Origin: Cytophagales bacterium
GTDB taxonomy: Bacteria > Bacteroidota > Bacteroidia > Cytophagales > MED-G16
Assembly: GCA_045568775.1 (NCBI GenBank)
Contig: JBJLAJ010000001.1
Coordinates: 1,596 to 65,595, forward strand
DNA: 64,000 nt
Reading direction: 5' to 3'
The translations under genes and the position numbers were made by a program. Position 1 is the first letter of the stretch, and each line of letters opens with the position of its first letter. Positions 1 through 64,000 of the stretch are shown here, piece after piece. The notes under the pieces were generated by a model. The model worked only from the letters and a program-made list of their open reading frames with translations, ran no database searches and had not been told where the DNA came from.

Positions 1-257
1 TCACTATTACTTTCAGTTGGATCATCTAAAACTACAGTCACCATTTCTTCATCCAACAAAATCATAGCATATTTATTTGCCTTCACATACGATTCTTTGT
101 TATCAGATATGTTTTCTAATATCTCGTATCCTGTCATAAAGACTACATTCACATTAAGATGCTGCCTTCCTCCTATCCAAACCTTCTCACACATATAAAT
201 TAGTTTTGCGTTTACATCAAAAGACAAAAGAAATAAAAAAAGAAAAAGCACTCTCAT
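1..257 (-). CDS. Secreted hypothetical protein (runs off the window edge)
   Basis: Manual translation from ATG at 257: MRVLFLFLFLLSFDVNAKLIYMCEKVWIGG..., open to base 1, with a signal-peptide-like N-terminus. Confidence 0.65.
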   Translation of the reverse strand, partial: MRVLFLFLFLLSFDVNAKLIYMCEKVWIGGRQHLNVNVVFMTGYEILENISDNKESYVKANKYAMILLDEEMVTVVLDDPTESNS

Positions 258-514
258 AATGTAATCTAAAATTTAAATGAGAAAAATACAAAATGAGATA
301 ATGTTTACTTATGGATTAGTCGGATTTAGTTAAAATTTTCTCAACATAATCAACAAGAAGCTGATGCCTAGAAAAGGTAAAAATTATTGTTTTGAAATGG
401 ATTTATTTTATAAAATTTTATTTTGCAATTGAATTTCAAAGACAAATTTTCTTCTAAAAAACTATGATTAATCAAAATATATGGCTAAATTAATTCAAAC
501 CAAATTAAAATTAT

Positions 515-730
515 ATGGATGCAATTATGAAACAAGTAGGTAGCTTCGTAGCCGGAGTAACTAGCTTAGTAGTCTCACTTATTGGATTAAGTGTTGCTGT
601 AGAAGTTGTTTTTGGGGCAGCGCCTTGGGGAAGTGTTATTGGTAATATTTCTTCTATTGTTGCTGACTTAAACGGTGGAGGTTTTGTTGGACTTCTAGTA
701 CTTCTAATTTTATGGAGTAGAGTTAAATAA
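515..730 (+). CDS. Small 71-aa membrane protein with two hydrophobic segments, unknown function
   Basis: Clean ORF, A-rich translation start context, Gly-rich hydrophobic helices, followed by a strong terminator. Confidence 0.85.
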   Translation: MDAIMKQVGSFVAGVTSLVVSLIGLSVAVEVVFGAAPWGSVIGNISSIVADLNGGGFVGLLVLLILWSRVK

Positions 731-774
731 AGACTAACTAACTAACCTAATAAAATTTAATATTTTATAATTTT

Positions 775-800
775 AAAAAGCCGCCTTTGTGCGGCTTTTT
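775..800 (+). terminator. Intrinsic (possibly bidirectional) terminator
   Basis: AAAAAGCCGC-ctttgt-GCGGCTTTTT perfect inverted repeat. Confidence 0.85.
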
Positions 801-822
801 ATATCTTTATACATTAAGAAAA

Positions 823-1059
823 ATGATAAAAAACATAGAAAAAAATATATCTACAGTTTCTGGGCTAATAAACTATCTAACAAGAATCACAATCGCTTTC
901 TTAGCCTGTGCAATTCTATTTCAGTTAACTACTAACGTCAAATTATTTGACATGGATGTTATTGCTAACGCTACTACACTTTTCAATATGCTTGGTACAA
1001 AGGTAATTCTAGGTATTTTGGCTATTATTACACTTTTCTATCTACTCAGGAAAAAGTGA
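823..1059 (+). CDS. Small 78-aa membrane protein, probable distant paralog of 515..730
   Basis: ATG at 823 preferred because the TTG at 787 lies inside the terminator; same helix pattern (DVIANATTLFNMLG..VILGILAII vs SVIGNISSIVADLN..FVGLLVLL). Confidence 0.7.
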   Translation: MIKNIEKNISTVSGLINYLTRITIAFLACAILFQLTTNVKLFDMDVIANATTLFNMLGTKVILGILAIITLFYLLRKK

Positions 1060-1833
1060 CTCTATCAGATTTTTATCTGGAATACTCAATATTTTCTCGA
1101 CATAATCAACATAAAGCTGATGGCCAAGGGGAAGTTGTTCTCTTATTTCAGATGACGTGCCTAAAGTAAATTCTCCGTTGCCAGTCATGCCCTGTTGCTT
1201 ATTACCTGATACAATAAAATAATCCCATTCCGCAAGAATAAGCCAGTACGCATACTCTTGTGTTGTTACATGATCATACCCTTCTTTATCTCCTTTCATT
1301 TCATCGTAAGAAGAAACATCATACACACCCTTATCAATTGCTTCCTGCATTGCTTGTCTAAGTCTTGAAGAAGACTTATTATATCCCCAGTTATTTGGGT
1401 AAGCAAGTTTTAATATTACTGCTGTGACTGTATGTAATAAGTGTTCTATAACTTCATTTATCTGCCTAGGTCCTCCTTTACTCTCTTCCCATATGAAATC
1501 TGTGCAATTATGTTTATATGGCTTAGGGACATCGGTATTATGTGCGTACTGTTCATTTTTTTCAAATGATGCTTCAAGGCCAACACGTTGGTAGACATGC
1601 TCATCCTTAGAGGTCATCAGATAATGTGAGCGCATAGACTGATCTATCTTTGAATTATCTTCAAACATCGCATCGTATGACTGGGCAACTTTATTTAAAA
1701 ACTCAAGACTCACATCTTCTTTCCCAAATATCCTTAGATTATTAGAATCTACGTGTTGTGTGAAATCTATATTAGCTAAGTCTGAATTAGACCCACAAGA
1801 AAAAAACAATATAAACAAAAACACTTTTTTCAT
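1042..1833 (-). CDS. Hypothetical lipoprotein with metallopeptidase-like EHLLH motif
   Basis: Lipobox FFSC; EVIEHLLHTVT and downstream QEYAYW. Confidence 0.7.
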   Translation of the reverse strand: MKKVFLFILFFSCGSNSDLANIDFTQHVDSNNLRIFGKEDVSLEFLNKVAQSYDAMFEDNSKIDQSMRSHYLMTSKDEHVYQRVGLEASFEKNEQYAHNTDVPKPYKHNCTDFIWEESKGGPRQINEVIEHLLHTVTAVILKLAYPNNWGYNKSSSRLRQAMQEAIDKGVYDVSSYDEMKGDKEGYDHVTTQEYAYWLILAEWDYFIVSGNKQQGMTGNGEFTLGTSSEIREQLPLGHQLYVDYVEKILSIPDKNLIESLFPE

Positions 1834-2309
1834 AATTTTAGTTTTGTTTTAGAATTATCAATATTTTTTTCATTTAATTTATGGATCATAATATCCCTCT
1901 CAAATCCTCTCCTTTTTGATGCCACCTTAAATGGTACAGACACACCATATCCAATTGCTCCTACGCTTAGGAAAGCAGCTCCAGCTAATGTTGCGATGCC
2001 CGCACCTAATCCAGTGTCTTGGGAAGGAATTGTTGCTAGAAAAAGCACACCAAAACCGCCAAATATGTATGCTCCAGTCCTAAAAACTGTTCCAAAAACA
2101 TTATTTAGTTTACTTCTCTTGTGTACAGACAATATATATCTGAGCTTAAGCTCATCATATTTTACTTTTTTTACATCTAAGCCTAACTGATAGAGTTTAA
2201 CACTATCTCTATAAGAAAACTCCTGTTTTTTGGGGTAATCATAAATTTGACCACTCAGTGAAAATGATGAGATAAATAATAAGATTATTAATTTAAAGGT
2301 TATTCTCAT
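1830..2309 (-). CDS. Hypothetical membrane protein
   Basis: Likely start MRITFKLIILL (signal peptide), two C-terminal hydrophobic helices. Confidence 0.65.
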   Translation of the reverse strand: MRITFKLIILLFISSFSLSGQIYDYPKKQEFSYRDSVKLYQLGLDVKKVKYDELKLRYILSVHKRSKLNNVFGTVFRTGAYIFGGFGVLFLATIPSQDTGLGAGIATLAGAAFLSVGAIGYGVSVPFKVASKRRGFERDIMIHKLNEKNIDNSKTKLKL

Positions 2310-2331
2310 GAATGCAATCTTGAACTTATTT

Positions 2332-2883
2332 TTATAATACGCCTTGATTTTGAGCATCAATTGTAACATCACCTGAATTTTGCTGTAGCTGATTTAGCAT
2401 CGACATCATATCAAAGAAGTCTTGTTCTCTAGCAATTTTTCCATCTTTTATACTTACCAGTGTGGTGCCTGACAAATCTAATTTATTTCCTGATGCTGGT
2501 ATACCAAAAAAATCTCCAGTATGAGTACCCTTAAAGTTCCAATACTTTACAATTTTATCTCCTTGGCCAAAGGCATCAACAATTATAAATTCCACATCTG
2601 AAAACCCGAGAAAATAATTTAAATAAAAGTTTTTAACTGCCTCAACACCTACTAAATTTCCTTCTGGAGTTACAATTACTACATCATCTGTGAAATATTT
2701 TTCATTTACGATAGCTGTATCTCCTTTAAAAAATTCGTCCCACACATATCTATACATTTTAAGATCTTCTTCTATCTGAGCTTGAGCATCAATTACTGCC
2801 TTTTGTTCTGAACTCGGCCCACCACAGCTTAAAACTCCAAAAAGTAGTGAGATTGATAAAATTAATTTTAAAGGATTTTTCAT
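2332..2883 (-). CDS. SnoaL-like ester cyclase (NTF2 fold) lipoprotein
   Basis: Lipobox VLSC; GTHTGDFFGIPASG and DGKIAREQDFFD motifs. Confidence 0.85.
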   Translation of the reverse strand: MKNPLKLILSISLLFGVLSCGGPSSEQKAVIDAQAQIEEDLKMYRYVWDEFFKGDTAIVNEKYFTDDVVIVTPEGNLVGVEAVKNFYLNYFLGFSDVEFIIVDAFGQGDKIVKYWNFKGTHTGDFFGIPASGNKLDLSGTTLVSIKDGKIAREQDFFDMMSMLNQLQQNSGDVTIDAQNQGVL

Positions 2884-2940
2884 GGCACTTTGTTTATTTG
2901 ATAATTTCTATTTAGAATATAAAGTTATGAAAAAAAAAAT

Positions 2941-3543
2941 CTATTTATATAAATCTTTATGTATGTCGCCTAAAAGCTTCACAACTTTGGGAAGCAAGAG
3001 TTTTTTCTCATCGTTAACTAAATTATAGTCAGTTAACTTATTTGCTTCATCTGATGAGATCTGATTATTTATAATTTTTTCAATTTCATTTCGAGTTCTG
3101 TGGGGATCTCTTATTTTAATTCTTTCAATTCGGATGTCTTTGTCGCAGTAAATGTATACGGTCTTATCCAAGTCCTTATAAGAGCTAGACTCAAATAAAA
3201 GGGCAGATTCTTTAAAAAGAAACTTTTCAATTTTATTTTCTTTTACCCAATTCTTAAAATCATTTATAACTTCTGGGTGTACAATTGAATTAATTTTAGT
3301 TTTAGCCGACTCATCATTAAAAATAAGTTTAGACACATACTTTTTATTAAATTTTGAATCCTGATAAATATCTGACCCAAAACTTTCAATTAATTTATCC
3401 TTGATTAATTTATTTTCATTAATAATCTCATGAGCTCTCGCATCAGAATCATATACCTTATACCCAAGATGAGATATTATTTGTGACACAGTAGACTTAC
3501 CAGAACCTATACCTCCAGTAATTCCAATTAAATAAGGATTCAT
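2941..3543 (-). CDS. coaE: Dephospho-CoA kinase
   Basis: GITGGIGSGKS P-loop, DSDARA, IVHP, ESALLFE. Confidence 0.95.
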   Translation of the reverse strand: MNPYLIGITGGIGSGKSTVSQIISHLGYKVYDSDARAHEIINENKLIKDKLIESFGSDIYQDSKFNKKYVSKLIFNDESAKTKINSIVHPEVINDFKNWVKENKIEKFLFKESALLFESSSYKDLDKTVYIYCDKDIRIERIKIRDPHRTRNEIEKIINNQISSDEANKLTDYNLVNDEKKLLLPKVVKLLGDIHKDLYK

Positions 3544-4439
3544 CTATCTAATTTAATTGAATTTGGTGTAAGATCAATTATTTCAATTTTGGAAGTTCCT
3601 ACTACTTTAGGGATGACACTACCATTAATTAGCTCGTAAGATAAGTAGAGAGAATCCTCATCACTTAGTTCTAATCCCTTCTCTATTTGATATGTAACTA
3701 ATACTGTGGTATCAATATTATATTCATCTTGAGTATATTTTAAATTTAAATTTATCTCATCATTTACAAATTCAGAGACAAGAAAACTCACTCTTATACT
3801 ATTTGGAGAAATCTCAGAAAAATCATCAAATGGTTCAATCCGAATATTAGAGTTAAAATCCCTGTTTATATTATTTTCTTTTATCTCAACAAGGTACTCA
3901 TCTGGCAAATTATTTATTAATGACTCTGGTCCGTTTATATGAATAGAGTCATCTGAAATTGTAATGTCACTAACCACTTTAAAATTATCTCTTAATTTGA
4001 TGGTTGATTCATCCAGCTTCAGTATTAAACTTTTAGTTTTTTTTAGTTCAATATTGAAAAATACAGAATCTGTAACAACATAATTTAAACCAATCTTTTC
4101 TAATGATTCTGAAATATTTGGAATCAATGAACTAGAAAGTAAGTACTTAGTCTGCGCAGGATTATTCAATTTATATTCCGCCTCTCTTATATTAATTTTA
4201 AGAAGGTTTCTTAATAAATTCCATCCCGTTCCGTTGATTGAAATCTCTACAAAATCAGGAATAGGCTCTAGTATTACAAGAGACTCAGGATTATCATACT
4301 GAAAATTTATAGGATAAAATATAGTTACATTAGTTCTGTTATTTAATTCATTAAATACCCAGATTAATGAACCCACTAATAAACAGTATAAAAAAATTTT
4401 AGGTTGAGAAATAAGAGATAAAGGATTTTTAATCCTCAT
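3540..4439 (-). CDS. YbbR-like domain membrane protein
   Basis: N-terminal TM helix, GTGWNLL, INGPES; usual position between yajC and coaE. Confidence 0.75.
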   Translation of the reverse strand: MRIKNPLSLISQPKIFLYCLLVGSLIWVFNELNNRTNVTIFYPINFQYDNPESLVILEPIPDFVEISINGTGWNLLRNLLKINIREAEYKLNNPAQTKYLLSSSLIPNISESLEKIGLNYVVTDSVFFNIELKKTKSLILKLDESTIKLRDNFKVVSDITISDDSIHINGPESLINNLPDEYLVEIKENNINRDFNSNIRIEPFDDFSEISPNSIRVSFLVSEFVNDEINLNLKYTQDEYNIDTTVLVTYQIEKGLELSDEDSLYLSYELINGSVIPKVVGTSKIEIIDLTPNSIKLDR

Positions 4440-4442
4440 ATT

Positions 4443-4733
4443 TTATTTATTAGATGATGACATTTCAAATGAGATAGAGTTTTTATCAAACTTTACCTTT
4501 GTGCCTCTGTCTATATCAAGAGTCACCGTCTCCTTTTCAATCAAAATAATTTTACCGTGTAAACCTCCTGCAGTTACTACAGTATCTCCTTTCTTAAGAT
4601 TAGAGACAAAATCAGATTGTTTTTTTCTCTTATTTTGTTCAGGTCTTAAAATAAAAAAATAAGCAACTACTACTATAGCAATTGGAAAAAAGAGTTGGGC
4701 TAAACCAGAGCCTAAAGATTGAAGTAAGATCAA
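4443..4733 (-). CDS. yajC: Preprotein translocase subunit YajC
   Basis: YFFILRPE, LKKGDTVVTAGGLHGKI. Confidence 0.95.
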   Translation of the reverse strand: MILLQSLGSGLAQLFFPIAIVVVAYFFILRPEQNKRKKQSDFVSNLKKGDTVVTAGGLHGKIILIEKETVTLDIDRGTKVKFDKNSISFEMSSSNK

Positions 4734-4737
4734 CTGA

Positions 4738-5208
4738 TTAAGATCTAGGGTTAACCTGTGCTCTTATCAAAAGCTTTTTAACTTTAGATTCAGTGTTTGA
4801 AGTTATAGTAACAACTTTATTCTGCATACCTGGTTTATTACTTGAATCAAATTGTACTTTTATCTCTCCTGATCCTCCAACTGGTATTGGTTGTTTTGGC
4901 CACTGAGGGACAGTACAACCACAAGCTGCTGTTGCTTTTGAAATTACCAAAGGAGCTTCTCCTGTGTTTGTAAATCTAAAAACATGACTTACAATATCTC
5001 CATCTCTAATGTCTCCAAAATTGTATTCTTCTTCTTGAAAAGCAAATTGAGGATATGCTCCAGCAGGAACTAACGAAGTAAGACCACCGCCTTTTCTCAT
5101 TGAAGCTATCTCGGTCTCAAGCTTTGCTACTCTTAACTCTAAATCACTTACTTGTGACCCACAAGAGACAAGTAGTGACATAAAAAAAATAGAAATAATT
5201 TTTCTCAT
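4738..5208 (-). CDS. DUF1573 domain lipoprotein
   Basis: Likely start MRKIIS, lipobox LVSC; FTNTGEAPLVI, ACGCTVP, PIPVG. Confidence 0.9.
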   Translation of the reverse strand: MRKIISIFFMSLLVSCGSQVSDLELRVAKLETEIASMRKGGGLTSLVPAGAYPQFAFQEEEYNFGDIRDGDIVSHVFRFTNTGEAPLVISKATAACGCTVPQWPKQPIPVGGSGEIKVQFDSSNKPGMQNKVVTITSNTESKVKKLLIRAQVNPRS

Positions 5209-5215
5209 AATAATT

Positions 5216-5515
5216 TTAGTTTTCTTTAATTTTTGATAAAATACCATCAACATCTTTTAATAATTTCTCTGCCTTACTTTTAGCGTCATTAACAACTTTT
5301 TTACTTTTTGTTTTTGCTTCAGAGTCTATAGAATCTTTCTCGTCCATAATATCTTCAAGAAGGTCTTCTAATTTTCTTTTATATCTGTTTAATCTGAAAT
5401 TTAATCTGTCCCTAGTGTTATTCCCTTTATCTGGAGCAAATAAGATTCCTATTATTCCCCCAACTAAAAGTCCAACAAGTAGACTGATAAATGAATTAGT
5501 CGAATTTTTACTCAT
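5216..5515 (-). CDS. YtxH domain protein
   Basis: GILFAPDKGNNTR followed by coiled coil. Confidence 0.9.
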   Translation of the reverse strand: MSKNSTNSFISLLVGLLVGGIIGILFAPDKGNNTRDRLNFRLNRYKRKLEDLLEDIMDEKDSIDSEAKTKSKKVVNDAKSKAEKLLKDVDGILSKIKEN

Positions 5516-5521
5516 AACTTT

Positions 5522-6484
5522 TTATTTATTATCAATTAAACCTTTTCCCGATTTAATTATTTTACTTTCTTTATGCAAATTTAATGAAATTACATCTAAA
5601 AGACCATTTATAAACTTTCCGCTCTTCGGTGAACTATAATTTTTTGCGATATCGATACATTCATTAATCGTCACTTTTACAGGAATATTACTAAAAGATG
5701 TCATTTCCCCAATACCCATTCTGAGTATTGATCTATCCATTAATGTAATCCTTTCCAAGTCCCAGTTTTTAGCATATTTTTTAATATACTTATCATATTC
5801 ACTGGTATTTTGAACAACAATATCAAACAAAGAGCTAGCAAATTTTAGGTCTTCTTTTATGTCTTCAGACAAACTTGCGACAGCAAATGTATTAAAATTT
5901 GATGAATTCATAGATTTAACTGTCTTTTTTAACATTGACCTTACAATTAAAAAGTCTTCATTCCAAAAAATATTATTTTCTTCAAAGAACCTTTTTACAA
6001 TTTCATTTTTTAAAAGAAACTTTAATAACAACTCAGAAAAAAAATTATAATCATCTTCAAAAGAAGGAGACTCAATTAAAATATAATCTTTATAAAAACC
6101 CTCCTCTAATAATAATTTGTACCACACCCTCATGTCCTCATTATCTTTATTCCATTGGTTTTTGTGTTTAATGAGCCCGTCAATTACGACAGTATTTTTC
6201 TCAAGGAAGTTCACTACCCTATTATCTGATAAATTGAATCTAGAATTACTTTTTTTAATTTTTTCACTTTTGGCAATCTCTCTCTTTTCTTCGTTTATTT
6301 TTTTAAAAATTATTGGTATTGATAACAGATCAAAAAAGTTTTTTTCTATGCCTGTAATTGACGTATCTAACTCTTGAGAAATTTTTAATTGAAGTTTATC
6401 AACATCATCACTTTGTGTAGACTGATGAGAGAAAGAGTATAATAACTGTAAGACTTTAACCCTAAGGGTTCTTCTGTTTATCAT
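5522..6484 (-). CDS. nusB: Transcription antitermination factor NusB (long Bacteroidota form)
   Basis: NRRTLRVKVLQ, NWDLERI, PVKVTINECIDIAK, FINGLLD. Confidence 0.95.
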   Translation of the reverse strand: MINRRTLRVKVLQLLYSFSHQSTQSDDVDKLQLKISQELDTSITGIEKNFFDLLSIPIIFKKINEEKREIAKSEKIKKSNSRFNLSDNRVVNFLEKNTVVIDGLIKHKNQWNKDNEDMRVWYKLLLEEGFYKDYILIESPSFEDDYNFFSELLLKFLLKNEIVKRFFEENNIFWNEDFLIVRSMLKKTVKSMNSSNFNTFAVASLSEDIKEDLKFASSLFDIVVQNTSEYDKYIKKYAKNWDLERITLMDRSILRMGIGEMTSFSNIPVKVTINECIDIAKNYSSPKSGKFINGLLDVISLNLHKESKIIKSGKGLIDNK

Positions 6485-6510
6485 AAAACTTCAAATTAAA
6501 GAACGAAGTG

Positions 6511-6518
6511 CAAATGTA
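6511..6518 (-). promoter_or_regulatory. Bacteroidota -7 promoter element for nusB operon
   Basis: TACATTTG on minus strand matches TAnnTTTG. Confidence 0.6.
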
Positions 6519-6519
6519 A

Positions 6520-7587
6520 TTACTTTTTAGAATTTTCCTTAATTCTATCTTTTGCTAATTGAATTGCTGAGGCATTAGTTGAGAATGAATGTTTAATAGA
6601 ATGGTCTAATACATCTAAAACCTTATCATAAATTGATTCCGTCATTTTCATTACTTTTTTCTCATCAATATCATTTATTTGCTCATGATAAACACTAATT
6701 ATTCCTCCGGCATTTATTAAAAAATCTGGGATATATAAAATGTTTTTTTCTTTTAAGATCTCTGGGACCAAAGAATCATCACCAAGCTGATTATTAGCAG
6801 CACCAGCTATAATATCACATTTAATCTTTTTTAGAGAATCAACATTTATTGTTCCTCCTAAAGCACATGGAGATATTATATCATAAGTTTTATCATAAAT
6901 TTCATGTTCATTAACAATAGTTACATTATCTCCAGAAACATTTTCTATATTTTCTTTATTAATATCAACAACAGACACATCTGCTCCTTCATTTATAAGA
7001 TGACTAACCAGTTTTCTTCCAACATTCCCTACTCCCTGAACTAATACCTTCTTGTTTTTTAAACTATCGTTTCCTGTTATGTGCTTTGTAGCAGACTTTA
7101 TCCCAACGTAAACACCATAGGCAGTTGGAGAAGAGGAATCGCCTAAGCCACCGTGCTCTTTGGGTAATCCCACAACATAATCACTCCTTTCCTTCATCCA
7201 AACAATATCACTAGTAGACATATTTACATCTTGTGCAGTCCAATATTTTCCATTCAAATCATTAATAAATTCAGCAAACCTCTTAATGAAAGGTTCCGAC
7301 TTTATTTTGGGGTCACCAATTATTACAGCTTTCCCTCCACCTGCATTTAGACCAGCAAGGGAAGACTTATAACTCATTGCTTTTGATAAATTTATTACAT
7401 CTCTAAGCGCTTCATTATCAGAAGAATAATTCCACATCCTTGTTCCTCCTATTGCAGGACCTAAAACTGTGCTATGAATACCTATTATAGCTTTTAAGCC
7501 TAAGGACTCATCATTGCAAAATACAAGTTGTTCGTGTTTATCATTTTTAATCTTATCAAAAACTGAAATATTTTGATCTTTACTCAT
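6520..7587 (-). CDS. Glu/Leu/Phe/Val dehydrogenase (leucine dehydrogenase-like)
   Basis: LGPAIGGTRM, GGGKAVI, QGVGNVG, AGAANNQL, PDFLINAGG. Confidence 0.92.
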   Translation of the reverse strand: MSKDQNISVFDKIKNDKHEQLVFCNDESLGLKAIIGIHSTVLGPAIGGTRMWNYSSDNEALRDVINLSKAMSYKSSLAGLNAGGGKAVIIGDPKIKSEPFIKRFAEFINDLNGKYWTAQDVNMSTSDIVWMKERSDYVVGLPKEHGGLGDSSSPTAYGVYVGIKSATKHITGNDSLKNKKVLVQGVGNVGRKLVSHLINEGADVSVVDINKENIENVSGDNVTIVNEHEIYDKTYDIISPCALGGTINVDSLKKIKCDIIAGAANNQLGDDSLVPEILKEKNILYIPDFLINAGGIISVYHEQINDIDEKKVMKMTESIYDKVLDVLDHSIKHSFSTNASAIQLAKDRIKENSKK

Positions 7588-7646
7588 AATTATGATATTA
7601 AATAATAGTTTTACAATTAGTTATATCATTAAATTTATAAAAAAAT

Positions 7647-9425
7647 TTGAAAGACCTCTCCTATTTAAATAAATACCTTTTAAAGTATAAATATTATTAT
7701 ACAATTGGAGTAATATTCATACTTATTTCAACTGTTTTTGCAGTCATTCCAGCAACATTGATAAGAGAAACTTTCAACCTGATAGAAAGTGGGTATTCTC
7801 AGTATGAAAATGGCGAGATATTAATTAAATCAAAAATTCTGAAAGATGTACTTTTTTACTCTTCAGGAATAATTTTAGCTGCAATAGTTAGAGGGTTTTT
7901 TATGTATATGATGAGGCAAACCATAATAGTTGCTTCAAGAAGAATCGAATATGATTTAAAAAATGATATTTTTTTTCACTATCAAACTCTTCCTCTAGAA
8001 TTTTATAAAAAAAATAATACTGGTGATTTGATGAATAGAATTTCTGAAGATGTCAGTAAAGTAAGAATGTATCTTGGCCCAGCATTAATGTATGGAATGA
8101 ATGTAACTATTCTAATGTTAATAGTAATTCCATTTATGTTTTATATTAATCTAAATTTAGCCTTCTATAGCTTAATCCCCTTACCATTTTTGGTTATCTG
8201 TATTTACTTAGTACAAAACGTTATTAACAAAAGATCCGAAGAGATCCAAAAATCGCTTTCTAACCTTTCAACATATGTCCAAGAAACTTTTTCAGGAATA
8301 AGACTAATTAAATCCTTTGTAAGAGAAATAAACTTTTCTAATGTATTCAGTGAAAAGAGTAATGATTATAAAAATAAATCTATTAGTCTTCAATACGTTT
8401 TAGCTCTTTTTTTCCCTGTTATAATGACACTTATAGGGTTAAGTATCATGATTACTGTCTATGTTGGAGCGATAGAGGTTTTCGATGGAAATTTAACTAT
8501 TGGGAACATAGCTGAATTTCTTATTTATGTTTATCTGTTAACCTGGCCAGTCACTGCTCTAGGGTGGATAACCAGTATTATCCAGAGAGCATCAGCATCT
8601 CAGAGAAGAATCAATGAATTTCTAGACGAGAAGAATACTATAAAATCATCCTCTAATAAAAAACTCGAAATTAAGGGTGCAGTCGAGTTTAAAAATGTTT
8701 GTTTTAAATATCAGGACACAGGAATTGATGGGATGGATAATATCTCATTTAAGTTAAAGGCTGGGGATTCACTTGGAATAATAGGCTCTACAGGTTCAGG
8801 AAAAAGTACAATTGCCAATAGTATTCTTAGATTATTTGACATTGATAGTGGTAAAATTCTAATTGATAATGTTAGGATTAGGGATTTAGATATTTCATAC
8901 TTTAGAAGACAAGTGGGTTATGTGCCACAAGATGTCTTCTTATTCTCAGATACAATAGAGAACAATATCCTATTTGGTTCTGAGGATAACATTCAAAAAG
9001 TAAAAACAGCTGCTGAGAACTCCGACTTAATGAGAAATATAGAGTCTTTCCCAAATAAATTCAATACGAAAATTGGTGAGAGAGGTATCACTCTTTCTGG
9101 AGGACAAAAACAAAGAATATCAATTGCAAGAGCAATTATTAAAGAACCTAAACTTTTAATATTAGATGATTGTCTGTCTGCAGTGGACACAAAAACCGAA
9201 AATGTTATCCTAGAAAATTTAAAAAAGATTATGATAGAGAAGACATCTATTATCATTTCTCACAGGATATCATCTGTTAAGCTTGCAAAAAAAATTATTG
9301 TTATTGAAAACGGTAAAATTATTGAGGAAGGTGACCACAAAACACTTTTAGAGACAAAAGGAAATTATTATAAATTGTATAAACAACAGATTGAGTCCGA
9401 AAAGTCTCAGTATATCAGCTCATAA
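7647..9425 (+). CDS. ABC exporter, fused TMD-NBD (heterodimer subunit with degenerate Walker B)
   Basis: GSTGSGKST, LSGGQKQR, ILDDCLSAVD. Confidence 0.92.
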   Translation: MKDLSYLNKYLLKYKYYYTIGVIFILISTVFAVIPATLIRETFNLIESGYSQYENGEILIKSKILKDVLFYSSGIILAAIVRGFFMYMMRQTIIVASRRIEYDLKNDIFFHYQTLPLEFYKKNNTGDLMNRISEDVSKVRMYLGPALMYGMNVTILMLIVIPFMFYINLNLAFYSLIPLPFLVICIYLVQNVINKRSEEIQKSLSNLSTYVQETFSGIRLIKSFVREINFSNVFSEKSNDYKNKSISLQYVLALFFPVIMTLIGLSIMITVYVGAIEVFDGNLTIGNIAEFLIYVYLLTWPVTALGWITSIIQRASASQRRINEFLDEKNTIKSSSNKKLEIKGAVEFKNVCFKYQDTGIDGMDNISFKLKAGDSLGIIGSTGSGKSTIANSILRLFDIDSGKILIDNVRIRDLDISYFRRQVGYVPQDVFLFSDTIENNILFGSEDNIQKVKTAAENSDLMRNIESFPNKFNTKIGERGITLSGGQKQRISIARAIIKEPKLLILDDCLSAVDTKTENVILENLKKIMIEKTSIIISHRISSVKLAKKIIVIENGKIIEEGDHKTLLETKGNYYKLYKQQIESEKSQYISS

Positions 9426-11178
9426 TATTTCGATACTGCATCTCATATAATTTTTTATAATAACCTTTTAACTTCAATAATTCCTCATGTCTTCCTATCT
9501 CCTTAATCTCACCTGATTCAATAACTATGATCTTATCTACTTCTTTTATAGTTGAAAGCCTATGAGCTACAACTATCGAAGTTCTGTTTTTAAGAATCTC
9601 TGAAACTGCTCTTTGAATCATTGCCTCAGATTCAGAATCAACTGAAGAGGTAGCTTCATCTAATAATATAATTTTAGGATCATAAAGCATTATCCTAATA
9701 CAAGAAATTAACTGCCTTTGACCCACTGATAATGATACTCCTCTCTCCTTGACATCAAACAATAATTTATTTGGTAGTTTATCAATAAATTTTTCAGCCC
9801 CAACTTTTTTAATTGCAGACCAGACCTCTTTCTCAGATATGTTATCATTATAAAGGGTTATGTTATTTAGAATTGTATCTGAGAATAAGAAGACATCTTG
9901 TGATACTAACCCAAGATTATCTCTTAAAGATAAAATATTATAGTCTTCAATTTTTTTATTATCTACTAGAATACTTCCCTTCTGAAAATCATAAAATCTG
10001 TTTATTAGATTAATTATTGAAGTTTTGCCAGATCCAGTACTACCTACAAATCCTACAGATTCTCCTTTTTTAATTTTAAATGATATGTTTTTTAAAACAT
10101 ATTCATCATCATTATAGGCAAACCATATATTTTTAAACTCAACTTCACCATTAATATTAATATCTTGTATCCTTTCATTTGACTTTATGTCTTCAGTTCT
10201 ATCTAAAAGATCAAATATCCTTTTAGAACTTACAACGCCCATTTGGAGAGTATTAAAACGATCAGCAATAGCTCTTATTGGTCTAAAAAATAATTGGAGA
10301 TACATAATAAATGCAATTAGAACACCTAAAGTTACTTCCCCAGCAAAAAGCTGATTTGATCCAAACCATATAAGTAATCCAAGGCCTATTGATGTAAACA
10401 ATTCCATTACGGGGAAATAAACAGAATAGTATAAGACTGCCTTTAGGTTTGAATGAAGGTGGGTGTTGTTAATGTCTTTAAATTTCTTGTATTCTTTATC
10501 TTCATTCCCAAAAATCTGGACAATGTTCATTCCAACGATGTGCTCTTGAACAAAAGAGTTAAGGTTAGCGACTGCGTTTCTTACGTCATTAAAAGATACT
10601 TTAACCTTTTCCTTAAATATATAGGTTGTTAGGAAGAGGAATGGCAAAGTTGCAAGACTTATCAGAGTCAACTTCCAATTTATATAAAACATCAAGAAGA
10701 CGATCCCAAAAAGTTGTAAAACATCTCCGATTATAGAAGCAATTCCTTGACCAAAAATATCTGCAATTGTCTCAATATCTGAAACATTTCTAGTTACAAT
10801 TCTACCAATTGGTGTTTTATCAAAAAACTTGAGTCGGAAATTTTGAATATGAGAAAATAATTTTATTCTAATATCCTTTATTATATTTTGACCTAACCAA
10901 CCAGAAAGATATGTATGAAAATACATGACCACTGCGTTAAGGATCAATAAAGAGAACAGTAACACTATCATCTTTTTTAATCCAATTAAATCATTTGCCG
11001 AGACATAGTCATCAATTATTATTTGAGTAATGTATGGTCTAATAGGTTGTAAAACAGAAAGACTTAAAGTTAATATTATGAGTATATAAAAAACTTTCAT
11101 ATAGGGCCCACAAAAAACTAATAGGCGCTTTAAGATTTTTAGATCAAATAAATTACCACTAATATTTTTATCACTCAT
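9415..11178 (-). CDS. ABC exporter, fused TMD-NBD (partner subunit with degenerate signature)
   Basis: GSTGSGKTS, LSVGQRQ, LLDEATSSVD, AHRLST. Confidence 0.92.
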   Translation of the reverse strand: MSDKNISGNLFDLKILKRLLVFCGPYMKVFYILIILTLSLSVLQPIRPYITQIIIDDYVSANDLIGLKKMIVLLFSLLILNAVVMYFHTYLSGWLGQNIIKDIRIKLFSHIQNFRLKFFDKTPIGRIVTRNVSDIETIADIFGQGIASIIGDVLQLFGIVFLMFYINWKLTLISLATLPFLFLTTYIFKEKVKVSFNDVRNAVANLNSFVQEHIVGMNIVQIFGNEDKEYKKFKDINNTHLHSNLKAVLYYSVYFPVMELFTSIGLGLLIWFGSNQLFAGEVTLGVLIAFIMYLQLFFRPIRAIADRFNTLQMGVVSSKRIFDLLDRTEDIKSNERIQDININGEVEFKNIWFAYNDDEYVLKNISFKIKKGESVGFVGSTGSGKTSIINLINRFYDFQKGSILVDNKKIEDYNILSLRDNLGLVSQDVFLFSDTILNNITLYNDNISEKEVWSAIKKVGAEKFIDKLPNKLLFDVKERGVSLSVGQRQLISCIRIMLYDPKIILLDEATSSVDSESEAMIQRAVSEILKNRTSIVVAHRLSTIKEVDKIIVIESGEIKEIGRHEELLKLKGYYKKLYEMQYRNIMS

Positions 11179-11915
11179 ATATAAACATCTGCTTCATATA
11201 AAACATTTTGAAGATATAGGCCATGAGCAGGTGCTGATGGGCCTGCATGTTTTCTATCTTTTTTATTTATTATCTCTTCCAATGAGTCAATTTGAATTTT
11301 GTTTTCATTGATTTCAAAAAGAGTTCCCATAATAGCTCTAACCATTCCCCTTAAAAATCTATTAGAAGTTATCCTAAATAAATAAGAATTATTTTCTTCT
11401 TCTAACGCCGCATAAGATAATGTACAATTATAATTATTTACATCGGTTTTTACTTTTGAAAATGATTGAAGGTCTTTAAAATTTTTAATTATTTCACATG
11501 CTTTATTTAGTAATACTACGTTAATTTCTTTTGGATAAAAAAAAGAAAAGTCAGTAAGAAAAGGAGATTTTTTTGTGTGTATCTTATAAATATATTCTCT
11601 TGAAATAGCATCAAACCTTGCACTAACGTTATCTCTGACTTTATTAATAGAATTGATAGAAATATCACGTGGCAGTAAAGAATTTATCTTATATAAAAAA
11701 TTATCACCTAAATTATCATTATAGTCAAAATGAGCAATTTGAGAGATTGCGTGGACTCCAGTGTCTGTTCTTCCACTCCCCAATGTTTTAATTTCTGATT
11801 TTAATATCGTAGATAAAGATTTATCAATTACTTCTTGAATTGTTATTGCATTTTCTTGAATTTGCCAGCCATGATAATTTTTTCCAAAATATGATATATC
11901 AATAAAATATCTCAC
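11175..11915 (-). CDS. truA: tRNA pseudouridine(38-40) synthase
   Basis: YHGWQIQ, GSGRTDTGVHA, NRFLRGMVR, APAHGLYL. Confidence 0.96.
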   Translation of the reverse strand: MRYFIDISYFGKNYHGWQIQENAITIQEVIDKSLSTILKSEIKTLGSGRTDTGVHAISQIAHFDYNDNLGDNFLYKINSLLPRDISINSINKVRDNVSARFDAISREYIYKIHTKKSPFLTDFSFFYPKEINVVLLNKACEIIKNFKDLQSFSKVKTDVNNYNCTLSYAALEEENNSYLFRITSNRFLRGMVRAIMGTLFEINENKIQIDSLEEIINKKDRKHAGPSAPAHGLYLQNVLYEADVYI

Positions 11916-11955
11916 TTTTTAAATCATTTTATTTTTCTTTGTACAAAATACAGTC

Positions 11956-12438
11956 ATGATTCAGAGAATCCAAACAATATTACTTTTCTTATTTATTCTA
12001 ACATTAACATCAACCTTTTTTTTCCCTGTTTGGCAAAAAATAGAGATGAAAGACACTGAATCAGTTGACATAATAGTAACCGGTTATGTTTCAAGTGCTT
12101 TATTAGATGACGGTAATAAGGGAATAGTATATGATTACTTTTATATAAGTGGGATATTAATTTTATGTTGTTTACTAGCTATTTACTCAATATTTAGTTA
12201 CAAAAACCGACTAACCCAGATTAAAATTGGAACAGCAAATTCAATGTTAACTTCATCTGTTGTTTTCTTTTTTTTATATCAAATTTTTTACCATGAGGTA
12301 TATCAAAATATCAATGATAAAATCAGTTTTCTTATTTCATTTTATTTAATATTTTTGGCAATATTTTTCAATTTTCTAGCTAACAGGTTTATTAGAAAAG
12401 ATGAGTTGTTAGTAAGAGAATCGGATAGAATAAGATAA
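11956..12438 (+). CDS. DUF4293 membrane protein
   Basis: MIQRIQT N-terminus, YKNRLTQ, IRKDELLVRESDRIR C-terminus. Confidence 0.9.
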   Translation: MIQRIQTILLFLFILTLTSTFFFPVWQKIEMKDTESVDIIVTGYVSSALLDDGNKGIVYDYFYISGILILCCLLAIYSIFSYKNRLTQIKIGTANSMLTSSVVFFFLYQIFYHEVYQNINDKISFLISFYLIFLAIFFNFLANRFIRKDELLVRESDRIR

Positions 12439-12453
12439 AAAAAATTAAAAAAC

Positions 12454-14349
12454 GTGAAAGAAAAAGGTAACATATCAATTAATACTGAGAACATATTTCC
12501 AATAATTAAGAAATTTTTATACTCAGATCAAGACATATTTTTAAGGGAGTTAGTTTCCAATGCAGTAGATGCAACTCAAAAAATTAAAAGCCTATCTCAG
12601 ATGGGAGAACTCAAAGAAGAAATAGGTGATCTGAGAATTGAGGTGATTCTTGACAAGAAGAAAAAAACAATTACAATTTCAGATAAAGGGATTGGAATGT
12701 CAGCAGAAGAAATTAAAAAATATATAAATCAAATTGCTTTTTCTGGAGCCACAGAATTTATTGAAAAATATAAAGAAAAAGGAGACTCACAACAGATAAT
12801 TGGTCATTTTGGATTAGGTTTTTATTCAGCATTTATGGTCTCATCTTATGTAGAAATTAAGTCAAAGTCTTATATCAAAAAAAATAAAGCAGCTTATTGG
12901 AAGTGTGACGGAAACACAGAATTTGAAATTAAAGAGTCTAAGAAAAAAGACAGAGGAACTGAAGTAATCCTCCACATAAATGATGATTCTAAAGAATTTT
13001 TAGAAGAAGCTAAAATCAATGAAATATTAGGCAGGTACTGTAAGTTCTTACCGGTTGAAATAAAATTCGGTCAAAAAGAGGAGTCAGTAGAAGACGGAAA
13101 AGACAAAGAGGGTAAGCCAAAGCATAAGACTGTTAAAACTGACAATATTGTAAATAATCCTAACCCCATTTGGAATAAAAGCCCTAAAGACCTTAAAGAT
13201 GATGATTATAAGGCTTTTTATAAGGAACTTTACCCTTTCTCAGAAGAACCTTTATTCTGGATTCACCTTAATGTCGACTACCCTTTTAATTTAACAGGAA
13301 TCTTATATTTTCCTAAAATTAAAAATGATTTTGAGGTCCAGAAAAATAAAATACAACTGTACTCCAGACAAGTTTTTATTACTGATGAAGTGAAGGATGT
13401 TGTCCCAGAGTTTTTAATGCTTCTGCATGGCATTATTGATTCACCGGACATCCCATTAAATGTATCTAGAAGCTATCTTCAATCAGACGGTAACGTCAAG
13501 AAGATAAATACATATATAACAAAAAAAGTTGCTGACAAGCTTAACGAATTATTTAAAGATGACAGAAAAGAGTTCGAAAACAAGTGGAAAGACATAAACT
13601 TATTCGTAAAGTATGGGATGATATCTGAAGAAAAATTTTATGAGAAAGTAGAGTCATTGGCTTTATTTGAAAGTGTTGACGGTAAGATGAGAACCACTGA
13701 AGAGTACAAAAAACACATTGGTAAGACACAGAAGGATAAAGATAAAAACCATATTATTTTATATACATCTGACATCAATAAACAAGATTCATTTATTCAA
13801 GATGCTAAAAACAGAAATCATGATGTTGTAATCTTTAATAATGTTATTGATAGTCACTATATAAATCATCTAGAACAAAAGCTTGATAAAGTACAAATTA
13901 AAAGAGTTGATTCAGATATACTCGATAAACTAATAGACAAGGGGGATAAAAAAGAAACAGTTATCTCAGATAAAGACAAAGAAAAATTAAAGACAATTTT
14001 TGACAAGATTATTAATAACCAATCTACTGTTGTGACTATTGAGGCATTAAGCCCGAAAGACAATCCGGTTACAATAACGTTACCAGAGTTTTTTAGGAGA
14101 ATGCAAGATATGGCGAAAACAAGTGGTGGCGGAAATCCAATGATGATGGGTGGGCCAGGTGAAATGATAGCTGTTAGCATTAATGGAAATCATAAAACGA
14201 TAGAAAAAATTTTAAAGGCAAAAACTTCGAAGACAAAAGAAAAAATGGCGTCTCAACTTTATGATTTAGCTCTTTTATCTCAGAATATGTTAACAGGATC
14301 AGAGTTGACAAGTTTTGTTAAGAGGAGCCTAGATATTTTAGCTAAATAA
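12454..14349 (+). CDS. htpG: Chaperone HtpG (Hsp90)
   Basis: IFLRELVSNAVDA, IGHFGLGFYSAFMV, DSPDIPLNVSRS. Confidence 0.97.
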   Translation: MKEKGNISINTENIFPIIKKFLYSDQDIFLRELVSNAVDATQKIKSLSQMGELKEEIGDLRIEVILDKKKKTITISDKGIGMSAEEIKKYINQIAFSGATEFIEKYKEKGDSQQIIGHFGLGFYSAFMVSSYVEIKSKSYIKKNKAAYWKCDGNTEFEIKESKKKDRGTEVILHINDDSKEFLEEAKINEILGRYCKFLPVEIKFGQKEESVEDGKDKEGKPKHKTVKTDNIVNNPNPIWNKSPKDLKDDDYKAFYKELYPFSEEPLFWIHLNVDYPFNLTGILYFPKIKNDFEVQKNKIQLYSRQVFITDEVKDVVPEFLMLLHGIIDSPDIPLNVSRSYLQSDGNVKKINTYITKKVADKLNELFKDDRKEFENKWKDINLFVKYGMISEEKFYEKVESLALFESVDGKMRTTEEYKKHIGKTQKDKDKNHIILYTSDINKQDSFIQDAKNRNHDVVIFNNVIDSHYINHLEQKLDKVQIKRVDSDILDKLIDKGDKKETVISDKDKEKLKTIFDKIINNQSTVVTIEALSPKDNPVTITLPEFFRRMQDMAKTSGGGNPMMMGGPGEMIAVSINGNHKTIEKILKAKTSKTKEKMASQLYDLALLSQNMLTGSELTSFVKRSLDILAK

Positions 14350-14378
14350 TTTTTTTGATATAAATTCGTTTTCAAGAT

Positions 14379-15188
14379 ATGAGAAAGATTCTTTACATTT
14401 TTATATCATTGTTTTTATTGCCTAATCAAAAAATATTTTCACAAGACCTTTTTAGATTAAACGTAGACACAATATCGACTGCCGACCTGTTATTCCTAGA
14501 GGATGAAGACACTTTAATGATAGATGAAAAAAAGAAAAAAAAGCGAAATGTATATTTTGGCATAAAAACTAAAAAAGGATTTATTAGATCATCAAGTGGA
14601 AGAAATTTAATTTATGAAAACTTTCACTATATAAAACAGTCCGAAATAAAAAATGACTATGCTCAAGAGATTTATTTTTATGATAAAAAGAAAAAGAAAA
14701 TAATAAGATCAAAAAGTATTATTGAAGATGCAGTTATGATGCACGGTCCTTATAAAAAAAGATTAGGGGAACAAATTATAGAAGAAGGAATTTTCTATTA
14801 CGGACTGAAACACAGCAGATGGGTTCGCCTTAACAGGTCCGATATTTTACAAGACAAAGAAATTTTTTCTCTTGGGTGGTATTACGAGTCAATTAGATCC
14901 TTTTGGGATAGAGACAAAAAAAATTTGAGAGATATCATTCCTATAAAATTTGGTGAAAAAAACGGAATGTATTATGCTTTTTATGAAAACGGAAATGTTG
15001 CTGCTAAAGGTGAATATAAATTTGATGAACCTGTAGGAGTATGGACCGAATATTATAATTCCGGGAAGAAGAAAAGGGAAATAAAATATGAAGAATCTCC
15101 TTTGAATTTTAATGAATCATTTATTAGTAAGGAATGGAATATAAGTGGTAAATTGATTTATGATAGAAACTTATTTTTGAAAAAATAA
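14379..15188 (+). CDS. Secreted MORN-variant (YwqK-like) repeat protein
   Basis: Signal peptide; YENGNVAAKGEY..PVGVWTEYYNSG repeats. Confidence 0.75.
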   Translation: MRKILYIFISLFLLPNQKIFSQDLFRLNVDTISTADLLFLEDEDTLMIDEKKKKKRNVYFGIKTKKGFIRSSSGRNLIYENFHYIKQSEIKNDYAQEIYFYDKKKKKIIRSKSIIEDAVMMHGPYKKRLGEQIIEEGIFYYGLKHSRWVRLNRSDILQDKEIFSLGWYYESIRSFWDRDKKNLRDIIPIKFGEKNGMYYAFYENGNVAAKGEYKFDEPVGVWTEYYNSGKKKREIKYEESPLNFNESFISKEWNISGKLIYDRNLFLKK

Positions 15189-15210
15189 GCTTTTAAAATT
15201 CTTAAAAGTC

Positions 15211-15918
15211 TTGAACAATTTAATAAACAAAAAAGTTAAAATAATTCAACTCGGTCATATCGAATACCAAGAAGCCTGGGATAAACAAGAAAAAATTTTT
15301 AAAAAAATTATTAGTACTAAAATCAATAATCGTAAAAATAAAAAAACAGATCAAACAGAAAATTACCTTTTATCATGTTCCCACCCTCACGTGTATACTT
15401 TGGGGAGAAGTGGTGATGAAGAAAATCTATTAATAGATAAAAACTTTATTAAAAAAGAGAACCTAAGTTTTTATAAAATAAATAGAGGTGGAGACATAAC
15501 ATATCACGGGCCAGGCCAGATTGTAATCTATCCTATTTTGGACTTAGAAAATTTTTTCACTGATATTCATAAATATTTAAGGTTACTTGAAGAGTCTGTT
15601 ATTTTAACATTGAAAAAATTAAATATTGAATCAGGTAGAGTTGAGGGCTTAACTGGAGTATGGGTAAATCACAATAGCAATACTCCAAAAAAAATATGCG
15701 CTATGGGAGTTAAAAGCAGCAGGTGGGTAACAATGCATGGACTTGCTTTAAATGTTAATACTGATTTAAAATATTTTCAAAATATAATTCCTTGTGGAAT
15801 ACAAGGTAAAGACGTAACGTCTATAGATAAGGAGATTAAGGATAAAATATCTTTGGAAAAAGTAGAAAAAATTTTAATTAAAAACCTTTCTAAAGTCTTT
15901 GAGTTTAAAATCATATAA
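15211..15918 (+). CDS. lipB: Lipoyl(octanoyl) transferase
   Basis: HPHVYTLG, RGGDITYHGPGQ, KICAMG, HGLALN, IIPCG. Confidence 0.96.
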   Translation: MNNLINKKVKIIQLGHIEYQEAWDKQEKIFKKIISTKINNRKNKKTDQTENYLLSCSHPHVYTLGRSGDEENLLIDKNFIKKENLSFYKINRGGDITYHGPGQIVIYPILDLENFFTDIHKYLRLLEESVILTLKKLNIESGRVEGLTGVWVNHNSNTPKKICAMGVKSSRWVTMHGLALNVNTDLKYFQNIIPCGIQGKDVTSIDKEIKDKISLEKVEKILIKNLSKVFEFKII

Positions 15919-15919
15919 A

Positions 15920-17857
15920 ATGAAATTTAAAAAAAGAAAAAAGAAAAGGAACCAATCAAATCTTAATACACTAAGAGGAGTTGTCGATCATGTTAACAGG
16001 AAGTATGCATTTGTAATTACTGATGAGTTTTCTGAGGATATAAAGGTGAGGAGTAGATCTATGAACGGAGCTATTCATGGTGATAAAGTAGAAATAAAAA
16101 TATCTAATAACCTAAATAGAAAAAGCTTAGAGGGAGAAATAATAAAAGTTCTGGAAAGAAACACCTATGAATTTATTGGCACAGTAGAGGACAGTAAAGG
16201 TTTTGCTTTTTTTATTCCAAAAAACAAAAAAGTATACATAGATTTTTTTGTAAGAAAAAAAAGATCTGAAAAGTTTTCAAAAAACAAAAAATATATTGCT
16301 AAAATAGTAGACTGGGGAAATTCAAATAAAAAACCAGAAGCACAAATTATTAAGTGCATTGGTAATATTGGAGAGAATGAAACAGAAATAAATTCAATAA
16401 TATATGACTTCAATTTGCCATTAAAATTTCCGAAAAACATAATAGAAGAGACTAATAATCTAAGTGAAGACATCCCTGAAAAAGAAATTCTTAAAAGAAA
16501 AGACTTAAGACACCTTGACTCCTTTACAATAGATCCGGATGACGCAAAGGATTTTGATGATGCCCTCTCTATTGAAAAAGATAATGGTCATTATAAAATT
16601 GGAATTCACATAGCAGATGTGTCACATTTTTTTAATAGCAGATCACAAATAAATAATGAAGCAGAGAAAAGAGCTACATCAGTTTATTTAGTAGATAGGA
16701 CTATTCCAATGTTACCTGAAAAATTATCAAATAACTTATGCTCTTTAAAGCCTAATGTCGACAGGCTGACTTTTTCTGTATTAATTAAAATGGATGAAAG
16801 ATTTAAAATTATAAGCTACTGGGTTGGGAGAACTGTCATTCACTCAAAAAAAAGATTTACTTATGATGAAGCTCAATTATCAATTGATAACACGGACGGT
16901 CTTTTTCATGAAGAACTCAATAATCTAAATGAAATTGCTAAAAATGTTAGAAAAAAAAGATTTGAATCTGGTTCTTTTAACTTTAGGAGCAACGAGGTCA
17001 AATTCAAACTTGATGAGGATAAAAAGCCAGTTGGTGTATATAAAAAATTGAGAAAGGACACTCACAAATTAGTTGAAGAATATATGCTTCTTGCAAATAA
17101 AATTGTAGCAGAACTAATTATCAATCACGAAAAAAAACAAAGTAAAAGTTTTCCTTTTGTTTATAGAATTCATGAAGACCCAGAGCAACAGAAAATAAGT
17201 GAATTAAAAAATTATATTAAACAGTACGGATACTCCATAAACTCTAATGAAAATAATTTAGCAGTTTCATTAAATAACCTAATGAAAGAGATAAAAGGAA
17301 AGCCTGAAGAATCATCTATTGAAAAATTTGCTATAAGATCTATGTCTAAAGCAAAATACTCAACAAATAAAGAAAAACATTTTGGTCTGTCTTTTAGACA
17401 TTATACACATTTTACTTCTCCAATAAGAAGGTTCCCAGATGTTATGGTCCATCGACTTATAAGTGACTACACAAACGGAAGTAAACCAAAAGATAAAAGA
17501 TATTATGATATAATGTGTAAGCATAGCACTAAGATGGAAATCAATGCAACAAAAGCAGAAAGAGAATCAATAAAATATAAACAAGCAGAGTACATGTCTA
17601 ATTTTATTGGTAAAAGTTTTCAAGCCACAATCTCCGGAATAACTGAATGGGGTATATATGGTGAAATAATTGAGAACCACTGTGAGGGATTAATAAGAAT
17701 ATCAAGCATGAAAGATGATAGATATGAATTTGACAATGAAAAAATTAGAATTGTTGGCCGAAATAATAAAAAAATCTTTAGGTTAGGACAAGTTATTAAA
17801 GTAAAAGTAATCGATACTGACATAGAAAAAAGAACCATTGATTTAGTTTTAGTATGA
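15920..17857 (+). CDS. rnr: Ribonuclease R
   Basis: TIDPDDAKDFDDALS, HFTSPIRR, C-terminal S1 domain; ATG at 15920 preferred. Confidence 0.95.
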   Translation: MKFKKRKKKRNQSNLNTLRGVVDHVNRKYAFVITDEFSEDIKVRSRSMNGAIHGDKVEIKISNNLNRKSLEGEIIKVLERNTYEFIGTVEDSKGFAFFIPKNKKVYIDFFVRKKRSEKFSKNKKYIAKIVDWGNSNKKPEAQIIKCIGNIGENETEINSIIYDFNLPLKFPKNIIEETNNLSEDIPEKEILKRKDLRHLDSFTIDPDDAKDFDDALSIEKDNGHYKIGIHIADVSHFFNSRSQINNEAEKRATSVYLVDRTIPMLPEKLSNNLCSLKPNVDRLTFSVLIKMDERFKIISYWVGRTVIHSKKRFTYDEAQLSIDNTDGLFHEELNNLNEIAKNVRKKRFESGSFNFRSNEVKFKLDEDKKPVGVYKKLRKDTHKLVEEYMLLANKIVAELIINHEKKQSKSFPFVYRIHEDPEQQKISELKNYIKQYGYSINSNENNLAVSLNNLMKEIKGKPEESSIEKFAIRSMSKAKYSTNKEKHFGLSFRHYTHFTSPIRRFPDVMVHRLISDYTNGSKPKDKRYYDIMCKHSTKMEINATKAERESIKYKQAEYMSNFIGKSFQATISGITEWGIYGEIIENHCEGLIRISSMKDDRYEFDNEKIRIVGRNNKKIFRLGQVIKVKVIDTDIEKRTIDLVLV

Positions 17858-18822
17858 CAGACAGTAAAGAATATATCAGGAGGATAAACTCTGAAATAGA
17901 AAAAATAAAAATCTCCGGAGAACCAGATGAATTATATAAACCAATTCAATATATTCTCAATTTAAAAAGCAAAAGAGTTCGTCCAATACTCTCAATGATG
18001 GGATATAGACTTTTTAATAAAAAAATTGAAAAAATATATAAGCCATCAATAGCGATAGAATTCTTTCACAATTTCACACTAATTCATGATGATATTATGG
18101 ATAATGCCTCACTGAGGAGAGGAAATGACACTGTCCATAATAAATGGAATAAAAACATAGGTATTTTATCTGGAGATTTACTGATGATATTTGCTTTTAA
18201 AATGTTAGAAGACATAGATAATGGAAATCTTAAAGAAATTCTTAAAAGGTTTAATGATATAGCCATCAAAGTTTGTGAGGGACAACAATATGATTTGAAC
18301 TTTGAAAGTGAAAAGGATATCTCTGAAAGTGATTACTTGAATATGATAAAATTAAAAACAGCTGTACTAATCGGCTTTAGCTTAGAATTAGGTGGATTAA
18401 TTGCAAATCAAAAAAAAGAGATTACAAACAAACTTTATAAAGCTGGGGAACTAATGGGGATTGCCTTTCAACTTATGGATGATCACCTAGATGTTTTTGG
18501 AAGTGAAAAATTTGGAAAAAAAATAGGGGGAGATATTGTCTTAAACAAAAAGACCTATTTGATGATTAAATTATTAGAAGAAGCAAGCGAAGATGATTTA
18601 CATGATATTAAAAAATGGGTAAAGACTAAGAACAAGGAAGAAGAAAAAATTAAAATAATTACCAGTCTATTAAAAAAATATGATATTGATTTAAAATCAG
18701 AGAAGCTAACAAATAAATATTTTTCAGAAGGAATGAAGATTTTAAATGATATAAGGTCTGACAAGAATCAAATGAATCATTTAAAAAGCTATTTTGAAAA
18801 CCTTTTGGTAAGAAATAATTAA
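17854..18822 (+). CDS. Polyprenyl (trans-isoprenyl) diphosphate synthase
   Basis: [15 protein letters not shown] (first Asp-rich motif), FQLMDDHLD (second Asp-rich motif). Confidence 0.93.
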
Positions 18823-19076
18823 TTTTCCTGAACTACTGAAACAAAAGATCTGTTGTTTCTTCTTTTCTTAAATTCTACAACACCATCTGATAGAGCAAAT
18901 AATGTATGGTCTTTTCCCATACCAACATTGTTTCCTGCATGGTGCTTGGTCCCTCGCTGCCTCACAATAATATTACCAGCAATTATTTTTTGCCCACCGA
19001 AAATTTTAATACCGAGCCTTTTACTATGTGACTCTCTTCCGTTTTTAGAGCTACCCGCTCCTTTTTTATGTGCCAT
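18819..19076 (-). CDS. rpmA: 50S ribosomal protein bL27
   Basis: [24 protein letters not shown]. Confidence 0.98.
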
Positions 19077-19079
19077 AAC

Positions 19080-19388
19080 TTATTTTATATCTTTAATTAA
19101 TATTTTAGTCATTAGTTGTCTGTGACCATTTTTCACTTTGTAGCCTTTCCTTCTCTTCTTTTTAAAGACTATAACCTTATCATCTTTAAGTTGAGAAAGA
19201 ACCTCACCTGTAACTTTGGAACCTTTAACTGTTGGCTTACCAAGTTTTATTTTACCCTTATCACTTATCAACAAAACATTGTCAAACTCAACTTTTTTAC
19301 CAGATTTGGGTTCAACTTTATCCGTATAGATAAACTTGTTTTTTTCAACTTTAAATTGTTTGCCTGAAATTTCTACAATTGCATACAT
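19080..19388 (-). CDS. rplU: 50S ribosomal protein bL21
   Basis: MYAIVEISGKQFKV, KKKRRKGYKVKNGHRQ. Confidence 0.98.
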   Translation of the reverse strand: MYAIVEISGKQFKVEKNKFIYTDKVEPKSGKKVEFDNVLLISDKGKIKLGKPTVKGSKVTGEVLSQLKDDKVIVFKKKRRKGYKVKNGHRQLMTKILIKDIK

Positions 19389-19412
19389 CTTCTATTGTTT
19401 TTAAAACGAGTG

Positions 19413-19443
19413 CAAATTTATGATTTTATATCTATTAATCAAA
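19413..19443 (-). promoter_or_regulatory. rplU-rpmA promoter
   Basis: TTTG-N19-TAAATTTG on minus strand, exact Bacteroidota consensus. Confidence 0.8.
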
Positions 19444-19500
19444 TCAAAAAAATCAAATTAAAAAAAAATTAAAAAAAAATGAAAAACGATTGAAATAAGT

Positions 19501-19532
19501 TTTGATATTTTAAAGTCTTTTTATAATATTTG
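19501..19532 (+). promoter_or_regulatory. Probable nrdBA promoter
   Basis: TTTG-N20-AATATTTG, one mismatch to TAnnTTTG. Confidence 0.55.
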
Positions 19533-19715
19533 TACAGCCTAGATCAAGAACAAATTTTTACTTAAATTTTCTTGATTACAGCTTCCAAACACAAAGATTA
19601 TAAACCACTTAATTGACTAAAGCATTTTAGTCATTATGTTACAATACATTTAATGTAATGACGAGGATATTTTTGTCTTTTTTTTATTGTTTAATAAATA
19701 ATATTAATAAATACA

Positions 19716-20708
19716 ATGCAAAATAAAGAGCAAAATCTAGAGCCAATACTACAAGAGAACGCTGATAGATTTGTATTATTCCCAATTGAACATGATGATA
19801 TATGGCAATTTTATAAAAAAGCTGAAGCAAGTTTTTGGACTGCTGAAGAAATTGATTTAAGTCAAGATCTTAAAGACTGGGGTGAATTAAATGACGGAGA
19901 AAGACATTTTATAAAACACGTACTAGCATTTTTTGCAGCAAGTGATGGTATTGTTAACGAAAACCTTGCCGAACACTTTGTTTCTGATGTACAATACACC
20001 GAAGCCAAGTTCTTTTATGGCTTCCAAATCGCTATCGAAAATATTCACTCTGAAACATATTCTCTGCTAATAGATACATATGTTGACGATGCTAAAGAAA
20101 AAGATTCTTTGCTTCACGCCATTGAAACTCTTGACTGTGTTAAGAAAAAAGCAGACTGGGCACTGCGATGGATCGATAATGGCAGCTTTGCAGAAAGACT
20201 CATTGCATTTGCAGCTGTAGAAGGTATATTCTTTTCTGGAAGTTTTTGTTCAATTTTTTGGCTAAAGAAAAGAGGTTTAATGCCTGGACTTACCTTTTCA
20301 AATGAATTAATCTCAAGAGACGAAGGACTACATTGTGACTTTGCCTGCCATATATATACGAAACATATTGTAAACGCAATGCCAAAAGAAACTGTTATTG
20401 AAATAATAAAAGATGCAGTTGATTTAGAGAAGGAGTTTGTTACTGACGCCTTACCAGTAAAGCTAATTGGAATGAACTCTGACTTAATGTGTCAGTATAT
20501 AGAGTTTGTTGCAGACAGACTACTAGTTGAACTTGACTGTCCAAGAATATATAATTCTACCAATCCTTTTGATTTTATGGAAATGATCTCTCTACAAGGA
20601 AAAACTAACTTCTTTGAGAAGAGAGTTGCTGAGTATCAAAAGGCTGGAGTACTTAAAAAAGATGAAGATTCTGATAAACCAAAATTTTCATTGGAAGAAG
20701 ATTTTTAA
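19716..20708 (+). CDS. nrdB: Ribonucleotide reductase class Ia beta subunit
   Basis: [51 protein letters not shown]. Confidence 0.97.
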
Positions 20709-20720
20709 AATTAGATTAGA

Positions 20721-23078
20721 ATGTTAGTAATAAAAAGAGACGGAAGAAAAGAATCAGTAAAATTTGATAAAATAACTGCTAGGATAGAAAAGCTAAGTTA
20801 TGGTTTGAATGCTGATTATGTAAAAACTATTGAAATAGCAAAAAAAGTTATTGATGGTCTTTATGATGGAGTTTCAACTCAAGAGCTTGATGAGTTAGCT
20901 GCTGAGACAGCCGCAACACTAACAACAAAGCATCCAGATTTTGCAACATTAGCTGCAAGAATTTCTGTTTCAAACTTACACAAGACAACAAGTAAATCTT
21001 TTTCAAGTACCATGAAAAGACTTTACACATATGTCAACCCAAAAACTGGTGAAAACGCGTCTTTATTATCTAAAGATGTTTATGGGATAATTAATAAAAA
21101 TGCAGCACTGTTAGATTCATCAATAATTTATGATAGAGATTTTAGTTATGATTATTTTGGTTTCAAAACATTAGAAAAATCATATTTATTAAAACTTGAT
21201 GGAAAAGTAGTAGAAAGGCCACAACACATGTTGATGCGAGTAGCTGTTGGTATTCATAAGGATGATATTGATTCTGTTCTTGAAACTTATAAGCTATTAT
21301 CAGAAAAATGGTTTACTCACGCAACACCTACCCTTTTTAATGCAGGCACACCAAAACCGCAACTTTCTTCATGTTTCTTATTAACAATGAAAGAAGATTC
21401 TATCGATGGAATTTACGATACCCTTAAGCAGTGTGCAAAAATATCACAATCTGCTGGAGGAATTGGATTAAGTGTTCATAATGTAAGAGCAACCGGTTCA
21501 TATATAAAGGGGACAAATGGGGTCTCAAATGGTATTATACCAATGTTAAGAAACTTTGATATGACGGCTAGATATGTCGACCAAGGTGGCGGGAAAAGAA
21601 AAGGAAGTTTTGCTATATATATCGAGCCTTGGCACTCTGATATTTTTGAATTTCTTCAGTTAAAGAAAAATCATGGCAAAGAAGAACTTAGGGCTAGAGA
21701 CTTATTCTATGCTATGTGGATACCTGATCTATTCATGAAGAGAGTAGAATCAAATGAAGAGTGGTCACTTTTTTCTCCCGATGAGGCAAAGGATCTCCAC
21801 GAAACATACGGGGAAGAATTCGAAAAATTATATGAAAAATACGAGAAAGAAGGAAAAGCAAGAAAAACCGTGAAAGCACAAGAGCTCTGGTTTGAAATTT
21901 TAGAATCTCAGATTGAAACTGGCAATCCATATATACTTTATAAAGACGCAGCAAATAAAAAATCTAATCAAAAAAATCTTGGAACAATAAAATCTTCAAA
22001 TCTTTGCACCGAAATTATTGAATATACATCACCAGATGAAATTGCAGTTTGTAATTTGGCATCTATAGCTCTTAATAAATTTGTTAAAGATGATTTAACA
22101 TATGACCACGAAAAACTTTATGAGATTACTAAAGTCATAACTAAGAATCTCAATAAAGTTATTGACGTAAATTATTATCCAGTAGAAGAAGCTAAAAACT
22201 CAAATCTAAGACACAGACCTATTGGGATTGGAGTACAAGGTTTAGCAGACACATTCATATTAATGAGGCAAGCTTTTGACTCACCTGAAGCTAAAAAATT
22301 AAACACAGAGATTTTTGAAACAATCTACTTTGCTGCAATGGAATCTTCAATGGAAATTGCACAAAAAAAAGGACCTTATAAAACATATGAGGGCTCTCCT
22401 GTTTCAAAAGGAATATTCCAATTTGATATGTGGGGGATAGCCCCAGACTCAAAAAGATGGGATTGGACAAAACTTAAGAGAGAAGTTAAAAAACATGGTG
22501 TCAGAAACTCTCTACTTCTAGCTCCGATGCCAACAGCATCTACATCTCAAATATTAGGTAATAATGAATGTTTTGAGCCATATACATCAAACATTTATAC
22601 TAGAAGAGTATTATCTGGAGAGTTTATAGTTGTAAATAAACACCTCCTTAAAGACCTGATAAAACTCAAGCTTTGGGATGATTCAATGAAAGACAGATTA
22701 ATGGAGGCAAACGGTTCAGTACAGGGAATAAATGAAATACCTGATGATATTAAGCAATTATATAGAACTGTCTGGGAGGTCTCTCAAAAAAGTATTATTG
22801 ATATGGCAGCTGATAGAGGAGCATATATTTGTCAAAGTCAAAGTATGAACATACATATGCAGGATGCAAACTTTGGAAAGCTCACTTCTATGCACTTCCA
22901 TGCTTGGAAAAAAGGACTGAAAACAGGGTTATACTATTTAAGAACAAAAGCAGCAGCTGACGCAATCAAGTTCACAATTGTTAAAGATGAAAAATCTATG
23001 GACAATGAAGAACAGAAACAAGCAGCTATTCAATGTTCAATTGACAACCAAGATGACTGCGAGATGTGTGGAAGTTAA
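20721..23078 (+). CDS. nrdA: Ribonucleotide reductase class Ia alpha subunit with ATP cone
   Basis: VIKRDGR ATP cone, LSSCFL, SNLCTEI, VCNLASI, GLYYLR, C-terminal CEMC. Confidence 0.97.
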
Positions 23079-23102
23079 AAAACCCTACAATTAATATAAA
23101 CA

Positions 23103-24110
23103 TCACTCATATATATTAATTTCATCATTGATTTTATCAGAAGTAAATGTTTTAATGTTTCCGTTTATATCCTTATAAATTAAAAACCCATCAATTTTAT
23201 CATTTGAGTTTAAAATGATTTTCGATTTTTCATATCCCAGAACCATGAATGCAGTAGAATAGGCATCAGCTAAAAAACAGCTACTAGAAAAAACCGATGA
23301 GCTTATCATGTTTGAATATGATGGGTATCCAGAATTAGGATCTATCGTATGAAAGATAATGCTGTCTCCTGAAAAATAATAATTTCTATAATTTCCAGAA
23401 GTGGCAACTGACATATCCTTCAGTGGAACTGAAGCAATTAATTCATTTTCTGACTCTGATGGTCTATTAATTCCTACTCGCCAATAATTATCTTTTAAAT
23501 TTTTTCCCTTAGACCTAACCTCTCCTCCAATTTCAATAAAAAAATTATTAATACCTTTTAGTAATAAATAATCAGAAATAATATCTACAGCATATCCTTT
23601 AGCTATAGAACTAAAATCTAGGTATGTTTCTTTGTGTTTTTTGTAGAGATAATTCTCATCAAATATTAGTTTATCAAAGCCAACAAAGTTTTTTAATTTA
23701 TTTATTTGATAACTGGTTGGAAGTTGATTTTTTTTATCAGGCCCAAAACCCCAGGCATTAACTAAGGGGCCAATGGTTGGATCAAATGCTCCACCTGTTA
23801 TTTCAAACACATCTTTACTGTGTTTTAATAAAAAATAAAAATCTGGAGATATCTCTATTTTGCCCTCAGAGCTGTTTATTTGAGATATCTCAGATGTGGA
23901 AATATACGTTGAAAAAGTATTATTGAAATTTATTAAAATAGAATCAACTTCTTTTTTATAAATAGACTTGGCATCAGATATGTATTTTAAATTGTATGGG
24001 ATACTTCCCATTGTAAAACCTGATACTACAATTTCTTTTTTTACTTTTCTCTCAGAAATCAAAAAGACTATTATTAAAACAAAAACCAGAAACATTACAA
24101 ATCGACGCAT
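23103..24110 (-). CDS. apbE: FAD:protein FMN transferase
   Basis: GAFDPTIGPL, LDFSSIAKGYAVD, EIGGE, ATSGNYRN, ADAYSTA. Confidence 0.93.
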   Translation of the reverse strand: MRRFVMFLVFVLIIVFLISERKVKKEIVVSGFTMGSIPYNLKYISDAKSIYKKEVDSILINFNNTFSTYISTSEISQINSSEGKIEISPDFYFLLKHSKDVFEITGGAFDPTIGPLVNAWGFGPDKKNQLPTSYQINKLKNFVGFDKLIFDENYLYKKHKETYLDFSSIAKGYAVDIISDYLLLKGINNFFIEIGGEVRSKGKNLKDNYWRVGINRPSESENELIASVPLKDMSVATSGNYRNYYFSGDSIIFHTIDPNSGYPSYSNMISSSVFSSSCFLADAYSTAFMVLGYEKSKIILNSNDKIDGFLIYKDINGNIKTFTSDKINDEINIYE

Positions 24111-24139
24111 AAAAAATAATTAAATTAGCATTATATAGT

Positions 24140-25168
24140 ATGAGAGAAGATTACTTAAGTTCAGAAAATCATTCAAGCTCTAAAGATAAAGAATTTGAAA
24201 ATATTTTAAGACCAAAATCATTCAGTGATTTCCTTGGTCAAGATCAAATTTTGAAAAACATTAAGGTTTTTGTGAAAGCTGCAAAACAAAGATCGGAGCC
24301 ATTAGATCATGTGATTCTTCATGGGCCTCCAGGTTTAGGAAAGACAACATTATCACATATTATCTCAAATGAAATGTCATCATCACTTAAAGTCACTTCA
24401 GGTCCTGTTTTAGAGAAAGCTGGGGATTTAGCAGGCTTACTTACTAATTTAGAAGAAGGAGATGTGTTATTTATAGATGAGATACATAGATTAAATAAAG
24501 TTATTGAAGAGTATTTATATTCAGCAATGGAAGATTTTAAAATAGATTTAATGATAGATTCAGGGCCAAGTGCTAGATCGGTTCAAATTAAATTAAATCC
24601 ATTTACATTAATTGGAGCAACAACCAGATCGGGTTTATTATCATCTCCTCTTAGGTCTAGGTTTTCAATAAATTTCAGGTTAGAGTATTATGATAAAAAA
24701 ATATTAGAGAATATTGTTAATAGATCAGCCAAAATATTGGGCATACCTATTGACAAAAAAGCTGCTTCTGAAATATCTAAAAGAAGTAGGGGAACCCCAA
24801 GAATCTTGAATAATCTACTAAGAAGAGTAAGAGACTTTGCTGAGGTAGAAGGAGATGGAAAAATTACTCATAAAATAGCAATGAAAAGTTTAGATGCTTT
24901 AAAAATTGATAAAAAGGGTTTAGACGAAATGGATAATAAAATTATTGAGTCTATTGTAAAAAAATTTAATGGTGGCCCGGTTGGAATAAAAACAATAGCC
25001 ACATCATGTGGGGAGGAGGCAAATACCATCGAAGAAGTTTACGAACCTTTCCTTGTTCAGGAAGGCTATATTAAGAGAACACAAAAAGGAAGAGTTGCTA
25101 CTAAATCTAGTTATGATCACCTAGGTATAAATCCTGATGGAGGTTTTCAAAATTCAATTTTTGAGTGA
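24140..25168 (+). CDS. ruvB: Holliday junction branch migration helicase RuvB
   Basis: [39 protein letters not shown]. Confidence 0.97.
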
Positions 25169-26082
25169 AAAAAAGTAAGTCAGACACAATAAAAGAAATA
25201 TCAAAAAAACTTGGATTCTCCAGCTGTGGTATTTCTAAGGCAAGGTTTCTAAAGGAAGAGGAAAGAAAATTTGAGGAGTGGTTAAAAAATGGCTACCAGG
25301 GCAAGATGTCATATCTAGAAAAAAATTTTGACAAAAGATTAGATCCAACAAAATTAGTTCCTGGGGCTAAATCCGTTATTTCATTATCATATAATTATTA
25401 CCCATCGACAAAACTTAGAGAATCAAATAATTTTATTATCTCAAAATATGCATATGGGAAAGATTATCACTATGTAATAAAAAAGAAATTAAAAGAGCTT
25501 CTATTAAGAATAAAAGAAAAATATGGAGATTTTGAAGGCAGAGTTTTTGTAGATTCTGCACCAGTGCATGAACGAGCATGGGCAAAATTGAGTGGACTTG
25601 GTTGGATAGGAAAAAATTCTCTTTTAATTAATAAAAGAATGGGGAGTTATTTTTTTTTAGCTGAAATAATATGTGACCTGAAATTAGACTATGATAATGA
25701 AGTAAGTGACCATTGTGGTAAGTGTACAAAATGTATTGATGCGTGTCCAACTGATGCAATTAGAGAAGCTCAAGTAATTGATGCAAATAAATGTATATCA
25801 TACCTTACCATCGAAAACAAAGAAAATATTCCCGCTGAATTTAATAAACAATTAAATGATTTTATTTTCGGTTGTGATATATGTCAAGATGTATGTCCCT
25901 GGAATAGATTTTCACAACCACACAATGAAAAACAATTTAACCCAAAAAGTGAGCTAATAGAATTCACAAAAAAAGACTGGAAGGAGCTTACTAAAGAAAC
26001 TTTTGATATAATATTTAAAGATTCAGCTGTGAAGAGAGCTAAGTTTAAGGGTATCAAGAGAAATATATTTTCAGCATCTTAA
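25165..26082 (+). CDS. queG: Epoxyqueuosine reductase
   Basis: [42 protein letters not shown]. Confidence 0.95.
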
Positions 26083-26141
26083 TTTAACCTTTTTTAATTT
26101 TTAATATTAAAACTTGATTTGTCATTTTACTAAATTTGAGA

Positions 26142-27605
26142 ATGTTTTTAGGTAAAGTAAGACCCCTTTTTTTGGTTACATGTTTTTTATTAAACACCAC
26201 TAAATTGTTTTCTCAGGATATTGATGTAAAAATATCACCAGAAAACTTATCTATAAGTAACACATTACAAATCACCTTAACTATTAAAAACGAACAAATT
26301 AAAAGCTATGGTCAATTTCCTGAGATAAAGGGATTTAGAAAGTCAAGTATCTCCTCTTCAAGCTCTACAAATTTTATAAATGGCAAGAGGTCAAGTTCAC
26401 AAAGTATCATTCAAAATTATACAGCAACAGAAACAGGAACTTTTTTTATTGACTCTTTTACAATTGAAATTAATGGAAAAAAAGTTAGTGTTAAAGGTAG
26501 AAAGTTAGAAGTAGATGATTCATATAATGAACCAAAACAATCACCCTTCAATAATTTTTTTGATCCCTTCGATGATCCTTTTGATAATTTCTTTGATAGA
26601 AACAATGAAGAATACTATGAAGTAGAAGCAGATGCTTTTCTTAGCTTAAATACAAACAAAAAAAATGTATATGTTGGTGAAGGTTTCAATACCACTCTTT
26701 CTTTCTATGTAAGTGAAAACAACGTGGCAGATATGAGATTTTATGAACTAGGGAAACAACTTACAGAAATAATTAAAAAAATTAAACCAGCTAATTGTTG
26801 GGAAGAAAATTTTAACATTGAAAATATTAACAGCATGCCTGTAGTTATAAATAATAAAAGATATAATCAGTATAAGATTTTTGAGGCAACATATTATCCA
26901 CTTAATAATGAAACCATTAAATTCCCTAAACTTGAACTAGAATTAATTAAATATAAAATATCAAAACGACCTTCTTTTTTTGGCAGAAATAAAGTTGAAG
27001 ATTATGAAAAATTTTATTCTAAACCATTAAATGTATCAGTTAGAAAACTACCCCCTCATCCCCTAAAAGAAACTATTTCTGTTGGGAACTTTATCTTGAA
27101 AGAAAAAGTTAACAGCAATAAGGTTAATACTGGAGATGATTTTACTTACGACTTTGAAATTGTGGGAGAAGGAAATATTTCTGCAATAAGCGAACCAAAC
27201 ATTGAAATAAAAGAAATTGATTTTTATCCTCCTAACACACAGCAAAACATAAGAAGAGAAAAAAGTAAAGTTTATGGGTCAAAAAAATTCAGCTATTATG
27301 CAATCCCTAATGAACCAGGTGAATATGACCTGTCAAAAAGTATTGAGTGGATATATTTTGACCCAAAACAAAACAAATACGATACCCTAAGAACAGACAT
27401 AAATTTATTGGTAACCGGAGAGAGTCAAAAATATAATTTTATAAAATCTAAAGACACAAATCCAATCCTTGAAGCAATTAATAAAGAGAGTAATAAACTC
27501 ATTTCAAATAAAAATCAACTTAACATTAATATCATTCTAAATATTATTACTTTAACTTTAATTATTGTATTTAGCTTATTTCTATTAAGGAAAAAATATG
27601 AGTAA
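26142..27605 (+). CDS. BatD family protein
   Basis: Signal peptide, [26 protein letters not shown]-terminal TM helix; start uncertain (TTG 26136 or ATG 26142). Confidence 0.8.
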
Positions 27606-28665
27606 TACGTTTGGAAAAATTTATAAGATATCTACTTACGGTGAGTCACATGGGAAAGCCATAGGTGTTATAATAGATGGCTGCCCTTCCGGAATAGAAG
27701 TAAATGAAAAAGATATTCAGAAAGAACTTGACAGAAGGAAGCCTGGTCAATCAAAAATTACTACTCAAAGAAAAGAAGACGACAACATAGAAATTTTATC
27801 AGGTATTTTTAATGGAAAGACTACTGGCTCACCAATAAGTTTGATTATAAAAAATAAAGATCAGAAAAGTAGTGACTATAATCATATTTCCACATCATTT
27901 AGACCTTCGCATGCAGATTTCACGTACCATAAAAAATATAAAAATAGAGATCATAGAGGAGGAGGGAGAAGCTCTGCTAGAGAAACCGCTAATTGGGTAG
28001 CTGCAGGGGCCATTTCAAAAAAAATTCTTCATGATTTAAAAATAAAAATTCATGCCTATGTTTCTAAGGTTGGAAAATTAGAATTAAATAAGACATATAA
28101 TGAATTGGATTTTGATAATACTGAAAATAATATCGTAAGATGCCCAGATAATAAATTTGCAGAAAAGTTCATATCTATAATTGATGATGCTAGAAAAAAC
28201 AGAGATACAGTTGGGGGAGTTATTACATGTGTAATCAAAGGTTGCCCAATTGGAATAGGAGAACCAATATTTAGAAAGCTACATGCGGAGTTAGGAATGG
28301 CTATGTTATCTATAAATGCAGTAAAAGGTTTTGAATATGGAAGCGGATTCAAAGGAGTAGAAATGTTTGGATCTGAACATAATGATGAATTTCAAATAAA
28401 AAGTGGTAAAATAAGTACAAAATCAAATAATTCTGGCGGAATACAAGGAGGAATTAGCAATGGTGAAGACATTTATTTTAATGTTGCCTTTAAACCAGTT
28501 TCTACTATAATGAAAGATCAAGATAGTATTGATAGCAATAATAAAAATACAATAATTAAAGGTAAAGGGAGACATGACCCATGTGTAGTCCCTAGAGCTG
28601 TACCAATTGTTGAATCAATGGCTTCAAATGTTTTAGTTGATTTATATTTACAAAGTAAAAAATAA
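27598..28665 (+). CDS. aroC: Chorismate synthase
   Basis: [42 protein letters not shown]. Confidence 0.97.
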
Positions 28666-28670
28666 ACTAT

Positions 28671-29960
28671 ATGGCTTTACATTCTAAAATAATTCTGGGT
28701 TTAGTTTTTGGATTGATTCTTGGGATCGTATCTGTATTTATCGGTATAGGTGAATTTATTTCGGATTGGATTATGCCTTTTGGGACAATATTTGTGAAAA
28801 TGTTGAAGTTAGTTGCTGTACCACTAATTTTAGTTTCTCTTGTGTCAGGAATATCAAATTTGAGAGATACAACTAAGCTTTCAAGAATTGGAGGAAAGAC
28901 ATTTGGAATTTATATTATGACAACAATTTCTGCTATAATCTTAGCTTTAATTCTTGCAAACACCTTACAGCCTGGGGAATATTTTCCAGAAGAAAAAACA
29001 ATAGAACTAAAAGAAAAATATGCCTCAGATGCATCAATGAAAATATCAAGTGCAAAGGGTGTAAAAGAATCTGGACCACTTCAAATGATGATAGATGTCG
29101 TTCCAGATAATTTTTTTTATTCAGCTAGCAATAACAGGAATATGTTACAAATAATATTTTTTGCTGTATTATTTGGGATAGCTCTTGTGTTATCATCCCC
29201 TCAAAAAACCGCTCCTATTAAAAAAGCATTTGATGGTTTAAATGAAATAATAATTAAGATTGTTGAGATAATTATGGAATATGCTCCAATTGGTGTTTTT
29301 GCTCTTCTTGCAGGACTAATAGTGGATTTGGCTGGAGATGATCCAAATAATATAATTACTACTTTAACCCCTTTACTTTATTATGCATTAACTGTTATCA
29401 TTGGCCTAGCATTCATGGTATTTGTTTTCTATCCAATAATTATTTTTTCATTTACTGGAGTTACGTTTAAAAAGTTTTTAAAAGCAATTTTTCCAGCTCA
29501 AATGTTAGCATTTTCAACTAGTTCTAGTGCCGCTACACTTCCGGTTACAATGAAAAGAGTAGAAAAAAACTTAAATGTTTCTGATGAGGTCACAAGTTTT
29601 GTTTGTCCTCTTGGAGCAACAATTAACATGGACGGAACAAGTATTCATCAGGCAATTTCAGCTGTTTTTATTGCACAAGCTTTTGGTCAAGATTTAACAC
29701 TTGTTGATCAACTAGCAATTGTTCTGACAGCAACACTCTCATCTATTGGTGCTGCTGCTGTTCCGGGAGCGGGACTAATTATGTTAGTTATAGTATTAGG
29801 AGCAATTGGGATTGATCCGCAGGGTCTAGCATTAATTATTGCAATCGATAGACCTCTTGATATGTTGAGAACAGTTGTTAATGTAACCGGTGATGCAACC
29901 GTAGCAAGTGTTGTTGCTTCTAGTGAAGGAGAAAATGTTAAATATAAAGAAAATGAATAA
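28671..29960 (+). CDS. Dicarboxylate/amino acid:cation symporter (GltP-like)
   Basis: AFSTSSSAATLP, LGATINMDGT, AAAVPGAG, LDMLRTVVNVTGD. Confidence 0.94.
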   Translation: MALHSKIILGLVFGLILGIVSVFIGIGEFISDWIMPFGTIFVKMLKLVAVPLILVSLVSGISNLRDTTKLSRIGGKTFGIYIMTTISAIILALILANTLQPGEYFPEEKTIELKEKYASDASMKISSAKGVKESGPLQMMIDVVPDNFFYSASNNRNMLQIIFFAVLFGIALVLSSPQKTAPIKKAFDGLNEIIIKIVEIIMEYAPIGVFALLAGLIVDLAGDDPNNIITTLTPLLYYALTVIIGLAFMVFVFYPIIIFSFTGVTFKKFLKAIFPAQMLAFSTSSSAATLPVTMKRVEKNLNVSDEVTSFVCPLGATINMDGTSIHQAISAVFIAQAFGQDLTLVDQLAIVLTATLSSIGAAAVPGAGLIMLVIVLGAIGIDPQGLALIIAIDRPLDMLRTVVNVTGDATVASVVASSEGENVKYKENE

Positions 29961-30516
29961 CGTAAATATATATTTAGAAGCTAACCCCAATCCTAATTCA
30001 CTAAAGTTTGTTACTGATAGAATGCTAGTTGATGAGGGTGTAGTTAAAGACTATCCAGACGCAGAGAGCACCAAAGATTCTCCAATTGCAAAAAAATTAT
30101 TTTCTTTTGATTATGTAGATAGGGTTTTTATAATGAGTAATTTCATAACAATAACAAAAAACAATCAAGTTCACTGGGATAATATCAAGCTTGAATTAAG
30201 AAATTTTATAAAAAAACATATTGAAGACGGGAATAAAATAGTTGAAATTAAACCTCAAGAAAAAAAGAAGTTATCATCAAATAAAGAAATTGATAAAAAA
30301 ATAATCAACATTTTGGATGAATATATAAAGCCAGCAGTTGAACAAGATGGCGGAGCTATTCAATTTGAGTCTTTTAAAAAAGGAACAGTTAAAGTTTCCC
30401 TACAAGGAGCTTGCAGTGGTTGTCCTTCGTCAATGATTACACTAAAATCAGGTATAGAGAAACTTCTTAAGAGGTTTGTTCCAGAAGTTAAAGAAGTAGT
30501 GGCTGAAGAAGTATAA
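29953..30516 (+). CDS. NifU/Nfu family Fe-S carrier (Nfu_N plus NifU-C)
   Basis: EANPNPNSLKF, QDGG, LQGACSGCPSS; ATG at 29953. Confidence 0.92.
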   Translation: MNNVNIYLEANPNPNSLKFVTDRMLVDEGVVKDYPDAESTKDSPIAKKLFSFDYVDRVFIMSNFITITKNNQVHWDNIKLELRNFIKKHIEDGNKIVEIKPQEKKKLSSNKEIDKKIINILDEYIKPAVEQDGGAIQFESFKKGTVKVSLQGACSGCPSSMITLKSGIEKLLKRFVPEVKEVVAEEV

Positions 30517-30517
30517 T

Positions 30518-31978
30518 TTAAACTCTAACTGACCATTCAGTTGTGCCATCTGGATTATCTTTCAAGTCAATGCCTTCAGTGTTAAGTTTATCCCTAATTT
30601 TATCAGATAAAGTATAATCTTTTTGTATTCTAGCATTATCTCTCTTTTCAATTGCATCCTCTATATCCGCAACATCAATGTTCTTATTTTTTAATATTAA
30701 AAGATTTAAATCTAAAATAAAGTCCTTTTTAGGCTCTTGGAATAAACCTAAAAAACCCCCATACATATTAAAAAAATCTAATAAACAAATAGAAAAATAT
30801 TTTAACTCTCCTGATGGCTTTTTATTTACAGCTTCAAGATTAAATTTTCTAACCATATCAAAAACTACAGAGAAAAAGCCTGGAGTATTTAAATCATTAT
30901 TTATAAAACCAGAAGCTTTTTTAGAGTAGGATTCAAATTCGTTTTTATATTCTTTGGACTCTTTAACTTCAATCTTTGAGTGAGATAAATTTTCTGCTAA
31001 ACTCAAGGCAGAATATATTTTTATAAGATTAATTATAGTTTGACTAATTAATTTTTTATTAAAATTTAATATTGATCTATAGTGTACACTAAGTATCAAA
31101 AACTTAAAAATTTCAGAATTATAGTCATTTATAAAATCTCTTCCTTTTATAATATTTCCTAATGACTTTGACATCTTTTGATTATCAAAATTTATTAGGT
31201 TATTATGAACCCAAAAGTTTGCAAAATTAGTTGAACTTCTGCTTTCAGATTGGGCTATTTCATTTTCATGATGAGGAAATAATAAATCAACTCCTCCTCC
31301 GTGAATATCAATTTTTGAGCCAAGTAATTTCTTGGACATAGCGGAACACTCAATATGCCAACCAGGCCTTCCTATACCCCAAGGCGAATCCCAGCCTGGA
31401 TCATCCTCAGAGGATGGCTTCCAAAGAACAAAGTCAAGAGGGTTTTTTTTATCATCGTTTACTTTTACTCTGTGTCCAGCTAGTAAATCATCAGTGTTCT
31501 TTCCAGACAATTTTCCATAATCTTTATGTTTTTCAATTGAAAAAAAAACGCTTCCTTTAGATGTATATGCAAACCTTTTATCAATTAATTCCTCTATAAA
31601 AGAAATGATATCATCAATGTGTTCAGTACATTTAGGTGAAAACGATGGTAAATTAATTTTTAATGATTTATAATCTTTCTCAAATTCTTTAATATATTTT
31701 TCAGATATTTCTTTGGTAGTCTTGTTTTCTAGTTTTGATTTATTAATGATTTTATCATCTATATCAGTATAGTTATAGATATAGTTTACTTTATAACCTA
31801 AATACTCTAGCCAATTTCTTAAAAAGTTAAAAAAAATAGGTCCTCTAAAATTACCAACATGAAGTAAATCATATACTGTTGGGCCACATACATACATTGA
31901 AACTTTTCCTTTTTCATTTGAAATAAAGGTTTCTTTTTTTGTGCCTAAAGAATTAAATAATTTAAGAGAGTCTTTCAT
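30518..31978 (-). CDS. cysS: Cysteine--tRNA ligase
   Basis: YVCGPTVY, HVGN, GRPGWHIECSAM, FPHHENE, KMSKSLGN. Confidence 0.97.
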   Translation of the reverse strand: MKDSLKLFNSLGTKKETFISNEKGKVSMYVCGPTVYDLLHVGNFRGPIFFNFLRNWLEYLGYKVNYIYNYTDIDDKIINKSKLENKTTKEISEKYIKEFEKDYKSLKINLPSFSPKCTEHIDDIISFIEELIDKRFAYTSKGSVFFSIEKHKDYGKLSGKNTDDLLAGHRVKVNDDKKNPLDFVLWKPSSEDDPGWDSPWGIGRPGWHIECSAMSKKLLGSKIDIHGGGVDLLFPHHENEIAQSESRSSTNFANFWVHNNLINFDNQKMSKSLGNIIKGRDFINDYNSEIFKFLILSVHYRSILNFNKKLISQTIINLIKIYSALSLAENLSHSKIEVKESKEYKNEFESYSKKASGFINNDLNTPGFFSVVFDMVRKFNLEAVNKKPSGELKYFSICLLDFFNMYGGFLGLFQEPKKDFILDLNLLILKNKNIDVADIEDAIEKRDNARIQKDYTLSDKIRDKLNTEGIDLKDNPDGTTEWSVRV

Positions 31979-32008
31979 GTCTATTGTTTTGCTTTTTTTA
32001 AGGCAAAG

Positions 32009-32039
32009 TTTGTCTTCTATTTAAAAAAAGTTAAGTTTG
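32009..32039 (+). promoter_or_regulatory. nusA-infB promoter
   Basis: TTTG-N19-TAAGTTTG exact consensus. Confidence 0.85.
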
Positions 32040-32060
32040 CGTACTAATTTAATTGGAAGC

Positions 32061-32085
32061 GGGGACATTTGTCCCCATTTTTTTT
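32061..32085 (+). terminator. Leader attenuator hairpin (rimP/nusA-leader type)
   Basis: GGGGAC-attt-GTCCCC-A-T8 between promoter and nusA ATG. Confidence 0.75.
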
Positions 32086-32095
32086 GAAAAATATT

Positions 32096-33337
32096 ATGGA
32101 CACTAAAGTACTTATACATTCATTTACAGATTTTGCTAATCAAAAGAACGTTGATCGCCCAACTATGATCAGAATTTTACAAGACGTTTTTAGGGCAATG
32201 ATTAAAAAGAAATTTGAACAAGATGAAAATTTTGATATTGTTATAAATGCAGATAAAGGCGATCTCGAGATAATGAGATTTAGAGAGATTGTTGATGATA
32301 ACTCAGAAGATATTTGGGATTTTGACAAAATCAAGCTTTCTGATGCAAAAAAAATAGAGAAAGATTTTGAGGTGGGTGATGAAGTCATTGAAGAAATAAA
32401 AATTGAAGATTTTGGAAGAAGAGCTGTCATACTAGCTAAGCAGACTTTAATTCAAAGAGTTAAAGATTTGGAGAAAGAGATTATTATAAGTAAATACGAC
32501 GAGCTTGTCGGAGAAATAATTACTGGGGAAATATACCAGGTGCTTAGCAGAGAAGTTCTACTTGTTGACGGAGAAGGAAACGAGATTTCACTACCTAGAT
32601 CTGAACAAATATATAAAGACAAATATAGAAAAGGAGATACCTTAAGGGGTGTTGTGTCCAGTGTAGAAATGTTTAGAGGGAACCCTAAAATAACTTTGTC
32701 AAGAACTAGCCCTTTATTCCTTGAGAAACTATTTGAAAATGAAGTTCCTGAAATAAGCGATGGATTGATCACAATAAAGAAAGTTGTAAGAGAACCTGGA
32801 GAAAGAGCAAAAATTTGTGTTGAATCATATGATGATAGAATTGATCCTGTAGGTGCTTGCGTGGGTATGAACGGTTCTAGAATTCATTCAATAGTCAGAG
32901 AACTACAAAATGAAAACATAGATGTTATAAACTACACAGATAATCAAGATCTTTATATTTCTAGGGCTCTTAGCCCAGCTAAAATTACCAGTATGCAAAT
33001 TGATAATGAGGAGAAAACAGTATCTGTCTATTTAAAACCTGATCAAGTTTCTTTAGCTATTGGTAAAGGAGGACAAAACATTAAACTAGCAAGTAGGCTT
33101 CTAGAATTAGAGATTGATGTGTTTAGAGAACTAGATGAAAGTCAAGAAGAAGATGTGGATCTTGAAGAATTTTCAGATGAAATTGAAGGTTGGATAATTG
33201 ATGAACTCAAAAGAATTGGTTTAGATACAGCAAAAGCAGTCTTAAATATTGAAAAAGAAGACCTAATTAAAAGAGCTGATCTTGAGGAGAGTACAATTGA
33301 CACAGTAGTAAAAACATTAAAAAAAGAGTTTGAATAA
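32096..33337 (+). CDS. nusA: Transcription termination/antitermination factor NusA
   Basis: FGRRAV, REPGERAK, DPVGACVG, AIGKGGQN; ATG at 32096. Confidence 0.97.
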   Translation: MDTKVLIHSFTDFANQKNVDRPTMIRILQDVFRAMIKKKFEQDENFDIVINADKGDLEIMRFREIVDDNSEDIWDFDKIKLSDAKKIEKDFEVGDEVIEEIKIEDFGRRAVILAKQTLIQRVKDLEKEIIISKYDELVGEIITGEIYQVLSREVLLVDGEGNEISLPRSEQIYKDKYRKGDTLRGVVSSVEMFRGNPKITLSRTSPLFLEKLFENEVPEISDGLITIKKVVREPGERAKICVESYDDRIDPVGACVGMNGSRIHSIVRELQNENIDVINYTDNQDLYISRALSPAKITSMQIDNEEKTVSVYLKPDQVSLAIGKGGQNIKLASRLLELEIDVFRELDESQEEDVDLEEFSDEIEGWIIDELKRIGLDTAKAVLNIEKEDLIKRADLEESTIDTVVKTLKKEFE

Positions 33338-33340
33338 ATT

Positions 33341-35737
33341 ATGAATGAGTCAAAACAATTAAGGTTGGGTCAAGTTGCCAGAAAACTAAATGTTGGTAGA
33401 AATACAATAATTAGTTATCTCCATGACAAAGGATATGATGTTGATTCTAATCCAAACACAAAAATTAACCATGACTTATTTAAAATTCTTGAAAATGCTT
33501 TTGAAGATTCTGCAGTTGAAAAAAAAGTTGCGTCCAATATTAAAATAGGAATAGAAGAAAAAGGTAATTTCATCCAAGAGACAAAAAAAGTAGAAGAGAA
33601 AAAAGTAGAAGAGAAAAAAGTAGAAGAGAAAAAAGTAGAAGAAAAAAAAGAGACAGGAGGCATTAAAATAATAAAAAAAATCAAGCTGGATGATATCAGT
33701 AAAAAAAGAGTTGCCTCATCAGATCAATCAAAGAAAAAAAGAAGACCAAGAAAAAGAATTATTTCGAATAAAAATAAACCCAAAATGGGATCTCAAAACC
33801 CTCCAGAAAGTAAAGAGGAAATTGATAAAAAAAATAAAGAGATTCAAAATAAAATTAAATCAACACTTGCCAAGCTTAGCGGAACAAAAGACTCAGATAC
33901 CAAGAGATCTAAATATAGAAAAGAAAAAAGAAGTCAGCATGCAGAAGCTATTGAAGAAGAAAAAATAAAACAAGAAGAAGATTCTAAAACATTAAAAGTT
34001 ACCGAATATATTTCTGCAAATGACTTAGCCAAACTAATGGATGTAACAGTAAATGATGTTATTTCTAAATATCTTGAAATAGGAATGTTTGTCTCTATTA
34101 ATCAAAGATTAGACGCAGAAACAATTAGTATCATTGCTGAAGAATTCGGGTATACGGTAGAGTTTACTACTTCAGATGATGAAGAAATAGTAGTTATAGA
34201 AGAAGAAGATAAAGAAGAAGATCTATCTCCAAGAGCCCCTATTGTTACAATTATGGGACATGTTGATCACGGGAAAACTTCATTGTTAGATTATATAAGG
34301 AAGTCTAGGGTGACAGAAGGAGAAGCTGGTGGTATAACTCAACACATAGGGGCATATGATGTTGAAACAAAAAGTGGACAAAAAATTGCTTTTCTAGATA
34401 CTCCAGGTCATGAGGCGTTTACAGCAATGAGAGCCAGAGGAGCTAAAATAACTGATATTGTAATTATTGTTATAGCAGCAGACTCAACAGTAATGCCTCA
34501 AACAAAAGAAGCTATTAACCACAGTAAAGTGGCTGACGTGCCAATCGTTTTTGCTATAAATAAGATTGATACACCAAATGCAAATATCAACAAAGTAAAG
34601 GAAGACCTATCTAATAATAATATCTTAGTTGAAGACTGGGGTGGAAAATTTCAGTGTCAAGAAGTCTCTGCAAAAACAGGAAAAGGTGTAGAAGAATTAT
34701 TAGAAAAAGTTTTATTAGAAGCTGAGCTTCTTGAGTTAAAAGCAAATGAAAATAAAAAAGCAATAGGTACGGTTGTTGAATCAGAACTAGATAAGGGAAG
34801 AGGATACTTAACAACAATTATGGTTCAAGGTGGAACTCTGAATAAGGGAGATATTATTTTAGCTGGAGCTCAACATGGAAAAGTAAAAGCTTTATTTGAT
34901 CATAGGGGTAAAGAAAAACAGAGCGTAGGACCAGCTACACCAATACTGATGCTTGGTCTTAATGGTGCGCCCCAAGCAGGAGATAAATTTAATGTCTTTG
35001 ATACTGATAAAGAAGCAAGAGAATTAGCAACTAAAAGAGAACAGCTAATTAGAGAACAAAAATTAAGAACTAAAAAACATGTCACGCTTGATGAAATTGG
35101 GAGAAGATTAGCACTAGGTAATTTTAAAGAATTAAATATTGTTCTCAAGGGAGATGTGGACGGGTCTATTGAAGCTCTTTCAGATTCAATGGAAAAACTT
35201 TCAACAGATGAAATCTCCGTGAATATTATTCATAGGGCAGTTGGTCAAATTACTGAATCAGATGTATTACTAGCTTCAGCATCTGACGCTATAATTATAG
35301 GTTTTCAAGTCAGACCTTCCGTTAACGCAAGAACTCTGGCAGAGAAAGAAGGAATAGATATCAGAATGTATTCAATAATTTATGAGGCAATTACCGAGAT
35401 TAAAAGTGCAATGGAAGGTATGTTAGAGCCAACAGAAGAAGAGAAAATTACCGGTAATGTTGAGGTAAGAGAAGTATATAAAATATCAAAAATCGGGACT
35501 ATAGCAGGATGCTATGTGACAAATGGTAGTATAATTAGAAAAAACAAGATTAGGTTGATTAGAGATGGAATTGTTATATTCACAGGTAAAATAAAACAAT
35601 TGAAGAGGTTTAAAGAAGATGCAAATGAAGTGAAAAACGGATATGAGTGTGGTATTAGCATTGAAGATTATAATGATATAAAAGTTGGAGATACAATAGA
35701 ATCATTTGAAATAAAAGAGATAAAAAGAAAACTTTAA
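33341..35737 (+). CDS. infB: Translation initiation factor IF-2
   Basis: [29 protein letters not shown]. Confidence 0.97.
33584..33643 (+). repeat. 15-bp tandem repeat x4 in infB (KKVEE)
   Basis: AAAAAAGTAGAAGAG three times plus AAAAAAGTAGAAGAA. Confidence 0.9.
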
Positions 35738-35748
35738 ATTTGAGGATT

Positions 35749-36132
35749 ATGGTAAAGAAAGAGAAAACAAAATACACAGCTTCAGAGTTAGAAAAATTTG
35801 AAAAGCTAATTTTGGAAAAAATGGAGAGTGCCCAGAAAGAGCTTGACTTTATTAGAGAATCTTTACAAAGGAGCAATTTATCAGGGACTGACTCAACTCA
35901 AGGTGCACTTAAAACTCTTGAAGATGGTGCAGATACAATGGAAAAAGAAAGTTTAAGTCAACTTGCTGGAAGACAGCAAAAGTTTATTACAAACTTAGAA
36001 AAAGCTCTAATTAGAATTAAAAATGGAACTTACGGTATATGCAAAGACACAGGGAATTTAATTGATAAAAAAAGATTAAGAGCTGTTCCACACGCAACAC
36101 AATCTATAGAAGCAAAATTAAATAGAGGGTAA
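35749..36132 (+). CDS. TraR/DksA family regulator (single-Cys Bacteroidota form)
   Basis: ALIRIKNGTYGICKDTG..RLRAVPHATQSIEAK. Confidence 0.9.
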   Translation: MVKKEKTKYTASELEKFEKLILEKMESAQKELDFIRESLQRSNLSGTDSTQGALKTLEDGADTMEKESLSQLAGRQQKFITNLEKALIRIKNGTYGICKDTGNLIDKKRLRAVPHATQSIEAKLNRG

Positions 36133-36134
36133 AA

Positions 36135-36698
36135 TTGAGTTCATTAGAATCAAAGATTGAATCATTAATTTTTTGTTCACCAAAACCTATCAAAGTAAGT
36201 GATATAATTAAAACATTTTCAGAATGTGAAAAAGCAGATTATTCTGAAAAAAAAATTTCAGAGAATATTGAAAGTTTAATTAAAAAATATAAAAATGATA
36301 AGTTTTCTTTTGAGATAATAGAGTCTGGGGGTGGTTTTCAATTTTTAACAAAAAGAGATTATTCTAGATTAAACGAAATATTACTTAAACAACAATCAAG
36401 AAGACGTCTTTCTATATCAGCACTAGAAACATTATCAATAATAGCATATAAACAACCTGTCACAAAATCAGAAATTGAAAAAATAAGAGGCGTTAACTGC
36501 GATTATACTATTCAAAAATTATTAGATAAAGAGTTAATAAGAATAGATGGAAAATCAGATAAAGTTGGAAGACCACTTATATACTCAACAAGTGAAAAGT
36601 TTATGGATTATTTTGGAATAAATAGTCTTGAGCAGTTACCTACAATAAAAGATTTCCAAAAGGAGGAAAATTCTATAGGTGATGAAGAAGAAGCCTGA
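36135..36698 (+). CDS. scpB: SMC-Scp complex subunit ScpB
   Basis: LETLSIIAYKQPVTK, IRGVN, GRPLIY, FMDYFG. Confidence 0.94.
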   Translation: MSSLESKIESLIFCSPKPIKVSDIIKTFSECEKADYSEKKISENIESLIKKYKNDKFSFEIIESGGGFQFLTKRDYSRLNEILLKQQSRRRLSISALETLSIIAYKQPVTKSEIEKIRGVNCDYTIQKLLDKELIRIDGKSDKVGRPLIYSTSEKFMDYFGINSLEQLPTIKDFQKEENSIGDEEEA

Positions 36699-37401
36699 TT
36701 CACAATCAATCCGTCTAAATAAATTTATATCTCTTTCAGGATATTGCAATCGCAGAAATGCAGATGAACTTATAAGTAAGGGAAGGGTCAAAGTAAATGG
36801 GACAAAGTGTACCAAACTTGGAATAAAAGTTGATATAAACGACATTGTTATAGTAGATAAAAAAGAAATAATTTATGGAGAAAAACTTTATATTTTATTA
36901 AATAAGCCTCAAGGGTTTTCAACTAATATTAAAGACGAAGGGAAAAGAGTATTTGATTTATTAAAAAAATTTAAAGAAAAGTTATTTTCTGTTGGAGAGT
37001 TAGATAAAAAATCTATGGGCCTTTTATTACTAACAAATGATAATGATTTAATAAAAAAACTAACATCAAAGTCAAGTGCTTTAAAAAATATTTACAGTGT
37101 GTGTGTAGATAAGGCAATAAAAGAAAGTGAAATTAATCTAATTAAATCAGGATTAATTATTGATAACAAAAAAGTCATACCACAAAAAATCATAAAGTTA
37201 GAAGAAGAAAATAAAGTCGGACTAGAAATAAACTCTGAGGATGATATAGCTATAAAAAAAATATTTGAAAAATTGAATTTTAAAATATCAAAGTTAGATA
37301 GAGTTGTCTTTGGACCATTGACAAAAAAAGATTTACCAAGAGGGAAATGGAGAAAGCTAAAACATAATGAAGTAAGAAATCTAAAATCTTTTATAAATTA
37401 A
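36679..37401 (+). CDS. RsuA/RluB-family pseudouridine synthase with degenerate active-site motifs
   Basis: S4 domain RLNKFISLSG..RRNADELI, LLNKP, VGELD..GLLLLTND, LPRGKWR. Confidence 0.85.
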   Translation: MMKKKPDSQSIRLNKFISLSGYCNRRNADELISKGRVKVNGTKCTKLGIKVDINDIVIVDKKEIIYGEKLYILLNKPQGFSTNIKDEGKRVFDLLKKFKEKLFSVGELDKKSMGLLLLTNDNDLIKKLTSKSSALKNIYSVCVDKAIKESEINLIKSGLIIDNKKVIPQKIIKLEEENKVGLEINSEDDIAIKKIFEKLNFKISKLDRVVFGPLTKKDLPRGKWRKLKHNEVRNLKSFIN

Positions 37402-39800
37402 TTTTCAGTATAATCAGATATCATAGATCTAATATATTTGAGGTGACTTACTGAAGAAAAATCATTAGTCTTCTTGATTTTTATTTTAATTTTTTTATCT
37501 AAGTTGATAATTTCACCAAGCACTATTGATCTAATATCTGATGATTTGAAGTCTATATTTACTCCAAATCTTTTATAATAAGAGGACTGACTCTTATCAT
37601 TTGTCATTATATCAACCAATAAGTTAATATATGTTTTTTGTAAGTTTCTTCTATAAACTTTAATGGGGTCGGAACTTAACATGTCTCCCCATAAACTCAA
37701 ATTAAGATCTTCTATCATGTTATTAATTGAGTATGAATTATTTCTATTTATTGCTTCATTCTCTAACATCCTAGCAAGCCTAGAATAATCAAATAGTCTA
37801 TTTAATGCATAGGTCTGCGCAGACCTCACTCTTTCCAAGGCTCCAATGTTTTCTATTTTATATAACACCTCTTGATCAACCAACCAATCTAGAGAAACAA
37901 AAACGTGATCATTTAAAAACTTAACCGCTTTCTTTTGAATACTTTTTGGAACATGCGCATATACATTTCCTTCTTGATCATTGCTTTTTAAGTCTTCATA
38001 AATTCCTCCTACATTTGTTGAAACATGACCAATATATCTCCTAAATTGAGAGAACACATTTAAATAAAGTTCTTTAAGGTCATCATAGTTTTTCCCTTCT
38101 TCATAGGTCCACTCTATCAGATTGGGAACTATCCTCTTTAGGTTTAAAATTCCATAATAGCTAGCTTCCATATTATCACTCCCAATTGATTCAGTTTGAG
38201 ATCTTGGATCTATTCCATTTGAATAACCAAACCAATAATCATAATTAGATGATTTGTTTTTTATCCACTCATTAAGAGTTTCTCTTTCAGATTCTTTATC
38301 TGCCTTATCAAAATAAGAATACCCCCACTTTACAGACCAAATATCATACTCACCCACCATAGGATAAAAGTTTTTCACTCCATCACCTGGCTGAGCAACA
38401 TAATTAAATCTAGCATAATCCATTATTGAAGGAGCTACACCGTGTGAAGATGTAAAAGAGGGAGACCTAAGGCTATCAACAGAATATGCAAAGCTTGATC
38501 CCATATTATGGGGTAATCCAATAGTATGACCAACTTCATGAGCAGAAACAAATCTTATAAGTTGACCCATTACCTCATCTTCAAATTTAACACCTCTTGA
38601 CTTTTGATTTACAGCAGAAGTTTGTATTAAATACCAGTTTCGTAGAAGATTCATTACATTATGGTACCATCCAATATCACTCTCCAAAATTTCACCTGTT
38701 CTAGGATCAGCTGTATGGGGTCCATATGCATTCTGAATGTCAGAAGCATAATATCTTATCACTGAATATCTTACGTCTTCAGGACTCCAATCAGGGTCTT
38801 CTTCTTTAGTTGGAGGGTACTTACATAAAATAGCATTTTTAAATCCGGCAGCCTCAAACGCAATTTGCCAATCTTCAACTCCCTGTTTTAAATATTTTCT
38901 CCATTTTACCGGAGTTGAGGGATCAATATAATAAACTATAGGTTTAACTGGCTCAACCAATTCTCCTCTATTATATGCTTCTATATCTTTAGGAATTAAT
39001 TTCCATCTTCTAATATAGGATGTTGATTTTGCCTTTTGTTCATCTAAACCGTAATCAGTTTGTGATTGAGAAAAATAACCTACTCTTTTGTCTAAAAATC
39101 TAGGTTGCATTTTATTTTCCGGAAGGATAATCATAGAATTATTTACTTCTAAACTAATAGTTTGAGAGTTTCTTTGAGAAGGAGGTTCAGTAGAGATGTA
39201 AGTCAACACATTTCTAACCTCTATATTTTTTGGAAAACTTTTAACAGATTCCACAAAAGATCTTTTTTTATCTAAAGACGTAATCTTTAGACTTTTTCTT
39301 CTAAACTGAGGGAAACCTAAAGCTTTAATGTCTGTTGTAAAAAGAGGTGTGACATTAATTAGTATAGAACTATCAGACGGATTGTATGCTTCAATTTCAA
39401 ATGATGAAAGTATAGGTTCAAAGTTTGAATTTTTAACAGACTCATAAATAGGAAGTGTATCATTTGCAATATTTTCGTAACTAACAACTCTAAGTAATAT
39501 TTTATCATATTTTTTCTGCCACCTAAGTACCTGAGAGTTAATTTTTTGACCACCATAACCAATTCCGTTCGATGTTTTAGCAATCCTTGTTACCATCAAC
39601 ATCTCTTTACCAAGTAACGAACTCGGTATCTCATAGTACACTTTTTGGTTATTTTGATGAACTTTGAAAAGCCCATCATCAGTTACAAACTCATCGTTAA
39701 TAATTTCTTCGTAAGACTTCTTCTTACTTTCTTTTTCATCTTTCTTTTGAGCAGATAATGTTGACGAGATCATTATGAGACTTAGTAATAAATATTTCAT
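37398..39800 (-). CDS. Secreted zinc metalloprotease (DUF5118/DUF5117/DUF4953 metzincin-like)
   Basis: Start MKYLLLSL signal peptide; PKQ-type PIVYYID, DPRTGEILES, AHEVGHTIGLPHN, SIMDY. Confidence 0.9.
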   Translation of the reverse strand: MKYLLLSLIMISSTLSAQKKDEKESKKKSYEEIINDEFVTDDGLFKVHQNNQKVYYEIPSSLLGKEMLMVTRIAKTSNGIGYGGQKINSQVLRWQKKYDKILLRVVSYENIANDTLPIYESVKNSNFEPILSSFEIEAYNPSDSSILINVTPLFTTDIKALGFPQFRRKSLKITSLDKKRSFVESVKSFPKNIEVRNVLTYISTEPPSQRNSQTISLEVNNSMIILPENKMQPRFLDKRVGYFSQSQTDYGLDEQKAKSTSYIRRWKLIPKDIEAYNRGELVEPVKPIVYYIDPSTPVKWRKYLKQGVEDWQIAFEAAGFKNAILCKYPPTKEEDPDWSPEDVRYSVIRYYASDIQNAYGPHTADPRTGEILESDIGWYHNVMNLLRNWYLIQTSAVNQKSRGVKFEDEVMGQLIRFVSAHEVGHTIGLPHNMGSSFAYSVDSLRSPSFTSSHGVAPSIMDYARFNYVAQPGDGVKNFYPMVGEYDIWSVKWGYSYFDKADKESERETLNEWIKNKSSNYDYWFGYSNGIDPRSQTESIGSDNMEASYYGILNLKRIVPNLIEWTYEEGKNYDDLKELYLNVFSQFRRYIGHVSTNVGGIYEDLKSNDQEGNVYAHVPKSIQKKAVKFLNDHVFVSLDWLVDQEVLYKIENIGALERVRSAQTYALNRLFDYSRLARMLENEAINRNNSYSINNMIEDLNLSLWGDMLSSDPIKVYRRNLQKTYINLLVDIMTNDKSQSSYYKRFGVNIDFKSSDIRSIVLGEIINLDKKIKIKIKKTNDFSSVSHLKYIRSMISDYTEN

Positions 39801-39870
39801 GACATTGGTTAAGTTGATTTTGTATTTAATAAAAGTATATAAAATAAATTCAAAGGACAAAAGAGTAAGG

Positions 39871-39973
39871 TGAGACATTATGTCTCATAATAGTTATATT
39901 ATGTCTCACAATAGTTATATTATATCTCAAAATAGTTATATTTATATAAAATATTAAGTCTCATGGGACATAA
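39871..39973. repeat. Array of six TTATGTCTCA-like boxes including a 21-bp tandem repeat x3
   Basis: Direct boxes at 39878, 39899, 39920, 39954; inverted boxes at 39871 and 39964. Confidence 0.85.
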
Positions 39974-42194
39974 AATAAAGATTAACTCTAACCCTTTAAG
40001 ATCATTTTGCTATTACAACAGCAACGGCAAACGAATAAAAGTATATAATGGCAAGCAGTTTAATGAAGATCTATATCCAAACAAAGAAAAAGATCTTATT
40101 AAAAGAACAGCTCTACTAAAAAGACTGAAAAACATAATTGACTTCAATTTAGGAATATCAAAATCAAATAAAAATCAAAGAAGAAGAAGGTCAGATAACC
40201 TGTATGACCAGAGTGTTTTTAAGGAAAGAATAGCAATAGAGCTTTATGAACATCCAAAATTTGGCTCCAACGCAGCGGCTAACGAAATAGCGAATTTGAT
40301 TAAAGAAAAACAAAAGAATAATAAGAATTGTGTATTAGGTTTAGCTACAGGATCCTCTCCTATTTCAATTTATGAAGAACTTGTCAGAATGCACAAAGAA
40401 GAAAACTTAAGCTTCCATAATGTGATTACATTCAACTTAGATGAATATCTCCCAATGGATCCAAACTCCATACATAGCTACCATAAATTTATGTTTGAAA
40501 ACCTTTTTGATCACATAGACATAGACCCGAATAATATTAATATTCCAAACGGAAATATTGATTCAGATAAAACTGAAAAACATTGTGTCGAATTTGAAAA
40601 TAAAATTAAAAAGGAAGGGGGTTTAGACTTTCAACTTCTTGGAATTGGCAGAAATGGACACATAGGCTTTAATGAACCCGGATCCATTGAATCCTCAGTA
40701 ACCAGAAAAGTTAAAATAGAGATAACTACAAGATTTGATGCCGCAAGTGAATTTGGAGGAATAAATAATGTCCCTAAGGATGCTATTTCTATGGGTATAA
40801 GAACCATAATGAGCGCAAAAAGAGTAGTGCTGGTAGCTTGGGGTGATGGTAAAGCTAAAGTTGTAAAAAAAGCAGTAGAAGAAGAGGAAAACGAATTGGT
40901 GCCGGCTTCATTCTTACAAACACATCCTAATTGTCTCTTTGTTTTAGATAAAGAATCATCATCACAACTTAACAGGATGAACTGTCCATGGGTTTTTACA
41001 GATATCACAAAAAAACCATCATCTATACTTAGTTCTACTATTATTGGATGGACAGATTTTAATATCAAAAAAGCAGTTATATGGTTAAGTATCAAAAAAA
41101 ACAAATCCATATTACAATTAACAGACGAGGACTATCAGGAAAATGGAATGGGAGGGATTTTTGAAAAATATGTGTCAGCATATGAGACAAACATTAAAGT
41201 TTTCAACATGATTCAAAACACAATCACGGGCTGGCCTGGGGGGAAACCTAACGCCGATGACGCAGGAAGACCAGAAAGAGCAAAACCTTCAAAAAAAAGA
41301 GTTTTAATTTTTTCTCCTCACCCAGATGATGACGTAATATCTATGGGAGGAACCTTTGAAAGATTAATTAAACAAGGGCATGAAGTTCATGTGGCGTATA
41401 ACACATCAGGAAACATAGCAGTAAATGACAATAATGTATTAGAAATAACTGAGCTTATACAGAGACTGGTTACTAGCTTACCCCCTAAAGAACTAAATAC
41501 ACTAATGAGCGATGGAAAAAATAAATTGGGAAAAAACCATATTATATGGGCAAGAAACTTCCATAAAAGCATATCTGGCCTATTAATGGAAAAGATTGAT
41601 GTTGATGGTTTTAAAATCGTAAATCAAGTTAAAGGTATAATTAGAAAATCTGAAGCGTATCAAGCGTGTCAATATCTTGGTTTAAAAAATGAAGAGAACA
41701 TACACTATTTAGATATGCCATTTTATCAAACAGGAACCATTAAAAAGAAAGATATATCAGATGAAGATATAAAGATTGTTCAGAATTTAATTACAAAAAT
41801 AAAACCACATCAAATATATGCAGCAGGAGATTTAAGTGATCCTCACGGAACACATAGACTTTGTTTAAGATCAATATATAGAGCAATAGACAATTTAAAA
41901 TCAAAATTATTTATGAAAGACTGTTATGTGTGGTTATACCGGGGAGCTTGGAATGAATGGAAAGTGTATGATATTGATATGTCGGTACCACTTAGCCCTG
42001 AGCAAGTAATAAAAAAACGAAGAGCTATATTTAAGCATCAATCACAGAAAGATGGAATAGTGTTCCCTGGGGAAGATGTAAGGGAATTTTGGCAAAGAGC
42101 AGAAGACAGAAATAAGAATACAGCAGAATTTTTTTCTAAACTAGGGTTTGCAAAATACAGTGCAATGGAAGGATTTAAAAGGTATAGATTTTAA
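39963..42194 (+). CDS. nagB: Glucosamine-6-phosphate deaminase fused to PIG-L domain, with extra N-terminal domain
   Basis: GLATGSSP, FNLDEY, GIGRNGHIGFNEPG; SPHPDDD, DPHGTH; ~80 extra N-terminal residues. Confidence 0.93.
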   Translation: MGHKIKINSNPLRSFCYYNSNGKRIKVYNGKQFNEDLYPNKEKDLIKRTALLKRLKNIIDFNLGISKSNKNQRRRRSDNLYDQSVFKERIAIELYEHPKFGSNAAANEIANLIKEKQKNNKNCVLGLATGSSPISIYEELVRMHKEENLSFHNVITFNLDEYLPMDPNSIHSYHKFMFENLFDHIDIDPNNINIPNGNIDSDKTEKHCVEFENKIKKEGGLDFQLLGIGRNGHIGFNEPGSIESSVTRKVKIEITTRFDAASEFGGINNVPKDAISMGIRTIMSAKRVVLVAWGDGKAKVVKKAVEEEENELVPASFLQTHPNCLFVLDKESSSQLNRMNCPWVFTDITKKPSSILSSTIIGWTDFNIKKAVIWLSIKKNKSILQLTDEDYQENGMGGIFEKYVSAYETNIKVFNMIQNTITGWPGGKPNADDAGRPERAKPSKKRVLIFSPHPDDDVISMGGTFERLIKQGHEVHVAYNTSGNIAVNDNNVLEITELIQRLVTSLPPKELNTLMSDGKNKLGKNHIIWARNFHKSISGLLMEKIDVDGFKIVNQVKGIIRKSEAYQACQYLGLKNEENIHYLDMPFYQTGTIKKKDISDEDIKIVQNLITKIKPHQIYAAGDLSDPHGTHRLCLRSIYRAIDNLKSKLFMKDCYVWLYRGAWNEWKVYDIDMSVPLSPEQVIKKRRAIFKHQSQKDGIVFPGEDVREFWQRAEDRNKNTAEFFSKLGFAKYSAMEGFKRYRF

Positions 42195-42211
42195 AAAGTT
42201 TGCAATTATAC

Positions 42212-42246
42212 AAACCCCCACTAAAATGAGTGGGTTTATTTTTTTT
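42212..42246. terminator. Bidirectional terminator between nagB and tRNA-Phe
   Basis: CCCACT-aaaatg-AGTGGG stem flanked by AAAC and TTTATTTTTTTT. Confidence 0.6.
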
Positions 42247-42261
42247 GAGTGGGTTTATTTT

Positions 42262-42337
42262 TGGTGGTGCTGGGTGGACTCGAACCACCGACTCACGGAT
42301 TTTCAGTCCGATGCTCTACCACCTGAGCTACAGCACC
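42262..42337 (-). tRNA. tRNA-Phe (GAA), CCA encoded
   Basis: GGTGCTGTAGCTCAGGTGGTAGAGCATCGGACTGAAAATCCGTGAGTCGGTGGTTCGAGTCCACCCAGCACCACCA, 76 nt cloverleaf. Confidence 0.97.
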
Positions 42338-42351
42338 TCATGAAATATTTG

Positions 42352-42382
42352 CAAACCTAATTAAATAAACATTTCTCACAAA
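42352..42382 (-). promoter_or_regulatory. tRNA-Phe promoter
   Basis: TTTG-N19-TAGGTTTG on minus strand. Confidence 0.8.
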
Positions 42383-42413
42383 ATTATTATTTTTGAATTT
42401 GAACAATTAAAAA

Positions 42414-43715
42414 ATGAACCCTATCCAGCAGTTTTTATTTATTTTTTTACTAATATTTTTTGGTTATATACTATTAAGGCGAATAACCATAATAAAAAGA
42501 AATATTTTATTAGGCGAAAAAAAATATAAGACTTCTGCCAAGAAAAAAACAAGATTAAAAAATTTAATATTAATTGCATTCGGTCAGTCAAAGATGTTTA
42601 AAAAAATATTACCAGCTGTTCTCCACCTAATGATCTACTCTGGGTTTATTATAATAAATATTGAGATAATAGAAATAATACTTGATGGGATTTTGGGCAC
42701 TCACAGAATATTTAATGTTTTGGGAATGCCATATTATAATGTTTTTATATCAGTTATTGAGTTTTTTGTTGTTTTAGTATTAATATCATGTGTTATATTC
42801 TTATTCAGAAGAAATTTTATGAAAATCGATAGGCTCAGAAGTCCTGAATTAAAAGGATGGCCTATTGTAGATGCTAACTTGATTCTGGTATTCGAAATAA
42901 TTTTAATGCTAGCAATTTTGACAATGAATGCATCAGATCTTATCCTTCAAGATCTAGACAGATATAATTCTACAGGCAATTTTTATTTTTCTGGGTTTTT
43001 AAAGCCTCTTTTTATAAATTTTTCAGAAATGAGTTTAGTTATTTTAGAAAGAACATTTTGGTGGGTTCATATAATTGGCATACTTCTTTTTGCTGTTTAT
43101 GTTACTTACTCCAAACACCTTCATATCTTTCTTGCTTTTCCTAATATTTATCATTCAGATGATCAAGAAAAAGGGAAAATGAATAATATGAAATCAATAA
43201 CAAATGAGATTGAAATGATGATGGGCCTCTCATCAGAAAATGTAGAAGAACCACCTAAGAGGTTCGGCGCAAAAGATATAACGGATTTATCCTGGAAAAA
43301 TATTTTAGAAGCTTACTCTTGTTCTGAATGCGGAAGATGTACTTCTGTGTGTCCCGCAAATATTACTGGCAAAAAACTATCGCCAAGAAAAATAATGATG
43401 GACGTAAGAGATCGATCTGAAGAAATTGGGAAAATGAAAGATAAGGGTCTAAATCATAATGATAAAAGTTTACTTGGTGACTATATAAGCACTGAAGAAA
43501 TATTTGCATGCACATCTTGTAATGCCTGTGTTGAAGAGTGCCCTATCAATATAAACCCACTTGACATTATAATAGAATGCAGGAGATATGCAGCATTAGA
43601 AGACTCTAATTTACCACCTGAGTGGAATTCAATGATGCAAAACATTGAAACTAATTTTTCACCATGGAAATTTCCGATTGATGATAGGTCTAATTGGTTT
43701 AAAAAAGACGTATGA
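42414..43715 (+). CDS. Membrane Fe-S oxidoreductase (FadF/HdrD-like N-terminal half)
   Basis: TM helices, YSKHLH, CSECGRCTSVCP, CTSCNACVEECP. Confidence 0.9.
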   Translation: MNPIQQFLFIFLLIFFGYILLRRITIIKRNILLGEKKYKTSAKKKTRLKNLILIAFGQSKMFKKILPAVLHLMIYSGFIIINIEIIEIILDGILGTHRIFNVLGMPYYNVFISVIEFFVVLVLISCVIFLFRRNFMKIDRLRSPELKGWPIVDANLILVFEIILMLAILTMNASDLILQDLDRYNSTGNFYFSGFLKPLFINFSEMSLVILERTFWWVHIIGILLFAVYVTYSKHLHIFLAFPNIYHSDDQEKGKMNNMKSITNEIEMMMGLSSENVEEPPKRFGAKDITDLSWKNILEAYSCSECGRCTSVCPANITGKKLSPRKIMMDVRDRSEEIGKMKDKGLNHNDKSLLGDYISTEEIFACTSCNACVEECPININPLDIIIECRRYAALEDSNLPPEWNSMMQNIETNFSPWKFPIDDRSNWFKKDV

Positions 43716-44482
43716 AAGTTAAGACTATAAATGAGTTTATTAATTCAAATCAGAAACCGGAAATCTTATTTTGGGTTGGGTGTGCTGGATCATATGATGA
43801 TAGATATAAAAAAGTCACTAAGTCTTTTGTTTCAATATTAAATCATTTGCGAATCGATTTTGCTGTTCTAGGAGATGAGGAAGGGTGTACAGGTGACCCT
43901 GCAAGAAGAGCCGGAAACGAATATTTATTCCAAATGCAAGCACTTAATAATATAACTAATCTAAATAAATACAACATAGAGAAAATTGTAACAATGTGCC
44001 CACATTGTTTTAACACATTAAAAAATGAGTACCCAGAGCTCGGGGGCAATTATGATGTAGTTCACCATACTGAGTTTTTAAACGAACTATTAGAAGAAGG
44101 GAGGCTAATATCTGAAAAAACAAATATCAAAATCACCTACCATGACTCGTGTTATTTAGGAAGGGGTAATAAAATTTATGAGGCACCAAGGAACCTTATC
44201 AACTCTCTTTCCGAAAACCTTCATGAGATGAAAAGAAAAAAAGAGAATGGATTATGTTGTGGTGCTGGAGGCTCTCAAATTTTTAAGGAATCAGAATCCG
44301 GTAACGTTGAAATAAATTTAGAAAGGATTAATGACATTCAAGAGGTTAATCCTGATACTGTGGCTGTTGCCTGCCCTTTTTGTATGACCATGATAAATGA
44401 TGGGGTAAAAGAAAAGAATCTAGATAAAAAAATTAACGTTAAAGATATATCTGAGATAATAGAAGAAAACTTAAAAAATTAA
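43712..44482 (+). CDS. CCG-domain Fe-S protein (FadF C-terminal half)
   Basis: WVGCAG, CPHC, YHDSCYLGR, CCGAGG, ACPFC. Confidence 0.9.
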   Translation: MKVKTINEFINSNQKPEILFWVGCAGSYDDRYKKVTKSFVSILNHLRIDFAVLGDEEGCTGDPARRAGNEYLFQMQALNNITNLNKYNIEKIVTMCPHCFNTLKNEYPELGGNYDVVHHTEFLNELLEEGRLISEKTNIKITYHDSCYLGRGNKIYEAPRNLINSLSENLHEMKRKKENGLCCGAGGSQIFKESESGNVEINLERINDIQEVNPDTVAVACPFCMTMINDGVKEKNLDKKINVKDISEIIEENLKN

Positions 44483-44483
44483 A

Positions 44484-44957
44484 ATGTACATTTCTTTTGA
44501 TAAACTAACTAAAAAGGCAAGGTGTTGGGTCTATATAACTGAAAAACCTATGCTAACAAATAAGTCTTTAGTGAAAGATCATCTAAAAGATTTATGTGAT
44601 CAATGGTCCTCACACGGAAAAAATATAAATTCCTCATTTCAACTATATAAAGAAAACTTTATAATACTTTTTGCTGATGAAGAAATTAGTGGGTGCTCAA
44701 TTGATAGTTCAAATAAATTATTAAGAGAAAGTTTAAATCTACTTAAAATTGACATAAAGCATAATTCCAAAATAGGTATCTTTATTGGAGATAAACTTGA
44801 ATTTAAAGAGAGATCAACTTTAATTAAATTAATTAGAGATAAAGAGTTAAATCTGAAAAACAAAATGGTTAACACAACAGTAAAAAATAAAGAAGAGTAC
44901 GATAAAAATTGGATTTTAGATATAAATAAATCTTGGTTAGTTAATTTTATCAAATGA
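44484..44957 (+). CDS. Conserved Bacteroidota hypothetical protein
   Basis: WSSHG and SGCSID motifs; usual neighbour of the Fe-S pair. Confidence 0.75.
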   Translation: MYISFDKLTKKARCWVYITEKPMLTNKSLVKDHLKDLCDQWSSHGKNINSSFQLYKENFIILFADEEISGCSIDSSNKLLRESLNLLKIDIKHNSKIGIFIGDKLEFKERSTLIKLIRDKELNLKNKMVNTTVKNKEEYDKNWILDINKSWLVNFIK

Positions 44958-46921
44958 TAAGAGCTAAAAATATATTTTTTGTGTTAGTTATTTTGAGTTT
45001 TACCTCTTGTATAACCTCAAAAACTGCTGTAAAAGATTTTAATAATGCAGAATATTATGATGCATCATTAAAATTTGAAAAGATAATAAAAGAAGGTGAT
45101 GCCCAGAACAGTTATTTGTTGGCAGAGTCATTAAGGAAATCTAACAGATTATGGCAATCAGAAAAATATTATAAAGATGCTATTACATATGGCATTAGAG
45201 ATGAGATGGCATATTATTATTTGACTTTATCGTTAAAGGCAAATAGTAATTACGATGCTGCTGACTCATTAATTTTACATTATTTATCAAAAGGGAAAGA
45301 AGAATCTGTGCTGAGTTTAATGAGAAAAGAATCTATTCATATTAAAAACTTGAGACTCTACCCCGATACAAGTTATTATGAAGTAAAAAACCTTAAGGCA
45401 TTAAACACTAATTATGCTGAATATTCTCCTTCATTCTCAAATGATAAGTTGTTTTTTGTTTCTAACAGACAATCTGAAAAAATATATAGCGGAACAGGAA
45501 CCCCATTTACTGATCTTTATGAAATAAAAACTAAAGGCGCTAATGTTGATATAAACTCATTAAAAAAATTAGGAGAAAATATTAATAATGAGAAAGTGAA
45601 TGAGGGATCAATTACTTTTTCTGGAGACGGGATGTATATGATTTTTGCAAAAGGCAATGACGGAAAAAGTAGTGGAAGAAATAATGTTGACTTATATTAT
45701 GCTAGATATAGAAGAAGCGGATGGACTAATCCAAGACTGTTAAATGTTAATACCACAAGAAGCTGGGACTCAACTCCATTCTTAAGTAAAGATGGGAAAA
45801 CACTTTATTTTGCATCAAATAGATCAAAAGGGTATGGTGGAACAGACATTTATAAGGCTAATGTGAACAGAAGAGGAAGATGGATTAATATTCAAAACCT
45901 AGGCCCAGAAATAAACACTCCTGGAAATGAATTGTTTCCATCAGTAACTGAAGATGGCAGACTGTATTTTTCTTCTGATAATCATGAGGGTTTTGGGGGT
46001 CTTGATATTTTTGTGGCATCTAGAAAAGCAGGTAAAATAACAATAACAAATCCTGGAAAACCTCTTAACTCACGCGGAGATGATTTTGGAATAAACCCAT
46101 ACAACGCAACAAGAGGGTTTTTTACTTCAAATAGAGATGGTGGTTCCGGAGACGACGACATATATACATTCGTTAACAACGACCCTAATCTAAAAATTGT
46201 AAACTATATATTAAAAGGGACTACATTAACACCTAAAAATGAAAATAAAGAATTAAATGTTTTGGGAAACAGTAGTGTGAAATTGTTAGATAAAGATGAA
46301 AATATCATACAAGAAACATTTACAGACGATAAGGGAAAGTTTGAGTTCACAGTATACTCTGATGAAGATTATATATTAATAGGAGAAAAAGAAAATTATT
46401 TTAGTACAAGAGGTGCCTTTACAACAATTGGAAAAGGAGTAGATAGGTCTAAATTAAAAGAATTTATTACTAATGTTGAGTTTGAAAAAAACTTAGTTCT
46501 AGACAAAATTGTTGTAAACAAATCAATTGTTTTAGACAATATTTACTATGATCTAAACAAGGCAGATATAAGGGAGGACGCAGCTATTGAACTAGATAAG
46601 CTTGTTGTTATTTTAAATGACAACCCAAATATAACTGTTGAATTAAGTTCACATACTGATGACAGGTCGACTGTTGATTACAATCAAGATCTTTCTCAGA
46701 GAAGAGCTGAGTCCGCTGTCTCATATATTGTTAGCAGAGGGGTCAGCGAGAAAAGAATTACCGCAAAGGGTTATGGTGAATCTCAACTTATAATTCCTAA
46801 TGCTAAGACTGAAGACGAACATCAGATAAACAGGAGAACTGAATTTAAGGTTACAAGTTACGAGTTTATCGAAGACCCAGAAAATGGAGATGTTGAAGAA
46901 AAGTTTTTTAATAACAATTAG
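44954..46921 (+). CDS. OmpA-family lipoprotein (PorE-like: TPR, PD40, OmpA_C)
   Basis: Lipobox FTSC, LYFASNR..GYGGTDIY, SSHTD, NQDLSQRRAES, NRRTEF. Confidence 0.9.
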   Translation: MIRAKNIFFVLVILSFTSCITSKTAVKDFNNAEYYDASLKFEKIIKEGDAQNSYLLAESLRKSNRLWQSEKYYKDAITYGIRDEMAYYYLTLSLKANSNYDAADSLILHYLSKGKEESVLSLMRKESIHIKNLRLYPDTSYYEVKNLKALNTNYAEYSPSFSNDKLFFVSNRQSEKIYSGTGTPFTDLYEIKTKGANVDINSLKKLGENINNEKVNEGSITFSGDGMYMIFAKGNDGKSSGRNNVDLYYARYRRSGWTNPRLLNVNTTRSWDSTPFLSKDGKTLYFASNRSKGYGGTDIYKANVNRRGRWINIQNLGPEINTPGNELFPSVTEDGRLYFSSDNHEGFGGLDIFVASRKAGKITITNPGKPLNSRGDDFGINPYNATRGFFTSNRDGGSGDDDIYTFVNNDPNLKIVNYILKGTTLTPKNENKELNVLGNSSVKLLDKDENIIQETFTDDKGKFEFTVYSDEDYILIGEKENYFSTRGAFTTIGKGVDRSKLKEFITNVEFEKNLVLDKIVVNKSIVLDNIYYDLNKADIREDAAIELDKLVVILNDNPNITVELSSHTDDRSTVDYNQDLSQRRAESAVSYIVSRGVSEKRITAKGYGESQLIIPNAKTEDEHQINRRTEFKVTSYEFIEDPENGDVEEKFFNNN

Positions 46922-46927
46922 AATTAA

Positions 46928-48085
46928 ATGTCTAGAAGATATTTAGATAGAGGTGTATCTTCAAAAAAAGAAGATGTACACAATGCAATAAAAAATCAAG
47001 ACAAAGGACTTTTCAAGAATACCTTTTGCAAGGTAACTCCTGATATCATATCTGGAAACCCTGAATATTCAAATATAATGCACGCAGATGGCGCTGGAAC
47101 TAAATCAGCATTAGCTTATTTATATTGGAAAGAAACAGGTGATATAAGTGTGTGGAGAGGGATAGCACAAGATGCATTAATCATGAACATAGATGACCTT
47201 TTGTGTGTTGGTGTAACAAATAATATTGTTATGTCATCTACTATAGGGAGGAATAAACATTTAATTCCTGGAGAGGTGATTTCTGAAATAATTGATGGAA
47301 ACATTGAAACTATAGATGTTTTAAATGATTATGGTATAAATATTATATCTTCAGGAGGAGAGACGGCAGATGTTGGGGATATAACAAAAACAATATTAGT
47401 AGATAGTACGGTATTTGCAAGAGAAAAAAGAAACAAAATAATAGAATGTAATATTGAGGATGGAGATGTTATTGTAGGATTATGCTCTTATGGAAAAGCA
47501 GAATACGAAACGGAATATAATAGTGGAATAGGAAGTAATGGTTTAACTTCAGCAAGACATGATATCCTTGACAAGATATATGCAAAAAAATACCCTGAAA
47601 CGTATTCTAATGAGACTAAAAATGATTTAATTTATTGCGGAAAAAATTTGTTGACAGATAAATGTAAAACAGATAAAAATATAGGAAAATTATTGCTATC
47701 TCCTACTAGGACCTACTCTCCTATAATAAAAAAAGTAATTGGGAACTACTTTAATAAAATATCAGGAATTATTCATTGTACTGGTGGTGGACAAACAAAA
47801 ATTCTACATTTTGTTAATAATAAAAGGATAATAAAAAATGAGCTATTTCAAATACCTGAGGTATTTGAAATTATTCATAAAGACACCGACAGCTCACTTA
47901 AAGAAATGTATGAGGTGTTTAACATGGGACACCGGATGGAAATTTATTGTTCTCAAACAATTGCAAATGATATTATAGATATTTCAAAAGAATTTAATGT
48001 AGAAGCAAAAGTTATCGGTTTTGTTGAAAATTCTTCAAAAAATGAATTAATAATCGAATCCAAAGAGGGTAATATTGAATATTAA
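46928..48085 (+). CDS. purM: AIR synthase (Bacteroidota-type PurM)
   Basis: MHADGAGTKS, GGETADVGD, GSNGLTSARHD, HCTGGGQTK, FNMGHR. Confidence 0.92.
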   Translation: MSRRYLDRGVSSKKEDVHNAIKNQDKGLFKNTFCKVTPDIISGNPEYSNIMHADGAGTKSALAYLYWKETGDISVWRGIAQDALIMNIDDLLCVGVTNNIVMSSTIGRNKHLIPGEVISEIIDGNIETIDVLNDYGINIISSGGETADVGDITKTILVDSTVFAREKRNKIIECNIEDGDVIVGLCSYGKAEYETEYNSGIGSNGLTSARHDILDKIYAKKYPETYSNETKNDLIYCGKNLLTDKCKTDKNIGKLLLSPTRTYSPIIKKVIGNYFNKISGIIHCTGGGQTKILHFVNNKRIIKNELFQIPEVFEIIHKDTDSSLKEMYEVFNMGHRMEIYCSQTIANDIIDISKEFNVEAKVIGFVENSSKNELIIESKEGNIEY

Positions 48086-48113
48086 ACGTGTAACCGCTTA
48101 AGCAAATATATCT

Positions 48114-49814
48114 GTGAAAAACAATTGGAACAAAACAGAATTAACTCAAAAATTAAAAAAAATTGCAGGGAGCAGGTATATACTCACGGCTGAATGGAGT
48201 AAACAACCTTACTCTAAGGGGTGGCGATTTGGATCAGGAGAAGCATTTGCTGTAGCTAAACCGGGAAATTTACTTGAAATTTGGAAGATTTTAGAGGTCT
48301 GTATTAAAAATGATATAATTGTTATAATGCAAGCCGCAAACACAGGTCTAACCGGTGGCTCCACTCCTGATGGTAATGATTATGATCGCCTAATTGTAAT
48401 AATAAATACTATGCGAATTGACAATATTCAACCCATAAATGAAGGCAAACAAATTATTGGCTTTTCAGGAAGCACTTTATTTGGACTAGAAAATAAATTA
48501 GCTAAATATGGAAGAGAGCCCCATTCAGTAATAGGATCTTCTTGTATCGGTGCGTCAATTGTTGGAGGTATATGTAATAACTCAGGGGGTGCACTAGTAA
48601 AAAGAGGTCCTGCATATACAGAATTATCACTTTATGCTCAAGTAAATTCAAAGGGCAAACTGTCATTGGTTAATGAACTTGGAATCGAACTTGGAAATAC
48701 CCCAGAAGAAATTTTAACTAATTTACAGAAACAGAACTATACTAAAAAGGATATCCAACACCCAAAAAAACTAGCCTCAGATAATAAATACCAGGAAAGA
48801 GTAAGAAATATAAATGCAAATACTCCCGCACGATTTAATGCTGATGGAAGACGATTATATGGTGCTTCGGGATGTGCAGGTAAAATTGCTGTTTTTGCAG
48901 TCCGACTAGACACCTACCCCGCACCCCTCCGTAATAAAGTTTTTTATGTAGGAACTAATAATCCCAATGTATTAGGTAAAATTCGAAGAGATATCTTATC
49001 CAAGTTTCAACACCTTCCGACATCTGGAGAATATCTTCATAGAGATTGTTATGACGCAACTAAAAAATATTGCAAAGATACTTTTGTTGTGATTGATAAA
49101 ATGGGACCGAGTTTTATTCCTAAATTGTTTAAACTGAAGCGTAAAGTAGATCTTTTTGCAGATAAACTTAAATTCCTTCCAAATAAATTTTCAGATAAAC
49201 TGATGCAGTTTATTAGCAGCTTTTGGCCTAACCACTTACCTAAAAGAATGGAAGAGTATCGTGAAAAATATGAACACCACTGGATTATTGAAATGTCTGA
49301 CAAGGGAGTTGATGAAGCAAAAAAATATTTTAATGAATTTTTTAACAAACATGAAGGAAGCTTTTTTGAATGCACTAAAAAAGAAGGCGAAAAAGCACTT
49401 CTACATAGATTTGTAGCTGGAGGTGCAGTTGGTCGTATGCATGCAATTCATGAAAAAAAGTATGGAGAAATGATGTCTATGGATATTGCCTTCCCTAGAA
49501 ATGAAAAGGATTGGTTTGAAAAACTATCTCCAGAAATAGACGGTTTATTAGAAACCAAATTATATTATGGGCACTTATTTTGCCATGTTTTACATCAAAA
49601 CTATATAGTTAAAAAAGGTGTCAATGCTAAAAAACTAAAGAAAAAACTATTAAAAACATTTGACAAAAGAGGAGCTGAATATCCAGCAGAACACAATGTT
49701 GGGCATGAATATTTTGCTAAACCATCATTGTCTAGCTTTTACAAAAAATTAGATCCAACTAACGGCTTTAATCCTGGTATAGGACAGACGAGTAAACTTA
49801 AATATTGGAAGTAA
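48114..49814 (+). CDS. dld: Quinone-dependent FAD D-lactate dehydrogenase (E. coli Dld type)
   Basis: MQAANTGLTGGSTP, REPHSVIGSSCIGAS, GASGCAGK, YYGHLFCHVLHQ, AEYPAEHNVGH, FNPGIG. Confidence 0.93.
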   Translation: MKNNWNKTELTQKLKKIAGSRYILTAEWSKQPYSKGWRFGSGEAFAVAKPGNLLEIWKILEVCIKNDIIVIMQAANTGLTGGSTPDGNDYDRLIVIINTMRIDNIQPINEGKQIIGFSGSTLFGLENKLAKYGREPHSVIGSSCIGASIVGGICNNSGGALVKRGPAYTELSLYAQVNSKGKLSLVNELGIELGNTPEEILTNLQKQNYTKKDIQHPKKLASDNKYQERVRNINANTPARFNADGRRLYGASGCAGKIAVFAVRLDTYPAPLRNKVFYVGTNNPNVLGKIRRDILSKFQHLPTSGEYLHRDCYDATKKYCKDTFVVIDKMGPSFIPKLFKLKRKVDLFADKLKFLPNKFSDKLMQFISSFWPNHLPKRMEEYREKYEHHWIIEMSDKGVDEAKKYFNEFFNKHEGSFFECTKKEGEKALLHRFVAGGAVGRMHAIHEKKYGEMMSMDIAFPRNEKDWFEKLSPEIDGLLETKLYYGHLFCHVLHQNYIVKKGVNAKKLKKKLLKTFDKRGAEYPAEHNVGHEYFAKPSLSSFYKKLDPTNGFNPGIGQTSKLKYWK

Positions 49815-49855
49815 ATTCCGTATTTTAGAATGAATATCATATAGTTCGTGAAAAT

Positions 49856-49885
49856 TTTGATAGTATAATTGTTTTCTTATCTTTG
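49856..49885 (+). promoter_or_regulatory. rpsU-xerC promoter
   Basis: TTTG-N18-TATCTTTG. Confidence 0.7.
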
Positions 49886-49905
49886 CCACACAAAAAAATA
49901 ATGAA

Positions 49906-50097
49906 ATGATTAGAGTTTCAATAAAAGAAAACGAAGATATAAATAGGGCTCTTAAAAGGTTTAAAAAAAAATTTGAGAAAGCTCAGGTTATCAAAGACTA
50001 TAGAAGCAATGCTTTCTATACAAAAAAATCAGTTATGCTCAGAGAAGAAAAATTACGAGCTAGCTACGTTCAAAAATTAAAGTCCAAAGAATTATAA
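49906..50097 (+). CDS. rpsU: 30S ribosomal protein bS21
   Basis: KENEDINRALKRFKKKFEK, FYTKKSV. Confidence 0.93.
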   Translation: MIRVSIKENEDINRALKRFKKKFEKAQVIKDYRSNAFYTKKSVMLREEKLRASYVQKLKSKEL

Positions 50098-50125
50098 TTT
50101 CATTATCTTTCATTAAATATTATTA

Positions 50126-51001
50126 ATGAAAGATGCATTCCTTAAATATCTATCATTTGAAAAGAGGCTAAGCTCTCATACTATAACCAGTTATAGTAAT
50201 GACCTTGATCAATTTCTACTTTTCTATAAAAGTTACTCTTTTAGTGATGACCTAATAAAAGTGGACAAAAGAGCAGTAAGGTCATGGGTTGTTGAACTTT
50301 CATTACAGAATTTATCACCAAGATCAATAAACAGAAAACTGGCAACATTAAAATCTTTTTTTAAATATCTTATTAAAAGAAGTTTAATTGAATCAAATCC
50401 AACATCTGGAATCAATTCCCTTAAAACAAATCAAGAAATTCCACAATTTATTAAGGAGAAAGACATGATGTTTTTATTTGATAATTTAGAATTAAACCAA
50501 GACTTTAAAGGAACCAGAGATTTTCTGATATTAGAATTATTGTACGGAACAGGGATTAGAATATCAGAACTTATTAATCTCAGATCATCCTATATTAATT
50601 TTACAAAAAAAGAAGTAAAAGTATTAGGAAAAAGAAATAAAGAAAGAATTATTCCACTACATGATAATGCCATAATTCAAATTAAAAAGTTTATTAAAAT
50701 AAAAAACGATCTCTCACTAGAGACATCAGAACTAATTTGTACAGAAAAAGGAAAAAAAACATATCCTATGTTAATTTCAAGAGTTGTAAAAAAACACTTG
50801 TCTTCATTAATTAATAGCAAAAAGTACAACCCACATTTGTTAAGACATACATTCGCAACCCATATCCTAAATAAAGGAGGAGACTTAAACTCAATTAAAG
50901 ATTTATTGGGCCATAAGAGTTTAGCGGCAACACAAATATACACTCATAATTCAATTGAAAAACTGAAGGAAACCTATAAAAAATCACACCCTAGGGCTTG
51001 A
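50126..51001 (+). CDS. xerC: Tyrosine recombinase XerC
   Basis: LYGTGIRISEL, GKRNKERIIP, HLLRHTFATH, LLGH, TQIYTH; follows rpsU as usual in Bacteroidota. Confidence 0.88.
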   Translation: MKDAFLKYLSFEKRLSSHTITSYSNDLDQFLLFYKSYSFSDDLIKVDKRAVRSWVVELSLQNLSPRSINRKLATLKSFFKYLIKRSLIESNPTSGINSLKTNQEIPQFIKEKDMMFLFDNLELNQDFKGTRDFLILELLYGTGIRISELINLRSSYINFTKKEVKVLGKRNKERIIPLHDNAIIQIKKFIKIKNDLSLETSELICTEKGKKTYPMLISRVVKKHLSSLINSKKYNPHLLRHTFATHILNKGGDLNSIKDLLGHKSLAATQIYTHNSIEKLKETYKKSHPRA

Positions 51002-51755
51002 AAAAGCTTTTTATTGAATTAATAAATTCATTAGGCTTTTCTGCATGAACCCAATGACCTGAATTTGGAATTTCATTTATTTTATAAAGCAAAAAGCTTT
51101 CAGATAACTCCTTGATATCATCCTTAGTAATATAATTTGAGTTTCCGCCTTTAATAAAAAGGACTTTATTTTTAATAGGTCTATTTAATTCTATTCTTGA
51201 AGATATTTTAACTATTGAACTAATTAGTAATTTAACATTGGGCCTCCAGTCAAAACATTCCCCATTCCTTTTTAAATTTTTAAGAATAAAATTTCTTTCT
51301 CCTTCTCTGGGAATAAACTCTTTTGATAGTAAAGTTGCTTGAGCCCTAGAGGTTATTTTTATTGAATTTAACATTTTAATTGCACTAAATACATGACTAA
51401 ACCTTTCAGAAGAATATTCTTTATTAACTATATCTACAACTATCAATTTATCTAAATTATCAGGATATAAATCAGCATATTTGATCCCCACTTTACCTCC
51501 CATCGAATGACCTATAATTGATATATTTCTAAGTGAATTCTTTTCACAAAATAAGTGTAAATCTTCTGCCATTTTTTGAAATGAAAACTCAGTGGTATGG
51601 TAAGATTTGCCGTGGTTTGGTAGGTCTAGTATTATTATTTTATAAGTACTAGAAAGAGTTTTTGATAGCGAAACCCAATTATCTAAAGACCCCAACAAAC
51701 CATGTAAAATTACTACGGGTTTTCCTTCACCATAAGATTTAAAATTGATCTTCAT
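50991..51755 (-). CDS. Alpha/beta hydrolase (YbfF/ABHD11-like)
   Basis: HGLLGSLDNW, GHSMGGK, GHWVHAEKP. Confidence 0.9.
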   Translation of the reverse strand: MKINFKSYGEGKPVVILHGLLGSLDNWVSLSKTLSSTYKIIILDLPNHGKSYHTTEFSFQKMAEDLHLFCEKNSLRNISIIGHSMGGKVGIKYADLYPDNLDKLIVVDIVNKEYSSERFSHVFSAIKMLNSIKITSRAQATLLSKEFIPREGERNFILKNLKRNGECFDWRPNVKLLISSIVKISSRIELNRPIKNKVLFIKGGNSNYITKDDIKELSESFLLYKINEIPNSGHWVHAEKPNEFINSIKSFFKP

Positions 51756-51757
51756 GT

Positions 51758-52474
51758 TTATTTCAACTGCTCAAGATAGCGTTTAATTGTTTTCTCCAAA
51801 CCATATATTAGAGAATCACATATTAAAGCATGCCCTATCGAAACTTCATATAAATTAGGAATTGATCTTTTAAAAAATAGTAAGTTTTCTAAATCTAAAT
51901 CATGTCCTGCGTTTACTTCAATTCCATTTTTTTGAGCATACTCAGAGACAGAAATATATTTATCTATTATTTTGTTTTCATTATCACCATATAATCTAGC
52001 ATAATCACCAGTATACAGCTCTATTCTGTCAACATCGTAATCTAAAGCAAAATTTATCATTGAGATAGACGGTTCAATAAAAAGAGAAACCTTTGAGCCT
52101 AACCTTTTTATTGATAATATTATTGATTTTATATCCATATTTAAGTCTGATTCCTTCCAACCTCTATTTGATGTTATAACATCGGGAGCATCCGGCACAA
52201 GTGTCACTTGTTCTGGCTTTATATCATTAATTATATTTAAAAATCTTACATCAGGATACCCTTCTATATTATAATCTGTTTTTACAACTTTTGAAATATC
52301 ATAAACATCCTGTAATGTAATGTGCCTTTCATCTGTTCTGGGGTGCACTGTTATACCATCTGCCCCATAAGATTCTATTTTTTTTACTAATTCTATAATA
52401 TTTGGATTATTGCCACCCCTAGCATTTCTTAAGGTTGCAATTTTATTCACATTTACGCTTAAACGGGTCTTCAT
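51758..52474 (-). CDS. pdxJ: Pyridoxine 5'-phosphate synthase
   Basis: LSVNVNKIATLRNARG, ITVHPR, NAGHDL, EVSIGHAL. Confidence 0.96.
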   Translation of the reverse strand: MKTRLSVNVNKIATLRNARGGNNPNIIELVKKIESYGADGITVHPRTDERHITLQDVYDISKVVKTDYNIEGYPDVRFLNIINDIKPEQVTLVPDAPDVITSNRGWKESDLNMDIKSIILSIKRLGSKVSLFIEPSISMINFALDYDVDRIELYTGDYARLYGDNENKIIDKYISVSEYAQKNGIEVNAGHDLDLENLLFFKRSIPNLYEVSIGHALICDSLIYGLEKTIKRYLEQLK

Positions 52475-52503
52475 TAAATCAGTATTTAATAACTTTGTTA
52501 GAA

Positions 52504-52941
52504 ATGAATCTCAAAAATACAATAGATAATCAAATAAAGGAAGCTATGCTAAGCAAAAGCAAGGATAGATTAATTCCTCTTAGGGCAATTAAAGCTGCAA
52601 TCCTGTTAGAAGAAAAAAACGGAAAAGCTGATAATATAAATGAGATACAACTTCTGATGAAACTCATAAAACAACGAAAAGATTCTCTTACCCTTTATAA
52701 TGAACAAAAAAGGGAAGATCTTGCAAAAAAAGAAGAAAGTGAAATATTAATAATTGAGGAGTTCTTACCAAAACAATTAGATGATAATGAGCTATCAAAA
52801 GAAATAGATAGTATTATAAGTTTTTCCGAGGCTACTAGCATAAAAGAAATGGGAAAAGTAATGGGTATAGCAACAAAGAAATTGTCCGGAAAGGCAGATA
52901 ACTCTAGAATTGCTAAAATCATTAAAGAAAAACTGAGTTGA
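52504..52941 (+). CDS. GatB/YqeY domain protein
   Basis: ATG at 52504; KQRKDS, FLPKQL, MGKVMG, GKAD. Confidence 0.92.
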   Translation: MNLKNTIDNQIKEAMLSKSKDRLIPLRAIKAAILLEEKNGKADNINEIQLLMKLIKQRKDSLTLYNEQKREDLAKKEESEILIIEEFLPKQLDDNELSKEIDSIISFSEATSIKEMGKVMGIATKKLSGKADNSRIAKIIKEKLS

Positions 52942-53468
52942 ATTTGATTGATATTTTTTTTGCTTTTTTCCTTATTTACTATTCCTACAAAGGATTTAAA
53001 AAAGGTTTCATGATAAGTCTTATAAGCTTTGTGTCAATATTTTTAAGTATCATAATTTCACTAAACTATTCACATATAATTTCTAACCTATTACTAAGTT
53101 TCTTACCTAACTCAGAAAAATTATTATTAGGATTTATATCTATAGTAATAACATTTTTTATTTCATCCTTCATTATAAATAAAATATCCAAGGGTTTAAA
53201 ATATGTTTTAGACATGACTTTGATTGGTCTTGTTGACGATATATCTGGGGCGTTTTTTGGTCTTTTGACAACCTCCCTATTCATAAGTTTTATGATAAAT
53301 ATATTACAATACTTTGACGTTACACTATTTGAGGAAGAAATAAAAAAATCAATAATTAGTTATTATTTATTTGATTTTGCCCCTAATACTTTTGCCTATT
53401 TTATTGACTTCTTTCCATCGCTTGAATTTATTGTAGAAGGCAATACACATGATAAAACAACAGTATAA
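52938..53468 (+). CDS. CvpA family membrane protein
   Basis: YKGFKKGF, four TM helices, SGAFFG. Confidence 0.85.
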   Translation: MNLIDIFFAFFLIYYSYKGFKKGFMISLISFVSIFLSIIISLNYSHIISNLLLSFLPNSEKLLLGFISIVITFFISSFIINKISKGLKYVLDMTLIGLVDDISGAFFGLLTTSLFISFMINILQYFDVTLFEEEIKKSIISYYLFDFAPNTFAYFIDFFPSLEFIVEGNTHDKTTV

Positions 53469-54203
53469 ATGATTGAAAAGAAAACGTATATTGAAAAAGG
53501 CAAAGGAGAACCTATAATACTTTTACATGGATTATTTGGAGCATTAAGCAATTGGGAGAGTGTTGTTTCAACATATTCAAAAACTCATAGAGTAATTATA
53601 CCAAAAATTCCATTAACTGAAATTAATGTAGAAAAAGCAAATCTAAGATCATTAACTGAATACGTAAAAAAATTTATTAACAAGATGAAACTCAAAAGGT
53701 TCATTCTAATTGGAAATTCATTAGGTGGTCACATAGGTTTAATTTATTCTATACTAAATCCAAAAAAAGTCATCAAATTAATTTTAACTGGGAGTTCTGG
53801 CTTATATGAGAATTCATTTGGTGGTTCTTTTCCCAAAAGAGGTGACTATGATTATATAAATGATAGGGTTAATCATACATTTTATAATCCTGATATTCTA
53901 ACAAAAAAATATATTGATGAAATATTCTCAACTTTAAATGACAACGCTAAATGTTTAAACATTATAACCATAGCTAGATCAGCACAAAGAAACAACCTAG
54001 CAAAAAAACTTTATAAAATAAAATGTCCAACTTTATTGGTGTGGGGATTAAATGACACAATAACACCACCTTCTGTAGCACATCAATTCAACAAATTAAT
54101 ACCCAAATCTAAATTGGCATTTATTGATAAATGTTGCCACGCTCCTATGATGGAAACCCCCTTAAAATTTAACAAAATAATAAAACCTTTTATATATTCA
54201 TAA
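53469..54203 (+). CDS. Alpha/beta hydrolase
   Basis: LLHGLFGALSNW, GNSLGGH, CCHAPMME. Confidence 0.9.
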   Translation: MIEKKTYIEKGKGEPIILLHGLFGALSNWESVVSTYSKTHRVIIPKIPLTEINVEKANLRSLTEYVKKFINKMKLKRFILIGNSLGGHIGLIYSILNPKKVIKLILTGSSGLYENSFGGSFPKRGDYDYINDRVNHTFYNPDILTKKYIDEIFSTLNDNAKCLNIITIARSAQRNNLAKKLYKIKCPTLLVWGLNDTITPPSVAHQFNKLIPKSKLAFIDKCCHAPMMETPLKFNKIIKPFIYS

Positions 54204-54205
54204 TT

Positions 54206-55060
54206 ATGAAAATTGGTATTAATGGTATAAAAATTAGAGGTGATAAAAAGAAAATATTAAAATCCTTTATTGAGTTTTTAGAAAGCAAAAATTTCACTAT
54301 TTACTTTTCTTCTGAACTAAGTAAGTGTTTCACAAAATCTGAATATAAAACTTATACCTCAAAAAATATCTCAAAATTAGATTTCATAATAAGTTTGGGT
54401 GGTGATGGGACCTTACTGAATACAGTAACTCATGTTGGAAAATCAAACACTAAGATTTTAGGTGTCAATATAGGTAAACTAGGTTTTTTATCATTTGATG
54501 CTCATGATGTTTTTGAAAAAATAATAGATGATATTATCAATGAAAATTACTCCCTAGAAAAAAGATCACTTGTAACACTAAAAAATCATAATAAAACTAT
54601 TGAAAAAGATTTTGCATTAAATGAAATTTCTATCATTAAAAAAGACTCATCTTCAATGATAAAAATTCACTGTTACATTGATAATAAATTTATATGCACA
54701 TACTGGTCAGATGGATTAATAATTTCAACGCCAACTGGATCTACTGGTTATTCTCTTTCATGTGGTGGTCCTATTTTAACTCCTAATAACAAAAACCTTG
54801 TAATTACACCAATAAGTCCACATAATTTAGGTCTAAGGAGCATAATTATATCTGACGATTCAAAAATTAAATTGAAAGTTGAAAATCAAAAATATAATTT
54901 TCTGGTATCCATGGACTCCCGATCATATACATTTAAGGGCAATCAGGAATTTACAATTGAAAAGTCAAAGTTTTGTGTAAATCTTATCCACTCTAATGAA
55001 TTTGATTTTTTTGAGACATTAAGAAAAAAACTTAATTGGGGTTTTGATCTAAGAAATTAA
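54206..55060 (+). CDS. nadK: NAD kinase
   Basis: GGDGTLL, GKLGFL, ALNE, DGLIISTPTGSTGYSLSCGGP. Confidence 0.95.
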   Translation: MKIGINGIKIRGDKKKILKSFIEFLESKNFTIYFSSELSKCFTKSEYKTYTSKNISKLDFIISLGGDGTLLNTVTHVGKSNTKILGVNIGKLGFLSFDAHDVFEKIIDDIINENYSLEKRSLVTLKNHNKTIEKDFALNEISIIKKDSSSMIKIHCYIDNKFICTYWSDGLIISTPTGSTGYSLSCGGPILTPNNKNLVITPISPHNLGLRSIIISDDSKIKLKVENQKYNFLVSMDSRSYTFKGNQEFTIEKSKFCVNLIHSNEFDFFETLRKKLNWGFDLRN

Positions 55061-55092
55061 TACAATAATTATAATTCATTCGTTATTAACTC

Positions 55093-55830
55093 ATGAAAAA
55101 ACAGATTATTAGTTTAATAGTTTTATTTACCATAACCATTAATTGTTATTCTCAATTTATTGAGCCAGGTATTAGTGTTGGGTTAAATAGTTATTCTGGT
55201 GATTTAAAAAGAGGTTATTCTCCATTTCCTGGAGAGATAGGCTTTGAGATTTTTAATAGATTTAATATAAGCTCTCACCAAACTTTTAAAATCTCTTATA
55301 AAAGAGGGTCTTTAAAGGGTAAAGAACTAATAGATGATGCTTTATCTGCAAGTAGAGACATGAGTTTCAAATCTAAAATTTCAGAAATTTCTGGAAAAAT
55401 TGAATATAATTTTTTAGACTATTTTGATGAAGTAAGTAAGCTAGATTTTACCCCATATTTATTTTTTGGGATTGGAGCTACTATTTTAAAAAATGTTGAA
55501 GAAAGAGAAAATATGTTGGATAGCAAAGAATTATTTATAAATGTTCCTTTTGGTTTGGGTTTCAAATATCTGATTAACAAACGTTTTTCTTTAGCATTTG
55601 AGTTAGAAATAAAAAAAACGTTTAATGATAACTTAGATTATATGTCTGGGGCAAATACAAAAAATATAAATAATGTGACTGGGCTAAACTTTAATAATAG
55701 TATTAAAAATTTTCAGTATGGAAGCGGAAATGATAATGACTTTTACTATTTCACAGGGATTAGTATTAGTTACATATTTTATAGAATTCCCTGCCCAAAA
55801 AATTCAGCACCTTACAATGGTATCTATTAA
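55093..55830 (+). CDS. DUF6089/PorG-like outer-membrane beta-barrel
   Basis: Signal peptide, YSGDL, FTPYLFFGIG, PFGLGFKY, DNLD; position before uppS-bamA. Confidence 0.8.
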   Translation: MKKQIISLIVLFTITINCYSQFIEPGISVGLNSYSGDLKRGYSPFPGEIGFEIFNRFNISSHQTFKISYKRGSLKGKELIDDALSASRDMSFKSKISEISGKIEYNFLDYFDEVSKLDFTPYLFFGIGATILKNVEERENMLDSKELFINVPFGLGFKYLINKRFSLAFELEIKKTFNDNLDYMSGANTKNINNVTGLNFNNSIKNFQYGSGNDNDFYYFTGISISYIFYRIPCPKNSAPYNGIY

Positions 55831-55836
55831 ATTTGA

Positions 55837-56544
55837 ATGATGAAAAAAAAAAATAATGTGCCTAGTCATATCGCAATAGTTATGGACGGCAATGGAAGAT
55901 GGGCAAAAATAAGAGGAAAGTCTAGAATTGAAGGGCATATTAAAGCAAAAAAAAGCGTAAGAGAATCAATAGAGTTTTGTGTTGAAAATAAAATAGACTA
56001 TTTAAGTTTATTTGCTTTTTCTACTGAAAACTGGAGTAGACCCAAACTTGAAGTAAAGGCACTTATGAATCTACTTCATGTGGTCATTAAAGAAGAACTT
56101 AATAATCTAATAGAACAAAATATTAAACTAAAAGTAATTGGAGATCTAAAGGGTTTACCAAAAAAAACAGAAGAAAGTCTAAAAGTAGCAATATCAAAGA
56201 CAAAAGAAAACGGTGGATTAACTCTGATATTAGCAATAAACTACTCAGGAAAATGGGATATCCTTAATGCAACAAAAAAAATTCTTGAAAATGAAACAAA
56301 AGTGGATTTTGCTAATTTTAACGAAAAATATTTTGAAAACCATTTAGCAACAAGTAACATTCCGGAACCAGAATTAATGATCAGAACAAGTGGTGAACAA
56401 AGAATTAGTAATTTTTATTTATGGCAATCAGCTTATTCAGAATTATATTTTACTGACATTTTGTGGCCTGATTTTAGTAAAAAAGAATTAAATAATGCTA
56501 TTTTCGAGTTTAAAAAAAGAAATAGACGTTTTGGGTCAGTTTAA
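55837..56544 (+). CDS. uppS: Undecaprenyl diphosphate synthase
   Basis: HIAIVMDGNGRWA, FAFSTENWSRP, IRTSGEQRISNF. Confidence 0.96.
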   Translation: MMKKKNNVPSHIAIVMDGNGRWAKIRGKSRIEGHIKAKKSVRESIEFCVENKIDYLSLFAFSTENWSRPKLEVKALMNLLHVVIKEELNNLIEQNIKLKVIGDLKGLPKKTEESLKVAISKTKENGGLTLILAINYSGKWDILNATKKILENETKVDFANFNEKYFENHLATSNIPEPELMIRTSGEQRISNFYLWQSAYSELYFTDILWPDFSKKELNNAIFEFKKRNRRFGSV

Positions 56545-56548
56545 AATA

Positions 56549-59341
56549 ATGAGAAAAATACTATTTTCATTTTTATTCGTATTAGTGTTTGTCTTTGGAG
56601 CAAAAGGCCAAATAAGATATGATATAAATAACGAACAGCAAATAGCTATTAGTTATACCAACCCTAAAACATACGAAGTTGCCAAAATTGAAATTATCGG
56701 AGAAAAATATTTAGATGAAATAGCCCTTAAGTCATTATCGGGAATAAAAGTTGGAGATAAAATTTCCATTCCTGGAGAAGCTATTTCTGGAGCAATTAAA
56801 AAGCTGTGGAAACAAGGAATTATTGGTGACATCAAAATTTTAGTTAATAAGATTGAAGATGATAAAATCTTTTTATCTATTGTATTAAAAGAAAGACCTC
56901 GATTAAGCACATTTGAGATAAATGGAATTGGAAGAACTCAAAAGTCAGAATTATCAGAAAAAATTAATTTAATTAGAGGTAGAATAGTAACTGATGCAAT
57001 AATCAAAAACACACAAAATACTGTCGAAAACTATTTCAAAAAGAAAGGTTTTTTTAATGTAGATGTCAATATCCAGCAGGAGACAGATAGTGTTGTTGCA
57101 AATAGCATCAAACTTGATATCGCCGTCGAAAAAAATAAAAAAGTAAAAATTAGTAATGTTTCTTTTGATGGAAATTATAATTTTTCAGATGCTAAATTAA
57201 AAGGGAAATTAAAAAAATCTGGAGAGAGGGTAAGAATAAATTTGTTTAAAGAACTTTTTATAAAATCTTTCAGTTTATTAAAACCAAAAAATTTATTTGG
57301 CAATAAAAAAGGTATAGATAGATATGAATTAATAAACTTTATTACCGATAACACTAAAGTTAATTTTTTAAAATCTAGTAAATTCATTTCATCAGAGTTT
57401 GAAAATGACAAGGACAACCTTATTTCTTTCTACCAATCTAAAGGGTATAGAGATATTAAGATTCTTGGGGAGGGGGTCTCAAGGTATGGGGATTATGTTG
57501 ATCTAAATCTTACAATTGATCCGGGAAGTCAATATTACTTTAGAAATATTAACTGGACGGGAAATTATATTTATGAAGAAGATATACTAAATGAGGTTCT
57601 AGGAATTTCTAAAGGAGATGTATATGACACAGAAACATTAGAAAAGAAAATAACATATAACCCTAAAGGTTCTGATGTTTCATCTTTATATCAAGATAAC
57701 GGATATCTGTTCTCAAATATTCAACCTATAGAAATTGGAATAATTGGAGATTCTGTAGATGTAGAAATGAGGATATATGAAGGCGCGCAAGCTACTATAA
57801 ATAAAATTTTCATAAAAGGTAATGACAGAACAAGTGATCATGTTATTAGAAGAGAGCTAAGGACTATACCTGGACAAAAATATAATAGATCTGAATTAAT
57901 TAGAACACAGAGAGAGTTATCACAACTTGGATACTTTGACCCTGAGAGTATAAATCCTATTCCAATTCCAAACCCCCAAAATGAAACAGTAGATATAACC
58001 TGGGAATTGGCTGAAAAACCAAGTGATCAGGTTGAGCTTTCAGGAGGATGGGGTGGATACTTTGGATTCGTTGGAACAGTGGGTTTAAGTTTTAGTAATT
58101 TTTCAGTAAAAAACATTAAAGATTTCAGTAAATGGAGACCATTACCAGTTGGTGACGGTCAAAAATTGTCTGTTAGAGTTCAAGCCAACGGAAGACAATA
58201 TCAAACATATTCATTTACTTTTGCAGAGCCTTGGTTAGGAGGAAGAAAACCAAATAATTTTAGTATAAATTATAGTTACTCCGTAAACAGAATGCTTGAT
58301 TTCTTTGGCACAGGAATGGGTGGTTATAACCCTTATGGTGGTTACGGTGGATACGGTGGTGGTTACGGTGGTTACGGTTACGGTGGTTACGGTGGTTACG
58401 GTGGTTACGGTGGTTACGGTGGTTACGGTGGTTACGGGTATAACGGACAGTCTTCAAAAGATAGTGAAATTATTGGTTCAATGAAGGTTCATGCGGTAAC
58501 AATGGGACTTGGAAGACGAGTAAAGTGGCCAGATGATTTTTTCGTTATTTCAAACTCTCTTGTTTATTATAACTATGACCTATTTAACTTTGGTCAATCA
58601 TTAGGTTTTGATACAGGAATTACTAATACTATAGCTTTCAAAACAAATATTTCGAGGAATAGCGTTGATAATCCAATGTTCCCTCGTAGCGGATCTATGT
58701 TTTCTTTAGATGTTGCAATAACACCCCCTTATTCAAAATGGAATAACATAAATTATGAAACTGCTGAGCCTCAAGAAATATATAAATGGGCAGAATACCA
58801 CAAGTGGATGTTCGACTCTAAATTTTATACCAAAATAATTGGAGACTTAGTTCTAGAATCAAGGGCCCACTTTGGTTATATTGGAGCCTATGGAGATGAA
58901 AATAAAATTGGTCCTTTTGAAAGGTTTTATCTGGGTGGTGATGGGTTATCTGGATCTTACAGCAACTTCTTATTAGGAACAGAAAGAATAGCATTAAGGG
59001 GATATGAAAACAACTCACTTGTTCCGCTTGACATTGATAAAAATATTAGAGGTGGAACAATTTATAATAAATTTGTTTTTGAGTTAAGACACCCTATATC
59101 ATTAAACCCTAACGCTACAATTTTTGGATTAACATTCATTGAGGCAGGTAATAATTGGAATTCACAAAAAGATTTTAATCCTTTTGAATTATATAGATCT
59201 GCAGGCATTGGAGTTAGAATATTTATGCCAGCCTTCGGCTTACTTGGAATAGATTGGGGTTATGGTTTTGACAAATTACCAGGCCAACCAAATATATCGG
59301 GTCCTCAATTTCACTTTTCAATTGGCCAACAGTTAAGATAA
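56549..59341 (+). CDS. bamA: Outer-membrane protein assembly factor BamA
   Basis: ATG at 56549 with signal peptide, POTRA repeats, ELSGGWG, LRGY, C-terminal FHFSIGQQ. Confidence 0.95.
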   Translation: MRKILFSFLFVLVFVFGAKGQIRYDINNEQQIAISYTNPKTYEVAKIEIIGEKYLDEIALKSLSGIKVGDKISIPGEAISGAIKKLWKQGIIGDIKILVNKIEDDKIFLSIVLKERPRLSTFEINGIGRTQKSELSEKINLIRGRIVTDAIIKNTQNTVENYFKKKGFFNVDVNIQQETDSVVANSIKLDIAVEKNKKVKISNVSFDGNYNFSDAKLKGKLKKSGERVRINLFKELFIKSFSLLKPKNLFGNKKGIDRYELINFITDNTKVNFLKSSKFISSEFENDKDNLISFYQSKGYRDIKILGEGVSRYGDYVDLNLTIDPGSQYYFRNINWTGNYIYEEDILNEVLGISKGDVYDTETLEKKITYNPKGSDVSSLYQDNGYLFSNIQPIEIGIIGDSVDVEMRIYEGAQATINKIFIKGNDRTSDHVIRRELRTIPGQKYNRSELIRTQRELSQLGYFDPESINPIPIPNPQNETVDITWELAEKPSDQVELSGGWGGYFGFVGTVGLSFSNFSVKNIKDFSKWRPLPVGDGQKLSVRVQANGRQYQTYSFTFAEPWLGGRKPNNFSINYSYSVNRMLDFFGTGMGGYNPYGGYGGYGGGYGGYGYGGYGGYGGYGGYGGYGGYGYNGQSSKDSEIIGSMKVHAVTMGLGRRVKWPDDFFVISNSLVYYNYDLFNFGQSLGFDTGITNTIAFKTNISRNSVDNPMFPRSGSMFSLDVAITPPYSKWNNINYETAEPQEIYKWAEYHKWMFDSKFYTKIIGDLVLESRAHFGYIGAYGDENKIGPFERFYLGGDGLSGSYSNFLLGTERIALRGYENNSLVPLDIDKNIRGGTIYNKFVFELRHPISLNPNATIFGLTFIEAGNNWNSQKDFNPFELYRSAGIGVRIFMPAFGLLGIDWGYGFDKLPGQPNISGPQFHFSIGQQLR
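58337..58441 (+). repeat. GGTGGTTAC (Gly-Gly-Tyr) microsatellite within bamA
   Basis: Six perfect 9-bp copies at 58382-58435 plus degenerate copies upstream. Confidence 0.95.
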
Positions 59342-59859
59342 TGATAAGATTAATTTTGATTTTTTGTTTGATTTTTTGTTTTGAAGGTTATTCTCAAAAA
59401 TTTGGATATGTAAACTCTGAATTTATATTGAATAGTATGCCGGAATATAAGGAAGCTTTGTCTGAAATAGATAATTTATCTAAGGCTTGGGAGAAAGAAG
59501 TAAGTGACATGTATATTGAAATTGAAAAAAAGGAAATTATTTTAAAAAATGAAGAGATTTTATTAACAAAAGAAATGTATGAAGAGAAGAGGTTGCAATT
59601 AGACGAAGAATGGAAAGAAATTAAAAACTATCAACAAAAAGTTTTTGGATTTGAAGGCCTTTACTTTCTTAAAAAAAAGGAGCTTATTCAACCAATACAA
59701 GACGTCTTATTTGAGTCTATTGAAAAGGTTGCAAAAAAAAACAGGCTCCAAATTATATTTGATAAATCTTCAGAGCCAGTTTTGTTATATACAAACCCTA
59801 TACATGACTATACCGATTATGTTTTAGAAGATTTAGGAGTAACTAAAAAAAATAATTAA
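59341..59859 (+). CDS. OmpH/Skp periplasmic chaperone
   Basis: QKFGYVNSEFIL, coiled coil, DYTDYVL. Confidence 0.9.
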   Translation: MIRLILIFCLIFCFEGYSQKFGYVNSEFILNSMPEYKEALSEIDNLSKAWEKEVSDMYIEIEKKEIILKNEEILLTKEMYEEKRLQLDEEWKEIKNYQQKVFGFEGLYFLKKKELIQPIQDVLFESIEKVAKKNRLQIIFDKSSEPVLLYTNPIHDYTDYVLEDLGVTKKNN

Positions 59860-59881
59860 TTTTGTAACTAAATTCACAATT

Positions 59882-60412
59882 ATGAAAAAAATAAATTTAT
59901 TACTTATTGGTCTATTAATCTCAATAGGCGCTATAGGTCAAGACATAAAAATTGGCTATACAAATGTTGAATATATTCTAAGCTTTCTTCCTGAAACTAA
60001 ACAGGTTCAAAGTGAAGTCCAAGCTTATGGCACACAATTACAGAATCAATTACAGTCAAAGATTACAGATTTCCAAAGTAAGGCAGATGCTTTTCAAAAA
60101 ACTGCAGCAACAATGACTGATCTTATTAGGGCTGATAAACAAGAAGAGCTTCAAAACTTACAAGCTTCAATTCAAAAGTTTCAAACTGAGGCACAAACAT
60201 CTATTGCTCAAAAAGAGCAAGATTTATTTAAACCTCTATTTGAAAAAATTAGTAATGCAATTAATGTAGTTTCTGAAAGAGAAAGTTATTCTCATGTTTT
60301 TAGTGCTGGGGTCCCAGGTGTGGATGTCCTTTTGTATGCCAGACCAACTGATGATATATCTAATCTTGTGTTAGCTGAATTAGGAATAGATCCTCCAGCA
60401 AACAACAATTAA
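59882..60412 (+). CDS. OmpH/Skp periplasmic chaperone (second copy)
   Basis: KIGYTNVEYIL, coiled coil, LLYA..DISNLVL. Confidence 0.9.
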   Translation: MKKINLLLIGLLISIGAIGQDIKIGYTNVEYILSFLPETKQVQSEVQAYGTQLQNQLQSKITDFQSKADAFQKTAATMTDLIRADKQEELQNLQASIQKFQTEAQTSIAQKEQDLFKPLFEKISNAINVVSERESYSHVFSAGVPGVDVLLYARPTDDISNLVLAELGIDPPANNN

Positions 60413-60416
60413 TATA

Positions 60417-61361
60417 TTATTTTTTTAATCCTATTTCTTTTAGTCTTTGCTCTAGAAATTCTCCTGCGGTCATATCATCAAAAGACTTTGGGTTTTCTTT
60501 GTCAATACAACTATCTAGACAAGTTAAATCCATCTGAGGTTTAGGGTGCATAAAAAAAGGAATTGAATATCTAGATGTATTTAATTTTTCTTTTGAGGGA
60601 TTAACAACCCTATGTATTGTAGACATTAGCTTTTTGTTAGTTAACCTCTCAAGCATATCACCAACATTTATGACAAGCTGATCAGGCTCAGAAATAATGG
60701 GTATCCATTTTTTGTCTTTAGTAAGAATTTCTAATCCATCTGCACTTGCTCCCATTAAAAGGGTAATAAGGTTTATATCTCCATGAGCTGCAGCTCGAAC
60801 GGCCCCATCCTCAACATCATTTTCATTTAAAGGATAATAGTGGATTGATCTCATAATACTTTCTCCTCCCTTAACCTTCTCAGTAAAATATTTTCTTTCT
60901 AACCCTAAATATATAGCTATGGATTCTAATATTGTCAATCCTATATTTTCTAATGTTAAATATGCCTCATTACCTATTTTTTCAAAATCATTTACTTCGA
61001 TTGGCCAGATGTTTTTTGGGTTTGATATAACTGGGTTACCTATGTGAAAAAATTCTTTAAGATCACCTTTCGAACTCCCTTTAGCGTGTTCCTGTCCTTT
61101 AATTACGTATCCTCTTTGACCATAAAGGTCAGGATAATAATATTTGATCTTTTTATTGTCATCTAAATCAAAAAAAGATTTTATTGTAGCATATAGGTTT
61201 TTAGTCATTTCCTCTGTAAGGCCATGATTTTTAATAATTGCAAATCCTGTTTGGTTAAATGAGGTTCCAAGACTATTAGAAAACTCTTCAACCAGATTAT
61301 CCTCTCCGCTATTAAATTTAGAGATGTCAAGTGTTGGTACTGTTCTTAAAAAATTACTCAT
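60417..61361 (-). CDS. Isopenicillin N synthase family 2OG-Fe(II) dioxygenase
   Basis: HGDINLITLL (HxD), NVGDML, HRV, RYSIPFF. Confidence 0.92.
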   Translation of the reverse strand: MSNFLRTVPTLDISKFNSGEDNLVEEFSNSLGTSFNQTGFAIIKNHGLTEEMTKNLYATIKSFFDLDDNKKIKYYYPDLYGQRGYVIKGQEHAKGSSKGDLKEFFHIGNPVISNPKNIWPIEVNDFEKIGNEAYLTLENIGLTILESIAIYLGLERKYFTEKVKGGESIMRSIHYYPLNENDVEDGAVRAAAHGDINLITLLMGASADGLEILTKDKKWIPIISEPDQLVINVGDMLERLTNKKLMSTIHRVVNPSKEKLNTSRYSIPFFMHPKPQMDLTCLDSCIDKENPKSFDDMTAGEFLEQRLKEIGLKK

Positions 61362-61362
61362 A

Positions 61363-61797
61363 TCATTCTACATTAATTTCTATATATTCAGACATTAACT
61401 CACCATATGAAACATGAACTCCATCAGCAAATTGAAGAGAAATAATATACTTTCCGGGCTCAAGTTCTATACTAGTATCCGTTTGTCCCAAACCAAAATG
61501 GAGGGTGCTGTCGGTGGTGGGGATTACCCCGCCTTCTGGCCAAAATTTTTGATTGATTAAAATATGATGATGACCATAACCTTCTTTTACAACCCCTGCG
61601 GGTTCTATTTGCATCCCTTCAACTCCCATATCTATAAAAACTGGACTAGCTACAGAAGACCCATCTTTTGGCCATTTAAAAAAAACTTTCTTAGTGTTTT
61701 CAACAACCTCTAAAACCTCTTTACCAGAGCTAATATTCTTTTTTTTATCTGAACAGGAAAACATCAAAACACATGAAATAATTATTAAAACTCTCAT
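61363..61797 (-). CDS. DUF4399 lipoprotein
   Basis: Lipobox MFSC; GHHHILI, HFGLGQT, LQFADGVH. Confidence 0.85.
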   Translation of the reverse strand: MRVLIIISCVLMFSCSDKKKNISSGKEVLEVVENTKKVFFKWPKDGSSVASPVFIDMGVEGMQIEPAGVVKEGYGHHHILINQKFWPEGGVIPTTDSTLHFGLGQTDTSIELEPGKYIISLQFADGVHVSYGELMSEYIEINVE

Positions 61798-61804
61798 CTT
61801 ATTA

Positions 61805-62470
61805 TCAATTAAAAATTTCTTTTAATACATCAGTTGATTTAAGCTTGATATTTAATTCAAGGTGGATACTGAAGTATTCTATAATTAAATTTATCACTTT
61901 ATTTCTTAAAATGTTATTTGAGTTTATATTTCCTTGATAACTTTCATCAATACACTTTTGAACAAAATCATCTAATTCTTTATCTGTATTATTTGAAACA
62001 ATTAACTGGTCTAAAGATATTATATCTATTCCATAGTATTTTGAGAGTTTTATTAAAAACTGGATATGAAAATTTGAAAATCTACTATTTAATCTATCAA
62101 ACTCAATTAATGAGTTTTGAATAAAATCAAATTTGTCTTCTTGATCACTTTCGTTATTTAAAATTTTAGATAAAAATTCAGATAAAAAAAAACACACAGA
62201 TATCTTTTTCATATCATTATGTATTGAAGTATATATAACATCTAACTTAGCTTCTTTTATTCTTTGAACCCCAGAGTTTTTTTTATGGTAAACCACCATA
62301 TCAAGAATATTAAGAGGTTGATATAATGCAATGTTTTTACTTTTTGAGTTTCTAATTCCATTTATTATATAAGATTGAAGGCCAAAGGAATCTGTAAATA
62401 TTTTACAAATAATTGATGTGTCACCATATTTAATATAACTTAAAACCAAACCTTTAGTCTTACCTATCAT
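61805..62470 (-). CDS. recO: DNA repair protein RecO
   Basis: KTKGLVL..IKYGDTSII, GLQSYIINGIR, LKSTDVLKEIF. Confidence 0.92.
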   Translation of the reverse strand: MIGKTKGLVLSYIKYGDTSIICKIFTDSFGLQSYIINGIRNSKSKNIALYQPLNILDMVVYHKKNSGVQRIKEAKLDVIYTSIHNDMKKISVCFFLSEFLSKILNNESDQEDKFDFIQNSLIEFDRLNSRFSNFHIQFLIKLSKYYGIDIISLDQLIVSNNTDKELDDFVQKCIDESYQGNINSNNILRNKVINLIIEYFSIHLELNIKLKSTDVLKEIFN

Positions 62471-63999
62471 AGCACTAAAAATTTTCCTACTAATTCACCT
62501 TGACTGCCATCTTCATTTAATATAAAGACTAAATATGTGCCTGAAATTATTTTTCTTCCATTTTTATTTTTTAAATCCCATGAAAACCCTCCCCCAATTA
62601 TATTAAACTGAATTATTTCTTCTCCAGAAAGAGATACTATTTTTAGATAATTTTCAGTTTGTAATCCTGAAAAAATCATTTTATTATCATCTTTAAGTTT
62701 TAAGGGATTTGGATAGAATATTAGATTATCTAAGGAACTCTCAGGAGCCTTTATATAAGTTCTTATTGATAAAAGTCCTCTTTCTGTTAAAACATAAATT
62801 TCACCGTCTTTTCTCATCTTAATATCATCAATTTTATTTGATAAAAGTGAAGAGTTTTCGGTAGTAAACTGATAAATAATCTCATTTTTATCATGGTTAT
62901 ATACAAATAAACCTTCATCGGTACCAACCCAAATATTATTAGCATAATCTAGCAATAAAGAAGATACATTGATACCCTGAAATATATTTTGCGCCCCATC
63001 ATTAGGTAAAAAATAATCATCTATATCATACGTCTTATGTGATAAAAAGTACATTAACCCTTCGTCAGATGCAATCCAAACCAACCCGTTTTTATCTATA
63101 ACAATATCATTTACCATATTAGAAATAAGAGTCCCGTTGGTCGAGGATAAGGTTCTTGATTCAGACGTTGAAATATTAAAAAACAGCACGCCACCTCCTT
63201 TTGATTTATCCAAAATCATAAATAGAGCTTCATCATCTGCAAACTCAAACTGAATAGGAAAAATTTCATTTGAGTTGCCTAAATTATAGGTGTTCCAATT
63301 ATAATTATTATCAAAAGATAATAAGGGGGTTTTTGAGCCGTAATTTAAGATCCACATCCTATCTTCAAAAGCTTTTAGGTCTGAGACATAAATTGTATTA
63401 TCTGGGAGCTCAGATAATAATGACCCTTCAAAGCTTTTGTTAATAATATAATTTTCAGACTTATTTAATATCCCGTCAGTTTCTGATCCAAAAAATAAAA
63501 AATTATTAAAATATGCTAAAGAAGTAATATTAGAAAAGTCTTCAACCGTCTCATTCTCCCAACTATAGTCTGATGTATAAGAAATTTTATCTGTAAGGGA
63601 AAATGCGTAAATAAAATCATTTAGAGATGAGATTTTATTAACATCAAATGTTAATTTGTTTTTGGGAGAATAGAACTGATCTTTACTTAAGTTATATAAA
63701 CTAAAATTATTGCCAACCAACCATACCTCATTATTCACAATTAAAACATCATTTATTTCTGAAACTTTTTCAGAAATATAAATCTCATTAATGTTATTAT
63801 TATTATTTAAAACCACATAGTGAGGTTTCTTGTCGGATAAAAAAATAATATGAACCTCTGAGTTATAAGTTAAAACCTTTTGTATATTGATGTCTTCTTG
63901 AGCATAAAGGTCTTCATTGTTTTTATTAAAAACAGACTGACTTGAAAAAAAATAAATTTCATCATCTTTGATAAAAGATCCCTTAAGTTCTGTTTCACT
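62467..63999 (-). CDS. PorZ-like beta-propeller protein with T9SS C-terminal domain (5' end outside window)
   Basis: Frame stays open to the window edge; WIASDEGL and IWVGTDEGL propeller repeats; FYPNP..SGTYLV..GKFLVL CTD; upstream of recO as in other Bacteroidota. Confidence 0.8.
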   Translation of the reverse strand, partial: SETELKGSFIKDDEIYFFSSQSVFNKNNEDLYAQEDINIQKVLTYNSEVHIIFLSDKKPHYVVLNNNNNINEIYISEKVSEINDVLIVNNEVWLVGNNFSLYNLSKDQFYSPKNKLTFDVNKISSLNDFIYAFSLTDKISYTSDYSWENETVEDFSNITSLAYFNNFLFFGSETDGILNKSENYIINKSFEGSLLSELPDNTIYVSDLKAFEDRMWILNYGSKTPLLSFDNNYNWNTYNLGNSNEIFPIQFEFADDEALFMILDKSKGGGVLFFNISTSESRTLSSTNGTLISNMVNDIVIDKNGLVWIASDEGLMYFLSHKTYDIDDYFLPNDGAQNIFQGINVSSLLLDYANNIWVGTDEGLFVYNHDKNEIIYQFTTENSSLLSNKIDDIKMRKDGEIYVLTERGLLSIRTYIKAPESSLDNLIFYPNPLKLKDDNKMIFSGLQTENYLKIVSLSGEEIIQFNIIGGGFSWDLKNKNGRKIISGTYLVFILNEDGSQGELVGKFLVL

Positions 64000-64000
64000 A

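Follow-up and report, generated by a model that had tools for sequence, protein, structure and literature searches.

The nagB locus and its array of boxes

A long nagB gene lies on the plus strand of the window (the whole 64-kb stretch of DNA that was analysed), and the region that leads into it carries six TGAGACA/TGTCTCA boxes within positions 39871-39973, some forming a 21-bp tandem repeat and others a palindrome that covers the nagB ATG. The features of the locus are as follows.

37398-39801, minus strand: divergent DUF4953 Met-zincin gene, a neighbour outside the conserved module
39871-39887, no strand: upstream site U, the divergent box pair TGAGACAT-T-ATGTCTCA, with cores TGAGAC and GTCTCA and a 5-bp spacer
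39877-39942, plus strand: 21-bp tandem repeat, 3.1 copies of the unit ATTATGTCTCAnAATAGTTAT (Tandem Repeats Finder, 93% matches)
39937-39944, plus strand: TATATTTA, a -7-like promoter element, weak match
39956-39971, no strand: start-codon site S, AAGTCTCA directly followed by TGGGACAT
39963-40172, plus strand: N-terminal arm-type domain of NagB (residues 1-70), predicted to bind DNA from integrase homology, with three beta-strands and a long helix
40173-40226, plus strand: basic linker beginning NQRRRRSDNLYDQ, between N-domain and enzyme, modelled with low confidence (pLDDT <50 at residues 66-80)
40269-41882, plus strand: enzyme body of the long NagB, with a Glucosamine_iso domain (residues 103-320) and a PIG-L deacetylase-like domain (residues 448-640)

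The nagB reading frame ends at 42194, and a tRNA-Phe gene is located just 3' of it. In the list of open reading frames the metalloprotease begins at 39878, which is probably too far upstream; the alternative start at 39801 yields a signal peptide (MKYLLLSL...), agrees with relatives, and most likely is the true start. The boxes, which lie 70-170 bp upstream of position 39801, would therefore be intergenic.

Each of the six boxes described in the first-pass annotation was recovered where it had been placed. Exact copies of TTATGTCTCA begin at 39878 and 39899, copies with one mismatch begin at 39920 (TTATATCTCA) and 39954 (TTAAGTCTCA), and inverted copies occupy 39871-39880 and 39964-39973. The tandem repeat and the palindrome that had been reported with them were likewise reproduced, the latter as the 12-mer GTCTCATGGGAC at 39958-39969, which spans the ATG at 39963. 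Site U is a perfect 8+8 inverted repeat, and the 21-bp repeat adds an exact box at 39899-39908 and a third, degenerate box at 39920-39929 (ATATCTCA) that carries a core change in this genome.

The Bacteroidota -7 promoter element has the consensus TAnnTTTG. The element previously called near-consensus is indeed present at 39937-39944, but it matches only weakly, at seven of eight positions. Of 17 genome loci, 13 have an element resembling TAnnTTT(A/G/T), either between the two sites or just 5' of the start palindrome, a signal that is weakened by the AT-rich sequence. A scan of the region for sigma-70 promoters returned no more sites than were found in shuffled sequences, and the sole terminator-like hit of that promoter and terminator scan was site U read on the minus strand.

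It is their clustering, rather than their number across the window, that sets these boxes apart. Allowing at most one mismatch, the TGAGACA-type box has 11 matches in the 64-kb window, a total within chance expectation (25 of 100 shuffles reach 11), and six of these fall inside the same 103 bases. Throughout the 1.72-Mb genome, the nagB array is the sole place with at least three TGAGACA cores per 120 bp, and TGAGACATTATGTCTCA occurs once, at this array. A second TGAGACA pair (C11:22970-22997) is located inside a coding region and was taken as chance. The first-pass annotation had raised the prospect of a regulon of GlcNAc and chitin genes, which found no backing in whole-genome scans with the box, the palindrome and clusters of boxes: all three returned only nagB.

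Conservation and copy number of the sites

The start palindrome GTCTCATGAGAC occurs in every one of the 45 distinct fusion loci, with no mismatch in 18, one in 24, two in two and three in one. Information content of 1.0-2.7 bits is confined to the 13 positions of GTCTCATGAGACA, and the flanks reach at most 0.84 bits. The ATG is offset by -1 relative to the palindrome in 13 loci, by -8 in three and by +6 in one; because the coding frame shifts in this manner, the selection is not on the protein. Upstream, a further exact GAGAC/GTCTC core is found within 140 bp in 39 of the 45 loci, and only the start site is visible in the other six. In L002-L004, both hexamers of site U and their 5-bp spacing have been retained while the spacer letters have changed, even though synonymous sites between the species compared are near saturation (pS ~0.7).

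In most fusion genes the second site is positioned 42-106 bp upstream of the start site, approximately whole helical turns away. Centre-to-centre spacings cluster at whole turns (Rayleigh R 0.69 at 10.5 bp, phase 6 degrees, n=15), and a conservative set gives a similar value (n=8, R 0.71) that is reached by 270 of 20000 random draws, with site centres assigned manually and with loci that are related to one another. The half-sites at nagB occur in three kinds of arrangement, namely the abutting palindrome, TGAGAC-N5-GTCTCA, and GTCTCA-N12/13-TGAGAC.

The sites also track the N-terminal extension of NagB, a co-occurrence test that had been proposed at the outset and that came out in favour of the association. 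Among 25 genomes of the family, all nine copies of the exact GTCTCATGAGAC 12-mer are at nagB and a reversed control pattern has none, whereas none of nine parsed NagB loci without the extension has GTCTCA or TGAGAC in the 250 bp upstream. One of those nine belongs to the same genus and occupies the same syntenic place. Overall, these comparisons support the view that the boxes are acting like protein-binding sites under selection.

The sites might instead act in RNA, such that a hairpin around the AUG, or pairing with the upstream copy, controls translation initiation. The centroid fold of 39930-40010 does include a 4-bp hairpin whose loop contains the AUG, and the variant half-sites TGGGAC and TGAGAT would retain G-U pairs. 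However, the region has a folding energy of -3.9 kcal/mol and a z-score of +1.61, no better than for shuffled sequences, of which 198 of 200 fold at least as well. The variants GTCCCA, TGAAAC and GACTCA break the pairing, the related boxes next to integrase genes (see below) are direct repeats that are unable to pair, and Rfam gave no match at E<=1. In addition, the upstream site is probably 5' of the weak promoter element. Action at the RNA level is thus considered very unlikely.

Copy number of the 21-bp unit is a lineage-specific matter, with one, two, three or four units. L002-L004, L130-L132 and L134-L135 have a single unit each, whereas L133 has two boxes 21 bp apart and L129, with an N-domain 99% identical, has four. 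Short-read contigs of four runs from four studies are broken inside the array. The runs that contain the locus are labelled as marine metagenomes. A 93-base 'skip' joint in X8 showed low likeness on a 24-letter side and was set aside. Since the number of units varies, the tandem expansion behaves like a product of slippage, and since it differs even between near-identical strains, the extra boxes may be neutral. The first-pass annotation had named random, slippage-like variation as a sign against function; the unit number does vary (from one to four), but the box cores and the 21-bp phase are kept. The polymorphic array also provides a natural series of one to four boxes in which operator number could be compared with expression.

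This variation, together with the core change in the third box of this genome and the contigs that break in the array, could be taken to mean that all the boxes are decaying arm-site relics of an integrative element, with a tandem repeat formed by neutral slippage and no present function. As an account of the whole array this appears quite unlikely. The start palindrome and upstream cores have been kept over three genera and 45 distinct loci in which the flanks are not conserved, and over those distances synonymous sites have reached saturation. Furthermore, of the 12 pairs with defined dS, 11 have dN/dS values for the N-domain of 0.015-0.19 (the near-identical twelfth pair, with dS 0.04, gives 0.45), which argues that the domain is under purifying selection and is functional. 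For the extra tandem copies alone, the relic explanation may hold.

The fused domain and its integrase relatives

NagB proteins from other families of the same order align from residue 73-92 onward and do not have the extension. The N-domain is restricted to one family among the genomes searched, where the NagB copies form one clade (support 100/97), and it is present as a single copy in this genome. In 16 genomes including this one, the fusion frames are open and stop-free at 721-766 amino acids, and two more matches are cut by contig ends. The linker differs in length among relatives, and environmental contigs carry in-frame AAG-repeat indels within it at 40177/40178.

A profile of 15 NagB extensions returned 97 hits at E<=1e-3 from 1.84 billion representative sequences. 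When 29 of these hits were scanned against Pfam, 20 were found to carry PF00589 (about residues 190-360), with the profile match at residues 1 to ~75, and the best integrase hit had an E-value of 4.6e-11. The other nine comprise a NagB fragment (P0002), an M23 peptidase (P0089) and seven proteins without a family. By this profile evidence, the N-domain and the arm-type domain at the N-terminus of Bacteroidota tyrosine integrases are homologues. Ten of its residues are invariant (R13, S14, F15, C16, R24, Y28, N29, P39, N40 and K41). A class-level search with one of the integrases (P0015) found relatives at 30-38% identity only, in seven of 401 genomes.

Curated models match relatives of the domain weakly. 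Pfam arm-domain models gave no hit at E<=1 to the N-domain of this genome; among 60 aligned relatives, Arm-DNA-bind_2 matched 17 (best 4.1e-4), Arm-DNA-bind_5 matched four (best 6.9e-5) and the Tn916 Integrase_DNA model matched one, all below or near the cut-offs. This arm-binding domain thus has no curated Pfam model at or above cut-off. An AlphaFold2 model built from a 60-sequence alignment (pLDDT 85.6; an earlier model from 15 sequences was poor, with pLDDT 64) predicts strands at residues 6-9, 14-20 and 23-27 and a helix at 45-70. Three strands and a helix constitute the architecture of arm-binding domains in CTnDOT-type and lambda integrases, as described in one preprint (bioRxiv 10.1101/542381). 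Structural searching gave no confirmation of the fold: Foldseek returned nothing at E<=1e-3 with either model, and sequence-profile searching revealed no relative in the PDB. The best rows from VIA-align, a PH domain (Z 5.2) and the AP2-DNA complex 6sy0_A (Z 5.1, rmsd 2.8 over 55 residues), are tied and fall below the level that separates true relatives.

The array might instead be an active recombination site (att or res), or it might serve mainly to regulate the metalloprotease. Both ideas derive in part from the first-pass annotation, which named a resolvase half-site that TGTCTCATA resembles, and the position of the boxes upstream of the Met-zincin start and of the tRNA-Phe gene just downstream of nagB would suit them. 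Nevertheless, such roles are highly improbable. No PF00239 gene was detected in this genome, which is 94.6% complete, although the same search was positive in 12 of 14 control genomes, and with the boxes matching those adjacent to integrases, the proposal of a Tn3/gamma-delta resolvase relic is not supported. A tyrosine-recombinase core fares no better: NagB has no catalytic recombinase domain, no integrase catalytic domain is attached or adjacent, and none of the three PF00589 genes elsewhere in the genome has a copy of the N-domain at E<=1. Synteny of the fusion locus extends over 17 genomes from three genera, and the locus is stable across the family, with N-domains that form one clade. The gene upstream of the fusion is the Met-zincin in eight of the 16 loci with a known neighbour and a co-directional rluB-like gene in the other eight, where the motif persists, which argues against control of the protease as the main role. 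Nor is a functional att site supported, as there is no cognate catalytic integrase at or near the site and no mobility of the flanked segment in the 17 syntenic genomes.

Intact integrases with the homologous domain carry similar boxes just 5' of their own ATG, a comparison that had been suggested for the array and that bears out the relationship. An 8-mer direct repeat is present in the interval from -45 to +5 of the integrase ATG in 46 of 56 loci, compared with 12 of 56 for either of two control windows, and at least two G[AC]G[ACT]CA cores occur on the coding strand of the same interval in 40 of 56 loci, compared with 0, 1 and 0 of 56 in controls; a script set the start codons at 58 of the 80 integrase loci. 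TGAGACA itself is found beside some integrases (L092, L103, L120, L121 and L125). Complete tRNA genes are near integrases in 18 of 57 loci according to ARAGORN, and tRNA-like 3' fragments, which are outside this count, were seen by eye upstream of many others.

Box sequence covaries with a residue of the domain. Where the R-S-[F/Y] strand motif of an integrase contains F, the boxes are GAGAC in seven of seven cases; where it contains Y, they are GCG[CT]C in 36 of 48 cases, GAGAC in two, and absent or tied in 10, with a core pattern and an F/Y rule that were picked after the data had been seen and with loci that are mutually related. NagB, which has an invariant RSF and GAGAC boxes, is in line with this rule. 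Taken with the boxes found at dozens of integrase genes, the covariation between F/Y and GAGAC/GCGCC offers a possible and testable recognition rule for this Bacteroidota arm-binding domain, which would aid in the prediction of att sites. The boxes of integrases are direct repeats 10-13 bp apart, whereas those of nagB are mostly inverted, and therefore the geometry of binding must differ.

Putative autoregulation and comparison with known systems

The comparative evidence favours the reading that the first-pass annotation had offered first, in which the boxes are integrase arm-type sites recognised by the fused domain. We regard it as rather probable that NagB binds them through its own N-domain and thereby regulates its own gene. 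From sequence comparison we infer binding itself, the sign of the regulation and any control by a ligand. The N-domain, held on a flexible basic linker, would bind TGAGACA boxes at one site that covers the start codon, and probably the transcription start as well, and at a second site approximately a whole number of helical turns upstream. Oligomeric NagB bound to both sites would then shut off nagB transcription in a form of negative autoregulation, perhaps by means of a DNA loop, and the block could be lifted by sugar phosphates, in the manner of PutA and other trigger enzymes. Domain and sites were probably acquired as a unit, with the 5' end of some integrase gene as their source. In native integrases, boxes of this kind directly precede the ATG. 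In this genome, slippage would have multiplied part of the upstream site and added boxes in helical phase.

A separate trans-acting transcription factor dedicated to nagB could instead use the palindrome as its operator, with the fused domain serving another purpose such as tethering or oligomerisation. Dimeric repressors typically have palindromic operators of 12-20 bp over the start site, the link between N-domain and boxes rests on sequence comparison, and the layout is unlike the direct repeats by integrase genes. Such a factor seems unlikely, however. No regulator gene travels with nagB: its neighbours vary by lineage, and among them (the Met-zincin, the rluB-like gene and Fe-S proteins) there is no regulator. 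The motif occurs at nagB only, and only alongside the N-domain. Integrases with the same domain have this box core beside them, the core obeys the F/Y rule, and the three half-site arrangements are less compatible with a rigid dimer than with monomeric domains tethered independently.

A more elaborate version of autoregulation by NagB can be put forward only tentatively. An integrase arm domain and its arm sites might have been domesticated together as a self-contained cassette that made NagB, a glucosamine-6-phosphate deaminase, into a substrate-sensing trigger enzyme, whose oligomer would loop the phased boxes at the promoter and start codon until released by amino-sugar phosphates, with 21-bp slippage tuning the operator number between strains. 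If true, this would be the first bacterial example of a metabolic enzyme that has co-opted an AP2/integrase-type arm domain as its DNA-binding module, as far as the literature was searched, and it would parallel the origin of eukaryotic AP2 factors. That search, of a collection with few subscription journals, turned up neither a NagB that carries a DNA-binding domain nor a bacterial enzyme to which an arm-binding domain is joined. A single fusion to the 5' part of a mobile element's integrase gene may provide a housekeeping gene with both a repressor domain and its operator, and for genomes of 1.2-1.8 Mb with few regulators such a fusion would be an economical one-protein circuit.

Several known systems share parts of this organisation. 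The predicted three strands and helix of the homologous NagB domain resemble those in arm-binding domains from lambda Int, Tn916 Int and CTnDOT IntDOT, and integrase genes, too, have short repeated boxes that adjoin or overlap the beginning of the gene coding for the domain. KplE1 IntS is described as repressing its own promoter via arm-type sites, and tRNA-associated int genes as being negatively autoregulated through sites that overlap the promoter (PMC2951348). Unlike integrases, NagB lacks core-binding and catalytic domains and has its arm-type domain fused to a metabolic enzyme, its sites are mostly inverted with no partner site evident, and its locus has passed by vertical descent through a family whose genomes are small and marine. 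Recruitment of a beta-sheet DNA-binding domain from mobile elements or integrases for transcription control is documented for AP2/ERF and ApiAP2 factors (PMC3537659). Those factors are eukaryotic and stand-alone, unlike NagB, and the structural match to them here is weak and tied with unrelated folds.

Among dedicated GlcNAc regulators, NagC, NagR and NagQ have operators at nag genes, with presumed induction by amino sugars. As in those systems, the candidate operator of nagB overlaps the promoter or start; unlike them, it has no adjacent regulator, and its motif is found at nagB only, with no regulon. To our knowledge, the motif is also unrelated to the operators of these three proteins. In overall design there is also a likeness to trigger enzymes (enzyme-repressor fusions), which include PutA, BirA, NadR and the archaeal RbkR. 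Like them, NagB combines a catalytic domain and a putative DNA-binding domain in one reading frame, with a conserved candidate operator at its own gene. It differs in that the known examples rely on ribbon-helix-helix or winged-helix modules, whereas the module of NagB is an integrase arm-type beta-sheet domain with a single putative target gene.

The nagB locus and its box array

An exact TTATGTCTCA box lies at window positions 39878 and 39899, copies with one mismatch are at 39920 and 39954, and inverted copies occupy 39871-39880 and 39964-39973. The first-pass annotation had described this six-box array, and a scan of the window located every box; these 103 bases hold six of the 11 box matches (one mismatch or fewer) in the whole 64 kb. 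The 21-bp tandem repeat was recovered by Tandem Repeats Finder (39877-39942, 3.1 units), a perfect inverted repeat is formed by TGAGACAT-T-ATGTCTCA, and the palindrome reported at the start codon is likewise present, with GTCTCATGGGAC (39958-39969) enclosing the ATG at 39963. Further clusters elsewhere might have marked a regulon. The nagB region proved to be the sole cluster in this 1.72-Mb genome (11 contigs, approximately 30% G+C), with no second cluster of at least three TGAGACA cores and no equally well scoring palindrome found in it.

Two divergent genes border the array:

39963-42194, + strand, long NagB open reading frame (743 residues), with Glucosamine_iso at residues 103-320 and PIG-L at residues 448-640
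37398-39801, - strand, DUF4953 Met-zincin gene, with its likely true start (39801) at a signal peptide kept in relatives

A mechanical list of open reading frames extends the Met-zincin gene to an ATG at 39878, within the upstream box pair (39871-39887). The real start is most likely 39801, which would make the boxes intergenic. Upstream of nagB genes that encode an N-terminal extension (fusion loci), the neighbor is the divergent Met-zincin in eight cases and a co-directional rluB-like gene in eight. Because the neighbor varies, the motif goes with nagB, and control of the metalloprotease as the main role of the boxes is not supported, given their retention in the eight loci with the rluB-like gene. 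In the group that includes the window's genome, the Met-zincin gene sits between rluB and nagB (window 36679-39801), whereas rluB immediately precedes nagB in eight other loci, a difference suggesting that the protease gene was inserted or lost at this position in some lineages. Also, a tRNA-Phe(GAA) gene (42262-42337, - strand) lies 68 bp 3' of the nagB stop codon, and tRNA-Phe adjoins several integrase genes (L068, L083, L114) that carry the N-terminal domain described below.

An integrase-type domain on NagB

Approximately 85 additional residues precede the enzyme domains of this NagB. Among 41 related genomes compared, the extension is present on NagB in 17, representing three genera of one family, and NagB proteins from eight other families of the order start at the equivalent of residue 73-92. 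When 401 genomes of the order were searched, the domain was single-copy in 18 of the 25 family genomes, always in a NagB-size frame or one cut at a contig end, and no second copy was found in the window's genome. It was also present in four of the 376 other genomes, in frames of 376-388 residues. A profile of 15 extensions yielded 97 matches among 1.84 billion representatives; apart from NagB fragments, these are proteins of 361-393 residues (one of 477) matched at their extreme N terminus, and 20 of the 29 matches scanned carry a Phage_integrase catalytic domain.

In an AlphaFold2 model built from a 60-sequence alignment (pLDDT 85.6), the predicted fold comprises three strands and one long helix, the same architecture that bioRxiv 10.1101/542381 gives for arm-binding domains of lambda/CTnDOT-type integrases. 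Structural searches left this match unconfirmed: Foldseek returned no structural match for the domain models, and the best VIA-align rows were weak and tied (PH domain, Z 5.2; AP2-DNA complex, Z 5.1). Pfam arm-domain models were matched weakly by relatives and not by the domain from the window, and no curated arm-domain model was matched by the integrase N-domains at or above cut-off. Overall, the NagB extension is almost certainly homologous to the integrase N-terminal domain. Ten of its residues are invariant, and dN/dS for its core is 0.015-0.19 in 11 of 12 pairs with defined dS; the twelfth, a near-identical pair (dS 0.04), gives 0.45. A single clade (support 100/97) holds all NagB N-domains, which fits one fusion event.

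In three genomes of the same genus, G015 (L028), G002 (L029) and G012 (L030), the long fused form is replaced by a short NagB of approximately 250-270 residues (39-43% identity), with TAA stops in two of the matches. In environmental contigs, the arginine run of the linker joining the N-domain to the enzyme varies through in-frame AAG-repeat length changes (+6 or -3 nt) at 40177-40178. Elsewhere in the window's genome, a 392-residue open frame (C6:39172-39576) matches Phage_integrase weakly (30.4 bits), and no copy of the NagB-type N-domain was detected in it. This frame may be the only integrase-size recombinase of this small genome.

Conservation, spacing and integrase counterparts of the sites

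In all 17 genome fusion loci, nagB starts within GTCTCATGAGAC or a variant with one or two mismatches. When these loci were pooled with the 38 parsed of 42 metagenome loci and duplicates were collapsed, the 45 distinct upstream sequences had zero (18), one (24), two (2) or three (1) palindrome mismatches. Over the 13 positions of GTCTCATGAGACA, information content ranges between 1.0 and 2.7 bits, and no flanking position exceeds 0.84 bits. The ATG is offset from the palindrome center by -1 in 13 loci, -8 in three and +6 in one, so conservation does not come from coding constraint. All nine exact 12-mer copies in the 25 family genomes are at nagB, and a reversed control pattern is absent from these genomes. 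Co-occurrence of the array with the extension, suggested earlier as a check, is borne out: the palindrome is in 45 of 45 fusion loci, and GTCTCA/TGAGAC is absent within 250 bp upstream in all nine parsed extension-less loci (two more were unparsed), including L030, a short NagB after rluB at the syntenic position in the same genus. Thus, the sites at nagB are very probably under selection. RNA structure at the nagB start might act instead of protein binding, but this reading is weak, as the region folds at -3.9 kcal/mol (z +1.61) and has no Rfam match.

An additional exact GAGAC/GTCTC core lies within 140 bp upstream in 39 of the 45 loci, compared with approximately one locus in 10 estimated from base composition to have one by chance. 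Its arrangement varies, from a second palindrome to a single half-site; the group of the window's genome has TGAGAC-N5-GTCTCA, and L136 and L138 have GTCTCA-N12/13-TGAGAC. Center-to-center distances fall near whole turns (42, 52-55, 61-63.5, 73, 84.5-87 and 103.5-105.5 bp). With centers assigned by hand and loci that are related, a Rayleigh test with a 10.5-bp period gives R = 0.69 (phase 6 degrees, n=15), or 0.71 for a conservative n=8, a value equalled or exceeded in 270 of 20,000 random draws. These values are only suggestive of helical phase between the two sites.

The 21-bp unit occurs once in close relatives (L002-L004, L130-L132, L134-L135), three times in the window's genome, where the third core has a G-to-A change, and as four perfect units in L129, which has an N-domain with 99% identity. 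In four studies, contigs assembled from short reads break within the array, so it is present in natural populations, at unit numbers that these reads do not show. With its variable unit number, the expansion behaves like replication slippage, the neutral outcome against which a binding role had been weighed. However, every added box lies two helical turns from the next, and the two boxes of L133 retain the 21-bp spacing with a different spacer sequence, which leaves room for a tuning role.

Comparable boxes are found beside native integrase genes. From 80 integrase loci with the N-domain (L049-L128; named genomes, mostly Sphingobacteriaceae), starts were script-assigned for 58, and 56 loci were usable. 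Between -45 and +5 of the ATG, 46 of the 56 contain a directly repeated 8-mer, with the copies mostly spaced 10-13 bp, versus 12 of 56 in each of two control windows. At least two coding-strand G[AC]G[ACT]CA cores, a pattern selected after viewing the data, occur in that interval in 40 of 56 loci, versus none on the opposite strand and one and none in two distant windows. GCGCCA (51) and GCGTCA (19) are the most frequent cores; the nagB core GAGACA appears eight times (L092, L103, L120, L121, L125). The two direct-repeat boxes just upstream of an integrase start codon are typically GTGCGCCAA. Tree neighbors of the NagB clade (weak support, 86/37) are integrases with ATGAGTCA or GTGCGCCA/ATGAGCCA boxes. 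Furthermore, integrases with F in an R-S-[F/Y] motif have GAGAC boxes in seven of seven loci, whereas those with Y have GCG[CT]C in 36 of 48, GAGAC in two and none or a tie in 10; NagB combines an invariant RSF with GAGAC boxes. The F/GAGAC integrases are scattered over several separate branches, representing few events. This covariation of one strand residue with box type is a possible recognition code, and might aid att-site prediction.

Interpretation and known systems

The comparisons document a selected nagB-specific motif, a fused integrase-type domain, their strict co-occurrence and cognate-looking integrase boxes. Among the first-pass proposals, arm-type sites bound by the NagB domain, with autoregulation, is the best supported reading and a reasonably probable one, given the similar boxes flanking native integrases and the F/Y rule that NagB fits. 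The N-domain would bind the boxes, and occupancy of the start-codon site and the phased upstream site would repress nagB transcription; in 13 of 17 loci a TAnnTTT-type element closely precedes the start site, which is weak evidence. Sugar phosphates may modulate binding. A separate regulator may act on the boxes instead, but none is linked to the nagB locus.

The recombination-site classes were rejected. A tyrosine-recombinase core, and with it the att-site class, conflicts with stable synteny and a NagB that has no catalytic recombinase domain, and the idea of a resolvase-site relic (res class) is not supported, as no resolvase gene was found in the genome.

Within the limited literature covered, no report was found of a NagB with a DNA-binding domain, or of a bacterial metabolic enzyme with an AP2/integrase-type domain. 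Recruitment of such a domain for transcription control is described for eukaryotes in PMC3537659, and PMC2951348 describes experimental evidence that tRNA-associated integrase genes are negatively autoregulated via arm-type sites at their promoters. The nagB array falls outside both att and res sites. In mode of action, nagB with its boxes might instead resemble an autoregulated integrase gene, and the fused NagB a trigger enzyme of the PutA/BirA type.
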